From an uncultured Chloroflexia bacterium (GTDB lineage: Bacteria; Chloroflexota; Limnocylindria; QHBO01), in the NCBI GenBank assembly GCA_963814375.1, contig CAWFCQ010000004.1, positions 320,001 through 384,000 of the forward strand: a stretch of 64,000 nucleotides of DNA, read 5' to 3'. The notes beneath the pieces are model-generated. The model did not search any database. It was not told the DNA's origin and saw nothing but the letters and a program-made list of their open reading frames with translations. A program made the translations under genes and the position numbers. This document shows, one piece after another, positions 1-64,000 of this stretch (its first letter is position 1; every line of letters starts with the position of its first letter).

Positions 1-384
1 GTGCATGACGTAGTGCCAGAGCGGATCATGGTCGTCGCGGAACGCCGGCGGCGCATCGAGGTCCTCGTCCCGGAGCGAAGTCAGCCACGCGCGCATTTCG
101 GCCTCGTCACGCGCCCAGTGCTCACGGATGGCGTCGACGTCGGCGTAGTCGTCGGCGCGAAGGTCGGCATCCGGGTCCCACTCGTCCCAGTCCGCGCCCT
201 TGAGGCGTTCCCGCCAGCTCCACTGGACGTCTAGCTCGTGCACCACGGTGGCGCGCAGGTCGCGGGTGGCCGCATCGTCCGATGCGAGGAAGTCCGATGG
301 CTCGAGTGCGGCCGCGGCGTCCAGGATCCGGTCGCGCATCCAGTAGAGGTAGTCGAAGAGGATCCTCGCTTCCGACGCGCGCAT
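1..384 (-). CDS. DinB family protein (partial, runs off window edge)
   Basis: Manual translation MRASEARILFDYLYWMRDRILDAAAAL...LRATVVHELDVQWSW...LWHYVMH fits the DinB/YfiT helical pattern; not in the ORF track. Confidence 0.8.
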   Translation of the reverse strand, partial: MRASEARILFDYLYWMRDRILDAAAALEPSDFLASDDAATRDLRATVVHELDVQWSWRERLKGADWDEWDPDADLRADDYADVDAIREHWARDEAEMRAWLTSLRDEDLDAPPAFRDDHDPLWHYVMH

Positions 385-388
385 CGGC

Positions 389-760
389 CTAGTCGGTCTG
401 GATGACGGAGAGGATGTTGCCGGCGGGGTCCTTGAACCAGGCGATGGGCGGGCCTTCCTCGCGTGCGATCCCGCGCTCGTCCTGCGGAAATCCGTCATAG
501 CGCTCGAACGTCATGCCCGCCGCGATCATGGCGTCGACGGTGGCGTCGATGTCGTCGACCTGGAAGTTCAGGACGGTGAACGTCGCCGGCTGATGATCCT
601 CTTTCGGGTAGATGATGACGTTCTGGCCACCGGCGAGATGGAGCGAGAGCATGCCCTCCTCCTCGGTCGCGTCGACGCCGAGCGTGTCCGCGTAGAACGC
701 CTTCTCGGCCGCGATGTCGGTCGCGGAGAAGCCAGAGAATCCGGGTCGGTTGGCGAGCAT
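389..760 (-). CDS. VOC/glyoxalase family protein
   Basis: FSATDIAAEKAFYADTLG, LNFQVDDID, AWFKDPAGN motifs. Confidence 0.9.
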   Translation of the reverse strand: MLANRPGFSGFSATDIAAEKAFYADTLGVDATEEEGMLSLHLAGGQNVIIYPKEDHQPATFTVLNFQVDDIDATVDAMIAAGMTFERYDGFPQDERGIAREEGPPIAWFKDPAGNILSVIQTD

Positions 761-897
761 CGAAGCATCACCTCAGCTGCGTGTGGCGGTAAGACCGCGG
801 GCACTTGGCGTCCTCATCGGTCGCAGCGGCAACATCGGTGCCACGCCGTCTGCGCGCGTGCCTTGACGCGCCCGCCGATGACGGTGACGATCCGAAC

Positions 898-1746
898 ATG
901 CCCGCCATCCAGCGCAAGAGCCTCGACCATCCCGACGAGGTCCGCCATTTCGAGCTCGGCACGGGAGAACTGACACAGGTGGGTCAACACCTCATGGGAC
1001 GCGCGGTGCTCCAGCCAGGATGGCGCTGGTCGACCCACATGGCGCCGGTGATGGGAACCCCGTCCTGCCCCGTTCACCACATCCAGGTGCTGATCGCCGG
1101 GCGATTTGCCGTGCGCATGGACGATGGCGAGGAGGCGGAATTCGGCCCGAATGACATGTTCGACATTCCGGCCGGTCACGACGCGTGGGTGGTCGGTGAC
1201 GAGCCGGTGTTCCTGCTCGACATCGGCGGCAACATCAGCGCCATCGGCGTCCCGCGGGAGAACGAGCGAGTCATCGCCACGCTGCTGATGACCGACATCG
1301 TCGACTCGACACGCCACGCGAACCGCATCGGCGACCAGGCCTGGAAGCAGGTACTCGCGGATCACAACCGGCTCGTTCGCTTCCAGCTCGAGCGCTTTCG
1401 GGGCACCGAGATCGCCACGACCGGCGATGGGTTCCTGGCCAGCTTCCCGAGCGCGGCCGGCGCGCTTCGATGCGCGCTCGCGATCCGCGCCGCCGTCAAA
1501 GCAGCCGGGGTCGAGGTCAGGATCGGCGTCCACACCGGCGAGATCGAACGCCAGGGAACCGGCGTGGGAGGGGTCGCCGTCCACGCCGCCGCGCGGATCA
1601 TGGCCCTGGCGGGTGCCTCGGAGGTGCTCGCCTCGGCGATCACGGTCGGCCTCGCGGAGGGCAGCGGGCTGCGGTTCGAGGATCACGGACGCCACGAGGT
1701 GAAGGGATTCGATCGCCCGATCGAGGTGCTGCGAGCCATGGCCTGA
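898..1746 (+). CDS. Cupin domain + class III adenylate/guanylate cyclase fusion
   Basis: N-terminal cupin (LQPGWRWS, CPVHH, IPAGHDAWVVGDEP); C-terminal TLLMTDIVDST, TGDGF, RIGVHTGE, VHAAARI, VKG. Confidence 0.88.
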   Translation: MPAIQRKSLDHPDEVRHFELGTGELTQVGQHLMGRAVLQPGWRWSTHMAPVMGTPSCPVHHIQVLIAGRFAVRMDDGEEAEFGPNDMFDIPAGHDAWVVGDEPVFLLDIGGNISAIGVPRENERVIATLLMTDIVDSTRHANRIGDQAWKQVLADHNRLVRFQLERFRGTEIATTGDGFLASFPSAAGALRCALAIRAAVKAAGVEVRIGVHTGEIERQGTGVGGVAVHAAARIMALAGASEVLASAITVGLAEGSGLRFEDHGRHEVKGFDRPIEVLRAMA

Positions 1747-1840
1747 TCACCTGTGTCGATCCGCCGATGCGCCGGCACGCATGAGCGCCTACCGTCTGAG
1801 CTTGGTGGCGGCCGTCCGGCCGCCTCAGTGAGGAGATGGC

Positions 1841-2677
1841 ATGACTGACGTGACGGATCCTGCCGAGGCCGACCGCGCGCTGAAGGCTCGACACCGCTCG
1901 ATGTGGGCGATGGGCGATTACAACGCGGTCGCGACCGAGGTCATACCAGCGCTCGGACCGGTCCTGGTCGAGGCGGCTGGCGTCAAGGCCGGCGACCGCG
2001 TCCTCGACATCGCGGCGGGCTCCGGAAACGCCTCGCTGCCGGCGGCGCGCGCCGGCGCGAAGGTCGTCGCGAGCGACCTTACCCCCGAGCTGCTCGAGCT
2101 CGGCCGCCAGCAGGCGGCGGGGGAGGGCCTCGAGATCGACTGGCAGGAAGCCGATGCCGAGGCGCTGCCCTATGCGGACGGCGAGTTCGACGTCGTGCTC
2201 TCGCTGGTCGGGATCATGTTCGCGCCCCACCACCAGCAGAGCGCGGACGAGCTCGCGCGGGTGACACGCGGCGGTGGCCGCATCGGCCTCATCAGCTGGA
2301 CGCCGGAGGGTTTCATCGGCCAGATGTTCGCGACCATGAAGCCGTACGCCCCGCCTCCGCCACCCGGAGCATCGCCCCCACCGCTGTGGGGGCGCGAGGA
2401 GCACGTTCGCGAGCTGCTTGGCGATCGCGTCACCGACGTCAAGGGCACCGTCCAGAGCCTGACCGTCGACGCCTTCACGGGTCCCGAGGACTTCCGCGAC
2501 TACTTCAAGCGCAATTACGGTCCGACGATGGCGGTCTACAAGTCGCTCGGCGAGGATGCCGATCGGATCGTTGCGCTGGATCGTGAGCTTGCCGACCTCG
2601 CGGCGCGATTCGGCTTCACGGACGGGGCGACGACGATGGAGTGGGAGTACCTGCTCTTCACCGCGACGCGGACGTAG
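1841..2677 (+). CDS. Class I SAM-dependent methyltransferase
   Basis: VLDIAAGSG, ADAEALPYADGEFDVV; GAGGAG RBS upstream. Confidence 0.9.
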   Translation: MTDVTDPAEADRALKARHRSMWAMGDYNAVATEVIPALGPVLVEAAGVKAGDRVLDIAAGSGNASLPAARAGAKVVASDLTPELLELGRQQAAGEGLEIDWQEADAEALPYADGEFDVVLSLVGIMFAPHHQQSADELARVTRGGGRIGLISWTPEGFIGQMFATMKPYAPPPPPGASPPPLWGREEHVRELLGDRVTDVKGTVQSLTVDAFTGPEDFRDYFKRNYGPTMAVYKSLGEDADRIVALDRELADLAARFGFTDGATTMEWEYLLFTATRT

Positions 2678-2683
2678 CCGGAC

Positions 2684-3562
2684 TCACGCGTCGGCGTCGA
2701 TCTCGTTTGTCTCAGGCAGGAGCAGGGCCGGAGGCGCTTGGGGCATCGGGTCGCGATTGAGGACGCGGTCGAGCGGCGAGCGTGCGGCGGCGGCATTCCT
2801 GCGCTGCTCGGCCAGGAGCATGTCCGCGACGCATTGCGGATCGCCGCATTCGCCGCCCCACGCGCTCCGCTCCTGCCGATGGACGATGAGGAAGACGTCG
2901 GCATCGGTCATGGAGTCGATCAGCCCACCGGCGGCTTCGCGGCCCGCCGCGACCGCCGGGAGGAACTTGTCCTCGTGCCAGAGGCGGGCCCCCTCGCCGG
3001 CCGACAGCGCTCGGCCCAGTGCCAGAACGCGGTCATAGGCGTAGCTCTGGACCGCGATGAGGAGCTCGCCGTAGGCCGTCGCGTCGGTCAAGGCGAAGCG
3101 AGCGTCGGGGACGCCCTCGCCGAGGCCACTGTGGCGACGGAGCTCGCCCTCGCGCGCGGTGCGCTCGATCGCCTCGAGCTCGACCTCGGGCGTCAGCGCG
3201 TAGGGCGAGGGCATGTGGCTGACCCGCGCATCGATGAACTCGCGCCCGTCGCGCTTCGCGATCGCGACGCGCTTGTGCCCGTCGGCGACGAAGTAGGCCC
3301 GGTCGATCCGAACGACGTCGATTGGCTCGTCCAGCGAAGTCGGTGAGGAAGCCCGGATGTCGTCGATCCGCTTGCGGAGGGCAACGTGAATCGGGTGGAA
3401 CGCACCGTCGAAGTCGCGCGCGCGACCAACGGATCCGATGATGTTCGCCACGGCGATCGTCGCCGTACCCTCGTCGACAGGCGGGTCGAGGTGGAGCTGC
3501 CGCCGAATCTGGTCGAGCTCGAGCATCGGCCCGCACTCGTGGTCGCTTCCGAGGAGTCGCAT
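2684..3562 (-). CDS. ParB/Srx-like N-terminal domain protein (DUF4032-like)
   Basis: IIGSVGRARDFD and YFVADGHKRV motifs; TATCGT -10 box 7 nt before the ATG. Confidence 0.65.
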   Translation of the reverse strand: MRLLGSDHECGPMLELDQIRRQLHLDPPVDEGTATIAVANIIGSVGRARDFDGAFHPIHVALRKRIDDIRASSPTSLDEPIDVVRIDRAYFVADGHKRVAIAKRDGREFIDARVSHMPSPYALTPEVELEAIERTAREGELRRHSGLGEGVPDARFALTDATAYGELLIAVQSYAYDRVLALGRALSAGEGARLWHEDKFLPAVAAGREAAGGLIDSMTDADVFLIVHRQERSAWGGECGDPQCVADMLLAEQRRNAAAARSPLDRVLNRDPMPQAPPALLLPETNEIDADA

Positions 3563-3581
3563 ACGTCCAACGATAGCGAGG

Positions 3582-4121
3582 TCAGCTCGCGCTGGCGGGA
3601 TCCTCGAACTGCTGCCACCGCCATCGGTCGTCTTGGCCGAGCAAGCTGCGCAGGTGATTGATCTCGCCGGCGTGGTAGAAGTCGTGGCCGATGATGGCCG
3701 CGGTGATCCATCGGGTCGGGCGCATCTCGCCCCAGTTCGTCATCCGTGGTCGGTCGAGCTCGTCATCGGTCAGCCCTTCGACATGCTCCCTGAATGATCG
3801 ATGCGCCTCACGGAGCCACTCGATCGCCTCCGCCATGGGAGCCGTGCCGGGCTCCCAGACACCCTCCACTTCGAGCGTTCCCCATTGCCTTGTGCCGGGG
3901 CCGAAGGCGTAGTCGGCGTACATGATCTTGCAGCCGGCCACGTGGAGCACCATCGACTCGATCGTCCGGGTCGCGCCGGGCGGCAACGCGCGCCATTCGG
4001 CCTCGGTCACGGTCGCCAGGTTCGTGAGGAGCGCCTGGCTCTCGTTCGACTCCTCGAGCCCACGGCCCTCGAAGGCCTCGTCGATCAGGTGGAGGATCGA
4101 CTCAACGCCCGGATCGGTCAT
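3582..4121 (-). CDS. DinB family protein
   Basis: RTIESMVLHVA ... HDFYHAGEI His pattern. Confidence 0.85.
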   Translation of the reverse strand: MTDPGVESILHLIDEAFEGRGLEESNESQALLTNLATVTEAEWRALPPGATRTIESMVLHVAGCKIMYADYAFGPGTRQWGTLEVEGVWEPGTAPMAEAIEWLREAHRSFREHVEGLTDDELDRPRMTNWGEMRPTRWITAAIIGHDFYHAGEINHLRSLLGQDDRWRWQQFEDPASAS

Positions 4122-4174
4122 GGCGTCCGCTGCTGCACGATCTGGACCGATGGGATGACTGGAAGTAGGCGCAA

Positions 4175-4190
4175 TAGAACGGGCGTTCTA
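4175..4190. promoter_or_regulatory. Putative LexA (SOS) box GAAC-N4-GTTC overlapping a TATGCT -10 element
   Basis: Perfect inverted repeat TAGAAC-GGGC-GTTCTA matching the Gram-positive/Dehalococcoides LexA consensus. Confidence 0.7.
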
Positions 4191-4201
4191 TGCTCTCGTC
4201 T

Positions 4202-4468
4202 GTGAGCTACGTCGGTCGCGAGGTATTCCAGACCAAGATCGACTGCTCGTGTGGCGCGGCCGTCACGATCGCCGACCTGCGGGAGCACCTCGTGCGCCGC
4301 CACTGCAACGTCGAGGGCTGCTCGGAGCGCGCGTTGCGCACCGTGTCGTTCGGGTTCCGCGACCCGCAGTTCAGGATGATCGGGGTGCCAATGGGCATCT
4401 GCCGGCGCCACGAGCACTCGGTTGGAAAGGGGCGCATGCACGTGATCGTCGATCCGCCGCGCGGCTGA
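4202..4468 (+). CDS. Small Cys/His-rich putative zinc-binding protein
   Basis: CxC-x11-H-x4-H and C-x4-C...CxxH; GTG at 4202 is 7 nt after TATGCT (alternative ATG at 4190). Confidence 0.6.
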   Translation: MSYVGREVFQTKIDCSCGAAVTIADLREHLVRRHCNVEGCSERALRTVSFGFRDPQFRMIGVPMGICRRHEHSVGKGRMHVIVDPPRG

Positions 4469-4489
4469 AGCGTGGGATGCTTTGGCCGC

Positions 4490-5152
4490 GTGAATCTCCC
4501 ACTCGTCCTGCGCGCCGCTGATGTCGTCGCCGAGCGACCGGAGGGCACGACGGACGACATCCACTTCACCGAGGCCCTGGCGGAGTCAATCATCGGCCAT
4601 GCCAGCCGCCCCGGCGACCTCGTACTTGACCCGTTCGCCGGTTACGGCACCACCGTCAGGGTGGCCGAGCGGATGGGACGGCGGGCGATCGGCATCGAGC
4701 TCGTGCCGGAGCACCTCGAGGTCGCTCGGAGCCGGAGCGCCGGTCGGGCAAGGCTGATCCAGGGAGATGCCCGCGAGCTATCGCGGCTGGTGGTCGAGCC
4801 GGTGGATCTCGTGCTGACTTCGCCGCCATACATGCCGGCCACCGACCACCCGGAAAACCCGCTGACCGGCTATGCGACCGATGACGGCGACTACGCGGTC
4901 TACCTGGGCGAGCTCGGCTCGATTTTCGGCCAGGTGGCGGAGCTGCTGCGGCCGGGCGGCCAGCTCGTGGTGAATGTCGCCAACGTCATCGCCGCGGACG
5001 GCAGGGTCACGCCACTCGCGAGCGACGTCGCCGGTGTGATCGACGAGCATGTGCCGTTGCTGGGTGTCACGACCCTGCAGTGGGACGAGCCGCCGGCCGG
5101 CCTGGATGGTGACTACCTGCTGTGGTTCGCCCGCCCTGCCGAGACGTCGCGA

Positions 5153-5161
<9 letters not shown>
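4490..5161 (+). CDS. Orphan amino-methyltransferase (N4-C/N6-A DNA MTase-like or Trm11-like)
   Basis: Motif I VLDPFAGYGTT followed by motif IV LTSPPY. Confidence 0.8.
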
Positions 5162-6732
<1,571 letters not shown>

Positions 6733-6737
6733 GTGGC

Positions 6738-7196
6738 TCAGGGTAGGGGCTCGAAGTCGCCGGTGCGGAGGTCGTAGCGGGAGGTCCGTGGTGCGTCCGC
6801 CTCGGTGCCGGGCGCCGGGTTGCGCTCGAGCATCGAGATGAGGATGGTCGTGGCCGGGAACACCGCGTGGATCTGGAGCGGCTCGTCGCCGGCGTTTGCG
6901 GTCCCGTGCGGGGTGCCCGCAGGGATGAAGAGGATCGCCCCGGGGCCGAGGCGACGCGCCTCGTCGCCGAGCCGCGCGTGAGCGGTGCCCGCGAGGATCG
7001 TGATGGCCTCGTCGACATCGTGCGTGTGGAGTGGGATGCGATCGCCGACAGCGATCTCCTCGGTGATGATCGCCAGCGAGTCGACGCGCCCCTGCTCGTC
7101 ACCCGGGTCGACCTTCAGCCCCCAGCGTGAGCTCGGCCGATGGTCGTCAGGATCCCCGACCATCGCTTCCAGCGGTCCGCCGTCGACAATGCTCAT
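6738..7196 (-). CDS. Cupin domain protein
   Basis: [16 protein letters not shown] and FIPAGTPHG cupin motifs. Confidence 0.85.
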
Positions 7197-7224
7197 CCGC
7201 GGATTCTCGCAGCGAGCCGGTGCC

Positions 7225-8001
7225 TCAGCGGTCGCTTTCTGCGCGCACCGGCCGGCCGATGACGAGGCCGAAGTCGAGCACCTCGTGAAGCAGCTCGAAC
7301 TCGGCCCAGCCCGAGCCGGCTCGCTCGGCGGCGGCGGGGGCGATCGGGTCGCCCGGGTGGTCGCGAGCGAAGGACGCGAGCGCCTCTCGGTAGGTCGCCC
7401 CATAGGCATCCCACTCGTCGCGCGACGCCAGCCGACTCCAGACCGGCTCCACGCCGCCGGCGCGCACCGAGCTACCTCGATCTCGTCGCTCATCACGTAG
7501 TCGTCGGCCGCCATGCCGAGCCGCTCGAGGGCATTCGGTGACGGCTGGCCGCGCCAGGCGCCCTCGCCGATGACGACGAGGCCCCCGGCCCTGACGAACC
7601 GCGCCGCCCATTGCCGCCAAGGCTTGCCAGCCCCCGGCGTCCCAACCGGGGCCGATGCACATGGCGAGGTCAAAGCCGCCGTCGGCCTCGAGCTCGTGGA
7701 CGTCGCCGAGCCGCAGGTCGACGCGGTCCATCGCCGGAGATCCGGCGAGGCGGCGACGCGCCTCCTCGATTGCGAAGGGAGAGGCATCGATGGCGAGCGC
7801 CGAGGCCCCGACACGCTCGGCGATTCGCCGCGACAGCTCGGCCGGACCGCATCCAAGGTCGACGGCGTTCGTCGCGGCGCCGACACCCAGCGCGGCCAGG
7901 CGCGCGACGACCTCGTCGATGGTCGGAGCGGAGATCGGCCCCCACATGAGCGAGCCGGTATGCGCGATCGCCGAGAGTCGCTGCCGCGTCGCGAGGTCCA
8001 C
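7225..8001 (-). CDS. SAM-dependent methyltransferase (two compensating frameshifts near 7610 and 7470)
   Basis: VDLGCGPAE motif I; the middle segment GGLVVIGEGAW is in another frame; C-terminal SRDEWDAY. Confidence 0.75.
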   Translation of the reverse strand: MDLATRQRLSAIAHTGSLMWGPISAPTIDEVVARLAALGVGAATNAVDLGCGPAELSRRIAERVGASALAIDASPFAIEEARRRLAGSPAMDRVDLRLGDVHELEADGGFDLAMCIGPGWDAGGWQALAAMGGAVRQGRGPRRHRRGRLARPAVTECPRAARHGGRRLRDERRDRGSSVRAGGVEPVWSRLASRDEWDAYGATYREALASFARDHPGDPIAPAAAERAGSGWAEFELLHEVLDFGLVIGRPVRAESDR

Positions 8002-8004
8002 TCG

Positions 8005-8376
8005 TCAGGACCGGTCCGCATCCTTGCGGCGGTCGCGCTCCTCGAATGCTCGCGTTCCCGCCGGATGCATCCGCCCGGCCGCGGTCAGCGCGGCGACCTT
8101 GGCGATGTTGACGGCGCTCCAGTTGCTCGTGGCGCGGCGCGGCGTGAATCGCGTCGTGTAGATCTCGTCGTCGATGCGCCGGGTGATGCCGTCGATCCAG
8201 CCGAAGCAGAGCGCCTCGTCGACCGATTCGGGATAGGTCATCGCCTTCTTGTCGGCGCCCTTCTTGTAGTACCCGACGAAGACCTCGTCCGCGCTGTCGT
8301 GGTTGCTGCTCAACCAGACGCGAAACTTCGCGGCTGTCGGGAAGATCCGGACGTCGTGCCGCGTCGGGATCTTCAT
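8005..8376 (-). CDS. YdeI/OmpD-associated family protein (N-terminal domain only)
   Basis: YPESVDEALCFGWIDG, FTPRRATSNWSAVN, GRMHPAG. Confidence 0.85.
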   Translation of the reverse strand: MKIPTRHDVRIFPTAAKFRVWLSSNHDSADEVFVGYYKKGADKKAMTYPESVDEALCFGWIDGITRRIDDEIYTTRFTPRRATSNWSAVNIAKVAALTAAGRMHPAGTRAFEERDRRKDADRS

Positions 8377-8489
8377 CGGCTCGGCTCGAAGCGTGCGGAG
8401 AGCCGACACCAATCCTGTCGTGTACGCGACAATGCGCCGGCTGCTCGCATTCCTATCATCGATCCGGGTGATTCGTTGGGAGGCTGCTG

Positions 8490-8741
8490 ATGCCCCTGTT
8501 CCTGGATGAGCACGAGTACGTTCCGAACCTTACCGCGGAGGCCGTTGCGCAGGCACACGCCCGCGACCTGGAGGTCCAGGGCGCGCACGACGTCCGATAT
8601 CTGCGCTACTGGTTCGACGAGGCCACCGGCAAGGTCTTCTGCCTGGTCGAGGCGCCGACTCCCGATGCCGCCATCACCGTCCACCGTGAGGCGCACGGGC
8701 TCCTCGCCGATCGGCTGGTCGAGGTGAAGGAGGGGGTCTAG
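8490..8741 (+). CDS. DUF4242 (SCO4226-like nickel-binding) protein
   Basis: MPLFLDEH, AHARDL, RYWFDEATGKVFCL, VHREAHG; GGAGG RBS. Confidence 0.88.
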   Translation: MPLFLDEHEYVPNLTAEAVAQAHARDLEVQGAHDVRYLRYWFDEATGKVFCLVEAPTPDAAITVHREAHGLLADRLVEVKEGV

Positions 8742-11501
8742 CCGAGGGCGAAGGCAACCGCCTCGTCCAGGCGCATGGCGCGACCCGCATCGAGTGCGGT
8801 CGCGACGGCGCTGTTGCCGATGCGCTGCGCCAGCCCGGCGACGAAGCGGTCGAGCTCGCTGCGCGCAGCCGCGGACAGTGGCGCACCGATCGACTCGCGC
8901 AGCGCCATCGCCGCTCCGATGAGCCGCGCGGAGCGTTCGGGGTCCTCCTCGGCGTTGCCGGCCAGACGCTCCAGGGCTCCTGCCGTGCCGGTCCGGTCGC
9001 CGAGACGGTGACGGATGGCCAGCGCCTCTCGATAGTGAGCCTCGGCCGAGACCGGGTCACTCGCCTCCGCGGATAGGTCGGCCAGGCCGACGAGCATCCG
9101 CGCCTCGCTGCGGCCGTCCGCGATCTCACGGTAGAGGGAACGCGCCGCCTCGTAGCGCTCCCGCGCCAGTGTCGGGTTCCCGCGCCGCCGCGCGCTCTGC
9201 GCGAGGCGCGCGGTGGCCTGTGCCGTTCCCCACTTGTCGCCGACCTCCTCGAACATGCCGATGGCCCGCGCGTAGAGGCCGTCTGCCTCTTCGGGGTCGC
9301 CGTGCCGCGCGGTCAGATCGGCCAGGTTGACGATCGAGAAGGCCGCCGCGTGACGATCACCGATCTCTTCGGCGATCGCGATGCCTCGCGGTAGAGGTCG
9401 CGGGCGCGGTCGATGTCGCCGAGCTCGATGGCGATGCTCGCCGCGTTGTTGCAGGCGGCGGCCACGCCCTGCGGGTTCCCGAGCTCGCGGTGGAGCACGA
9501 GGCTCGCCTCATGGAAGCCTGCAGCGGCGACGTTGTCACCTCGCTGGCTGGCGAGCACGCCGGCGCCGGTCAGGGCATTCGCGCGACGAGCCGATACCTC
9601 GCCTCCCGTCCGAGCGAGGGCGCGCTCGAGCCATGCGCCACCCTCGGCGGCGTGGCCCCGGATCTCCCAGAACCGCCACAGGCCTGACGCCATGCTCAGC
9701 TCGGCGCCCGCACCGTCGGGGTCCTCGTCGGACCAGTTGAGGGCCGCGCGCAGGTTGTCGTGGTCCTCGGCGAGCCTGGTGAGCCAGATGGCCTGCTCGC
9801 CGCCCGCGAAGAAGCCCGGTCGTGCCTGGTCGACCAGCGCCACGAACCAGTCACGGTGTCGCCCATGGGTCTCGGACGCGTCGCCGGTCTCGGCGAGACG
9901 TTCCTGGGCGTAATCCCGGATCGTCTCGAGCATGCGATAGCGGGCCTCGCTGGCGGTCGGTTCGGCGACGAGCAGAGACTTGTCGACCAGCCGCGCCAGG
10001 AGATCGAGCATGTCTTCGGCCTGCACCGGGCCGCCGCTTGCAACGGCTTCTGCGGCCTCGAGCGAGAAGGCGCCGGCGAAGACGGAGAGACGGGGCACGA
10101 GGGCCTGCTCCGCCTCGGGCAGGAGGTCGAAGCTCCAGTCGAACGTGGCGCGCAGGGTCCGGTGCCGGGGGAGAGCGGTCCGGCTGCCGCCGGTCAGGAG
10201 GCGGAACCGGTGGTCGAGTCGCGCCGCGATCTGCGCGGGCGGCAGCGAGCGGACGCGCGCCGCGGCCAGCTCGATGGCCAGCGGGATGCCGTCGAGGCGC
10301 CGGCAGATCTGCGCCACCGCATCCGCGTTGGCCGCGGTCAGCCCGAAGCTCGACTCGACCGCTCGCGCACGCTCCAGGAATAGGCGCACCGCGTCGTAGG
10401 AGCCGACGGCGTCGACGTTCGCCCCGCCTCCGGAGGCGGCGACCTCCAGGTCCGGCACGCCCATCGATGGAACCGGGACGAGGCTCTCGCCGCTCATGCC
10501 GAGTGCCTCACGTGACGTCGCGATGATCCGCACGCCCGGGCACCGGCGCAGCAGCGCATCGGCGACCTCGACGACCGCGTCGATGACGTGCTCGCAGTTA
10601 TCGAGGATGAGCAGCGCCTCCTGGTCGGCCAGGGCGGCCGTGATCGCCGCCACCGAGTCGTCGGAAGCCGGTTTGAGCCGCAGCGTCGAGATGAGCGTGG
10701 GAGCAACCAGGGAAGGCTCATCGAGCGCCGAGAGGTCCACGAACCACACGCCACCGGGGTACCGGTCGACGAGGTGTGCCCCGACCTCCAGCGCGATCCG
10801 GGTCTTGCCCACGCCGCCGGCGCCGGTCAGCGTCAGAAGGGCAGTTGACCCGAGCCTGGCCTCGGCATCGGCGATCTCCTGGCTGCGCCCCACGAAGCTC
10901 GATGGCTGTCGCGGGAGGTTGTTCGGGAGCGTATCGAGCGTGCGCAGGGCCGGAAAGTCGGCGGGCAGGTCGGGCGCCAAGACCTGGTAAAGCCGAACAC
11001 CCGACGCGAGATCCTTGAGGTGATGCTCGCCCAGGTCGCGCAGGCTGACGCCCTCGGGAAGGGCGGAGCCGAGAAGCGCTCGGGCCGAGTCCGAGACCAG
11101 GATCTGCCCGCCGTGACCGGCGGCGCAGATGCGTGCGGCGCGATGCACGTCGATCCCGACGTACCCGGTCTGCGAGCTCATCGGCTCGCCGGTGTGGAGA
11201 CCCATGCGGACCCCGAGATCGATGCCCTGCGGCCACGCGTGCGCGCGCAGCGCACGCTGCGCATCGAGGCATGCCAGCAGCGCACTGCGAGCGGTCGAGA
11301 AAGGAGACGAAGAGCCCATCGCCCGCCGCATCGACACGCTTGCCGCCCTGCGCCTCGACTGCCGCGTCCACGATCTCGGTGATGGTCCGCCAGGAGCGTG
11401 GCGTACTCGTCACCGAGCTGCTCGAGCAACCGGGTCGAGCCATCGATGTCGGTGAAGACGAGGCTGACCGTTCCGGCGGCTGGCTCCAACGCCACCCTCA
11501 C
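8738..11501 (-). CDS. Class III cyclase + STAND ATPase + TPR regulator (several frameshifts)
   Basis: FTDIDGST, VRMGLHTGE, VHRAARI; NNLP..SSFVGR, Walker A GAGGVGKT, LLILDNCEH, LDGIPLAIELAAAR; C-terminal TPR-like helices; spread over four track ORFs. Confidence 0.85.
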
Positions 11502-12370
11502 CAGCCGCCGACGTCGCGGATGAGCCGATGCAGGACGCGGCCGGCCACGAGCCGCCGATAGTCGGCGGTGGAACGGACGTCGTCGATCGGGTTCAGCTCA
11601 CCGGAGAGCGCAGCGACCGCCGCATCCGCCGTCTCGCGCGTGGGTGACGAGCCGTCGAGCACGGCCTCGGTTGCTGGAGCCCGCACCGTCGTGGCCGCAA
11701 CCGAGCCGAGGGCGAGGCGCACGTCGGCCCACCCGCTGCCGCTGCCAGCCTCGGTCCAGGTCAGCGCCATGACGACCTTGCTGATCGCCTGCGCCCGTCG
11801 CGTGCCGACCTTGCGGAACCGGACCCGTCGTTCGGCGACCAGCGGGATGCGGACCCGGAGCAGCAGCTCGTCGTCGTGCCGCGCCGTGGTGCGATAGGCG
11901 GGCCAGAACTCCGCGGCGGGCACGGTCCGCTCGCCGCTCGCCGATCCCAGCACCATCTCGGCGTCGAGCGCGAGGAGCAGGGGCAGCGTGTCGCCGGCGG
12001 GCGACGCGTTGATCGCGTTCCCCCCGATCGTGCCGCGATTCTGAATCTGTGCGGCGCCGATGGTGGCGGCGGCCTCGGCCAACGCCGGGAGGAGCTCGGC
12101 GACCACCGGCGAGCCGCGGATCTCGGTGTACGTCGTCAGCGCCCCCAGGACCAGGCTCTCGCCCTCAGCCCGGATGCCGCGCAGCTCGTCGAGGGCCCAG
12201 ATGTCGAGGACCCGCGCCGGTGGCTCGCCGATCTCACCGGCGAGCTGCACCATCAGGTCCGTCCCGCCCGCAACCGGGCGCCATGGCGCGCCGGACGCAT
12301 CGGCCATGAGCGCGAGGGCCGCTTCCAGGCGGGTGGGGGACTCGGACGGCGGCTCGACCGCGTTCGGCAT
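11498..12370 (-). CDS. Xanthine dehydrogenase family FAD-binding subunit
   Basis: AGGTDL, QIQNRGTIGGN, ASPAGD, PIDDVRSTADYR. Confidence 0.92.
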   Translation of the reverse strand: MPNAVEPPSESPTRLEAALALMADASGAPWRPVAGGTDLMVQLAGEIGEPPARVLDIWALDELRGIRAEGESLVLGALTTYTEIRGSPVVAELLPALAEAAATIGAAQIQNRGTIGGNAINASPAGDTLPLLLALDAEMVLGSASGERTVPAAEFWPAYRTTARHDDELLLRVRIPLVAERRVRFRKVGTRRAQAISKVVMALTWTEAGSGSGWADVRLALGSVAATTVRAPATEAVLDGSSPTRETADAAVAALSGELNPIDDVRSTADYRRLVAGRVLHRLIRDVGGW

Positions 12371-12382
12371 CGGGGAAGAACG

Positions 12383-12536
12383 CTAGCCGCGCAGCCCGCG
12401 CAGGATGCGCAGGAGGACGAAGAGGCCGATCACGATGAGGATCAGCTGGCCCGGGTGTGAAGGCGAGGGTGATGTCCCTCTCGTCGAGAGCCTCCTGGAA
12501 CGTTGCGGTGCGGTCGCGGGGAATCTCGTCGGTCAT
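12383..12536 (-). CDS. Small single-TM protein (~50 aa, one extra base near 12452)
   Basis: MTDEIPRD...LAFTPG continuing as QLILIVIGLFVLLRILRGLRG*; ATGA overlap with the upstream gene. Confidence 0.55.
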
Positions 12537-12999
12537 GTACGTGGACCTCGTGCTGCAGCGAGGGCGATCGCATCGATGATCTTCGTGTAGCCGGTGCAGC
12601 GGCACAGGTTGCCCGCGATCGCCTCGCGGATGTTCTCCTCCGTCGGCTCGGCGCCGCTGCGCAGGAATGCGTCACCAGCGATCAGCATGCCGGGCGTGCA
12701 GATCCCGCATTGTGCGCCGCCGGTCTGGAGAAAGGCCTCCTGGAGAGCTCCGAGCTGGCCCGGAGGCGCAAGCCCCTCCACCGTCGTCACCGATGCGCCC
12801 CGCGCCTGGCTGACCGGCACGAGGCACGCATCCACCACGGCCCCGTCGAGGAGGACGCTGCACGCGCCGCATTCCCCTTCGCCGCAGCCCTCCTTGGTCC
12901 CGGTCAGTGCGAGATCCTCGCGCAGGACGTCGAGCAGGCGGCGTGTGCCGGTCACTTCGACCTCGACGGGGTCTCCGTTGACGGTGAAGGCGAAGCTCA

Positions 13000-13000
<1 letters not shown>
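12533..13000 (-). CDS. Xanthine dehydrogenase family (2Fe-2S) subunit
   Basis: GCGEGECGAC, QCGICTPG, NLCRCTGY. Confidence 0.95.
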
Positions 13001-15393
<2,393 letters not shown>

Positions 15394-15494
15394 TCACGCA
15401 TCGTACCGCCTCATCGGCAGCGCATTGACACGCTCACTACCCTGTGTCGAGCGACCGAGCACCGAGCGACCCGAGACCGACCACGGAGGAGCCC

Positions 15495-15973
15495 ATGGAC
15501 TGGCCAGCGAAGCTGTTCCTGTACCTGCACATCGCCGGAGTGATCATCGCCTTCGGCCCGACGATCGCCTTCCCCTTCATCAGCGCGCGAGCGGCCAAGG
15601 AGCCGATGCACGGCAACTTCGTGCTGCGCTCGTCGGAGTGGATCACCGCCCGCGTGGTCGAACCCGGGAGCGGTCTTCGTCTTTCTGATGGGCGTCGGGC
15701 TGATCGTGACCGGGCGCTACAGCCTCGTCGACGACCTGTGGGTCACGGTGTCGATCGTGCTGTTCCTCGTCACCCTCTCCTTCTCGTACTTCGTCCAGCT
15801 GCGCACGGTGCAGGAGATGATCGCGCTCACGAGCGGACCACCACCCGCCGGACGCGCCTCCCGGTCCGCCGCCAGGCTTCGCCGAGCTCGGCCGCCGCGC
15901 CGCGCGGGGCGGTATGTTCATGACCGTGATGCTCTTCGCGATCCTGTTCCTGATGGTCGTCAAGCCGTTCTGA
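15495..15973 (+). CDS. DUF2269-like membrane protein (frameshifted)
   Basis: LFLYLHIAGVIIAFGPT...ILFLMVVKPF across three frames; GGAGG RBS. Confidence 0.7.
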
Positions 15974-15982
15974 CGGATCGGA

Positions 15983-16386
15983 TCAGCGGCGCTCGCTGAT
16001 CTCGAGGAGATGACCATCGGGTCGCGGAAGAAGGCTCGGATCTCCCAGGCGGAGGTTGACGGCGGAGCGAGGAACTCCGCCCCGCGTGCCCGGAGCGTCT
16101 CGTAGGCGGCCATGCAGTCCGGGACGCGAAACGTCAGCTCGTGCGCGACGGTGTCCGGGTCCTCCGGGGCCGCGAAGGTGACCGTCGGCTTGTCGTCGGT
16201 CGGTTCGCCGCCGGTCACGAGGAGGAGCCAGAGGCCCTGGAGCTGCATCACCGCCGACGTCCCGCCGTACTGGCGATGATCGGTGGCGCCCAGGACCTCG
16301 CGATACCAGGTTCGAGCACGCTCGACGTCGCCGACGACCCGCAGCAGCGTGACCTCGACCTCCGGGGTTGGAAACGGTGCATCCAT
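15983..16386 (-). CDS. VOC/glyoxalase family protein (frameshift near 16018)
   Basis: VGDVERARTWYREVLG, RAFFRDP(D)GHLLEI. Confidence 0.82.
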
Positions 16387-16402
16387 CCGCGGATCGTAGA
16401 CC

Positions 16403-18010
16403 TCAGCGGCCGCCCCGGACGACTCGGCCGGGTCGTGCACCGGTGTGCTGGCCGCCCTCCACCACCACCTCGCCGGCGACGATGACCCACTCGATCCCGT
16501 CCGGGAACTGACGCGGGTCCTCGTAGGTCGCGTTCGAGCGGACGCGGGCGGGGTCGAAGACGACGAGATCGGCCACCATGCCATCGGCGATCCGCCCCCG
16601 GTCCGTCAGGCCAAGCCGGGCGGCGGGCGCGGACGTCATCGAGCGGACCGCTTCCTCGAGCGAGATGAGCGCCTCCTCGCGGACGAACTGGCCGAGCACC
16701 CGCGGGAACGAGCCGTAGGTGCGCGGGGAGGGCTTCTCGGCCACGAAGGTCGAGTCGGTGCCGATCATCCCGACCGGGTGGCGGATGAAGTCGCGCAACG
16801 ACTCCGTCCACGGACCAGGTGTCACCTGGTTGACACGCAGATCCTCCTCCAGCAGGAGGTCGCACAGAACGTCGACCGGGTCGGCGCCGCGCTCGTCGAT
16901 CACCTCGCCGAGCGTGCTGCCCTCCCAGCGCAGCAGCTCGGGGCGAGTGAAGGCCCCGAGGCGGACGTCGTGCCAGGCGCCCCGACCGGCGTAGAGGACA
17001 CCGCGCTCCGCCAGCTCGCGACGGATCCGGTCCCGGACCGATGCGTCCGCCAGGCGTTCCTTGGTCGGCATCGGTCCGCCCGCCTGGACCCAGGGCGGAA
17101 TCATGATGAGGAGGCGGGTGCTGGCCCACTCGTACGGGTAGGTGTCGTAGGTGACGTCGAGGCCTTCGGCACGGGCATCGTCGACGAGCGCCAGCATCGG
17201 CTCCGGCCCGCCGGGGAAGGTCTGCCGGTGGTAGAAGTGGGTGATGTGCGCGGGCCCCTCGCCGCGCCGGCCGATCTCGATCGCCTCGCGGAAGGGGTCG
17301 AGGTACCGATCGCCGAGCGCGTAGCGCACGTGGGTGTGATAGAAGCCGCCATGGAGCGCCGCCTCGTTCGTGAGCTGCGCCAGCTCATCGGTGCTCGCGT
17401 ACGCGCCGGGCGGATAGTCGAGCCCGGACGAGAGGCCGATGGCGCCCTGCTCCATCGCCTCGCGCAGCATGGCGCGCATGTCGCGGACCTGGGCCTCGGT
17501 TGCCTCGACCTCGTCCCACCCGACGGCCGCCATGCGCAGCGCGCTGTTCCCGACCAGCAGCGCCAGGTTGACCGATGGGCGCAGAGCGTCGAGGCGGTCG
17601 AGGTAGCTCTCGACGCTCGACCAGTCGAGCGGCTTCGCCTCCTCGGGGGCGCCGTCGAGGCCGGCGTTCATGTGCACGAGAGCCTCGAGGTCTCGAGCAT
17701 CCGGGATCGGCGCGTAGCTCAGCCCGTCGACCCCGATGACCTCGGTCGTGACGCCCTGCCGCACCTTCGGCTCGTGGGTCGGGTCGGCGAAGATCATCAG
17801 CCCCGAGTGACTGTGCAGGTCGATGAAGCCCGGGGCGACGACGAGGCCGCGGGCGTCGATCCGCCGGCCAGCCTCGGCCGTTTCCTCGGTCTCGCCGAAG
17901 GCGAGCTCGAGTCTTCCGGCTCGGACGCCGACCGCCGCCGCAAATCCGTCGGCACCCGTGCCGTCGACAACGGTGCCGTTCTCGATGATCAGGTCGTACG
18001 GCTCAGGCAC
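16403..18010 (-). CDS. N-acyl-D-amino-acid deacylase family amidohydrolase
   Basis: VAPGFIDLHSH, GLSSGLDYPPG, PRTYGSFPRVLG, MTSAPAARLGL. Confidence 0.9.
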   Translation of the reverse strand: MPEPYDLIIENGTVVDGTGADGFAAAVGVRAGRLELAFGETEETAEAGRRIDARGLVVAPGFIDLHSHSGLMIFADPTHEPKVRQGVTTEVIGVDGLSYAPIPDARDLEALVHMNAGLDGAPEEAKPLDWSSVESYLDRLDALRPSVNLALLVGNSALRMAAVGWDEVEATEAQVRDMRAMLREAMEQGAIGLSSGLDYPPGAYASTDELAQLTNEAALHGGFYHTHVRYALGDRYLDPFREAIEIGRRGEGPAHITHFYHRQTFPGGPEPMLALVDDARAEGLDVTYDTYPYEWASTRLLIMIPPWVQAGGPMPTKERLADASVRDRIRRELAERGVLYAGRGAWHDVRLGAFTRPELLRWEGSTLGEVIDERGADPVDVLCDLLLEEDLRVNQVTPGPWTESLRDFIRHPVGMIGTDSTFVAEKPSPRTYGSFPRVLGQFVREEALISLEEAVRSMTSAPAARLGLTDRGRIADGMVADLVVFDPARVRSNATYEDPRQFPDGIEWVIVAGEVVVEGGQHTGARPGRVVRGGR

Positions 18011-18016
18011 GCAAAG

Positions 18017-18502
18017 TCAGGCGGGCGGAGCCCAGCTCTGGAGCTCGACGGCATTGCCCTCCGGATCGGTGACGTAGCACCACGTGACGCGGCGACCATC
18101 CGCGGTGGTGAGCGTGACCACCTCACCGATGGGTCTGCCCCCGGCCGCAAAGACCTGCTCTCGGGCAGCCTCCACGTCGTCGACCGCGAAGGCGAGGTGG
18201 CCCCAGCCGGGGTGATCGATCGAGCGTCCCACCGCCTCGCCGGTCGAGGCGAAGGTGTAGATCTCCAGCGTCGGCCCGTTGTCACCGTACCCGGGCAGGC
18301 GCAGGTGGACTCCCTTCAGGGCGGCACCCGGGACGGCCGTGCCACGCTCGAGGTCCGCACTGGCGTAGTCGCGCTCGGGCGGCACGGGCACGCAGCCGAA
18401 GAGGCGCTGGTAGAAGTCGGCGAGGCTGCGCCAGTCACGCGCGATGAGATTCGTGTGGCCATATCGCGCGCCCGCGATGGTGGCCGAGGTTGCATCTGCC
18501 AT
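18017..18502 (-). CDS. VOC family protein
   Basis: HTNLIARD, GWGHLAFAVDD, YVTDPEGNAVEL. Confidence 0.88.
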   Translation of the reverse strand: MADATSATIAGARYGHTNLIARDWRSLADFYQRLFGCVPVPPERDYASADLERGTAVPGAALKGVHLRLPGYGDNGPTLEIYTFASTGEAVGRSIDHPGWGHLAFAVDDVEAAREQVFAAGGRPIGEVVTLTTADGRRVTWCYVTDPEGNAVELQSWAPPA

Positions 18503-18552
18503 GCGCCCATCCTAGGCCGTCTCCGGAGTCTCCAGAGTCCAGAATGCCGAGC

Positions 18553-19156
18553 ATGGATGAGCCGATGCGGATCGCCGCGCTGATCCTTGCCGCGGGCGAG
18601 TCCACGCCGCTTTGGATCTCAGAAGCAGCGTGCGCGGATCGGCGATCGCACGCTGCTCGAGGCGGTCATCGGCGTTGCGGCGCAGGCCGGCCTGAGTCCC
18701 ATCCTCGTGGTCGTCCCACCCCAGCTGCCCGTGCCCCCGCAGGTCGTCCCGGTCGTCAACACCAGGCCGTCCGAGGGCATCAGCCGATCGCTGCGGCTCG
18801 GCATCGGCGCGCTCCCGGCCGACATCGATGGTGCGGTGATCCTCCTTGGCGATCAGCCGACGTTGGCACCTGGGTCGATTCGGGCACTGCTCGCCGCAGC
18901 GACGCTGCGGCCCCTCGTTGCCGCACGAGCTGGAGGGGTCGTCGCCCCACCGGTGCTGATCAGACGCGAGGCATTCGGTCTCGTCGACGAGGCCAGCGGC
19001 GACATCGGCCTGGCGCCGATCATCGAGGCCAATCCGGAGCTCGTGACCATCGTCGAGATCGGCGAGCACGCGCCGGACATCGACACGCCCGAGGATCTGG
19101 AGGCAGTCGCGGAGACTAGAATCGCTCACATGTTCGATTCGGGCACGGACCGATGA
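18553..19156 (+). CDS. mocA: Molybdenum cofactor cytidylyltransferase-like nucleotidyltransferase (frameshift near 18605)
   Basis: ALILAAGES.RFG..K, GISRSLRLG, ILLGDQP, DIDTPEDL; close to the xdh-type genes. Confidence 0.78.
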
Positions 19157-20205
19157 CGATCGAGCGCATCACCGCGGTCGATGTGGCCCCGGACGAGCGC
19201 GCGCTCGAGACGACCGTCCGCCCGCGTCGCCTCGACGAGTTCGCCGGACAGGATCGGATCAAGGAGAACCTGGCGATCCTGATCGACGCTGCCCAGCATC
19301 GGTCCGACCCGGTCGATCACATCCTCCTGTACGGCCCTCCGGGACTGGGCAAGACCACGCTGGCGAACATCGTGGCGGCCGAGATGGGCGCCCAGATTCG
19401 GACCACGTCGGGCCCCGCCATCGAGCGGGCCGGCGACCTCGCCGCCGTCCTGACCAGCCTTGCGAGCGGCGACGTCCTCTTCATCGACGAGATCCATCGG
19501 CTCAGCCACGTCGTGGAGGAGATCCTCTATCCGGCGATGGAGGACTTCGCCCTCGACGTGGTCCTGGGCAAGGGCCCGGGTGCGCGGACGGTCAGGCTCC
19601 AGATCGAACAGGTGACCGTTATCGGCGCGACCACGCGGGTCGGCAGCATCACCGGCCCACTGCGCGACCGATTCGGCGTGACCTATCGGCTCGATTACTA
19701 CACCGATGCAGAGCTCGAGCGCATCCTCCGCCGATCCGCCGAGATCCTCGAGATCTCCCTCGCCGATGACGCCGCCGCGCTCGTCGCGCGCCGGTCGCGT
19801 GGCACGCCGCGCATCGCGAACCGCCTCCTGAAGCGGGTGCGCGACTACGCCCAGGTCCGCGGTGGGGGAGACGAGGCCGTCACGGCGACGCTCGCTGTTG
19901 ACGCGCTCTCCCTGCTCGAGATCGACGAGCGCGGGCTCGACGCGATGGACCGCCAGCTCCTGCGCGCGATCGCCGAGCACCATGGCGGAGGACCGGTCGG
20001 TCTCGCCACCATGGCGGCGACCGTCTCCGAACCGATCGAGACGATCGAGGACGTGGTCGAGCCCTACCTGATGCAGATCGGCTTCCTGGCGCGGACCCCA
20101 CGCGGGCGGCAGCTCACCACGTCCGGCTGGGAGCATCTCGGCCTCACCGCGCCGACGGCTGCGGGCGCCGGCCCCGTCGCCCAGCCCGGCCTCTTCGACG
20201 GCTGA
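19153..20205 (+). CDS. ruvB: Holliday junction branch migration ATPase RuvB
   Basis: GPPGLGKTTLA, FIDEIHRL, GATTR, RGTPRIANRLL, RTPRGR. Confidence 0.97.
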   Translation: MTIERITAVDVAPDERALETTVRPRRLDEFAGQDRIKENLAILIDAAQHRSDPVDHILLYGPPGLGKTTLANIVAAEMGAQIRTTSGPAIERAGDLAAVLTSLASGDVLFIDEIHRLSHVVEEILYPAMEDFALDVVLGKGPGARTVRLQIEQVTVIGATTRVGSITGPLRDRFGVTYRLDYYTDAELERILRRSAEILEISLADDAAALVARRSRGTPRIANRLLKRVRDYAQVRGGGDEAVTATLAVDALSLLEIDERGLDAMDRQLLRAIAEHHGGGPVGLATMAATVSEPIETIEDVVEPYLMQIGFLARTPRGRQLTTSGWEHLGLTAPTAAGAGPVAQPGLFDG

Positions 20206-20208
20206 TCG

Positions 20209-20424
20209 ATGAGCCCGGAGGTCGGGCGCATCGTGCTCGTCATCGGCCTCGTGCTGGTCGTCATTGGCGGATTGGCGGTTCTCGGCGTGCGGCTGCCGTT
20301 CGGGCGGCTGCCCGGTGACATCGCGATCGAAGGCGAGCGCGGCGGCATCTACATCCCGATTGCAACCATGATCGTCCTGAGCGTGATCCTCACGGTGGTG
20401 GTGAACCTCTTCTGGCGGCGCTGA
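20209..20424 (+). CDS. DUF2905 small membrane protein
   Basis: GRLPGDI motif; usual position after ruvB. Confidence 0.88.
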   Translation: MSPEVGRIVLVIGLVLVVIGGLAVLGVRLPFGRLPGDIAIEGERGGIYIPIATMIVLSVILTVVVNLFWRR

Positions 20425-20539
20425 GGCGCGCAGGGAATGCCGCCGTGACCGCCCCGTGGCGGAGTAGGCTGCGCGGCGGCACCGGTGCCCAACATGGTGT
20501 CGGGTCACGGGTGTGCCAAGGAGCGGAGGGTGAACCCGA

Positions 20540-21943
20540 GTGACGGCAACCGAGGTACCGCGGGGCGACGCGCCGCTGCCCCGCGAAGAGGCGCCGCCGA
20601 GCAGCGGAGGCGGATTCGACTCCTACTTCAAGCTCAGTGAGCGTGGGACGAACATCGGGACGGAGGTACGGGCCGGCATCACCACCTTCCTGGTGATGGC
20701 GTACATCATCTTCCTCAACCCGCTGATCCTCTCGAACATGTTCCCTGAGGGGGCGGAGCGCGACGCGTTCATCCCGGCGGCCAGCGCTGCCACAGCATTG
20801 CTGGCCGGCCTCCTGACCATCGTCATGGGGCTGGCGGCGAACTACCCGATCGCGCTTGCGGCGGGCCTGGGGATCAATGCCATCGTGGCCTTCACGCTCG
20901 TGCTCGGCCTCGGCCTGTCGCCGGCCGGCGCCATGGGCGTCATCGTGCTCGAGGGACTCATCGTCCTGGTGCTCGTGGTGGTGGGGCTGCGCGAGGCGAT
21001 CATGGACGCCGTGCCGCTCGCGCTGAAGCGGGCCATCGGCGTCGGCATCGGCCTCTTCATCCTCTTCATCGGTTTCGTGGATGGAGGGCTCATCGTTCCG
21101 GGCACGCCCATCGTGCAGTTCAGCTTCCCGGTCGAGCCAGCCGCCTGGGTGTTCGTTCTCGGGCTGGCGCTGACGATCGTGCTGTTCGTGCTGAAGGTGC
21201 CCGCAGCGCTCCTGATCAGCATCATCGTGATGTCGATCGTCGCCTACCTGCTGGGGCTGACACAGCTGCCAGAGAATCTCGACTTCGTGCCCGACTTCTC
21301 GACGCTGGGGCAGTTCAACGTGACCGAGGTCTGGAACCTCGGCGCCCTCGTGGCTGGGCTGACGATCTTCTCGATCATGCTCACCGACTTCTTCGACACG
21401 ATGGGCACGGCCACCGCGATCTCGGAGCAGGCTGGCCTCAGCACGCCTGACGGCAAGGTGCCCGGCATCAACCGGGTCCTCCTCGTCGACTCGTTCGCCG
21501 CTGCCGCTGGCGGCGCGGGCGGGATCAGCTCGAACACGAGCTACATCGAGAGTGCGGCGGGCGTGGCGGAGGGCGGCCGGACCGGCCTCACCTCGGTCAT
21601 CACCGGCATGCTCTTCCTGGTCGCCGTCCTCGTGACGCCACTCGCGACCATGGTGCCGTTCGCGGCAACCGGGCCGGTGCTCGTCGTCGTCGGCTACCTG
21701 ATGGCGACACTCATCAAGGACATCAACTTCGGCGACGTCGAGGAGGGCATCCCGGCGCTGCTGGGCATCACCCTCATGCCGCTGACCTACAACATCACGG
21801 TCGGCATCGGCGCAATGTTCGTCTCGTACGTCCTCATCAAGGTCGTGCGCGGCAAGTTCGGCGAGATCCACTGGCTGATGTGGGTGGTGGCGATCGCCTT
21901 CGCGATCTACTTCGCGCAGGCGTGGATCAACACGATCATCTGA
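20540..21943 (+). CDS. NCS2/AzgA family nucleobase permease
   Basis: EVRAGITTFLVMAYIIFLNP, FFDTMGT, YIESAAGVAEGGRTGLT. Confidence 0.93.
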   Translation: MTATEVPRGDAPLPREEAPPSSGGGFDSYFKLSERGTNIGTEVRAGITTFLVMAYIIFLNPLILSNMFPEGAERDAFIPAASAATALLAGLLTIVMGLAANYPIALAAGLGINAIVAFTLVLGLGLSPAGAMGVIVLEGLIVLVLVVVGLREAIMDAVPLALKRAIGVGIGLFILFIGFVDGGLIVPGTPIVQFSFPVEPAAWVFVLGLALTIVLFVLKVPAALLISIIVMSIVAYLLGLTQLPENLDFVPDFSTLGQFNVTEVWNLGALVAGLTIFSIMLTDFFDTMGTATAISEQAGLSTPDGKVPGINRVLLVDSFAAAAGGAGGISSNTSYIESAAGVAEGGRTGLTSVITGMLFLVAVLVTPLATMVPFAATGPVLVVVGYLMATLIKDINFGDVEEGIPALLGITLMPLTYNITVGIGAMFVSYVLIKVVRGKFGEIHWLMWVVAIAFAIYFAQAWINTII

Positions 21944-21980
21944 ACAAGCCGGCAGGCTGACCAGCCTGACCAGACCGATG

Positions 21981-22007
21981 CGCCCGGCCGGGCCCTCCGG
22001 CCGGGCG
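21981..22007. terminator. GC-rich hairpin between the permease and queA
   Basis: CGCCCGGCCGG-GCCCT-CCGGCCGGGCG perfect 11-bp stem; no real U-tail. Confidence 0.45.
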
Positions 22008-22021
22008 TTACCGTGTCCGGC

Positions 22022-23066
22022 GTGAGCGAGCCACGGCTGCGGGTCGACGACTTCGACTACGAGCTCCCGACCGATGCGATCGCGCAGACGCCCGCCGAGC
22101 CCCGCGATTCGTCGCGGCTGCTCGTGCTGCACCGGGCGTCGGGGCGCATCGAGCACGCCCGCTTCCGCGACCTCGGGCGCTGGCTTCACGCCGGCGACCT
22201 GCTCGTCGTCAACGACTCGCGCGTCATTCCGGCGCGCCTCGTCGGCGCTCGACCCGGCGGCGGTGCGGCGGAGGTGCTCGTCCTGCGGCCGCTCGAGGGC
22301 GACCCCGAGCGATGGGAGGCACTCGTTCGGCCGTCGCGCCGGCTCAGGGTCGGTGCCGTCGTCACGCTCCGGGGCGGCGAGCGCATCGAGGTGGGGGAGC
22401 GGCTGGGCGGTGGCACTCGCGCGATCCGGTTCGATGGCGACCCGCACGCGATCATGGCCGATGCCGGCGAGATGCCGCTTCCGCCGTACATCACCGACCG
22501 CTCGTCCCCGCCCGACCGGTACCAGACGGTCTATGCACAGCCTCCGGGGTCCGCGGCCGCCCCGACGGCGGGCCTGCACTTCACCCCGGAGATGCTCGGC
22601 TCCCTCGAGACCGCAGGCGTCGCGCGGGCGGCGGTCACGCTGCACGTCGGGCTCGACACGTTCCGGCCGCTGGAAGGGCGAGTTCGTGGACGAGCACCAG
22701 ATCCACCGAGAGTGGTACGAGATCCCGGATGCGACTCGAGAGGCGATCGCCGCGACGCGGCGCGTGGTCGCCGTGGGCACGACGGCTGTCCGCGTCCTCG
22801 AGACCGCGGCCATCGCCGGCGCGGGCTCGGGCTGGACCGATCTCTACATCACGCCGCCCCATCGGTTCGCCGCGGTCGACGCGCTCATCACGAACTTCCA
22901 CCTACCGCGCAGCTCGCTGCTGCTCCTCGTCACGGCCTTCGTGCAGGCTGGGATGTCATCGGCCACGCCGACGCAGGCGCGTGATCGGCTGCTATCGGCC
23001 TACCGCGTTGCGCTCGATGAGGGGTATCGGTTCTTCAGCTTCGGCGATGCGATGCTGATCGTTTAG
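22022..23066 (+). CDS. queA: S-adenosylmethionine:tRNA ribosyltransferase-isomerase (frameshift near 22676)
   Basis: DFDYELP, MPLPPYI, YQTVYA, AAPTAGLHF, VGTT, TNFHLP, YRFFSFGDAM. Confidence 0.95.
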
Positions 23067-23070
23067 GCGA

Positions 23071-23790
23071 TCAGCCCTGGTCGTCGGAGCGCGACGGGAT
23101 GGCGGCTCGCTCGTCGTCGGAGAGCTCGAGGATCTCCTCGCCCTCGCCGATGGGAACGGCGGTTGCGCTGGGCCCTTCGGCGGCCTCGGGCTTCCCGGGC
23201 TCCTCGGGCGACTCCGCGGTCTCCTCGACCGCCACCGGCCCGACGCCGTCCGAGCCCTCTTCGTCCTCCTCGCCGGCCTTCGGCGCCGGACCGTCGCCGG
23301 TGGGCGGGATCGGCCGTGGGCCGCCCGGGATGACGCCGGGGACGTCGGAGGAGACGCGGCCGGCGGGAACGCCGAACGGCTCGGCCATCACCGCGCAGAC
23401 GCGTGCCAGGTCGCAGAGGGCCTGCCCCAGGTCCGGAGACTCGGTGGCGGCCTCGAAATGCGGGTGGTGGAGGCGGAACGACCAGCGGGTGCGGTGCTCC
23501 CTGGCCCAGAGACGGAAGGTGTCGGCGCGGAGCTCGACGCCGCGCAGCACCTGCCACGGGTACATGAGCATCGCCAGGCGGTAGCGGGCGGATGATCCGA
23601 ATGGGGCGTATCGGTGATCGAGCAGGCCGACCTCGGTGGCGACCATGACGCGGCGCTCGTCGCCTTCCGTGCCGGCCTCGATGGCGTAGACCGCCAGGTC
23701 TTCCACGCCGAGGCTCGCGATCTCCAGCGCGATCCATTCCTTGACCTCGTCGTTCAGGAACGGCATGCGCGGCCACTCGGTCAGTCGCAC
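23071..23790 (-). CDS. Hypothetical protein with acidic low-complexity C-terminus
   Basis: ORF filling the queA-tgt gap; globular-looking N-terminal half; GGAGAGG upstream. Confidence 0.6.
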   Translation of the reverse strand: MRLTEWPRMPFLNDEVKEWIALEIASLGVEDLAVYAIEAGTEGDERRVMVATEVGLLDHRYAPFGSSARYRLAMLMYPWQVLRGVELRADTFRLWAREHRTRWSFRLHHPHFEAATESPDLGQALCDLARVCAVMAEPFGVPAGRVSSDVPGVIPGGPRPIPPTGDGPAPKAGEEDEEGSDGVGPVAVEETAESPEEPGKPEAAEGPSATAVPIGEGEEILELSDDERAAIPSRSDDQG

Positions 23791-23849
23791 CCTGCGGTCA
23801 CCTCTCCGTCGTGCACGTACCCTGTGCGCTCCACCTATCCTCTGGGGCG

Positions 23850-24983
23850 GTGTCAACACCCGTCCCGATAGCGTATTCCTTCGAGCCGACCGCCGTCGGC
23901 CGCGCGCGCCTCGGCCGCCTCTCGACGGCGCATGGTGTTGTCGACACGCCCCAGTTCATGCCGGTCGGCACCCAGGCCACCGTGAAGTCGCTGACGCCGG
24001 GCGATCTGCGTGCCGCCGGTGCCCAGATGATCCTCGGAAACACCTACCACCTCAACCTTCGGCCCACCGCCGAGCGGATCGCGCGCCTCGGCGGACTGCA
24101 TCGGTTCATGGCCTGGGACGGACCGATCCTCACCGATTCGGGCGGCTTCCAGGTCTTCAGCCTGGCCGACCTGCGCCGGGTGGACGACGACGGTGTGACG
24201 TTCACATCGCACCTCGACGGCTCGACGCATCGGCTCACCCCGGAGCGCGCCATGGAGATCCAGCATCTGCTCGGCTCGGACGTGGCGATGGCCTTCGACC
24301 AGCTCGTCGACCCCGGCCTGCCTCGCGCTGACGTCGCCGATGCGATGGCGCGCACCCACCGCTGGGCCGAGCGCTCGCTGGCTGCGCGCGAGGGTGCGCA
24401 GGCCGTGTTCGGGATCATCCAGGGCGGCGTCGACCCGGAGCTGCGTCGCGAGTCGGCTGCCGCCATTGCGAGCCTCGCGTTCGATGGGATCGCCATCGGC
24501 GGCCTCTCGGTGGGGGAGTCGAAGGCCGAGATGGCCTCCACGCTCGAGGTCGTGGCGGAGGCCCTGGGCGACGACCCGCGGCCGCGCTACCTGATGGGCG
24601 TGGGGTCGCCCGCCGACTTCTTTGCGGCCGTCGAGCACGGCGTCGATCTCTTCGACTGCGTGCTGCCCACGCGTGTCGCGCGCACGGGCCAGGTCTGGAC
24701 CGATGCGGGCCGGCTCAACCTTCGCAATGCCGCCTTCCTCGACGATCCGGACCCGATCGATGCCGCCTGCGCCTGCGAGGCCTGCCGCAACCATTCGCGC
24801 GCCTACCTCGCCCACCTCTTCCGGGCGCGGGAGCTCCTCGCCTATCGCCTCGCGACCGTCCATAACGTGACCTGGACGCTGGAGCTGATGCGTCGCCTGC
24901 GCGGCTCGTTGGCCGACGGCTCGTTCGAGGCGCTGCGCGGCCGCATCGGCGCGGCCTTCGCACCATCTCGCGCATCACAATGA
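23850..24983 (+). CDS. tgt: tRNA-guanine transglycosylase
   Basis: TPQFMPVGT, TDSGGFQ, GIIQGG, GGLSVGE, DLFDCVLPTR, CxCxxC...H zinc site. Confidence 0.96.
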   Translation: MSTPVPIAYSFEPTAVGRARLGRLSTAHGVVDTPQFMPVGTQATVKSLTPGDLRAAGAQMILGNTYHLNLRPTAERIARLGGLHRFMAWDGPILTDSGGFQVFSLADLRRVDDDGVTFTSHLDGSTHRLTPERAMEIQHLLGSDVAMAFDQLVDPGLPRADVADAMARTHRWAERSLAAREGAQAVFGIIQGGVDPELRRESAAAIASLAFDGIAIGGLSVGESKAEMASTLEVVAEALGDDPRPRYLMGVGSPADFFAAVEHGVDLFDCVLPTRVARTGQVWTDAGRLNLRNAAFLDDPDPIDAACACEACRNHSRAYLAHLFRARELLAYRLATVHNVTWTLELMRRLRGSLADGSFEALRGRIGAAFAPSRASQ

Positions 24984-25531
24984 CCACGCGCGCCGGGGGA
25001 TTGCTCCTTCTCGCCGCGATGTTGGGCGGCTGTGGAGCGGATCCGCGAGAGCAGTGGGCTCTAACTATCCATCGCGATGGATCGAGGCCATTGCACCAGA
25101 CGGCCGATTGAGGAGCGGTTGTCGCGATTTTTCGCGGCCTCGTACGCACGAAGCGCACCTCCAGGTGCTGCTCAGGCGTGTCCAGCCGCGGTAGATCGCG
25201 GGAACACCACCCAGCAGAGACGTTTGGTGAATTCCACGCGATTGATCGCGCCGGCGCTTCCGGTGGATGCTGGAGTGACCGATAGATCGGTCAGGAGTTC
25301 AGACGACCCGCTGATCCCGAGTGAGTCCGACCGATACACGCGTTCAACGAGGAACCGTATGACATCGTATGACGGCGGTGTACAATGGGTTTGCGACGGG
25401 GAAGCTGTCGCGAAGCGAGGCGTAGAATCGACCGATCGGCGCTCCGGTAAGCGTCGAGTAAGCCACGGATAAGGGCCGGGCGCGCACCATCGGCGCACGC
25501 TCGACAGGCTCACACTTCGGAGGTTCGAGCG

Positions 25532-25711
25532 ATGGCAAAAGGGCGGGATCGACCGCGAAAGGAGCCCAAGCGCAAGGCGAAGGAGAAGGCGCCGAAGAGC
25601 CAAAGCCAATCGGTGGCTCCGCCGCCGAGCTATCAGCCTCCCATGCGCCAGGTCGAGGTGATCAAGCCTAAGCGGAAGGAACGCGAGCCCGAGGCCCAGG
25701 ACGAGGAGTGA
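25532..25711 (+). CDS. Small Lys/Arg-rich protein (59 aa)
   Basis: Manual translation [19 protein letters not shown]...[19 protein letters not shown]; GGAGG at 25519-25523; below the track length cutoff. Confidence 0.7.
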
Positions 25712-25772
25712 GCATCAGCCCCGCTCCTCGGCGACCTGGAGGCCCAAGACCAACGAGGAGCGGAACGAGACG

Positions 25773-26840
25773 ATGGAAGCACCGGTGGCAGTGACCCAGA
25801 CCCCGGCGACCAAGAATGGCGACAGCGAGCGTGTCCGCGCCGTCGACGCCGCGATCCTCCAGATCGAGAAGCAGTTCGGCCGCGGGGCGATCATGCGCCT
25901 CGGCGACCGCGAGGCCCAGAACGTGCCGGCCGTCTCGACCGGATCGGTGGCGCTCGATCTCGCGCTGGGTGTGGGCGGCGTCCCGCGCGGCAGGATCACC
26001 GAGATCTTCGGCCCGGAGTCGAGCGGAAAGACCACGCTCTGCTACCACGTCGCTGCCAACGCGCAGCGCAACGGCGGCGTCGTCGCCTTCATCGACGCCG
26101 AGCACGCGCTGGATCCCGGCTACGCCAAGAACGTCGGCGTCAACGTCGACGAGCTCCTGGTCAGCCAGCCGGACACCGGCGAGCAGGCGCTCGAGATCGC
26201 CGAGACCCTGATCCGGTCCGGCGGGGTGGACGTCGTCATCGTGGACTCGGTCGCCGCGCTCGTGCCGCGCGCCGAGATCGAGGGCGACATGGGTGATGCC
26301 TTCGTCGGCCTCCAGGCCCGCCTCATGAGCCAGGCCCTGCGCAAGCTGACCGGCGCGATCAACCGCAGCCAGACCGCGCTCATCTTCACGAACCAGCTGC
26401 GCGAGAAGATCGGCGTCATGTTCGGGAGCCCGGAAACGACTCCGGGCGGCCGCGCGCTGAAGTTCTACGCCAGCGTCCGGATGGACATCCGCCGCATCGA
26501 GACGCTCAAGACCGGGACCGATGCGATCGGCTCGCGCACGCGGGTCAAGGTCGTCAAGAACAAGGTCGCCTCACCCTTCCGGGTCGCCGAGTTCGACATC
26601 ATGTACAACGAGGGCATCAGCGTCGAAGGCGGCCTGCTCGACGTCGGAATCGCGGCCGGGATCCTTTCGAAGACCGGCGCCTGGTTCAACTACGGCGACA
26701 TTCGCCTCGGCCAGGGCCGCGAGAACTCCCGCGACTTCCTCAAGCAGAACCCCGACATCGCCCAGAAGATCGATGGCGAGATTCGCGGCAAGGTCGCGAG
26801 CATCGAGGTCGGCGTCGAGGGCATCAGCGAGGCGGAGTAG
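25773..26840 (+). CDS. recA: Recombinase RecA
   Basis: [37 protein letters not shown]. Confidence 0.99.
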
Positions 26841-26847
26841 GGGATCG

Positions 26848-27400
26848 ATGGCGCGGCGCGCCACCCGGCGCAAACCGCCCGCTGACCCGGCCGACCCCGC
26901 GGCGGCGATGGAGGTCGCCGCGCGGTTCCTCGCCACGCGCCCACGCAGCCGATGGGAAGTCGAGCGGAGGCTTCGGCGAGCCGAGTTTGGCGAACCGACC
27001 ATCGCGGCCACGCTGAAACGTCTGACCGCCCTCGGCTACGTCGACGACATGGCATTCGCGCGCTGGTGGGCGGAGCAGCGAGACCGGCACGCGCCGCGCG
27101 GTCGACGCATGATCGAGGTTGAGCTGCGGCAGCACGGCGTGCCGCGCGAGGTGATTGAGCCGTTCCGCGACGAGCACGCCCTCCCGGAACGCGCGGCCGA
27201 GGACGCGCACCTGCCGTCAACCGAGGATGATCGGGCCGCGCGAAGCCCTGGCACGTCACCTGCGCGGTCGCCCGATGCCGACCGAGCGCAAGGCGATTCA
27301 GCGCGTCGGGATGTTCCTCGTGCGGCGCGGGTTCGATCCCGACACCGTCAGGTCTGCGCTGCGGTCGGCGAGCAACGAGCCCGAGATCGACGTATCCTGA
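26848..27400 (+). CDS. recX: Regulatory protein RecX (frameshift near 27240)
   Basis: RPRSRWEV, GYVDDMAFA, FLVRRGF; directly after recA. Confidence 0.85.
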
Positions 27401-27438
27401 CCGCAACGAACGCACGCGCACCGCACACGATCCACCTG

Positions 27439-27915
27439 ATGCCTCGAAGCCCTGCCACGACCCCCGATGAATACGTCGCCGCCCTGCCCCCGGACCGCCG
27501 CGAGGCGGTGTCGGAGGTGCGTGACGTCATCAATCGCAACCTGCCCGACGGCTACGTCGAGGGCATGGCCTACGGGATGATCGGGTGGTACGTGCCGCTG
27601 GAGCGATTCCCCGACACCTATAACGGGCAGCCGCTCGGCCTGGTGGGCCTCGCCAGCCAGAAGAACTACATCAGTGTCTACCTCAACAGCGTCTACGGCG
27701 ATCTCGAGACCGAGCGCTGGTTCAAGGACCGATACGCGGCCTCGGGCAAGACCCTGAACATGGGCAAGAGCTGCCTTCGCTTCAGGCACATCGACGATGT
27801 CGCGCTTGACGTCATCGGTGAGACAATTGCCCGCGCCGACGTCGACGCCTTCATCGCCCACCATCAAGAGGCTCGCGGCTCGTCCCGCCAGACCCGATCC
27901 AGGAGCGCGAACTGA
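27439..27915 (+). CDS. DUF1801 domain protein
   Basis: YGMIGWYVP, LASQKNYISVY, MGKSCLRF. Confidence 0.88.
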   Translation: MPRSPATTPDEYVAALPPDRREAVSEVRDVINRNLPDGYVEGMAYGMIGWYVPLERFPDTYNGQPLGLVGLASQKNYISVYLNSVYGDLETERWFKDRYAASGKTLNMGKSCLRFRHIDDVALDVIGETIARADVDAFIAHHQEARGSSRQTRSRSAN

Positions 27916-28175
27916 CTTCCCCGAATCCCACGCTCACCCGTCGCCAAGCGCAGTCGGCCGAGTTGCGGCCCCTCCGCGGCTCCGCCGGCCTCGCGGACTG
28001 GCTCGACGAGTACCGGACCTTTTCACCGACCTCGGTGGTGCGCAAGGTCGCCGTACCGATCGACGACTGGGCCGAGCCCGACCTCTTCCCGCCCGCCGAT
28101 CGGCTGCACGACACGAACCCACGCTGGCGCGAACGCGCTCGGCGCGAGGGCTACGGGCGCCCGAAGACGCTCTGA
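27912..28175 (+). CDS. Hypothetical small protein (possible CTG start)
   Basis: Open frame from a CTG overlapping the upstream stop; AGGAG 6 nt before it. Confidence 0.45.
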   Translation: MTSPNPTLTRRQAQSAELRPLRGSAGLADWLDEYRTFSPTSVVRKVAVPIDDWAEPDLFPPADRLHDTNPRWRERARREGYGRPKTL

Positions 28176-28212
28176 GGTCGCCGGGCGCCGCATCGGCGAC
28201 TAGGCTGTGCCG

Positions 28213-29166
28213 ATGCGATACGCGCTCATGACCGAGCCCCAGCAGGGGCTCTCCTACGACGACATCGTGGCCGTCGCCCGCACCGCGGAGGAGTCCGGGC
28301 TCGAGGCCTTCTTCCGATCAGACCATTACGCGAGCTTCCCCGGTGGCGCCGGCAAGCCCACGACCGATGCCTGGGCGACGCTGGCCGGCCTCGCGCGTGA
28401 GACGAGCACCATCCGCCTCGGCGTGCTGGTCTCGCCGGTCACGTTCCGGGTGCCCGGCAACCTCGCCAAGGTGATCCAGACCGTGGACGAGATGAGCGGC
28501 GGTCGCGTCGAGGCGGGGTTCGGCGCCGGCTGGAACCAGGACGAGCACGAGCAGCTCGGCATCGACTTCCCTCCGCTCGGCGAGCGCTATGCGATGCTCG
28601 AGGAGCAGATGGCCGTCATCCACGGCCTGTGGACAGAGCCCGACGGATGGAGCTTCGACGGTGAGCGCTGGCAGGTGAAGGGGTCGAAGCGCCACGGCGA
28701 GATCGCCCGAGGTGGCCGCCGTCACCCGCACATCCTGTTCGGCGGCAAGGGCGGCCCCAAGCTCGCGGCCCTCGTTGCCCGCTATGGCGACGAGTTCAAT
28801 CTCAACTCGGCATCACCCGACGACGCCGGCCCGGCGTATGCCCGGGTTCGGGACGCATGCCAAGAGGTGGGCCGGGACCCCGACGAGGTCGTCTACTCGG
28901 CGATGACGGGCGTGTTGGTGGCCGAGACCGAAGACGACCTGCGCGCGCGGGTCGCCGACCTGCTCGGGGCGCTCGGCCAGAGCGGCGAGGAGGCGGACGC
29001 GTGGCTCGCCGAGCGCCGGCGGCGCTGGATCATGGGCACGCCGGACGAGGCGCACGAACGGATCCGCGCGCTCGAGAAGAACGGCACGCAGCGGGTCATG
29101 CTCCAGGACTTCCTGCCGCGCGACCTGGAGCACGTGAGGCTCATCGGCCGCATCTTCGCCACCTGA
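28213..29166 (+). CDS. LLM-class (probably F420-dependent) oxidoreductase
   Basis: EPQQG, FFRSDHY, TDAWATLAGLARET, GRVEAGFGAGW. Confidence 0.9.
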   Translation: MRYALMTEPQQGLSYDDIVAVARTAEESGLEAFFRSDHYASFPGGAGKPTTDAWATLAGLARETSTIRLGVLVSPVTFRVPGNLAKVIQTVDEMSGGRVEAGFGAGWNQDEHEQLGIDFPPLGERYAMLEEQMAVIHGLWTEPDGWSFDGERWQVKGSKRHGEIARGGRRHPHILFGGKGGPKLAALVARYGDEFNLNSASPDDAGPAYARVRDACQEVGRDPDEVVYSAMTGVLVAETEDDLRARVADLLGALGQSGEEADAWLAERRRRWIMGTPDEAHERIRALEKNGTQRVMLQDFLPRDLEHVRLIGRIFAT

Positions 29167-29325
29167 CCGCGCACCGGCCCACGGCCGGCCGTGGGACGGC
29201 TCCAGCGCAGCGCGCTACACTCGCGTCTTCCCGGCCGATGTGGCCTCGAACGTGTTCACCGACGCGCTCGCTCCGGCGGGCGCCACATCGCCCAATACGG
29301 GCTCCAACGTTTCGGGGGAGCCGAT

Positions 29326-30855
29326 ATGCCTGAATTCGTCGTCGTCATCGTGGCGGCGGTCGCCGCCGTCATCGGCGTGATCATCGGCTTCGTGGCGCGC
29401 CGGCTCGTGGCCGCCAACGCGGTCAAGAACGCCGAGCAGTACACGCAGCGACTCGTCGCCGAAGCACGCGCCAAGCAGAAGGAGATCGTCCTCGAGGGGA
29501 AGGACGAGGCCCTCCACGTGCGTCGTGCCGCCGAGGAGGAGGCGCGCGAGCAGCGCGCCAACGTCCAGCGTTCCGAGCGCCGACTCCTGGACCGGGAGGA
29601 GGCGCTCGATCGCAAGGTAGCCGCTCAGGACGAACGCGAGCAGGGCTTCGCGGATCGCCTCGCCGAGCTCGAGGCCGAGCGGGCGCGCGTGGCCGAGCTC
29701 CATCAACGCCAGCTCGTGGCACTCGAGCAGGTCTCGGGCCTGACCGCGGCCGAGGCACGCCAGAGCCTGATCAGCCAGAGCGTGGATGAGGCACAGGCGG
29801 AGGCGCAGCACCGGGTGCGGGAGATCGAGCGCCACGCCACCGAAGAGGGCGACGAGCGCGCACGGCGCATCCTGACGACCGTCATGCAGCGCATCGCGGC
29901 CGATCACACCTCCGAGGCCACGATCACCGTCGTCGCCCTGCCGAACGAGGAGATGAAGGGCCGCATCATCGGTCGCGAGGGTCGCAATATCCGGGCGCTG
30001 GAGCAGGCGACCGGGGTCGATCTGATCATCGATGACACTCCAGAGGCGGTCGTGCTGTCCGGCTTCGACCCGGTGCGGCGCGAGGTGGCGCGGATGGCGC
30101 TCAACAAGCTCATCGGGGATGGCCGGATTCACCCCGGTCGGATCGAGGAAACGGTCGCCAAGTGCCGCTCCGAGATCGAGGTCGTCATGCGCCAGGCTGG
30201 TGAGCAGGCGGCCTACGACGCCGGCGTGCCGGGGCTGCATCCGGAGCTCATCAAGCTGATCGGCCGCCTCAAGTACCGCACCAGCTACGGCCAGAACGTG
30301 CTCAACCACTGTATCGAGACGGCGCGGCTGTCAGGCCTGCTGGCGGCCGAGATCGGCGCCAACGTGGGCGAGTCGAAGAAGGGCGGGCTGCTCCACGACA
30401 TCGGCAAGGCGGTCGACCACGAGGTCGAGGGACCGCATGCGGCGATCGGCGGCGAGATCGCGGCCCGCTACGGCGTGAACCCGACGGTATGCAACGCGAT
30501 CGCGGCGCACCACCAGGAGGTCGATCAGGAGTCGATCGAGGCCACCGTGGTCCAGATTGCCGATGCGATCAGCGCATCCCGACCCGGGGCGCGCGGCGAG
30601 AACCTCGACAACTACGTCAAGCGGCTCGACGACCTCCAGCAGATCGCGCTCAGCTTCCCCGGCGTCGAGCGCTGCTTCGCGATCCAGGCAGGCCGCGAGA
30701 TCCGGATCCTGGTCCGGCCGGAGGACATCGACGACCTCGCCTCCAGCCGGCTGGCGCGTGACGTGGTCAAGAAGATCGAGGAGCAGCTCCAGTACCCCGG
30801 CCAGATCAAGGTCACCGTCATTCGCGAGACGCGGGCGGTCGACTACGCGCGGTGA
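29326..30855 (+). CDS. rny: Ribonuclease Y
   Basis: N-terminal TM and coiled coil; KH motif [13 protein letters not shown]; HD motif LLHDIGK; [12 protein letters not shown]. Confidence 0.97.
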
Positions 30856-31661
30856 CCGCGTCAGACGGCAGCATCCGCATCGGCGTCATCGGGGACATCA
30901 TCGGCAAGCCCGGCCGGCTGGCGGTCATGCACGCGCTGCCCGACCTGCGCCGCGAGCTGGCGCTCGACATGGTCATCGCCAACGGTGAGAACACCGCCGC
31001 AGGAGCGGGGTTGACGCCCTCCCTGGCCGAGGAGCTCCTCGGTGGCGGCATCGACGTCATCACCAGCGGCAACCACATCTGGGACAAGCGCGAGATCTAC
31101 GACTATCTCGACACCGATCGGCCCGTGCTGCGGCCGATCAACTACCCAGACGAGGCCCCCGGACGCGGCTGGCTGGTGCACCACACCGATGCCGGCGAAG
31201 AGGTCGCCGTGGTCAACGCCATGGGGCGGGTCTTCATGAACCAGCTCGACTCGCCGTTCACGAAGCTCGACGAGCTGCTCGACGGCGCGGCCGACCCGCT
31301 GCCCCCGCTTCGCATCCTCGACTTCCACTGCGAGATCACCTCGGAGAAAAACGCGATGGGCTGGTACCTCGACGGCAGGGTCAGCGCGGTGGTTGGGACG
31401 CACACCCACGTGCCGACCGCCGACGCGCGCGTGCTGCCGGGTGGAACGGCGTACATCAGCGACATCGGCATGACCGGCCCGCGCGACTCGATCATCGGGT
31501 TCAGCCTGGAAACGGTGCTGCCGCGCTTCACGCGCCACCTGCCCACGCGCTTCAACGTGGCGGACGGGCCGGTCTCGTTCAACGCCGTCGTCATCACCGC
31601 ATCGCCGGCAACCGGGCGCGCCAGCGCGATCGAGCAGGTGCAGCGCCTGATCGAGGTCTAG
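30852..31661 (+). CDS. ymdB: YmdB-family metallophosphoesterase
   Basis: [31 protein letters not shown]; follows rny. Confidence 0.93.
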
Positions 31662-31675
31662 GTGGGGCAGCGCGA

Positions 31676-31693
31676 AGTATATACGTATATACT
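31676..31693. promoter_or_regulatory. AT-rich 18-bp perfect palindrome upstream of miaA, containing TATACT
   Basis: AGTATATACGTATATACT. Confidence 0.55.
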
Positions 31694-31696
31694 CGC

Positions 31697-32641
31697 GTGC
31701 CGGTGACCAGCCCGCCGCTCTTCGGCGTCGTCGGGCCGACAGCATCGGGCAAGACCGATCTTGCCCTCGCCCTCGCGCGGCAGTTCTCGGTCGAGGTGCT
31801 GGTTGCGGACTCGCGCCAGGTGTACCGCGGCATGGACGTGGGCACCGCCAAGCCCAACGCCGAGGCGCGCGCCACGGTCCGGCATCACCTGGTCGACCTC
31901 GTGGATCCCGACGAGGCGTTCACCGTGGCGCAGTGGGTCGAGCTCGCCCGTGGCCTGATCCCGGAGGTTGCCGCACGTGAGCGGGTGCCGATGCTCGTCG
32001 GCGGCACCGGCCTGTACGTCGCGGCGCTCGTCGACGGTCACGACTACGCCAGCCAGCCATGGTCGCCGGACGTCCGCCAGCGGCTGGCCGACGAGCTCGA
32101 GGCCGATGGGCTGGAGCCACTGGTCGTGCGGCTCCGAGCCGCCGACCCGGCGCTCGCCCTCCGGCTCGACCTTCGCAATCCGCGACGAGTGATTCGGGCG
32201 CTGGAGCGCATCGAGGCGGGCGGTGGCGCGGAAGCGTCGGCGGTTCGCAGCGCACCGTACGCCGGCCGCATCGGCTTCGTCGCGCTGAGCCGGCCGCGCG
32301 ATGTGCTCTATCGGCGGATCGACGCGCGCGCGCGTTGGCTTTTCGCCGATGGGGGCCTGCTCGATGAGGTGCGCGGGCTGCTCGAGGCCGGCTTCGGTCC
32401 GCACCTGCGGCCGATGACCGGTCACGGCTACCGCGAGGCCGCCGCGCACCTGGCGGGGGAGTGGAGCCTGGATGAGGCCATCGAGGTGACCGCGCGGCGA
32501 ACGCGCCAGTACGCCAAGCGCCAGCTGAGCTGGTTCGGTCGCGAGCCGCGCATCGCCTGGATTCCGGCGGGTGACGACGACGCGGACACCGACGAGGTGG
32601 TCGGAGCCGCCGCGAATGCGCTGCGCGCGGCGGTCAGCTGA
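31697..32641 (+). CDS. miaA: tRNA dimethylallyltransferase
   Basis: GPTASGKT, DSRQVYRGMDVGTAKP, VGGTGLY, TRQYAKRQ. Confidence 0.96.
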   Translation: MPVTSPPLFGVVGPTASGKTDLALALARQFSVEVLVADSRQVYRGMDVGTAKPNAEARATVRHHLVDLVDPDEAFTVAQWVELARGLIPEVAARERVPMLVGGTGLYVAALVDGHDYASQPWSPDVRQRLADELEADGLEPLVVRLRAADPALALRLDLRNPRRVIRALERIEAGGGAEASAVRSAPYAGRIGFVALSRPRDVLYRRIDARARWLFADGGLLDEVRGLLEAGFGPHLRPMTGHGYREAAAHLAGEWSLDEAIEVTARRTRQYAKRQLSWFGREPRIAWIPAGDDDADTDEVVGAAANALRAAVS

Positions 32642-34229
32642 CGGACTGGAGGCCGATCGACTGGCGCCACGCCGCGACGCCGACGGCGGGCAGATCGGCC
32701 GGCATCGGCACCGATGCGAGCGAGACCAGCGTCTCCGGACGCCCGAGGTAGTAACCCTGCCCGGCGGTGATGCCGAGGTCCATCAGCGGCTCCAGCTGCG
32801 ACCCGTGCTCGATGCCCTCGGCGACGACGAGCGCACCGGTTCGCACCGCCAGCTCGACGACCGACCCGAGTACCGCGCCTGACTGCATGTCTGAGACGCT
32901 TCGCTGCACGAGCGAGAGATCGATCTTGACGATGTCGAAGCGAATCTCGGACAGCAGACGCAGGCCGGCGTTGCCGGCACCAACGTCGTCGACGGCGAAG
33001 CGGATGCCGGCTCGACGACAGGCCTCGATACGGCCGCGCACGCGGGCGATGTCGTACATCTCCTGGCGCTCGGTGAGCTCGATCACGAGGCGCTCCGGCG
33101 CGAAGTCGTAGCGCTGGAGGATGGCGACGATCGCGCCGCTGCTGAACTCCGCCGCCTCGGCGGTGGCGGGCGAAAGGTTGATGCTGAGGAACTGCTCCTC
33201 GGGCAGGTCGGCGGCGCCCGCGACGATCGTCTCGATGCACGCCAGGTCGAGCGACATGAGCCTGCCGCTGGCCTCGGCCGCCGCAAACAGCGACGCCGGA
33301 TCGGCGAACGGGGCCGGCGGGACAGGGCGGATGAGACCCTCGACGCCCATGACCTCCCGGGTCGCCAGCGACACGATGGGCTGGTAGGCGGGCCGCAGGT
33401 GGCCGCGGGCGATCACATCGGCAACAGCTGACGACGAGGCGCCCATGTCCTCCGGAGCCAGCGGCATGCCGGCGTCGAAGACCACGACCTCGGTTCGGCC
33501 TCCGCGCTTGGCGGCGTAGAGTGCGGCATCGGCCTGGGAGTAGAGCTGCGTCATGCTGACCGCCAGCTCCGGCAGCGCCGAGACGCCGCCCGAGAACGAG
33601 GCCGGCGCCATGTCGCCGGGCTTGAGGCTCGGCTGGAGGGCCTGGGCCAGGAGCCGGCGCGCCACGATGCGCGAGCCCTCGAGGTCGGTGTGCGGCAGGA
33701 TCACGGCGAACTCGTCGCCGCCGATGCGATAGGCGCGATCGGCCCGGCGCAGCGCCCCGCCGAGCAGCTCGCCGAAGTCGCGCAGTACGCGGTCGCCGCC
33801 GGCATGGCCGCGCCCGTCGTTGACCGCCTTGAACTCGTCGAGGTCGATGAGGAGCAGGCCCAGCGGGACCTCGTAGCGCAGCGCGCCGGCAACCTGACGG
33901 TCGAGCTCCTCGTGGAAGGAGCGATGGTTGCCGAGCCCGGTGAGGGGGTCGGCCAGCGCGTCGGCCAGGGCAGCCTCGTAGCGGACCTGGAGGTCGGCCT
34001 GGGTGGCGACGATCGGGGCGACGGCTCGTCGCAGGGTGAGGGCCGCCAGCGCGATGGCCGCGCCGCTCGCGACCACGACCGCGACGAAGGGATCGTCGGC
34101 GAGGATCAGAACCGCCCGATGGACGACGGCGAACGCGACGACCGCTGCCACCACGCTGGTGAGCATGCGCCGCGTCAGGCCCCCCGTCGTGACCGCCATG
34201 GCCGTTCGGCCCGGCTGGCTGGCCTCCAC
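32634..34229 (-). CDS. Membrane-anchored diguanylate cyclase/phosphodiesterase (GGDEF-EAL)
   Basis: Two TM segments, DPLTGLGN, RxxD I-site plus GGDEF; EGL, IELTE, DDVGAG, AEGIE, QGYY. Confidence 0.93.
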   Translation of the reverse strand: MEASQPGRTAMAVTTGGLTRRMLTSVVAAVVAFAVVHRAVLILADDPFVAVVVASGAAIALAALTLRRAVAPIVATQADLQVRYEAALADALADPLTGLGNHRSFHEELDRQVAGALRYEVPLGLLLIDLDEFKAVNDGRGHAGGDRVLRDFGELLGGALRRADRAYRIGGDEFAVILPHTDLEGSRIVARRLLAQALQPSLKPGDMAPASFSGGVSALPELAVSMTQLYSQADAALYAAKRGGRTEVVVFDAGMPLAPEDMGASSSAVADVIARGHLRPAYQPIVSLATREVMGVEGLIRPVPPAPFADPASLFAAAEASGRLMSLDLACIETIVAGAADLPEEQFLSINLSPATAEAAEFSSGAIVAILQRYDFAPERLVIELTERQEMYDIARVRGRIEACRRAGIRFAVDDVGAGNAGLRLLSEIRFDIVKIDLSLVQRSVSDMQSGAVLGSVVELAVRTGALVVAEGIEHGSQLEPLMDLGITAGQGYYLGRPETLVSLASVPMPADLPAVGVAAWRQSIGLQSVS

Positions 34230-34363
34230 ACGCCCTCCAATTGCTGCGTCCCCGGTCTGGTGCAGTGTGGTATCGCAGACCCGGTGCCGGTCTGCAGTAG
34301 GACGTTGGTACCGAGTCCGCACCGCACCACGACGGACCGCACCGGGTACGATGGATCGAACAG

Positions 34364-35662
34364 ATGTCCGACAACCCCCGCGTGATCGATCTCACCGCGC
34401 CGTCCGAGCGCGCCTTCCTCATCGGACTCGACGATCCCCGTGACGGGCGCTGGCCGGTCAGTCGATCGCTGGCCGAGCTTGCCGCACTGGCCGAGACGGC
34501 GGGAGCCACCGTCGTCGGCTCCGCCACCCAGCGCCGCTCCAGCGCCGATCCGGTGTGGTACTTCGGGAAGGGCCGTGCCGCCGAGCTCGTTGACGAGAAG
34601 GCCGCGACCGACTTCAACCTGCTCGTCGTCGACGACGAGCTCGATCCGAACCAGCAGCGAGCCCTGGAGAAGCTGCTCAACTGCAAGGTGCTCGATCGAT
34701 CGGCGCTGATCATCGACATCTTCGCGCGCCACGCGACGACGAAGGAGGGACGCCTCCAGGTCGAGCTGGCCGCGCTCGAGTACCACCTGCCGCGTCTGAC
34801 CCGGCTGTGGACCCACCTTTCACGCACCGGCGGCGGAATCGGGACCCGCGGCCCGGGCGAGAGCCAGCTCGAGACTGACCGACGCCTCATCCGCGAGCGG
34901 ATCAAGAAGGTCAAGGGCGATCTCGCGGATGTGAAGCGCCATCGCGCCACGGCGGCGCGCAACCGGGATCGCAACGAGGTCGCGGGCGTGGCGCTGGTCG
35001 GCTACACCAACGCCGGCAAGAGCTCGCTTCTCAACGCGCTCGCCGATGCCGACCTGTACGCGGCGGACATGCTGTTCGCCACGCTGGATCCGACCAGCCG
35101 CCAGGTGACCCTGCCCTCGGGTCGCGCGGTGGTCATCACCGATACCGTGGGATTCATCAACAAGCTCCCGCACGACCTCGTCGATGCCTTCCGAGCCACG
35201 CTCGAGGAGGTGATGCGCGCCGACCTGCTGCTCGAGGTCGTCGACGCCGCCGATCCGGACTTCCTCGGCCAGCAGGCCGCCGTGCAGGAGGTGCTCGACG
35301 AGCTCGGCGCAGGAGACAAGCCGCGCATCACCGTCTTCAACAAGATCGACCTGCTCCCGATCGATGCCGGCCCCGCCCCGGCGGGGGAGTGGAGCGCCTT
35401 CGTCAGCGCCGTGACCGGCCAGGGCATCGACACGCTGCGCGAGCGCATCGGCGACGCGCTCCGGAGCTCGATGGTGGCGGTCGACGCCGTCATTCCGTAC
35501 GAGCGCGGCGAGCTCGTGGCCCGGGCGCGAACCGCCGGCGACGTCGAGGAACGCTACGAGGCCGCCGGCGTACGCGTCAGCGGGCATCTGCCGTCGTCGA
35601 TCGCGGGCGAGCTGACGGCCGCCGCCCGAAACGGACGGCGCCGACCCGCCGCCCCGCGCTGA
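34364..35662 (+). CDS. hflX: GTPase HflX
   Basis: EGRLQVELA, GPGESQLETDRR, GYTNAGKS, FATLD, DTVGFI, NKID. Confidence 0.96.
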   Translation: MSDNPRVIDLTAPSERAFLIGLDDPRDGRWPVSRSLAELAALAETAGATVVGSATQRRSSADPVWYFGKGRAAELVDEKAATDFNLLVVDDELDPNQQRALEKLLNCKVLDRSALIIDIFARHATTKEGRLQVELAALEYHLPRLTRLWTHLSRTGGGIGTRGPGESQLETDRRLIRERIKKVKGDLADVKRHRATAARNRDRNEVAGVALVGYTNAGKSSLLNALADADLYAADMLFATLDPTSRQVTLPSGRAVVITDTVGFINKLPHDLVDAFRATLEEVMRADLLLEVVDAADPDFLGQQAAVQEVLDELGAGDKPRITVFNKIDLLPIDAGPAPAGEWSAFVSAVTGQGIDTLRERIGDALRSSMVAVDAVIPYERGELVARARTAGDVEERYEAAGVRVSGHLPSSIAGELTAAARNGRRRPAAPR

Positions 35663-35667
35663 CGCCG

Positions 35668-37044
35668 GTGGTGCAGGACCCTGCGCGGCGGGAGGCGCTG
35701 CTGGAGATGGCCGCGCGCGAGCTTGCCGCCGCAGATGACTTTTTCGCGGCCATCGCCGCCGAGCCCGCCCTCGATCGCGAGCTCGAACGCCGCCTGGTGG
35801 GGCCGGCAACCCCGCTCATCCCCACGCTGGCAGCCTGGGACGACGCCCCGCCCGAGGCGGCCGCCCTCCTGGAGGCCAACGCCGAGAATGCCGCACGGCT
35901 GGGATCTGTCATCGGTGACGAGTGGCCCGGCCTGCGGCAGGTGGGGCCGGACGCGGTCGACGCCGCCTGGATCCTGGCCCAGCATCTCGATCGCGCCAAC
36001 GAGGAGCGGCGCGCCTGGCTGCCGCTGCTCGAGCGCGCGGTGGAGAGCGGCGATGCCGATCCGCGTCACCTCGCCACCCTCGCCGACCGCATCGCGGTAG
36101 TGGCGGGCGAGCCACAGCGGTACGGCACCATCGTGGTGCTTGCCGACGACGGCGAGCCGGAGTTTCCCCTGCCGGTGGCGGATGCCGGGCACCTCGACGA
36201 GCGGCGTGCCGCCATCGGCCTTCCGACCGTTCGCGCCGAGGCGCCGCATCTCGGGGACGGCGACCTCGTTCCGTACGGCCCGGACCGCGGATCGGTGCCG
36301 GTCAACCAGTGGCCATTGGTGGTCGAGGGCCACATCTCGGTCGAGGCCGTGCTCGAGGGTGGCGCGCGCCACGTCCACCGCGTGTGGGCCGTCCGGCCGG
36401 GGGATCGGCGACTCGGTCGCCTGCGTGCCCTCGCGCGCGAGCGAGGTGTCCTGATCGATGAGGTCGACGCGGCCACCATCGACGGCATCGCCAGCGGACG
36501 CAGCCATGGCGGTGTCATCGGGCTCGTCGGACCGCGAGGCGATCGCTCGGTCGGCGAGCTCGTCGCGGAGGTGGGGGAGGGGTCACTCATCGTCATGCTC
36601 GACGGCATCGAGGACCCCTTCAACTTCGGGCAGGCCGCGCGTGCCCTCTACGCCGCCGGGGTCGACGGCCTCGTCGTACGCAGGCACTGGGAGACCGCGG
36701 TCACGACGGTCACGCGGGCGTCGGCTGGTGCCAGCGAGCTGCTGCCGACCGCCATCGCGAGCGGGCCAGAGGAGGCGGCTGCCATCTGCCGCCGTACCGG
36801 GATGCGGATCGCCGTTGCCGTCGCCGGCGCTGATGCGACCGAGCTTCACGCAGCCGACCTGCGCGGCGGGATCTTCCTGCTGATCGGCGGCGAGCGGCGC
36901 GGGGTGACGCGCTCATTCGTGGAGGACGCCGATGTGCGTCTGAGGATCGGCTACGGCCGCGATCGGGCGCCGGACCTGGGTGCGGCCACCGCAGCCGCGA
37001 TCATCGCCTTCGAGGCGCTCCGCCAGCGCCGAAAGCCGGACTAG
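35668..37044 (+). CDS. DUF6624-like domain fused to a TrmH/RlmB (SPOUT) RNA methyltransferase
   Basis: WPG..VG...AAWILAQH, LADRIAV...QRYGT, DERRAAIGL; then LDGIEDPFNFG, RASAGA, IGGERRG. Confidence 0.8.
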   Translation: MVQDPARREALLEMAARELAAADDFFAAIAAEPALDRELERRLVGPATPLIPTLAAWDDAPPEAAALLEANAENAARLGSVIGDEWPGLRQVGPDAVDAAWILAQHLDRANEERRAWLPLLERAVESGDADPRHLATLADRIAVVAGEPQRYGTIVVLADDGEPEFPLPVADAGHLDERRAAIGLPTVRAEAPHLGDGDLVPYGPDRGSVPVNQWPLVVEGHISVEAVLEGGARHVHRVWAVRPGDRRLGRLRALARERGVLIDEVDAATIDGIASGRSHGGVIGLVGPRGDRSVGELVAEVGEGSLIVMLDGIEDPFNFGQAARALYAAGVDGLVVRRHWETAVTTVTRASAGASELLPTAIASGPEEAAAICRRTGMRIAVAVAGADATELHAADLRGGIFLLIGGERRGVTRSFVEDADVRLRIGYGRDRAPDLGAATAAAIIAFEALRQRRKPD

Positions 37045-37283
37045 AAGACGCGGCGGCCGGCGAGGCGGTCGGTGGCGGGCGCCACGGCGCTCGAGCCGGC
37101 TCGGTGCCGCACCCGTTCGCGAATGGCCAGTCCGGCCACCAGGTACAGCGCGGCGAGCGCGATGAGCAGGCCGTAGCCGACCAGCAGGGGTCCGAGCTCG
37201 TCGCCGATGGCCGTGCCACCGACGAGCCCGAGGCTGCCGAGTGCCAGGGCGGCGACCGCCATTGACCACATCCGTTGTCGCAT
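37041..37283 (-). CDS. Small two-TM hypothetical protein
   Basis: Two hydrophobic stretches; TAGGCT 6 nt before the ATG. Confidence 0.6.
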   Translation of the reverse strand: MRQRMWSMAVAALALGSLGLVGGTAIGDELGPLLVGYGLLIALAALYLVAGLAIRERVRHRAGSSAVAPATDRLAGRRVF

Positions 37284-37432
37284 GCGGGCAGCCTACGCGC
37301 GCGGAAGCGCGCACCTCATGGGACTTTCGGGTCATCCCGACAGGACCCTTGGCGCGCGCGGCTACTCAGCCGACATCGCCGACCGACTTCCGCAAATGAT
37401 AGTTATGTGATGTAGAACAGCCGGATCGGTGC

Positions 37433-37804
37433 CTATTCCTGCGGAATCATCTGCTGGCAGGCCCACGTGTTCCCGTCCGGGTCGCTGAAGTACACGAACC
37501 AGCCCCACGGCTGCTTGTCGACGTCGCTGGCGTCGACGCCGCGGCCGCGGAGCTCGTCGCGCAGCGCCTCGGCGTCGTCGACGACGAGCTGCAGGCCCTT
37601 CTGCGACCCGGGCGGCATGTCGGTGACGCCGGTGCCGATCGTGATGGAGCAGGCCGAGCCTGGCGGCGTGAGCTGCACGAATCGGAGCGTGTCGGTGACG
37701 ACGTGGTCGTGGTCGGCGTTGAAGCCGACCTGGTCGACGTAGAACGCCTTGGCACGGTCGACGTCGGAAACGGGAACGGCAACGAGTTCGAGCTTCATGT
37801 CCAT
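37433..37804 (-). CDS. VOC/glyoxalase family protein
   Basis: MKLELVAVPVSDVDRAKAFY, FVQLTPPGS, FSDPDGN. Confidence 0.9.
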   Translation of the reverse strand: MDMKLELVAVPVSDVDRAKAFYVDQVGFNADHDHVVTDTLRFVQLTPPGSACSITIGTGVTDMPPGSQKGLQLVVDDAEALRDELRGRGVDASDVDKQPWGWFVYFSDPDGNTWACQQMIPQE

Positions 37805-37953
37805 GGCGCCCATGCTAGCGGGCGTCCAGCTGCGGTCCCAGGCCGGGATGTTCCGCGTCGCACCACACCCACACCGCTGACGCAGGATGGGTCGATCGGC
37901 ATCGACGGCGAAGTCGATCGTGCTCCACGCATGCCGGTGCGTCGCCACCTGCG

Positions 37954-38955
37954 CTACCCGGCGTCTCCGCCCTCGGACTCGGTCAGCGTGGTGGGCGCGC
38001 CGTGGACCGCCGGAATCGAGCCGAGACGCCCGGCCTGGTAGTCGGTGAAGGCCTGCATGACCTCTTCGCGCGTGTTCATGACGAACGGGCCGGCCCACGC
38101 CACCGGCTCGCGAATCGGCCGGCCGCCGAGGATGAGCAGATCGAGGTTCGGGCTGCGCGACTCCTGTCGCGCGGCGGCATTGGCACGCAGGACGTTGCCT
38201 GCGCCGTAGACGACGAGCTGGCCCGTCTGGACGGCGGTGCGCTCTGCACCGACCGAGCCGTGACCGGCCAGGACGTAGACGAGCGCGTTGTAGTCGGCGC
38301 GCCAGGGCAGAACGAGCTCGGCCTCGGGGCTGAGCGTGGCATGCAGCAGCGTCATCGGCGTGTAGGTCGAGCCGGGACCAGCGTGGCCATCCAGCTCGCC
38401 GGCGATCACGCGCACCAGCGCTCCCCCGTCGGCAGATGCGAGCAGGGCAACCTCGCCGGCACGGATGTCCTGGTAGCGCGGCGGCGACCACTTCTGCGCC
38501 GCCGGCAGGTTGACCCACAGCTGGATGCCGTGGAACAGCCCACCGCTGACGACGAGCGCCTCGGGCGGCTTCTCGATGTGCAGGATCCCCGCGCCGGCGG
38601 TCATCCACTGCGTGTCGCCGTTGGTGATCACTCCCCCGCCGCCGTTCGAGTCGCTGTGCTCGAAGGTGCCATCCATCATGTACGTGACGGTCTCGAATCC
38701 GCGGTGCGGGTGCCAGGGCGTGCCCTTCGGCTCGCCCGGCGCGTATTCGACCTCGCCCATCTGGTCCATGTGGACGAACGGATCAAGGGCTCCGAGGTCC
38801 ACTCCGTGGAACGCGCGACGCACCGGGAATCCCTCGCCCTCGAAGCCGCGCGGCGCGCTCGTCAGACCCACGACGGGGCGTTCACGCGCGACCGCGGGAT
38901 CCGGCGCCCCGACGCGCGGCAGAACGGAGATGTCGTCGACGGTGATCGCTGGCAT
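37954..38955 (-). CDS. Pirin family protein
   Basis: HPHRGFETVTY, QWMTAGAGILHIE, QLWVNLP, GPFVMNT. Confidence 0.95.
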   Translation of the reverse strand: MPAITVDDISVLPRVGAPDPAVARERPVVGLTSAPRGFEGEGFPVRRAFHGVDLGALDPFVHMDQMGEVEYAPGEPKGTPWHPHRGFETVTYMMDGTFEHSDSNGGGGVITNGDTQWMTAGAGILHIEKPPEALVVSGGLFHGIQLWVNLPAAQKWSPPRYQDIRAGEVALLASADGGALVRVIAGELDGHAGPGSTYTPMTLLHATLSPEAELVLPWRADYNALVYVLAGHGSVGAERTAVQTGQLVVYGAGNVLRANAAARQESRSPNLDLLILGGRPIREPVAWAGPFVMNTREEVMQAFTDYQAGRLGSIPAVHGAPTTLTESEGGDAG

Positions 38956-38974
38956 GGACGAAGGTTACCACCAG

Positions 38975-38994
38975 ATAGTTGCGTATGCAACTAT
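38975..38994. promoter_or_regulatory. Palindromic operator (MarR-like) upstream of pirin
   Basis: ATAGTTGC-GTAT-GCAACTAT just upstream of the TAACCT -10 box. Confidence 0.6.
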
Positions 38995-39650
38995 GTCAGA
39001 TGGGCAGTCCCCCAGTAGAACGGGCCGGCCGCCGTTACCGATGCCGTCCACCCCAGCGCAGCGAGCCGCGCCTCCAGGTCGGACGGCCGGTAGATGACCT
39101 TGATGGCCCGATGCACGCTGCCGTCGGTCAGCGGCCGCCGCACGATGCCGGCTTCGCGATCGATCCAGTCCTCCTCCCACAGGCCGTGATCGGCCTCGTC
39201 GACGATGAAGACACGCCCGCCGGGCGCCAGAAGCGCCTCCAGCGAGCCCCAGAAGGCCGCAAACCGGTCTGGAGGCACGTGGGACAGGAAGAAGCCGAAG
39301 ACGACCGCGTCGAAGCTGCTGCGCAGGTCCGGCGCGAACGCGTCCGCCACCTGGTAGCTGACGTTCTGTCGCTCCCCCACCCTGGCACGGTTGAGCTCGA
39401 GCATCTCTGGTGACGCGTCGGTGACGAGCAGCTCGTTCGCGTGGCCCGCCAGCTGAGCCGTCCACTGTCCGGTCCCGGCCGCCAGCTCCAGCACTCGACC
39501 ACGCGGCGCGAACGCATCGAGCGCATGTCGGACGGCCAGGATGTGCTCGGCGAACGGCTCCCCGTCCATCGGCGCGGTGGCGTCGTACTCGGCGGCCCGA
39601 GCGCGGTAATACGCGATCTGCTCGTCGATGAGGGCGCGATCGTCGGTCAT
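38991..39650 (-). CDS. Class I SAM-dependent methyltransferase
   Basis: YYRARAAEYD, VLELAAGTG, FFLSHVP. Confidence 0.9.
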   Translation of the reverse strand: MTDDRALIDEQIAYYRARAAEYDATAPMDGEPFAEHILAVRHALDAFAPRGRVLELAAGTGQWTAQLAGHANELLVTDASPEMLELNRARVGERQNVSYQVADAFAPDLRSSFDAVVFGFFLSHVPPDRFAAFWGSLEALLAPGGRVFIVDEADHGLWEEDWIDREAGIVRRPLTDGSVHRAIKVIYRPSDLEARLAALGWTASVTAAGPFYWGTAHLT

Positions 39651-40027
39651 CAGCGACGCTCCGCGGGAACCCCCAGCGTGATCGCCGAGGCGACGGTGGC
39701 GGTGGCGAGGGCGAGGGCCTGGCCGGCGCTCAGCGCGCCGTCGCCGCCGAACATCTCGGTCGCGGCGCTGGGAATGGCGGCCAGCACGATGGGGATGAGC
39801 GTCCAGCCCAGGACCAGGACGGTGGGGGCCGTCGCGCCCGGCAGCCGGAGCATCCGCGTCGCCACCGCGACGAGGACGCCGAGGAAGGCGGAGAGCAGCA
39901 GGATGAGGATGGTGGCCGGCTGGTCGCGCGCTCCCGATGCCTGGACGAGCTCCACGATCCCCTGGTAGATGACGGTGACCCCGAGGGCGAGGAGGAGGCC
40001 GAGGACGGCGGAGCGGGCACCGCTCAT
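39650..40027 (-). CDS. Hypothetical membrane protein (about 4 TM)
   Basis: Hydrophobic ORF coupled to murC and to the methyltransferase. Confidence 0.65.
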   Translation of the reverse strand: MSGARSAVLGLLLALGVTVIYQGIVELVQASGARDQPATILILLLSAFLGVLVAVATRMLRLPGATAPTVLVLGWTLIPIVLAAIPSAATEMFGGDGALSAGQALALATATVASAITLGVPAERR

Positions 40028-41430
40028 GCCGGAGCTCCCGCGACGCGTTCCGCGACGCCGCGTGCGATGCGATAGGACTTGCCGGCGCCCATCACCAGCA
40101 CGGCATCGCCGCCGGCGAGATGGTCCGCGACATATGCCGTCGTTGCGTCGACATCACCGGTCGCGATGGTCGGGACGCCCGAGGTCCGCTCGATCGCATC
40201 GGCCAGGGCCTCGGCGGAGGTGGCGGCCATCGCCTCGGGCGTGTCGCGGCTGGCGAAGATGTCGGCGATGACGACCTCGTCGGCATCGGTGAAGGCGGTG
40301 GCGAACTCCTCGAGCAGGAGCGCGGTGCGCGAGTACATGTGCGGCTCGAAGACGGCCCACAGGCGGCGGTCGCGGCCCACCTTCTGCCGGACGGCCGCCA
40401 GGGCGGCGCGCACCTCGGTCGGGTGGTGCCCGTAGTCGTCGTAGATCGTCACGCTCGGAGTATCGACGATCAGCTCCATCCGGCGCCCGGCTCCGGCGAA
40501 CGAGGCAAGTCCGGAAGCCACCGCGTCGAGGTCGGCGCCGAGCTCGTGCGCCACGATCACGGCGGCGGTGGCGTTGAGCACGTTATGAGCGCCGGCCAGG
40601 CTCATCTCGAAGCGATGGTCGAGCAGGGTGAACCCGGTCGTCTGCATCCCGAGCTCGACCTCGGTCGCCTCGATCTCACCTGCGGGCCCGTAGCGCACCA
40701 CGCGCCCGTCCCAGCCAGCCAGGCGCTCGACGAGCGCCGCGGCGCCCGGGTCCGCGGCGGCGGTCACCAGCAGCCGCCCGCCTGTGGCGTCGGTTCCCAT
40801 GCCGCGCACGAAACGCTCGAACGAGGCCATCACGGCGTCCGTGTCGGCGAAGTAGTCGGGGTGATCCATCTCCACGTTGGTGACGATCGCGACGGCGGGG
40901 TGGTAGTTGAGGAAGTTGTCGCCGAACTCGTCCGCCTCGACAACGAACGGTGCGCCGGAGCCCGCGCGCACGGACGCGCCCCAGGCGCCGATGAACGCTC
41001 CGACCTCGACCGTCGGGTCCATGCCCGCCGATGCGAGCAGGTGGCCCAGCAGCGCGGTGGTCGTCGACTTGCCGTGCGTGCCCGTCACACCGATGCCGAC
41101 CCGTCCGGGAGCCGCCATCAGCTCGCCGAGCAGCGCCTGCCAGGTCACGACCGGGATCCCGGCCCGCTCGGCGGCGCGCAGCTCGTCGTGGTGCGGCACG
41201 GCGCGGAGGGCGGGCGTGATCGCCACCCGATCGACGCCCGCAACGTGCGTGGCGTCGTGACCCCGCACCCAGCCGATCCCGGCCGCGTCGAGCGGCGGTG
41301 TGTACGGAGACGGCGCATCCGCGTCGCACCCGTCGACCCGCGCTCCGGCGTGATGGAGCAGGAGCGCCGCCCCGGCCGCTCCCGAGCCGGCGATGCCGAT
41401 GACGTGGATCCGCTCTCCGGGATTCATCAC
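40024..41430 (-). CDS. murC: UDP-N-acetylmuramate--L-alanine ligase (MurC/Mpl family)
   Basis: IGIAGSG, GTHGKSTT, VEADE, MDHPD, DDYGHHPTE, FEPHMYSRT. Confidence 0.88.
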   Translation of the reverse strand: MMNPGERIHVIGIAGSGAAGAALLLHHAGARVDGCDADAPSPYTPPLDAAGIGWVRGHDATHVAGVDRVAITPALRAVPHHDELRAAERAGIPVVTWQALLGELMAAPGRVGIGVTGTHGKSTTTALLGHLLASAGMDPTVEVGAFIGAWGASVRAGSGAPFVVEADEFGDNFLNYHPAVAIVTNVEMDHPDYFADTDAVMASFERFVRGMGTDATGGRLLVTAAADPGAAALVERLAGWDGRVVRYGPAGEIEATEVELGMQTTGFTLLDHRFEMSLAGAHNVLNATAAVIVAHELGADLDAVASGLASFAGAGRRMELIVDTPSVTIYDDYGHHPTEVRAALAAVRQKVGRDRRLWAVFEPHMYSRTALLLEEFATAFTDADEVVIADIFASRDTPEAMAATSAEALADAIERTSGVPTIATGDVDATTAYVADHLAGGDAVLVMGAGKSYRIARGVAERVAGAPA

Positions 41431-41949
41431 CGGGATGCCTCAGACGTGACTCTCGCCGCGAGCTCGAGGACCGCCAGGACCGATGCGCGCTTGTTCCCGT
41501 CTCGGTCGAAGGGCCATTGGTGGCGCTCGACGATCGCCGGCCCGTCACGAAGCGCGGCTGCGACGTAGGTCAGTCCGACCGGCTTGTCAGGCGTGCCACC
41601 GTCGGGGCCGGCGATGCCGGTGACCGCGACGGCCAGGTGCGCCACCGGGAATCGCTCGAGCACGCCCGTGGTCATCTCCTCTGCCACCTCGGCCGACACG
41701 GCGCCGAGCCGCTCGATCTGCTCCTCCGAGACGTCCAGCAGCTCCGTCTTCGCCACGTTCGAGTAGGAGACGATGCCACCGAGGAAGTGGTCACTCGCCT
41801 TCGGAATCTGGGTGATGACGTGACCGACGAGCCCGCCGGTGCACGACTCGGCGGCGGCCATCTGCCATCCGCCGTTTCACGAGCGCGCGCCCCAGCCGCC
41901 GAGCGGCAGCCTCGAGGGCATCGTCGCCGGGAGGACGCGGCGACGGCAT
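41427..41949 (-). CDS. cinA: CinA C-terminal domain / NMN deamidase (frameshift near 41865)
   Basis: AESCTGG, SYSN..K, GAVS, TGIAGPDGG..KPVG. Confidence 0.85.
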
Positions 41950-41953
41950 CGGC

Positions 41954-42445
41954 CTAGCGGTAGTTGGTGAACTGGAGGGCGACCGGGTAGTCGAGGGCTC
42001 GCAGGTCGGCAATCACCGACTGGAGCTCGTCCTTGCTCTTGGCGGAGACCCGCACCGCCTCGCCCTGGATCACCGGCTTGGTCTTCGGGAACGCGTCGCG
42101 GATTCGCTTGCTGAGCTCCTTGGCCTGGTCGCTCGTCAGGCCGCGCTTGAGCGCGATCTCCTGGCGCACCGTGCCGCCCGCTGCCGGCTCGGGCTTGCCC
42201 CACGAGAAGATCTTCAGGCTCAGCCCGCGACGGACGGCCTTCGACTCGAGCAGGTCCTTCGCGGCGCCCGCGCGATACTCGTCGTCGGCGGTCAGCGTGA
42301 TGACGTCCGTGCCGAGCTCGAACCCGACCTTCGATCCCTTGAAGTCGTAGCGCGTCGCGATCTCGCGCCGGGCCTGGTCGAGCGCGTTCACCAGCTCCTG
42401 CTGGTCGAAGTCGCTCACGAGGTCGAACGATGACTCTCCTGCCAT
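41954..42445 (-). CDS. yajQ: YajQ family nucleotide/c-di-GMP-binding protein
   Basis: SFDLVS, RYDFKG, IQGEAVRV, KDELQ, QFTNYR. Confidence 0.95.
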   Translation of the reverse strand: MAGESSFDLVSDFDQQELVNALDQARREIATRYDFKGSKVGFELGTDVITLTADDEYRAGAAKDLLESKAVRRGLSLKIFSWGKPEPAAGGTVRQEIALKRGLTSDQAKELSKRIRDAFPKTKPVIQGEAVRVSAKSKDELQSVIADLRALDYPVALQFTNYR

Positions 42446-42454
42446 GGGACTCCC

Positions 42455-43748
42455 CTACTCCTCGTTTCGCGTGATCAGCCATTCGACGACCTGGCCGCTC
42501 GCGCCCATCGGCCCGATCCCGATCCCGTTGAGCGAGATCCTCACCGCACCCGCATTGCCCGCGCGGATGCGAAGCGAGTCATTGGCCGCGAGCGAGAACC
42601 GATCGCCCTCGGAGGCGATGCCGCCGGACACACCCGCGACGGGGTTCCCGTCCTGTTCGACTTCGAGGTACGACTCGCCTCCCGCGACCAGCAGCGTACC
42701 GCGCAAATCCTCGCCCGGCACAACGATGACGCGCCGCGTGAGGGGCTCCCCGCCCTCCGGGGTGACCGTCACATCCCACGTTCCGGCCGCGAGGCTCAGC
42801 TCGCCACTGAAGGCGCCCGTGCTCATCGGCCGCGAGCGCCAGCGGATCCGGCGCCGGCGGCGCGGGCGGGCGGATCGAGATAGGCGTGCCGGCCGGGTCG
42901 GTGATGGTGAAGGTCGGGATCGCCTGGCTTGCGAGCGCGGCGGTGACCTGGAGCGCCGATCCCGGCGCGGCCGTTCCGCCCAGGGCGACCGGACCGGTGA
43001 GGGTGGCGTCGGCCGCCGGCTGTGCCAGGACAAGCAGCCCGACCTCCGGCGACGGGCTCCCGGCGACATCGGTGACGACGACGACCGTGCGAAACTCCGG
43101 ATCGGATTCGCGTTCGGTCACCGGGTCGAAGGCCTCGATCTCGATGACGTTCGACCCAGGGAGCAGCCCGACCGTGACCTCGAAGCTCCCATCCTCATCG
43201 GCCTGCGCCGTCGGGTTCTCCGGAAGGCCCTTGATCGTCAGCGTGGCGTTGGGGGCGGTGACGCCGCGGATCGTGATCTCAGGCACGGGATGCTCGCTGA
43301 CGTTCCCGACGGGCTCGGTGATCCGCAGCTCGGGGGTTCGGGCGAAGTTGACGAATTCGTATCCGATCCACGCCACCAGGGCACCGACGCCGATGGTCAG
43401 CAGGGCGGCCACGACCGTACCCGGGGTGATGATGAATGTCCTGCGCCTGCGGACGGCCAGCGGTCGCGGCGGAGCCTGCGTCCGGCTCCGCTCGGCGGTC
43501 GTGGCCGACGTCTCGAGCCGATATAGGTCGATCAGGTACTCGGGATCGAGCGCCAGGTACGAGCCATAGTTGCGTAGGAAGCCCTTGGTGTAGACAGCTC
43601 CCGGGAGCTCACGATACTCGCCGCGCTCGAGCGCCGAGAGATAGCGTTCCCGGATCTTCGTCTCTCGCTCGACGCGGGCCAGGTCGACGCCCTTCGCTTC
43701 CCGGGCCGCTCGCAGGACCTCGCCGAGCTTGTGCGACTCCGAGCTCAC
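42455..43748 (-). CDS. rodZ: RodZ-like protein: HTH-TM-Ig-like-DUF4115 (frameshift near 42820)
   Basis: LGEVLRAARE, TKIRERYLSALE, YTKGFLRNY, TM segment, beta-rich repeats, C-terminal IRAGNAGAV. Confidence 0.75.
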
Positions 43749-46108
43749 GCCCCATCGTCCTCGTCCGGGGCGAGCTCGCCGCCCCACCCGTCGCTCGTGA
43801 CGAGCACCTCGCGGAAGCGGCTGCCATCGGCTGGGCCGACGATGCCGCGGTCCTCCATCTGGTCGAGGATGCGAGCGGCACGCGCGTAGCCGATGCGCAA
43901 CCGACGCTGGAGCAGCGAGGCCGATGCCTTGTCGGAGCGCCTGACGATGTCGACGGCCTGGGTGAGGAGAGCGTCGGCATCATCGTCCTCCTCGTCCCCC
44001 GGCCGCCCGCCGGGACGTCCATCGCGCCGGGGAGCGGTCACGCTCGGGTCGTACTGTGCTCCTCCCTGCGCGCGCCAGTGACGGACGACGGACTCGATCT
44101 CCGGATCGGTGACGAGCACTCCCTGGAGGCGGACTGCCCGCGGCGCGTCGATCGGCTGGTAGAGCATGTCGCCGCGGCCGAGAAGGTCCTCCGCGCCCGT
44201 GGTGTCGAGGATCGTGCGCGAGTCGATCCCGCTTGTCATCGCGAAGGCGATGCGGCTCGGGATGTTCGCCTTGATCAGCCCGGTGATGACCTGCACCGAT
44301 GGGCGCTGCGTGGCCACCACGAGATGGATGCCGGTCGCCCGGGCGAGCTGGGCGATCCGGGTGATCGTCGCCTCCACCTCGTAGGCGGAGACCATCATCA
44401 GGTCGGCAAGCTCGTCGATCACGATGACGATGTACGGCATGCGCGGCTCGCCGGCCCGGAGCGCGTCGTTGTAGCCGGCGATGTTCCGCACTCCGCGCGC
44501 CGCGAACTCCCCGTAGCGGCTCTCCATCGTCCCGACCGTCCACTTGAGGGCGTTCACCGCCTTTTCCGGCTCGACGATCACCTCGGTCTTCAGGTGCGGG
44601 ATGCCCTTGTACTGCGCCAGCTCGACCCGCTTCGGGTCGATGAGGATGAGCTTTACCTCCGCCGGCGTGGAGTTCATGAGGAAGGAGCCGATGATGGCGT
44701 TGACGCACACGCTCTTGCCGGAGCCGGTGGCGCCGGCGATGAGGAGGTGCGGCATCCTGGCAAGGTCGGCGCTGAATGGCTGGCCGGCGACGTCCTGCCC
44801 CAGCGCGAAGGCCAGCTTCGACTTCTTCGTCGCCTCTCCGTGGATGCGGCTGGCCAGGACCTCCTTCAGCGTCACGAGGTCGAAGGCGGAGTTGGGGATC
44901 TCGATTCCGACGTACGGCTCACCCGGGATCGGCGCCTCGATCCGAATGCTCCGAGCCGAAAGCGCGAGCGCGAGGTTGTCCGAGAGGCCCTCGATCCGGC
45001 TGAGCTTCACCCCGGGCTCGACGTCGAGGGCGTACTGCGTCACGACGGGCCCTTCCTGGATGCGAGCGACCTTCACGCCGATGCCGAAATGCGCCAGCGT
45101 CTCGCGGATCCGCAGTCCCTTGGCAGTGAGATCGAGCTGTGCGGCGGACGACTCCGGCGCGTTCGCGAGCAGATCGATCGCGGGCAGCTCCCACACGCGC
45201 TCGACCGGCTCGAGGGCGGCGTCGCTGCTGCCGCTCTCCCCGACCTCGGCAAGGTGGGCCTCTTCCTCGGCGGCGAGATCCTCGTCGATCGCCGCGGCGG
45301 CGACGGCCTCGCCCGCCACCGCCATCGGGACCGGCACGGGCGGCGGAGGGGTGCGACCGTTGCCGTTCGCGCCGGGCGCCGGGCGCTCGCGACGGACGAT
45401 CACGGGAGCCTCCTCGTCCGCTTCCGCACCGCCGATGCGGTCGCGCCACCGGTCGAGCAGCCCTGGGCGAGCCTGGCTCTCGGCCACGGGCTCAGGGCGC
45501 GCGTCACTCGGCCGGGCCTTGCGCGCGGCGCGCTGTGCCGCATCCGCGTCGCGTTCCTGCTGCTCGTGGCGATCGGCAAGGTATGCCGCAACGAGGTCCC
45601 CGATCGTCATGTTGAAGTAGAGGAGCAGCCCGACGATCGCGAGCAGGACGAGGACGATCCACGCTCCGGCTTCACCGAGCGCACCGTTGAGCAATCCGCT
45701 CACGCCGAAGCCGATGGCTCCCCCGCCCTCGCCGGTCGAGATCGCCTCGGCCCCTCCGCCCACGCTGAGGTGGAACATGCCGAGCACCGCCAGCGCCACC
45801 AGGGCAGCACCGCTGGCGGCCATCCAGCGCTCGGCCGGCATCGTCTTCATCCACAGCATCAGGGCGAAACCGGCGAGCAGCGGGGCGGCGAAGGCGATCC
45901 CCCACCCCAGCAGCGTGGCGAGCAGATCCCGCCACGGGCGGATGATGGCGCCGGCGTCGGGAGCGAACAGCGCGATGACGCTGATGATCGCGAGGAAGAC
46001 CAGCACCAGGGCCAGGCCCTCGCGCACGAAGCGTCCGCTCAGGACGAACGGCGTCTGCTGGCGTCGCCTCGGCGTGCGGCGCCGGGTCGTCCTCCGTCGC
46101 GTGGCCAC
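43745..46108 (-). CDS. ftsK: DNA translocase FtsK/SpoIIIE
   Basis: N-terminal TMs, IRIEAPIPG, AGATGSGKS, IDELADLM, ATQRPS, gamma domain LQRRLRIGYARA. Confidence 0.97.
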   Translation of the reverse strand: MATRRRTTRRRTPRRRQQTPFVLSGRFVREGLALVLVFLAIISVIALFAPDAGAIIRPWRDLLATLLGWGIAFAAPLLAGFALMLWMKTMPAERWMAASGAALVALAVLGMFHLSVGGGAEAISTGEGGGAIGFGVSGLLNGALGEAGAWIVLVLLAIVGLLLYFNMTIGDLVAAYLADRHEQQERDADAAQRAARKARPSDARPEPVAESQARPGLLDRWRDRIGGAEADEEAPVIVRRERPAPGANGNGRTPPPPVPVPMAVAGEAVAAAAIDEDLAAEEEAHLAEVGESGSSDAALEPVERVWELPAIDLLANAPESSAAQLDLTAKGLRIRETLAHFGIGVKVARIQEGPVVTQYALDVEPGVKLSRIEGLSDNLALALSARSIRIEAPIPGEPYVGIEIPNSAFDLVTLKEVLASRIHGEATKKSKLAFALGQDVAGQPFSADLARMPHLLIAGATGSGKSVCVNAIIGSFLMNSTPAEVKLILIDPKRVELAQYKGIPHLKTEVIVEPEKAVNALKWTVGTMESRYGEFAARGVRNIAGYNDALRAGEPRMPYIVIVIDELADLMMVSAYEVEATITRIAQLARATGIHLVVATQRPSVQVITGLIKANIPSRIAFAMTSGIDSRTILDTTGAEDLLGRGDMLYQPIDAPRAVRLQGVLVTDPEIESVVRHWRAQGGAQYDPSVTAPRRDGRPGGRPGDEEDDDADALLTQAVDIVRRSDKASASLLQRRLRIGYARAARILDQMEDRGIVGPADGSRFREVLVTSDGWGGELAPDEDDGA

Positions 46109-46115
46109 GGTCGGC

Positions 46116-47780
46116 TCAGACCTCCATCACGATCGGCAGGATCATGGGTCGCCGCTTGGTGCGCTCGTGGAAGAAGCGGCTGAGCGTGTCGCGGATCTTC
46201 GTCTTCAGGAAGCCAGGCTCGGCGGCGTGCTCGTCCTCGTGCGGCTGGCGGAGCGCCTTGAGCAGGTGGTCGCGCGCCTCACCCATCAGCGGATCGTCCG
46301 GATCCGACAGGAACCCGCGGCTCACCAGGTCGGGGTTGCCGACCGGCTGACCGGTCTGGGCGTCCACCGTGAGCGCCACCATCACCACGCCGTCCGAGGC
46401 GAGCATGCGTCGATCGCGCAGGACGACGCCGTCGATGCCGTCGATCGCGGCGATCCCGTCGACGAGCACCGCACCGGCGGCCACCGGGGCCGCCAGACGG
46501 GCTCGCTCGCCGTCCCACTCGACCGCCTGTCCGTTCTCGAGCACGAAGATGCGGTCGACGCCGACGCCAGCGCCCTCGGCCAGCAGGCCGTGCTGCACGA
46601 GCATCCGGTACTCACCGTGGATCGGGATGAAGTGGCGCGGCTTGACGAGGCCCAGCATCAGCTTGAGCTCCTCGCGCGAGCCGTGGCCGGAGACGTGGCA
46701 GTGGACGAGCGGCTCGTAGTGGACCATCGCGCCCTCCTTGAAGAGGTTGTCGATGGTCTTGGCGACGGCCTCCTCGTTGCCGGGGATCGGCGAGGCGGAG
46801 ACGATGACCGTGTCGCCCGGCTCGATCGTGATGTTCCGATGGTCGCGGTTGCTCATGCGAGTCAGCCCGCTCATCGGCTCGCCCTGCGACCCGGTGGTCA
46901 TGACCACCAGCTGCTCCTTGGGCAGACGCTGGAGCTGGTCCTTCTTCACCAGCGTGCCGTCGCGGGCGTCGAGGTAGCCGCGCTCGAGCGCGATGGCGGT
47001 GTTCTGCTCCATGCTTCTGCCGAGGGCGACCATCTTGCGGCCGTGCGCCCAGGCGGCGTCGATCACCTGCTGGACGCGCCCGATGTTGCTGGCGAAGGTT
47101 GCGACGATGACGCGGCCGTGCGCCTCTCCGACCAGGCGGTGGAGGCTCTCGCCAACGGTCGCCTCGGAGAGGGTGTAGCCCTCCTTCTCGGCTCGCGTCG
47201 AGTCGGAGAGGAGGAACTCGACCCCGCGGCTGCCGATCTCGGCGATGAGCCCCAGATCGGCACGACGCCCGTCCGGCGGTGTGTGGTCGAACTTGAAGTC
47301 ACCGGTGTGCACGACCGTGCCGAGCGGCGTGTCGATGGCGTAGCCGACGCCGTCCGGGATCGAGTGGCTCACTCGGAATGGCGTGACGCGGAAGAGGCCC
47401 ACCGCGAACTCACGCCCCGGCTCGACGATGTGCAGCGGTGTCGAGTCGAGCAGCTTGTGCTCGCGCAGCTTGCCCTGCACGAGGCCCTCCGTGAGGCGAG
47501 TCGCGTAGATCGGGGTGCCGGGGATCTGCGGGAGGACGTAAGGCAGCGCGCCGGTGTGATCCTCGTGGCCGTGGGTCAGCACGATCCCGCGCACGCGGTC
47601 CCGGTTCTCGGCGAGGAAGGTGACGTCGGGAATGACGAGGTCGATGCCGAGCATGTCCGGCTCAGGGAAGGCAAGGCCGCAGTCGACGACCAGGATCTCG
47701 CCCGCGACCTCGATGACGGTGATGTTCTTGCCGACCTCGCCCACCCCACCGAGCGGGATGATGCGCAGGGAATCGGGCAT
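46116..47780 (-). CDS. rnj: Ribonuclease J
   Basis: PLGGVGEVGKN, THGHEDH, HTGDFK, GSQGEP, HVSGH, PIHGEYR. Confidence 0.97.
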   Translation of the reverse strand: MPDSLRIIPLGGVGEVGKNITVIEVAGEILVVDCGLAFPEPDMLGIDLVIPDVTFLAENRDRVRGIVLTHGHEDHTGALPYVLPQIPGTPIYATRLTEGLVQGKLREHKLLDSTPLHIVEPGREFAVGLFRVTPFRVSHSIPDGVGYAIDTPLGTVVHTGDFKFDHTPPDGRRADLGLIAEIGSRGVEFLLSDSTRAEKEGYTLSEATVGESLHRLVGEAHGRVIVATFASNIGRVQQVIDAAWAHGRKMVALGRSMEQNTAIALERGYLDARDGTLVKKDQLQRLPKEQLVVMTTGSQGEPMSGLTRMSNRDHRNITIEPGDTVIVSASPIPGNEEAVAKTIDNLFKEGAMVHYEPLVHCHVSGHGSREELKLMLGLVKPRHFIPIHGEYRMLVQHGLLAEGAGVGVDRIFVLENGQAVEWDGERARLAAPVAAGAVLVDGIAAIDGIDGVVLRDRRMLASDGVVMVALTVDAQTGQPVGNPDLVSRGFLSDPDDPLMGEARDHLLKALRQPHEDEHAAEPGFLKTKIRDTLSRFFHERTKRRPMILPIVMEV

Positions 47781-47788
47781 GGGTGCTC

Positions 47789-48481
47789 CTAGAAGAGGGT
47801 CATCTGTTCGGCGTCGACGGCATCCCGCTCCGGCTCGAGCTCCGGGGCGGCCGCCTCCTCGACCCGTACGGCTGTCGACTGCTCGTCGCCGAGCGCCTCG
47901 CGCGCGGCCAGCAGCGCCGCCGGCAGCCCACGCATGTCACTGAACAGGGTTTCGCGCAGCGAGGCCTGGTGCAGCGCCGCAGCAGGATGGTACATCGGGA
48001 AGACGTGCTGACCGGAGAAGGACCGACGCAGCTGACCGTGAACGGCGCCGATCCGCGCTCCCGGCAGGTACCGCTGAAGCGAGTGGCGGCCGAGGGTCAC
48101 GACCACGGCCGGGTCGAGGGCCCGCTCCTGGCGGTCGAGGTACCCGCTGCAGGCCGCCGCCTCCGCCGGCTCGGGGTCGCGATTGGCCGGCGGCCGGCAC
48201 TTGACGATGTTCGTGATGAATACGTCGTTGCGCGCCCAGCCGATGGCGTGGAGGAGCTCGTCGAGAAGCTGACCTGCCGGGCCGACGAACGGCCGGCCGG
48301 TGGCGTCCTCCCGCGCACCCGGTCCCTCCCCCACCAGCAGGACGTCGCTCAGCAGGTTGCCCTCACCGGGCACGGCGTGCGTGCGGCGTGCAGCCAGGGG
48401 GCAGAGGGTGCAGACGCGCACCTCTTCAGCGATCTGGGCGAGCGCGCCCACCCCGTCGTTCGGCTCACCCGAGGCGCCCAT
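47789..48481 (-). CDS. udg: Uracil-DNA glycosylase family 4 (4Fe-4S)
   Basis: CxxC, GEGPG, GRPFVG, KCRPP.NR, YHPAA. Confidence 0.93.
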
Positions 48482-48529
48482 CGGCACCGAGGGTAGCGCG
48501 CCGCCGCACGGTGCGGCGGCGCCATCGGT

Positions 48530-51163
48530 CTACGAGCGGTCGTCGTTCCCGGAACCCGAACCGGCGCCGGCCTTGGCCATGTGTCGCTCCATCGCCGCTC
48601 GGCGGCTCAGGTTGACGCGACCCATGCGGTCGATCTCGGTCACGACCACCATCAGCTCATCGCCGATGCTGACCACGTCCTCGACGCGCGGCACCCGGTA
48701 GTCGGCGAGCTGGCTGATGTGGACCAGGCCCTCCTTGCCGGGCAGGATCTCGACGAAGGCACCGAAGTTCATGATCCGGGTGACCTTGCCGAGGTACTCC
48801 TTGCCGACCTCCACATCCTTGGTCAGGCCTTCGATCCAGGCGATCGCCTTCTTGGCGGCCTCGCCGTCGGTGGCGGCGATCTGGATGGTGCCGTCGTCCT
48901 CGACGTTGATCTGGGTGCCGGTCTCGGCGGTGATCTGGCGGATCACCTTGCCACCGGCGCCGATGACGTCGCGGATTTTGTCGACGGGGATCTTCAGCGT
49001 CGTGATGCGCGGCGCATACGGGCTGAGCTCCTCGCGGCTGGCGCTGATGACCTCGGTCATCTTGCCCAGGATGTGGATCCGGGCATCGTGGGCCTGGAGG
49101 AGCGCATCGCGGCAGATCTCGGGCGTGATGCCCGCGACCTTGATGTCCATCTGGAGCGCGGTGACTCCCTCGGACGTGCCGGTCACCTTGAAGTCCATGT
49201 CGCCGTAGGCGTCTTCCTTGCCGGTGATGTCGGTCAGGACGGCGTAGCGGCCGGTCTCCTTGTCGGTGATCAGGCCCATCGCGGCGCCGGCCACCGGAGC
49301 CTTGATCGGCACGCCTGCATCCATGAGGGCAAGCGTCGAGCCGCAGGTGGAGGCCATGGAGGTGGAGCCGTTCGAGCTGACGCACTCGCTGACCACTCGG
49401 ATCACGTACGGGAACTCGTCCGTGGAGGGGAGGACCGGCAGGAGCGCGCGCTCGGCGAGCGCACCGTGGCCGATCTCACGTCGGCCGGGACCGCGCATGA
49501 ACTTCGCCTCGCCGACCGAGTACGGCGGCATGTTGTAGTGGTGCATGTAGCGCTTCTCGGTCTCGGGGCTGATCGTGTCCATGCGCTGGACGTCGCTCGA
49601 CGGGCCGAGCGTCGCGATCGAGAGCGCCTGGGTCTGGCCACGGGTGAAGAGGCCAGAACCGTGCGTGCGTGGCAGGACGCCGACCTCCACGCTGATGGGC
49701 CGGATCGTGGTCGTGTCGCGACCGTCGATCCTGATGTTCTCGTTGAGCACGAGCTCACGGACGGTCGCCTTCGTGATCACGTCCATGAGCGGCGAGCCGA
49801 TGCCATGGCGCCGGCGGATGTCCTCCATCCGGTCGCCCTGCTCGGAGCGGTTGTAGCCCTCGCGGGCGCGACGGACCTCGCCGGCGATGTCCTCGCGGAT
49901 CGCGTCGAGGCGCTCCGCCAGGCCCGAGGTGAAGTGGATGAACAGCTCCGCGGTGGCCTCGGCATCCGGCATCGCGCGATGGGCCGCAGCGTGGTCGCGA
50001 CCGAAGACGAAGCGAACGAGGTCGGCGAGCTTCCACGCGCCGGCATCCGGGTAGAGCTGGTAGCCGAGCTCGAGGGTGTCGAAGACGGCCTTCGGCTCCC
50101 ACTTCACATCGTTCGGCAGGTGACGCAGCACGTACGGCAGGTCGAACGCGATGTTGTGCGCCACGATCGGCGTCTCGCCGACCCACTGCGTGAAGTTGGT
50201 CAGAACCTCGGCCGCGGTCGGGGCGCTGGCGACGTCATCGGTGCTGATGCCGTGCACCTGGTGCCCGACGATGGCGCGTCCGGGGTTGACGAGCGACTCG
50301 AAGCGGTCGACGACCTGGCCGTCGCGCACGCGAAGGGCGGCGATGTCCACGATGTAGCCGTTCTCCGGCTTGATCGCGGTCGTCTCGAGGTCGAAGACGA
50401 CGAACTCGTTCTGCCCCTCGCTGAGCAGCTTGCCGAGCTGGGCGACCGATGCCGCCTTGGGGGCAACGAACGGAACCTTCTTCGGCGTGCCTGCCGAGGC
50501 GACGAGCCGGTCCTGGAGCTCGATCGACTTCTGGAGCTCGGAATGTCCGAAGGCGATGGCATCGGCCATGACCTCCTCGGGCAGGATCTTCGCGCCGGCC
50601 TCGACCATCATGACCGCGTCGCGCGTGCCGGCCACGACGAGATCCAGCTCGCTCTCGGCCAGCTGGCTGTTCGTCGGGTTGGTGACGAACTCACCGTTCA
50701 GGCGGCCGACGCGGACGGCGCCGATGGGGCCCTGGAACGGGATGTGGCTCACGCTCAGCGCGGCCGATGCGCCGTTCAGCGCGAGAATATCCGGGTCGTT
50801 TTCCTGGTCGGTCGAGAGGACCGTCAGGACGACCTGGACGTCGTTGTAGTAGCCCTTGGGGAAGAGCGGGCGGATCGGCCGGTCGGTGAGGCGCATCGCC
50901 AGGATGGCAGCCTCCGACGGGCGCGACTCGCGCTTGATGAAGCCGCCCGGGATCTTGCCGGCGGCGTACATCCGCTCCTCGTAGTCGACGGTGAGCGGGA
51001 AGAAGTCGGCGCCCTCGCGCGGCTCCTTCGCGGCCACCGCGGTCGCCAGGACGACGCTATCGCCATAGCGGACGATGACTGCGCCATCGGCCTGCTCGGC
51101 CAGCTTGCCGGCCTCCATGCTGAAGACCTGGCCGCCGATCTCGGCCTCGTGCTTGATTGCCAC
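48530..51163 (-). CDS. pnp: Polynucleotide phosphorylase with an inserted DEDDh exonuclease domain
   Basis: [37 protein letters not shown] and S1 domains; extra domain at about aa 252-410. Confidence 0.97.
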
Positions 51164-51268
51164 AGATTCCTCCAGAGTGATGTCTGCCTGGCGCGCTTCG
51201 ACGCTGGTGCGCGAAGCGCAGGCGTCAGGCAGGGGCGGTTGCCCGTTGCGTGATGTTCAGATAGGCGA

Positions 51269-51300
51269 GACCCAGAACCCGACGGTGGGGGTCCTGGGTC
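51269..51300 (-). terminator. Hairpin between rpsO and pnp (terminator or processing site)
   Basis: GACCCAGGACCC...GGGTTCTGGGTC stem on the minus strand right after the rpsO stop. Confidence 0.55.
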
Positions 51301-51312
51301 GATCGCAGGTGG

Positions 51313-51582
51313 TTAGCGGCGCAGTCCCAAGCCGGTGATGACGGCGCGGTAGCGGTCCACGTCATGTCGGACGAGGTAGGCCAGCAGCCGTCGTCGCTGC
51401 CCGACGAGCTTCAGCAGCCCGCGGCGCGAGTGGTTGTCCTTGGGGAAGCTGCGCAGATGATCCGTCAGCGACTTGATCCGCTCGGTGAGAAGCGCAATCT
51501 GCACCTCGGGTGACCCTGTGTCGCCCTCGTGCGTGGCGTATTCGTCGACGATTGCGCTTTTCGCGTCCTTGGCGAGCGGCAC
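51313..51582 (-). CDS. rpsO: 30S ribosomal protein S15
   Basis: [30 protein letters not shown]; GGAGG RBS; TGGTAAACT extended -10 upstream. Confidence 0.98.
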
Positions 51583-51660
51583 GTATTCCTCCACATTCGT
51601 TTCCGTTATGGTCGGAAGTTTACCAGAGGACCCGGGCGGCCGCCATTGACCCCGATCGGT

Positions 51661-52593
51661 TCAGCGCCGGGGTGATGTGCCGAGACGCCGACGTGCCTCG
51701 GCCTCGTCCGCCTTCATCTGAGCGACCAGGGCATCTGCCGATTCGAACCGCCGCTCCTCCCGCAGGCGAGCGTCGAGCTCGACGGTGAGCGTCGTGCCAT
51801 ACAGGTCTCCGTCCCAATCGAGGAGGTAGACCTCGACGAGAACGCGGCCCTCGTCGTGGAAGGTCGGCCGCACCCCCACGCTGACGAGCGCAGGGTGATC
51901 CGGGCCGACCGACCGGTCAGGGACGGCCACGCGGCCCAGGTAGATTCCCAATGCCGGGAGCGCGGGCGCGTAGGCGAACTCGAGGTTGGCTGTGGGAAAT
52001 CCGAGCTCCCTCCCCCGCCGGTCGCCGTGGATCACGACGCCGCGAAGCAACGGCGCCGCGCCGAGCAGCGCGGCGGCCCTCTCGACATCGCCGCTCGTGA
52101 GCAGCTCACGGATGCGCGAGGACGAAACGGTGGCGCCCTCGACGACGAGCGGCTCGACGGCGATCGCGTCGAAGCCGCGCGCGGCGCCGATCTCCCCCAC
52201 CCGCTCGAGCGTGCCGCTCCGCGCGCGCCCGAAGGCGCTGTCCGGCGTCATGACGACGCCGCGAAGGTCGATTCCGGGTGCGAGGGCGTCGAGGAACGCC
52301 TCCGGCTCCATCGCGCGCACCCGGTCATCGAACCCAACCTCGATGGCACGGTCCAGCCCGGCTACCATCAGTCGCGACAGGGTGACCTCGGGCGGGAGGA
52401 GTCGCGGCACGCGGGTGTCGGGCCGGATGATCTCGTCCGGATGCGGGCTGAAGACGATCCCGACCGCCTGCGCCCGACGTTCGACCGCGGCGGCGCGCGT
52501 GGCCTCGACGACGTGACGGTGGCCGCGGTGAACTCCGTCGAAGACGCCGAGCGCCACCACCGATGGCCCGATGTTCGGGACGGATATCGTCAC
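51661..52593 (-). CDS. ribF: Bifunctional riboflavin kinase/FAD synthetase
   Basis: GVFDGVHRGH, SSSRIR, GRELGFPTAN, GVRPTF. Confidence 0.95.
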   Translation of the reverse strand: MTISVPNIGPSVVALGVFDGVHRGHRHVVEATRAAAVERRAQAVGIVFSPHPDEIIRPDTRVPRLLPPEVTLSRLMVAGLDRAIEVGFDDRVRAMEPEAFLDALAPGIDLRGVVMTPDSAFGRARSGTLERVGEIGAARGFDAIAVEPLVVEGATVSSSRIRELLTSGDVERAAALLGAAPLLRGVVIHGDRRGRELGFPTANLEFAYAPALPALGIYLGRVAVPDRSVGPDHPALVSVGVRPTFHDEGRVLVEVYLLDWDGDLYGTTLTVELDARLREERRFESADALVAQMKADEAEARRRLGTSPRR

Positions 52594-53480
52594 CGCGCCG
52601 CCTCCGTGGTCAGCACCTTCTCGGGACGAAGCCAGCCGCCGACCAGCGAGCCGACCCCCAGGAGTCCGGTCGCGGCGAAGACCTTGACGCGGCCGTCGGC
52701 GTCGAGGCTCGCCATCGGCTGCTGCGTCCCATGGACGAAGCGCCACGCGGCGTCCTCCTCGAGGGTGATCGACGGAAGGGTGAGGAGGTCGCCGACCGGC
52801 AGGATCGTCTCGGCAAGCCGTCCCTCGCCGGCCATCGACTCGAGCTCGGAAGGCGTGACGCCGTCGTCCACGCGCAGCCCGGCCGCCTCGGTACGTCGCA
52901 GGGCGTGAAGGTGACCACCGCAGCCGAGCCGCTCGCCGAGGTCCCTGGCGATCGAGCGGATGTACGTCCCCGGCCCGCAGCGGATGTCGAGCTGCACGTC
53001 CACGCGGTCCTCGTCGTTGTCGATTCCCAGCAGGTCGATCCGATCCACCGTGACGGTGCGGGGCGCAAGCTCGACCGGCTCGCCTGCACGCGCAGCGCGG
53101 TAGGCGGGACGCCCGGCGACCTTGCGAGCGCTGAAGCTCGGCGGCAGCTGGTCGAATGTGCCGACGAAGCTCTCCAGGGCGTCCCGGACCGCCGACTCTG
53201 ATGGGGGCGGCGCGCCGGTGAGCGTGAGCGGGCCCTGGGCGTCGTCGGTTGCCGAGCGCTCACCCAGGCGCACGACGGCCTCGTATCGCTTGCGGCCCCC
53301 GGTCAGCTCCTCGCTGAACCGGGTCGCCTGCCCCACCAGGATCGGCAGGACGCCGGACGCCAGCGGATCGAGTGTCCCTGCATGGCCGATCCGACGCGTC
53401 CCCGTGAGACGGCGCAGGAGCCCGACCATGTCGTGGCTGGTGGGACCGACCGGCTTGTCGAGGTTAACGACCCCGAGCAT
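52590..53480 (-). CDS. truB: tRNA pseudouridine(55) synthase
   Basis: DKPVGPTSHD, GHAGTLDP, GTYIRS, LRRT. Confidence 0.97.
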   Translation of the reverse strand: MLGVVNLDKPVGPTSHDMVGLLRRLTGTRRIGHAGTLDPLASGVLPILVGQATRFSEELTGGRKRYEAVVRLGERSATDDAQGPLTLTGAPPPSESAVRDALESFVGTFDQLPPSFSARKVAGRPAYRAARAGEPVELAPRTVTVDRIDLLGIDNDEDRVDVQLDIRCGPGTYIRSIARDLGERLGCGGHLHALRRTEAAGLRVDDGVTPSELESMAGEGRLAETILPVGDLLTLPSITLEEDAAWRFVHGTQQPMASLDADGRVKVFAATGLLGVGSLVGGWLRPEKVLTTEAAR

Positions 53481-54447
53481 CGGCACGCTCGAGCTCGCGC
53501 ACGCACTCTGCCAGCACGCGATCCCGCGCGTCATCGAGCCGCGCGTCGACGGTGCACCCTGCCGCACGAGCGTGGCCGCCCCCACCGAAGGCCGAGGTGA
53601 TCGCCACCGCATCGGCGCGCGCGGAGGTGCGGACGCTGACGCGGGTCTGGACCTCGGTCGCCTGCTTGAAGAGGAGCGTGACGTCCGCCGCCTTCGTGGA
53701 GGCGAGCAGGTCGATGAACCCCTCGCCGGCGACCGGATCGGTCCCGGTCTCCGACAGCATCCCCAGGGTCATGGCGGCGTGGACGATCCGGCCGTCATGC
53801 AGCTCGGCGGCACCGGCCAGGATGCGGCCCCACAGCGCGAGCGTGCTGAAGGGCTTGTCGGCATAGATGGCGCGGTGGATCGCCGAGAGTGGCGCGCCGG
53901 CCTCGACCAGGTCGGCGGTCACGCGCAGGGTGCGGGGCGTGGCATTCGGGTGCGCGAACGTGTGCGTGTCCTGCACGATCCCCGCGGTGAGGACGCTCGC
54001 GATGTCGTGGTCGATCTCGATGCCCAGGTCGGGCAGCAGCATGGCCACCATCTCGCACGTTGCCGCCGCGTCGGGGTCCACCCAGGCCACCGCGGCTTCC
54101 CCACCGTCGTTCGAGACGTGGTGGTCGATGTTCACGATGCGTGCGCGGCCGAGCCACTCGGCCGCCTCAATCGCCACCGCGCCGGTGCGCGACGGCGGCC
54201 CGTCGACGACGACGGCGACGTCCGGCTCGAGCGCGGGGCGCGTGCGTACCTCGGCGGCGTGCGGGAGGTGGGCGAGCGATGGCGGCACGGGGTCGGCGGC
54301 GACGACCTCCGCCTGCTTTCCCAGCCGCTCCGCGGCCATCCGAAGGGCGAGGGCGGCCCCGAGTGTGTCGGCATCCGGGTTCTCGTGGCAGATGGCGGTG
54401 ATCCGGCTGGCATCACGGAGCGCGGCGACCACCGCCTCGCGGCTCAC
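53464..54447 (-). CDS. nrnA: DHH/DHHA1 phosphoesterase (NrnA-like nanoRNase/pAp phosphatase)
   Basis: HENPDAD, NIDHH, GGGGHARAAG; lies between rbfA and truB. Confidence 0.88.
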   Translation of the reverse strand: MSREAVVAALRDASRITAICHENPDADTLGAALALRMAAERLGKQAEVVAADPVPPSLAHLPHAAEVRTRPALEPDVAVVVDGPPSRTGAVAIEAAEWLGRARIVNIDHHVSNDGGEAAVAWVDPDAAATCEMVAMLLPDLGIEIDHDIASVLTAGIVQDTHTFAHPNATPRTLRVTADLVEAGAPLSAIHRAIYADKPFSTLALWGRILAGAAELHDGRIVHAAMTLGMLSETGTDPVAGEGFIDLLASTKAADVTLLFKQATEVQTRVSVRTSARADAVAITSAFGGGGHARAAGCTVDARLDDARDRVLAECVRELERADARGR

Positions 54448-54797
54448 GGCTCGCTGCCCTCGGTCTCGAGCTCGTTGAGGATGCGCAGCACGCGGTCGCC
54501 CGCCTCGATCGAGTCGTCGTGGCGGATGACCAGCTGCGGGATGTGGCGCAGGCTCAGTCGTTGCGCGAGCTGGCGGCGAAGCCACGGAGCGGCATCGGTC
54601 AGTGCGGCAAGCGCCGCCTTCTGCTCCTCCGCGCTGCCAAGCACGCTGACCCAGACCCGGGCGCTCCCCAGGTCGCGAGCCGTCTCGACGCGCGTGACGG
54701 TCGCGAACCCGACGCGCGGGTCCTTCATCTCGCGCTGGAACAGCTCCATCAGCTCGGCGCGGATCTGGCTGTCCAGCCGATTCGTGCGGTCGCTCAT
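54444..54797 (-). CDS. rbfA: Ribosome-binding factor A
   Basis: KDPRVGFATVTRV, DLGSARVWVS, LRHIPQL. Confidence 0.95.
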   Translation of the reverse strand: MSDRTNRLDSQIRAELMELFQREMKDPRVGFATVTRVETARDLGSARVWVSVLGSAEEQKAALAALTDAAPWLRRQLAQRLSLRHIPQLVIRHDDSIEAGDRVLRILNELETEGSEP

Positions 54798-54803
54798 CTG
54801 CGG

Positions 54804-56708
54804 CTAGGCCTGCTCGGCCACCATCTGGTAGCACTCGATGACGTCGCCCTCGGCGATGTCCTCGGCGTCGAGACCGATGCCGCACTCGAGATTGGTCGCC
54901 ACCTCGCGGACGTCGTCCTTGAACCGCTTCAGCGATGTGATGCGGGTGTCGGCCAGCAGCTCCCCGCCTCGGAAGAGGCGCGCCTGACCGCCGCGCACGA
55001 TCCGGCCATCGGTCACGTACGAGCCGGCGATGTTCCCGGCCTTCCCGGCCTTGATGATCATGCGCACCTCGGCGTGGCCCTCGACCTGCTCGACCAGCTT
55101 CGGCTCGAGGAGGCCGGACAGCGCCAGGCCGATGTCATCGGTGAGCTTGTAGATGACGTCGTAGAGGCGAACGTCGATGCCGGTCGTCTCGACCAGCCGC
55201 TGGGCACCCGGGTCGAGCTTCGTGTTGAAGCCGATGACGACCGCCTCGGACGCCGATGCCAGGTTGATGTCGCTTTCGTTGATGTCCCCTGCGCCCTCGC
55301 GCAGGATGTTGATCCGGACCTCGGTCGTGTTCAGGCGTTCGAGGGCGTGGCGGATCGCGCCGAGCGAGCCCTGCACGTCGGTCTTGAGCACGACCCGCAG
55401 CTCGGCGACCTCGCTGGCCTGGATGGCGGCGCTGATCTCCTCGAGGCTACTGACCGCGCGACCGTCTCCGGCGACTCCGGCCGTCGCCGTCGTCTCGGCC
55501 GCGTCACGGGCGGTTTTCTCGTCCGCGACGACCCGGAGGATGTCGCCGGCCTCGGGCAGGCCCTGGAGGCCGATGATCTCGACCGCCGTCGCCGGCTCGG
55601 CCTGCTTGACGCGCTTGCCGGCGGCGTTGTTCAGGGCGCGGACGCGGCCATACGTGCGACCCACGCTGACGACCTGGCCGACGGCGAGCGTTCCGGTCTG
55701 GACGAGGACGGTGGCCACGTTGCCGCGGCCCTTGTCCACCTTCGACTCGACGATCGTCCCGATCGCCTCGCGGTCCGGGTTGGCCTTGAGGTCCTGGAGG
55801 TCGGCGACGAGGAGCACCATCTCCATCAGGTCGTCGATCCCGGTGCGCTGCTTGGCGCTGACCGCGACGGCGATGATGTCGCCGCCGTACTCCTCGATCA
55901 GGACCTTGTTGTCGGCGAGCTCCTGCTTCACCCGGTCCGGGTTGGCGTCGGGCTTGTCGACCTTGTTGATCGCCACGATCATCGGAACGCGCGCCGCCCG
56001 GACGTGGTCGATCGCCTCCTTCGTCTGTGGCATGACGCCGTCATCGGCGGCCACGACGATGATCGCGATGTCGGTGACCTGGGCGCCACGCGCTCGCATC
56101 GCGGTGAAGGCCTCGTGGCCCGGCGTGTCGAGGAAGACGATGCGCTTGCCGTTGTGGTCGACCTCGGACGCGCCGATGTGCTGGGTGATGCCGCCGCTCT
56201 CGCCGGAGGCGACCTTCGTCTCGCGAATGGCGTCGAGCAGGCTCGTCTTGCCGTGGTCGACGTGGCCCATGACGGTGACGATCGGCGCGCGGGCGACGAG
56301 CTTGGTGGGATCATCATCGGTCCACAGCACGCGCTTGCCATCGCCATTAGCACTCGCGCCCGGGGCCACGAGATCCTGTCCGGCGGCCTCCTCGGCGGCG
56401 GCGCGCTCCGCGACGCCCCGCTCGGTCGTCTCGAAGCCGAGCTCGCCCGCCACGAGCGAGGCGGTGTCGAAGTCGATCGACTGGTTGACGGTGGCGAAGA
56501 TGCCGTTGCGGATGAGGACGTTGATGATCTCCGACGGGGTCACCCCCAGCGTCTCGGCCATGTCCTTGACCGCGACCGGGTTGGGCAGCTCGACCGGGCC
56601 CTCCGGCCTGACGGGCGCCGTCTCGGTGGCGACGCTCCCGGGGCGGGGCCCGGTGCGCTTGCGCTGCGGCCGTGGGCCGCGACGCGGGCGATATCTACTT
56701 GGGGGCAT
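54804..56708 (-). CDS. infB: Translation initiation factor IF-2
   Basis: [33 protein letters not shown]. Confidence 0.98.
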
Positions 56709-56967
56709 GGTTCACCTCGAATTCGAGCGCTCCAGGCGCGGGATCGGCCCCGAGCGCCCGTCTGACGGCCGCTGCGGCTCGTTCGGAGTCGCGGCAGCCA
56801 GGTTCGTTGCAGATATAGGTTCCCCGGCCCGGCATGCGGCCCGTCTCGTCACGGACCACCTGCCCATCGGCGCCGCGCACGATCCGGGTCATCTCGCGCT
56901 TGGGATGCGAGGTTCGGCAGACGGCGCAGCTCCGGGTCGGGACGTGATCAGGTCGTCGCTTCGGCAT
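56695..56967 (-). CDS. ylxR: YlxR/RnpM (DUF448) RNA-binding protein
   Basis: [16 protein letters not shown]; lies between nusA and infB. Confidence 0.9.
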
Positions 56968-58075
56968 CTGCCGGCGCCTCCGCGACCGGCTCGTGCTCGC
57001 CATGCTCGCCGCCGGCAGCAGCCGTCGCGACTCCGGCCTCCGAGCGGATGTCGATCCGCCATCCGGTGAGCTTGGCGGCGAGCCGGGCATTCTGGCCCTC
57101 CTTGCCGATGGCCAGGCTGAGCTGCCGCTCCGGCACGATCACGTTGGCGATCTTGTGCTCCTCGTCGATCCGAACGCTGAGCACCTCGGCGGGACTGAGC
57201 GCCTCGGCGACGAAGCGGCCGGGATCCTCGTCCCACAGGACGATGTCGACCTTCTCGCCGTTGAGCTCGGCCACGATCGACTGGATCCGCGCGCCGCGCT
57301 GTCCGACGGCGGCGCCCTTGGCGTCGACGCCGGTCTGGCGGCTCTCGACCGCAACCTTGGAGCGGCTGCCCGCCTCGCGGGCGATGCCACGGATCACGAC
57401 CGTGCCGTTGTAGATCTCGGGGATCTCCATCTCCATCAGGCGTCGCAGGAATCCGCGATGGGTGCGGCTGGCGACGATCACCGGGCCGCGCGTCGTACGG
57501 CGCACTTCCATCACGTACACCTTGAGATGCTGGCCGATGCGGTAGGTCTCGCTCGGCAGCTGCTCGGTGACCGCGAGGACCGCCTCGACGTCCTTGCCCA
57601 TGTCGAGCACGACCGCCGACTCGGTCGTGCGCTGCACGTTGCCGGTCATGATCTCGCCCTCGCGGGCGGCGTATTGCTGGAAGACCACGTCACGCTGCGC
57701 CTCGCGGAGGCGCTGGCGGTACACCTGGCCGGCGGTCTGGGCTGCAATGCGTCCGAGCTGCGCCTGGGTCACGTTCTCCGGAATGCGCACCTTGCCACCG
57801 ACACCGGTCGTCGGATCGATCTTCTGTGCGTCCTGGACGATCATCTGGAGCTCGGGGTCCTCGATCTCCTCCTCCGTGGCCATCACGTCGTACTCGCGGG
57901 CGACGCTGATCTCGCCGCTCTCGGGGTCGACGGTGACGACAACGTTCTCGGGCGCATCGGCATTTCGGCGATACGCCGATTCGATCGCCTGCTCGAGCGT
58001 CTGGATCAGGATCTCCTGCGGGACGCCCTTTTCGGCATTCAGTTGGAGCAGCGCCCCGATGAAGTCTCGATTCAT
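56948..58075 (-). CDS. nusA: Transcription factor NusA
   Basis: [45 protein letters not shown]. Confidence 0.98.
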
Positions 58076-58110
58076 TGGTCGCTCCTCGCTGCGCCCGCTA
58101 CGACGATCCG

Positions 58111-58149
58111 GGACAAACAAAGACGTGGGAGGCGAACCGACCCACGTCT
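58111..58149 (-). terminator. Leader attenuator-like hairpin upstream of nusA
   Basis: AGACGTGGG...CCCACGTCT followed by TTGTTTGT on the minus strand; TATACT -10 at 58204-58209. Confidence 0.65.
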
Positions 58150-58738
58150 CAGGCACTCAGTTCAATATTCATGGTTCGCAATTGGCCGGTCGAACCGTGC
58201 GGAAGTATACCGGATCGCCCCCCAACCCGCCACCGGCGGGGTGTCTCATCGTGGCTCGGGCAGGTCCTCCACAGGCGCGGTGGTCTGCCGTGGGCGGTGG
58301 TGAATGAGGTCCGGAGGGTTCCCTCCGTCGCGTGCGACGCGACCTCCGGGCCTCTAACCGCAGCTAATGGGTCGCAAGCCCTAAGCCGCTCGAGCTCCTC
58401 GCGGCGAAAACGTCACCACGGTCCCTGGCGACACCGTCGCCCTCGGCAGCGCTGGGACGGCGGCGATTGATGCTGGGGGTGCCGTTGTGGCTGGGACGGC
58501 CGACAGGGCCTTTGCGGCGGCCGGTCGCTGGACTTTGAATGCGCTTGAGAGCATGAGACCGTTGAGTAACCTCGGATGAAAGCAAGGGCCCCGCGATAGG
58601 TACGCGCCTACGCCGGGAGGCCTTATGAAGTGGTGGCGCGTACTGACGAGAGCATCGTGGAGCGCCATTCAGCCGCGGTTTCGCTCACGTTAAGGTCGCA
58701 CCACCAGATGCTTGGTCATGCCGGCCAGCGGGCCATGC

Positions 58739-59341
58739 CTAGTCGAGGTGCCCGAGTCGGAAGAAGTGGGTGTCTCCGGCGCCCACGCCGACGACGAGCT
58801 CGCCGGCCGCGATCGCGTCTTCTGATATCGGGAACACCATCCAGCCCTCGGCAACCGGTGCCGAGGGATCGACCGCATCTGATGTACCAGTGAGCGACGG
58901 CACAGGCCATTCCCTCTCATCGAAACCGCATGGATGCTGGCTAATCGCTAACCCGGCCTCGCTATTGGCCTCATCGGTCAACACCCAGAATCCGGTCTGC
59001 ACCGAGTCGGAAACGCCTTCGACGAGCTCCAGGCGGATCTTGACCGTCACGAATCGTTCGTCGGGATCGGCGCAGTTGCTGTCGAGAACAGGGAGGATGT
59101 TCCAGCGGGCGAAGTCGAGGACCGTCACGGTGAATCCCTGGCCGGGGATCTCGACCGTTTCGCCGATGGTCGGCAGGCTGTCCAGGTCGTGGGGGGTTCG
59201 TGAGTCGGTCCCTTCGGCGGTCGGCGACGCCAGCGAGGTGCCGACCGTCGCAAATGTCGTCGACTCCGTCACGCCGGCGCATCCGGTCAGCAGCACCAGA
59301 AACAAGCCGACCAGGCCGATGCTGGATGCACGCTTCGGCAT
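58739..59341 (-). CDS. Putative lipoprotein (beta-rich, DUF4352-like)
   Basis: Signal peptide with lipobox LTGC, Ser/Thr linker, TIGETV, FVTVKI, GWMVF; GGAGG RBS. Confidence 0.7.
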   Translation of the reverse strand: MPKRASSIGLVGLFLVLLTGCAGVTESTTFATVGTSLASPTAEGTDSRTPHDLDSLPTIGETVEIPGQGFTVTVLDFARWNILPVLDSNCADPDERFVTVKIRLELVEGVSDSVQTGFWVLTDEANSEAGLAISQHPCGFDEREWPVPSLTGTSDAVDPSAPVAEGWMVFPISEDAIAAGELVVGVGAGDTHFFRLGHLD

Positions 59342-59360
59342 GTCGACCTCCCATATCGGC

Positions 59361-60488
59361 TTAACCGCCGATCAGCCTCTGGATGTCCTGGATGCTGATC
59401 AGGATGACGAGGGCAATGAGCACCGCGAAGCCGGTGAGGTAGATGAGCGCCTCGCGCTCCGCCGGCATCTTGCGGCGCCGGACCGCCTCGAGCATGACGA
59501 CGGCGATGCGTCCCCCGTCAAGCGGCGGGAATGGGAGCACGTTGAGGACGGCGAGGTTGACCGACAGCAGCCCCACGAAGAGAAGCTGGCTCACCAGCGG
59601 CGCCTCGAGCACGCGACCGGTCTCCTGGGCGATGCCGATCGGCCCGCGCGCATCGGGGGCGTCGTTGTTGAGACCGAGCAGGCCGCCGACGGCGTCGGCG
59701 AGGCCGCCGGGGATCTGGATGGCGAGCGCCCATGCCGTTGTCACGCCCCGGCCGATGGCGTCGATCGGCCCGGTGACGGTCGATGGCGTCTCGATCGTTC
59801 GTTCGGGGTCGTACCCGAATCCAACCGGGCCGATCCCCTGCTGGACCTGTTCCTCGGTCAGGATCCGTGGCTCGACCTCGACGTCGATCGGCTCTCCGTC
59901 GCGAACGACCTGGAGCACGACCAGCGCCCCGGCATGGTCGGCGATGTACGCCGTCAGGTCGCGCGAGCGCTCGAATGTCTGCCCGTCGACGCCAGTGATG
60001 ACGTCGCCGATGGCGAGATTGGCGTCGGCCGCGGGGCTGCCGGCCTGGACCTCGTTGACCGTGAGCGGACCCTCTCCGACGAGCACCGGCATGCTGTACG
60101 CGATCGCGAAGAGCGCAGCGGCCAGGACGAAGTTCATCGCCACGCCCGCAAGCAGGACGCCGACGCGGATCCAGACCGGCCGACGGTTGAAGGCGCCCGC
60201 CATCGCATCCTCGACCTCGGCATCGGTCATCCCCTGCTCGCGCAGCCGCTTGATCTCGACGTCACCATCCTCGCCGAGCATGCGCACGAACCCGCCGAGC
60301 GGGATCCAGTTCAGGCTGTAACGCGTCCCGCGCCACGTGACCGAGGCGATCCGCGGCGGAAACCCGATCCCGAACTCCTCGACCGTGATGCCCGACCGCT
60401 TGGCCGCGACGAAGTGGCCGAGCTCGTGCACGAGCACGAGGACGACGAGGATGCCGATGAAGGCCGCGACCGTGCCGAGAACTTCCAT
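59361..60488 (-). CDS. rseP: RIP metalloprotease RseP (M50 with PDZ)
   Basis: HELGH, LGGFV, NVLPFPPLDGG. Confidence 0.95.
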   Translation of the reverse strand: MEVLGTVAAFIGILVVLVLVHELGHFVAAKRSGITVEEFGIGFPPRIASVTWRGTRYSLNWIPLGGFVRMLGEDGDVEIKRLREQGMTDAEVEDAMAGAFNRRPVWIRVGVLLAGVAMNFVLAAALFAIAYSMPVLVGEGPLTVNEVQAGSPAADANLAIGDVITGVDGQTFERSRDLTAYIADHAGALVVLQVVRDGEPIDVEVEPRILTEEQVQQGIGPVGFGYDPERTIETPSTVTGPIDAIGRGVTTAWALAIQIPGGLADAVGGLLGLNNDAPDARGPIGIAQETGRVLEAPLVSQLLFVGLLSVNLAVLNVLPFPPLDGGRIAVVMLEAVRRRKMPAEREALIYLTGFAVLIALVILISIQDIQRLIGG

Positions 60489-61621
60489 CAGCCGATCTCG
60501 TCCGCCAGGACGCGGCGCACTTCGGCGTCGAGGTCGATGATCCGATCCAGGCTCGGCTCCTCATCGTCGCCCCAGCGCTCGACGGCGGCGGTGATGGTGT
60601 CGCCGATGGCCGGGAAGCCGATGCGGCCGTCCAGGAACGCACCCACCGCGACCTCGTCAGCGGCGTTGAGCACGGTCCCGCGGTTGCCACCGGCATCCGC
60701 GGCGCTCCGGACCGCGTCGTAGGCGGGATAGGCTCCATCGGCCAGTGGCAGGAATTCGAGTGAGCCCCAATCCGTCGGCGTCGAGGCGGTCGCCGGCGAA
60801 GGCAGGCGCTCCGGATGCGTGATGGCGTATTGGATGGGGAGGCGCATGTCGGGCATGCCGAGCTGAGCCTTGTACGAGCCGTCCACGAACTCGACGAGCG
60901 AGTGCACGACGCTCTGGGGATGGATCACCGCGCCGAGTTTAGAGTAAGGAAGCCGATACAACCATTTGGCCTCGATGACTTCGAATGCCTTGTTCACGAG
61001 GGTCGCCGAGTCGACGGTGATCTTCGGACCCATCCGCCAGGTGGGGTGCGCCAGCGCCTCCTCCGGGGTGACCGATGCGAGCTCATCGGCGCTTCGTCCG
61101 CGAAATGGACCGCCGCTGGCGGTCAGGACCAGACGCGCGACGTCGGTGATCCGTTCCCCCGCCAGGCATTGCCAGATCGCCGAATGCTCGCTGTCGATCG
61201 GCCGCAGGCGATCGAGAGGATCGCCGCCGAGCTCGTCAAGCAATGCCGTCACGAGATGCCCGCCGACGATCAGCGTCTCCTTGTTGGCGAGCGCGACGCG
61301 ACGTCCGGCGTGCAGCGCCGCGAGGACGGCGGGCAGCGCGGCCATACCCGTCGTTGCGACCACCACGAGGTCGGCTCCGGCGTCCGTTGCCAGCTGCTCG
61401 AGGCCACCATCGGCCCAGCGCGCGTCCGCGATCTCTGCCGGTCGCTCCCCCGCCGTCCACGCCATGGCGTCCGGCCAGGAGGCGAGCTGCTCCGCGAAGG
61501 TGGGGCTGTAGCGGCCGGCGGCCAGGGCCCGGACGGCGTAGCGGTCGCCGAGCGCGGCGAGAACCTCGAGGGTCTGGCGCCCGATCGACCCGGTCGAGCC
61601 GAGGACCGCGACGCCGGTCAT
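60488..61621 (-). CDS. dxr: 1-deoxy-D-xylulose-5-phosphate reductoisomerase
   Basis: [35 protein letters not shown]. Confidence 0.97.
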
Positions 61622-62518
61622 GCCACGCGGCCGGCGACCAGGAGCGCGTAGCCCGCCAGCACCGGCGCGGCAAAGAGGAACGAGTCGATGCGGTCGAGGA
61701 TGCCGCCGTGCCCCGGCACGAGGAACCCCGACTCCTTGCGATCGGCGGCCCGCTTCAGCATCGACTCGGCCAGGTCACCCGACCTGCGCGGCGATGCCCA
61801 CCACCGGCCCGATGATGAGCGGGTGCCACAGCTCGAGGCCGATCAGGTACGCCCCGATCATGGCACCCACCGTTCCCGCGACGAGACCGCCCGCAAACCC
61901 CTCCATCGTCTTGGCCGGGCTGATGTGCTCGATGAGCTTGTGCCGGCCGAAGCTGCGGCCGACCAGGTACGCGCCGATGTCGTAGCCCCACACGATGAGC
62001 AGCAGCATGAGCGTCCAGCCCGGCCCGGAGCCGATGCCGAACGGGCCGACCGGCGTCGTGGGCGACCCGCCCGCGGGGGCCAGGTGCCCGACGAGGACGA
62101 TGGCCGGCAGCAGGAGGCCGATGTACGCGATCCCGAACGAGCTCATCGACCAGGTGACGAATCCGGCGCGCGGATCGGCGCGGGTGAACGCCGCGCCCGC
62201 GAGGATGATCATCGCGCCGATCAGGGTCGCCGACACGAGCCCCGGTGGGTCGAGGGACGACAGCAGCGTCGAGAGCAGCCCACCGACATTCGCGGCGTGG
62301 GCGCTGACCAGGCCGGCGCCCACGAGGGCGAGGCCGATGAGCATGACCAGGACCTGCGGAGGCTCGTAGCCGGCGGCGTCGAGCAATGCCACGACCTCGA
62401 CGAAGGCGAGAAACGCGACGACGCCGATGAGAAGCGACAGCCATGGCTCGCCGAGAATGACGGCCGCGAGCACGACCGGGGAGAGGATCGCCGCGGTGAT
62501 GACTCGCGTTCGCAGCAT
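61618..62518 (-). CDS. cdsA: Phosphatidate cytidylyltransferase (frameshift near 61779)
   Basis: [20 protein letters not shown]; [10 protein letters not shown] and [12 protein letters not shown] in the next frame. Confidence 0.93.
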
Positions 62519-62522
62519 CCGA

Positions 62523-63215
62523 TCAGCCTCCGAACCGTCGGTCGCGACGCACGAACTCGGCGACCGCGGCGTCGAGGTCGGCCTCGGTGAAGTCCGGCCA
62601 GAACTTGGCGCAGAAGATGAGCTCCGCATAGGCGGCCTGCCACAGCAGGAAGTTGCTCGTGCGCTGGTCGCCGCCTGTGCGGATCACGAGATCGACGTCG
62701 GGCTGCCCGGCCGTGTAGAGGTGCTCGGCGAAGTGCTGCTCGTCGATGGCATTCGGATCCGCGTGCGCCGCGACCAGGGCGCGGGTGGCGTCGACGATCT
62801 CGGCCCGCCCCGAGTAGTTGAAGCAGATGTTCAGCGTCATCCGAGCGCCCTCGCGGGTCCGATCCTCCGCGGCACGGATCGAACGCTGGACGTCGGAGGG
62901 CGCCTCGTGCAGCCGACCGATGACCTTGACGCGGATCCCCTCGGCCACGAGCTCATCGGTGTACTGCCGCACGGCGCCGTCAATGAGGCCGAACAGGCCC
63001 GAGACCTCGTCGTTCGGCCGTCCCCAGTTCTCGGTGCTGAAGGTGTAGACGCTCAGCGTCTCGACCCCGTGATCGCGTGCTCGACGCACGATCGGTCGGA
63101 TCGCCTCGATGCCCTGGACGTGGCCGGCCAGGACCGGCAGCCCGCGCTCGCGGGCCCAACGGCGGTTGCCGTCGGCGATGATCGCGACGTGCCGGGGTCG
63201 GACCTCGTCCGGCAC
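62523..63215 (-). CDS. uppS: Undecaprenyl diphosphate synthase
   Basis: HVAIIADGNRRW, FSTENW, IRTGGDQRTSNFLLWQ. Confidence 0.97.
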   Translation of the reverse strand: MPDEVRPRHVAIIADGNRRWARERGLPVLAGHVQGIEAIRPIVRRARDHGVETLSVYTFSTENWGRPNDEVSGLFGLIDGAVRQYTDELVAEGIRVKVIGRLHEAPSDVQRSIRAAEDRTREGARMTLNICFNYSGRAEIVDATRALVAAHADPNAIDEQHFAEHLYTAGQPDVDLVIRTGGDQRTSNFLLWQAAYAELIFCAKFWPDFTEADLDAAVAEFVRRDRRFGG

Positions 63216-63218
63216 CGG

Positions 63219-63776
63219 TCAGACCTCCAGGATCTCGGCTTCCTTGCGGTCAGCCCGCGCGTCGATCGCCTCGATGTGGCGATCGGTGAGTCGCTGGAGT
63301 GCCTCGAGCTCACGGTGCTCCTCGTCCGCCGAGAGATCGCCGTCGCGAAGCGCCTTCTTGAGGACGTCCGCCGCCTCGCGCCGGTGGTTCCGCACCTCGA
63401 CCCGCGCCTCCTCGGTCCGCCGACGCACCTGCTTCACCATCTCGCGGCGGCGCTCCTCGGTGAGCGGCGGGACGTTGAGACGCACCACGGTGCCATCGAC
63501 GTTCGGCATGAGCCCGATGTCGCTCTTGGTGATCGCCTTCTCGATGGCGGACAGCACCGATCGGTCCCAGGGCTGAATGACGATGAGGTGCGGGTCCGGC
63601 GTGCTGATGCCCGCGACCTGGTTGAGCGGAGTCTGCGTGCCGTAGTAGTCGACGGTGATGCGCTCGACCAGCGCGGTGGAGGCACGCCCCGTCCGGATCC
63701 CGGCGAAGTCGCGCTCCATCGCATCGATCGCCCGCGCCATCTTGGGATCGATGGCGGTGACCGCCTCGTGCGTCAT
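63219..63776 (-). CDS. frr: Ribosome recycling factor
   Basis: IRTGRAS, DYYG, PPLTEERR. Confidence 0.98.
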   Translation of the reverse strand: MTHEAVTAIDPKMARAIDAMERDFAGIRTGRASTALVERITVDYYGTQTPLNQVAGISTPDPHLIVIQPWDRSVLSAIEKAITKSDIGLMPNVDGTVVRLNVPPLTEERRREMVKQVRRRTEEARVEVRNHRREAADVLKKALRDGDLSADEEHRELEALQRLTDRHIEAIDARADRKEAEILEV

Positions 63777-64000
63777 CGGGTTTCCTCTCCTGAGATCAAC
63801 GTACCGATCCGCTCGCCTCGCACGGCTCGGGCGATGTTCCCCGGCGCGGTCATGTCGAAGACGACGATCGGCATCTCGTTGTCCATGGCCAGGCTCACGG
63901 CAGTCGCATCGAGCGCCTCGAGCCGGTTGCTCAGCAGGTCGGTGTAGCCGATCTGGCTGTAGCGCTGCGCACCCGGATGCTTCTCCGGATCCGCATCGTA
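63773..64000 (-). CDS. pyrH: Uridylate kinase (C-terminal part, runs off window edge)
   Basis: Manual translation YDADPEKHP...ALDATAVSLAMDNEMPIVVFDM...GTLI; directly upstream of frr. Confidence 0.93.
   Translation of the reverse strand, partial: YDADPEKHPGAQRYSQIGYTDLLSNRLEALDATAVSLAMDNEMPIVVFDMTAPGNIARAVRGERIGTLISGEETR

Follow-up and report, generated by a model that had tools for sequence, protein, structure and literature searches.

The pnp-exo locus

The window, meaning the whole 64,000-nt stretch of DNA analysed here (GCA_963814375.1, contig CAWFCQ010000004.1, positions 320,001 to 384,000), derives from an uncultured Chloroflexia bacterium and contains on its minus strand an extended gene for polynucleotide phosphorylase (PNPase), termed pnp-exo. 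Its reading frame starts with GTG, encodes 877 aa and contains neither a stop codon nor a frameshift. The gene rpsO (ribosomal protein S15) lies directly upstream, i.e. the gene occupies the rpsO-pnp locus to which the original prediction, made from the DNA letters alone, had assigned an 877-aa pnp. An NrnA-like DHH/DHHA1 gene belongs to the same cluster, at a distance of four genes. The following features were annotated, with positions given along the window:

51313..51594 (minus strand): rpsO, encoding ribosomal protein S15, which usually precedes pnp (Ribosomal_S15, E 1.3e-35)
48530..51163 (minus strand, stop codon included): pnp-exo, 877-aa PNPase with embedded DEDDh domain (ORF, Pfam, NCBIfam)
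50519..51163 (minus strand): RNase PH domain 1 (PH1), aa 1-215 (Pfam RNase_PH at 15-142, RNase_PH_C at 145-208)
50408..50518 (minus strand): N-terminal linker, aa 216-252, with a conserved GxPK and two helices leading into the insert (alignment, model)
49928..50407 (minus strand): DEDDh 3'-5' exonuclease domain, aa 253-412 (PF00929, PDB matches, insert-only model)
50384..50392 (minus strand): ExoI catalytic codons D258 to E260, DLE in FVVFDLETT 254-262 (motif position, conservation)
50141..50143 (minus strand): ExoII catalytic codon D341, in AHNIAFD 335-341 (motif position, conservation)
49964..49981 (minus strand): ExoIII, H395 to D400, in HRAMPDA 395-401 (motif position, conservation)
49736..49927 (minus strand): remainder of the PNPase alpha-helical linker, three helices, aa 413-476 (model, PF03726 fragment)
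49019..49735 (minus strand): RNase PH domain 2 (PH2) with the phosphorolytic site, aa 477-715 (Pfam, motifs)
48824..49018 (minus strand): KH domain, aa 716-780 (Pfam KH_1 at 721-778)
48596..48823 (minus strand): S1 domain, aa 781-856 (Pfam S1 at 784-855)

The protein is the organism's own PNPase, with a DEDDh domain inside the alpha-helical linker between both RNase PH domains. Pfam and NCBIfam confirm the predicted order of RNase PH, DEDDh, short helical segment, RNase PH, KH and S1, with RNase_PH and RNase_PH_C each detected twice by Pfam. The NCBIfam models TIGR03591 (PNPase; 982.1 bits, cut-off 525) and NF008805 (978.7 bits, cut-off 471) each match in two stretches, with the insert between them, and a model of the whole protein matches solved PNPases in the PDB (7ogm_L, E 9e-67, 42% identity). 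RIDGR (478-482) is present in PH2, as are the phosphorolytic motifs RREIGHG (561-567), SNGSTSMAS (597-605) and GDMDFK (654-659). The residues of these phosphorolytic motifs do not vary in an alignment of PNPases (22 of 22), which, together with the Pfam domains, bears out the claim that the phosphorolytic motifs, KH and S1 were retained. In the structure model, helices 211-224 and 237-248 precede the insert, and helices 415-432, 439-453 and 457-475 follow it. No helicase family (DEAD, Helicase_C_2) was found in the 877-aa protein with Pfam.

Bacterial PNPases (TIGR03591; 7ogm, 3gcm, E. coli; 4aim, C. crescentus; 1e3p, S. antibioticus) share with pnp-exo the two RNase PH domains, KH, S1, the phosphorolytic motifs in PH2 and the rpsO-pnp locus. 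In contrast to them, pnp-exo is longer by about 140 residues and has its linker broken up by a complete DEDDh domain, which leaves only the last ~25 positions of the all-alpha linker profile PF03726 recognizable (positions 57-81 of 81 at aa 459-483; 19.2 bits, cut-off 24.6). None of the PDB PNPases among the matches listed (494-730 aa) carries a DEDDh domain.

The inserted domain

The block of about 160 aa that had been placed at 49930-50410 and read as a DEDDh exonuclease corresponds to aa 252-412, and Pfam RNase_T (PF00929) covers aa 255-408 over its full profile (positions 1-164 of 164; E 1.1e-21, 78.6 bits, cut-off 24). The residues named at the outset, D258 and E260 of ExoI, D341 of ExoII and H395 and D400 of ExoIII, as well as RIDGR at 478, are all located as predicted. 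H395, five residues ahead of the last Asp, is the 'h' that defines the DEDDh subtype.

Modelled on its own, the insert is predicted to adopt the RNase H-like alpha/beta fold of the DEDDh family (pLDDT 93.8). In a Foldseek comparison of this model with the PDB, S. aureus DinG is the best match (8zef_A, E 4.8e-12), and the matches with a probability of 1.00 comprise the DinG exonuclease, the PolC exonuclease, the epsilon subunit, RNase T and TREX, RNase T being a weaker fold match than DinG. By this best solved match, the insert can be assigned to the ExoDinG type of DEDDh domains. A PDB sequence search with the insert ranks the PolC exonuclease (2p1j, 6.4e-19) above DinG (8zef, 3e-13), and among the NCBIfam DEDD models NF005906 (PRK07883 type) scores highest with 136.8 bits, followed by PolC (111) and DinG (107). 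Epsilon models are also among the 25 best NCBIfam matches; neither these 25 nor the 11 PDB sequence matches include Orn or RNase T.

A promoter and terminator scan of positions 48300-51800 returned nothing exceeding shuffled expectation. Contigs from X6 and X8, RNA libraries of a single study, align to the insert at 85-90% likeness, a degree that assigns them to relatives; since DNA can occur in RNA libraries, they are not proof of transcription.

Distribution and a single gain

The families of the class labelled Candidatus Limnocylindria are designated f1 to f5, with the genome of the window in f1. In a survey of 201 genomes of this class with the PNPase as query (E<=1e-40), PNPase was detected in 65 of 66 f1, all 60 f3 and all seven f4 genomes, where the matches listed extend without a break over about aa 1-870 unless a contig end cuts them. 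For f2 (64/66) and f5 (1/1), the query mostly matches in two pieces per genome, and the listed C-terminal pieces begin at about aa 453-465. A separate search places the two pieces of this type at about aa 4-236 and about aa 462-859. The f2 and f5 frames measure about 740-770 aa. Among 401 genomes surveyed across the Chloroflexota, 45 combine a best E of 0 with continuous coverage: 18 of f1, including that of the window, 23 of f3 and four of f4. None of the remaining 356 reaches E = 0, and every row listed for them begins at query aa 401 or later. Surveying the distribution had been suggested with the original prediction; the insert is present in f1, f3 and f4 and was not found in f2, f5 or other sampled Chloroflexota. 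All 120 listed metagenome proteins have the insert architecture. The insert-bearing Chloroflexota are a large group of soil and freshwater bacteria. Unpublished genomes contribute to nothing but the tallies (class survey: G144, G178, G118, G109, G089, G128 and G113; phylum survey: G407, G523, G376, G343, G260 and G460; two-piece search: G006; PF00929 counts given below: G109, G225 and G144; DinG query given below: G109), and no claim stands on any of those alone.

In a finished, careful PNPase tree of 28 rows, from which linker, insert and helical columns were removed, the 16 insert-bearing rows form one clade (support 100/99). The DEDDh domains were placed in quick trees with SH-aLRT support only, and here the inserts also form one clade (96 with 63 rows, 94 with 160 rows). 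The agreement of the PNPase and DEDDh trees indicates that the domain was acquired once, on the stem of f1, f3 and f4.

The junctions were compared with four Logan contig runs, all from complex communities, the best of which shares 0.33 of the sampled words and none of which shares half. Short DNA contigs of two other public runs, independent of the window's assembly, bridge both junctions: X1 record 5 extends over 50385-50612 (0 differences) and X2 record 13 over 49739-50018 (2 differences). The frame is continuous across the insert in dozens of separately assembled genomes. The GC content of the insert (0.67-0.70) equals that of its flanks, and no intein, Hint or homing-endonuclease family was detected in the 877-aa protein at E<=0.01 (Pfam), in keeping with the expectation of an open frame free of inteins. 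There is next to no chance that an assembly or binning chimera, a recent mobile insertion or an intein was mistaken for a fusion, a reading rejected by the same frame in every sampled genome of the three families and in the listed metagenome proteins, by the independent bridging contigs, by the uniform GC content and the Pfam result, and by the concordance of the host-protein tree with the insert tree. The insertion is genuine and has become fixed in a clade of three Limnocylindria families. Two outcomes named beforehand as fatal to the prediction, a missing DEDDh HMM match and junctions lacking support in reads or relatives, did not occur.

Conservation and selection

The five catalytic residues D258, E260, D341, H395 and D400 are invariant in an alignment of 16 insert-bearing proteins from the three families, and they are kept in 121 of 121 sequences when pnp-exo is taken together with its 120 listed close homologues. 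H336, T261, T262 and F340, which surround the DEDDh site, are likewise invariant among the 16 proteins. The inserts of f1 are only 43% identical to those of f3 and f4. Within f1, the median dN/dS is 0.133 for the DEDDh domain, 0.132 for PH2 and 0.095 for PH1, while the N-terminal linker has a value of 0.20. The insert is under purifying selection with its DEDDh catalytic set intact, as are the phosphorolytic site, KH and S1. The idea of a dual nuclease put forward from the single gene is supported at the level of sequence, given the invariant DEDDh set, a dN/dS of 0.13 as in PH2 and the conserved PH motifs; intact motifs and purifying selection are neither proof of catalysis nor a pointer to the substrate.

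Complementary distribution with ExoDinG

PF00929 matches exactly one place in the genome of the window, the PNPase insert. Across 121 genomes of the class, one match per genome was obtained in 100 cases, two or three in 20 and none in one, and because 20 of the 121 hold a second match, a sole DEDDh domain is a rule and not a law. Second matches occur in four of the five sampled f4 genomes, as a frame of 206 aa in three and of 246 aa in one. In f2 and f5, the usual single DEDDh domain heads a DinG helicase (Pfam). A DinG query retrieved full-length DinG from all 21 f2 genomes and the one f5 genome; in f1, f3 and f4 it matched the exonuclease part only, at the pnp locus, apart from two helicase-like matches in insert-bearing genomes (in G059 a piece of 107 aa at a contig end, in G108 a frame of 2041 aa). 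No DinG match of any kind was found in the genome of the window at E<=1e-15. Elsewhere in the phylum, 85 of 121 sampled genomes match ExoDinG, with at least 30 listed rows of full length; the same sample yielded 0/10 for f1 and 0/3 for f3. RNB (RNase R/II) was detected in none of the 121 class genomes vs 11 of 14 control genomes. For all these counts 'not found' does not equal 'absent', because the genomes are metagenome-assembled and incomplete, that of the window being 89% complete.

The insert-bearing lineages are without the ExoDinG that is common in their sister families and in many other Chloroflexota, and their usual DEDDh domain is held by PNPase. The ExoDinG-like fold of the insert, the absence of DinG from the insert families, DinG as the usual DEDDh carrier of the sister families and the lack of RNB in 121 genomes are new with respect to the original prediction. 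A role in replicative proofreading, in place of epsilon, was rejected: the insert-free sister families likewise have no separate DEDDh gene besides DinG, and the missing dnaQ-type gene is therefore a class-wide trait that is not compensated by the insert.

Origin of the insert

An origin of the insert from DinG is the favoured reading. In the 160-row DEDDh tree, the sister group of the inserts is a clade of 20 rows, 15 of which are DinG, including all five from Limnocylindria; the join of inserts and DinG clade has a support of only 68, and the 63-row tree shows a polytomy. An AU test did not reject a single clade of the inserts and the class's own DinG exonucleases (p 0.40). The exonuclease domains of the sister families' ExoDinG are 40-51% identical to f3 inserts. 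By mean identity, the f3 and f4 inserts are nearest to the class's DinG exonucleases (0.40 vs 0.36 for both other sets), and the f1 inserts show 0.35 to these vs 0.38 to other DinG, a comparison that is biased because the sets were picked as top matches to an f1 query. It is tentatively proposed, with some doubt, that the ExoDinG nuclease physically moved into PNPase and that the helicase was discarded, yielding an exosome-like arrangement of an active ring with three hydrolytic DEDDh sites.

It is rather unlikely that the domain derives from something else than DinG, for example from a DEDD exonuclease of the PRK07883 type or a stand-alone one, in which case the loss of DinG would be unrelated or a later consequence and no relocation would have taken place. 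Such a source would account for the higher NCBIfam score of NF005906 compared with DinG, for the polytomy of the 63-row tree and for the f1 inserts showing no special proximity to the DinG exonucleases of the class. However, the insert and DinG are complementary across 121 genomes, the two helicase-like matches apart, DinG is the best fold match, and the DinG-rich sister group, the outcome of the AU test and the average proximity of f3 and f4 inserts to the class's DinG exonucleases also speak for the DinG origin.

The insert shares its domain type with ExoDinG (S. aureus 8zef, B. subtilis, Listeria). Unlike ExoDinG, pnp-exo has no SF2 DinG/XPD helicase, and its exonuclease sits inside a phosphorolytic RNase ring instead of at the N-terminus of a helicase; because of these two differences it is not a member of the ExoDinG family.

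Proposed function

Probably the protein is a 3'-5' exonuclease with two chemistries, phosphorolytic and hydrolytic, PNPase having assumed the nuclease job of ExoDinG. The enzyme would form the usual PNPase trimer and add three metal-dependent, hydrolytic exonuclease sites, a number carried over from the family since the trimer itself is taken from there. In published PNPase structures, the helical domain is described as lying opposite S1/KH and lining the pore to the active site, and the helical linker is thought to influence access to this site (PMC2723993). Transferred from the E. coli structure, the DEDDh sites would be placed on the ring face opposite S1/KH, beside a side pore toward the phosphorolytic site. 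They may trim 3' ends without a requirement for phosphate, and the RNA-binding platform of PNPase would replace the lost helicase body as carrier of the nuclease.

Studies of ExoDinG enzymes are informative in this respect. Listeria ExoDinG is reported as a 3'-5' exonuclease on ssRNA and ssDNA whose activity is independent of the helicase ATPase motif, and which targets unprocessed rRNA and is likened by the authors to RNase R (PMC12774634). For B. subtilis DinG, degradation of ssDNA and of the RNA strand of hybrids is described, with products of 6-8 nt left on the hybrids; free ssRNA was not cut with Mg2+, and S. aureus DinG is quoted in the same paper as cutting dT20 to 1-nt products (PMC12525004). 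Since the B. subtilis enzyme with Mg2+ spares free ssRNA, a role in RNA metabolism is not guaranteed. ExoDinG-like 3'-end trimming and RNA quality control is the likeliest role, because the insert is of the ExoDinG type and the genome's only DEDDh domain, and DinG is absent. If the ExoDinG nuclease did move into PNPase and the helicase was discarded, the selected job of this nuclease in these bacteria would be the surveillance of RNA 3' ends (e.g. the removal of unprocessed rRNA) and not helicase-coupled DNA repair. The two chemistries would then work together on shared 3' ends, with hydrolysis able to step in where phosphorolysis stalls or phosphate is scarce, and the insert would provide the only hydrolytic processive route in a class without RNase R/II.

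The leading idea of the original prediction, that the domain acts mainly as an Orn-like nanoRNase finishing the 2-5-nt limit products of PNPase on their exit from the ring, is improbable, and the same three traits of the insert (its ExoDinG-type character, its standing as sole DEDDh domain and the absence of DinG) move the most likely role away from it. A nanoRNase would suit a genome with no other DEDDh gene, in which no Orn or RNase T was found, a domain mounted on the linker that lines the pore, the 1-nt products quoted for S. aureus DinG and the known pairing of PNPase with a separate DEDDh oligoribonuclease (REXO2, Orn). However, bacteria without Orn usually rely on an NrnA-like DHH/DHHA1 protein as nanoRNase. 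Such a gene lies in the pnp-exo cluster itself, and f2 and f5, also without Orn, manage without a PNPase insert. Furthermore, the insert is nearest to ExoDinG, PolC and PRK07883-type domains, with no Orn or RNase T among its best NCBIfam matches and RNase T as a weaker fold match only, and the 6-8-nt products left on hybrids by B. subtilis DinG do not suggest a finishing enzyme.

A non-catalytic module, serving as 3'-end binder, as docking site for a partner or as regulator of NDP or phosphate access to the PNPase site, is highly improbable. A precedent exists in the DinG family, in which pseudo-exonuclease domains that have lost their catalytic residues are described under the name pExoDinG (PMC11981726), and the supposed influence of the helical linker on active-site access would be compatible with it. 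In pnp-exo, the five catalytic residues are invariant at an identity of only 43% between inserts, whereas pExoDinG lost theirs, and the four further residues near the site are invariant also.

Relation to known RNA decay systems

Few RNA decay enzymes have been studied as thoroughly as PNPase, and to our knowledge its domain organization is considered invariant from bacteria to humans. A natural PNPase with a second, hydrolytic exonuclease in its ring would be unexpected, and the architecture has long been fixed in an abundant environmental lineage. No published description of a PNPase with a built-in DEDDh domain was found, as had been supposed when the gene was first noticed. The dual activity proposed for pnp-exo would offer a ready-made test for the division of labour between phosphorolytic and hydrolytic 3'-5' decay in cells without RNase R/II. 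In addition, the complementary loss of ExoDinG bears on the purpose of the ExoDinG nuclease and agrees with the recent evidence on rRNA precursors.

Phosphorolytic and hydrolytic DEDDh 3'-5' decay are also combined in one pathway where the oligoribonucleases Orn (proteobacteria) and REXO2 with PNPase-SUV3 (mitochondria) are described as working beside PNPase. In contrast to pnp-exo, with its covalently linked domains and an insert of DinG/PolC type, Orn and REXO2 are separate dimeric nanoRNases of another DEDDh subfamily. The eukaryotic nuclear exosome has an RNase PH-like ring that is catalytically inactive, with Rrp6 bound at the cap side as a subunit of its own, of DEDDy type. As predicted for pnp-exo, it couples an RNase PH-type ring to a hydrolytic 3'-5' exoribonuclease of the DEDD superfamily, whereas the ring of pnp-exo should be active and its DEDDh domain fused on the opposite face. 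The resemblance would be one of design and not of descent, a parallel to the exosome with Rrp6 that was independently reached. As a single-chain exonuclease with two chemistries, the protein could also be of practical use.

Architecture and genomic context of the insert-bearing PNPase

The window carries a pnp gene whose 877-aa product (PNPase-exo) contains a DEDDh domain between the two RNase PH domains (PH1 and PH2). It is located in a cluster comprising a DHH/DHHA1 gene, truB, ribF, rpsO, pnp, a UDG-family gene and RNase J, in which rpsO is the upstream neighbour of pnp and the last two genes follow directly downstream of it:

Window 46116-47780, minus strand: RNase J
Window 47789-48487, minus strand: UDG-superfamily gene
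Window 48530..51163, minus strand: insert-bearing pnp, ORF call of 877 codons with a GTG start
Window 53464-54885, minus strand: NrnA-like DHH/DHHA1 gene (domain matches), upstream of truB, ribF, rpsO and pnp

The clustering of the NrnA-like gene, PNPase-exo and RNase J thus places three RNA-decay genes within ~9 kb. As called, the NrnA-like ORF has 473 aa, of which the first ~150 residues are Arg/Pro-rich without a domain match and the DHH domain begins at aa 162; its real start is probably further downstream, the long ORF being a calling effect in high-GC DNA.

The Pfam domain order of PNPase-exo is RNase_PH and RNase_PH_C, RNase_T, a helical-linker piece, a second RNase_PH and RNase_PH_C, KH and S1. 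The RNase_T match (PF00929) spans aa 255-408 and covers the whole profile (E 1.1e-21; 78.6 bits, cut-off 24), while the PNPase helical-linker model gives a short match below its cut-off (aa 459-483, profile positions 57-81 of 81). The NCBIfam model for PNPase, TIGR03591, reaches 982 bits, its match being divided in two by the insert. The coordinates at which the original prediction placed a DEDDh domain within PNPase do correspond to this domain, and each motif that it named is found at its given residue. GC content is flat across the insert. In addition, two further public DNA runs supply short contigs that bridge the N-terminal junction with 0 differences and the C-terminal junction with 2, and the architecture is not an assembly artefact. 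In four of four runs, summed contig depth rises to sharp peaks at window 49177-49287 and 50953-51063, the most conserved segments of PH2 and PH1; these peaks most likely represent contigs of many other organisms' PNPases at 85% likeness, not a feature of this gene.

Distribution and single gain

In a word-indexed search with aa 215-480, 946 proteins were retrieved at E<=1e-3 (8000 scored). All 120 matches listed show 80-89% identity and combine RNase_T with RNase PH domains and, where named, they carry the label Candidatus Limnocylindria or Chloroflexota. Among 201 genomes of this class, PNPase is detected in families f1 (65/66; the window's own family), f3 (60/60) and f4 (7/7), where the matches listed either cross the insert without a break or stop at a contig end. 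PNPase is also detected in f2 (64/66) and f5 (1/1), in frames of ~740-770 aa; most of these genomes give a pair of matches with ~aa 237-461 missing between them. Across 401 genomes of the phylum, a continuous match with a best E of 0 is obtained in 45 (f1 18, f3 23 and f4 4), exactly those families, and by no genome outside them; in other families, no row among the matches listed begins before query aa 401. When 1.84 billion representative proteins were searched exhaustively (HMMER) with the insert and its junctions, 17 were matched at E<=1e-30. Where a match crosses a junction, the protein is a PNPase fusion or a fragment, as judged by Pfam for P0125, P0126, P0127, P0148, P0153 and P0211 and by sequence only for P0141 and P0149; these proteins are similar to the f3 and f4 forms.

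A finished maximum likelihood tree of PNPase, from which the linker, insert and helical columns were taken out and which includes six outgroup PNPases from other Chloroflexota, recovers the 16 insert-bearing proteins as a single clade (100/99) and places the six f2 and f5 PNPases in a separate one (100/100). The inserts likewise form one clade in quick trees of the DEDDh domain (SH-aLRT 94 with 160 rows, 96 with 63 rows). The insert was gained once, and the insert-bearing PNPase is real, old and conserved.

Both component domains are well known; their combination appears to be new. No description of a PNPase-DEDD fusion was found in full-text literature, a coverage that lies outside most subscription journals, and the published work retrieved there that pairs PNPase and DEDDh treats them as separate enzymes throughout. 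A review of the DinG family mentions neither PNPase, polynucleotide nor Chloroflex (PMC11981726). Public annotation uses the names 'polyribonucleotide nucleotidyltransferase', 'DNA polymerase III epsilon subunit family exonuclease' or 'exonuclease domain-containing protein, partial'; the sequences have therefore already been deposited, and the architecture is apparently undescribed. PNPase-exo should be of high interest to RNA-decay specialists.

Origin of the insert and its relation to DinG

By sequence, PolC exonuclease domains (2p1j, 6.4e-19; 9qpc, 1.2e-15) are the solved structures closest to the insert, followed by Staphylococcus aureus DinG (8zef, 3e-13) and then the epsilon subunit, and the NCBIfam ranking runs from PRK07883-type DEDD exonucleases through PolC to DinG. 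When aa 230-478 are modelled alone, the prediction is confident (pLDDT 93.8, pTM 0.90), and Foldseek ranks S. aureus DinG (8zef_A, E 4.8e-12) first among PDB structures, with PolC and DnaQ domains next. In the whole-protein model (pLDDT 78, pTM 0.72), residues 253-412 form an alpha/beta domain, and three long helices (415-475) connect it to PH2. Solved PNPases match this model, and an insert is present in none of the chains listed (494-730 aa).

The distribution of PF00929 was surveyed in 121 class genomes. Completeness is 90% or more in all but the window's own genome (89%), in which the PNPase insert is the only place with a match. Exactly one match is present in 100 genomes, two or three in 20 and none in 1. 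The single match sits in the PNPase frame in f1, f3 and f4. In f2 and f5 it forms the N-terminus of a ~890-aa protein with DEAD and Helicase_C_2 domains, i.e. a DinG helicase with an N-terminal DEDD exonuclease (ExoDinG), with intact DEDDh residues. An ExoDinG query of this type recovers full-length DinG in f2 (21/21) and f5 (1/1), a few of them interrupted at contig ends. In f1, f3 and f4 the query matches at the pnp locus, through its exonuclease part alone and with 37-51% identity. Its helicase part gave no match in the f1, f3 and f4 genomes among the 121, except for a 107-aa piece at a contig end in genome G059 and a 36%-identical stretch inside a 2041-aa frame in genome G108. In a sample of 121 phylum genomes, 85 match ExoDinG at E<=1e-30 and at least 30 rows span exonuclease and helicase together, while it was found in none of the ten f1 and three f3 genomes. 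Since ExoDinG is common elsewhere in the phylum and was not found in f1 and f3, PNPase without the insert accompanied by ExoDinG looks ancestral, and PNPase-exo without DinG looks like the derived state. The evolutionary link between the insert and ExoDinG loss is striking.

In the 160-row quick tree, the sister of the inserts is a 20-row clade (support 91; only 68 for its join to the inserts) in which 15 rows are DinG by helicase HMM, all five Limnocylindria DinG among them. The 63-row tree is a polytomy that does not separate the relation of inserts and DinG, and the AU test does not reject one clade of the inserts and the class's DinG exonucleases (log-likelihood difference 3.3, p 0.40). 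The insert may have come from a non-DinG source. An ExoDinG-type origin is likely, and the relocation of a resident DinG exonuclease domain into PNPase is plausible. Several insert-free genomes carry dinG and pnp on one contig, ~30-85 kb apart and not adjacent (G035:C4, G153:C50, G252:C20, G280:C4, G296:C2 and G272:C35).

Active sites and predicted function

The DEDDh domains of f1 and f3/f4 share only 43% identity, compared with 67-78% for PH1, PH2 and S1. Among the 16 insert-bearing proteins, 41 of the 255 positions in aa 216-470 are invariant, including D258, E260, T261, T262, H336, F340, D341, H395, R396 and D400, and the five catalytic DEDDh residues are kept in 121/121 sequences (the query and its 120 listed close homologues). 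Median pairwise dN/dS among seven f1 genes is 0.133 for DEDDh, 0.132 for PH2 and 0.095 for PH1, with the linker pieces flanking the insert evolving faster (0.20 and 0.27); in f3, DEDDh has a value of 0.38 and PH2 one of 0.20. Judging from these sequences, the insert is maintained by selection with its predicted active site intact. The phosphorolytic motifs are invariant in 22/22 aligned PNPases, and the sequence evidence for a putative second, hydrolytic active site in PNPase is strong.

RNB (RNase R/II) was detected in 0/121 class genomes, including the window's own, while 11/14 control genomes were positive in the same search; this absence characterizes the whole class, whether or not PNPase carries the insert. 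With a single DEDDh domain and no RNB found, the insert would be the sole hydrolytic 3'-5' exonuclease of the two commonest families in insert-bearing cells. According to one study, Listeria ExoDinG degrades ssRNA and ssDNA 3'-5' without needing its helicase ATPase motif; it clears unprocessed rRNA both in vitro and in vivo and is likened by the authors to RNase R (PMC12774634). S. aureus DinG is stated, in the review of the family, to be an active nuclease on ssDNA and ssRNA (PMC11981726). The helical linker of Escherichia coli PNPase is on the face opposite S1/KH and helps to form a pore that leads to the phosphorolytic site and is presumed to be a route for NDP and phosphate (PMC2723993). 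By analogy, the PNPase-exo trimer would carry three DEDDh sites on the face away from RNA entry, beside the pores, which may hydrolyse 3' ends independently of phosphate. The DEDDh sites could thereby supply an ExoDinG-type nuclease function, with PNPase as their carrier.

It is also possible, though less likely, that the embedded domain finishes nanoRNA; the nearby NrnA-like gene (inside the window, as is RNase J), the sister families that manage without the insert and the subfamily of the DEDDh domain all speak against it. Because the active site is invariant, the domain is unlikely to have a non-catalytic role.

Additional DEDDh proteins

Four of the five sampled f4 genomes (1.0-1.4 Mb) have a second, small stand-alone DEDDh gene beside the PNPase insert, and further DEDDh frames occur in f1:

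L031 (G032:C2) 836-1378, plus strand: f4 stand-alone DEDDh gene, ORF of 181 aa (PF00929)
L030 (G002:C18) 1176-2474, plus strand: extra f1 DEDDh protein, 433 aa, N-terminal RNase_T (Pfam)
L032 (G044:C27) 2-2002, plus strand: extra f1 DEDDh frame, 667 aa, C-terminal RNase_T and a weak HAMP match below cut-off (Pfam)

The other f4 genes are on G078:C23, G087:C5 and G126:C8. The stand-alone frames measure 206 aa in three genomes and 246 aa in G126, and they are very divergent, forming the longest branch of the DEDDh tree with catalytic residues intact. As L032 is on a 2-kb contig, its origin is possibly foreign. The nearest non-PNPase relatives of the insert include multi-DEDDh proteins, namely P0137 (three RNase_T domains, GIY-YIG and UVR), P0132 (two RNase_T domains and BRCT), P0135 (a DinG with two RNase_T domains) and P0139 (a 1631-aa PolC-like polymerase with two RNase_T domains).
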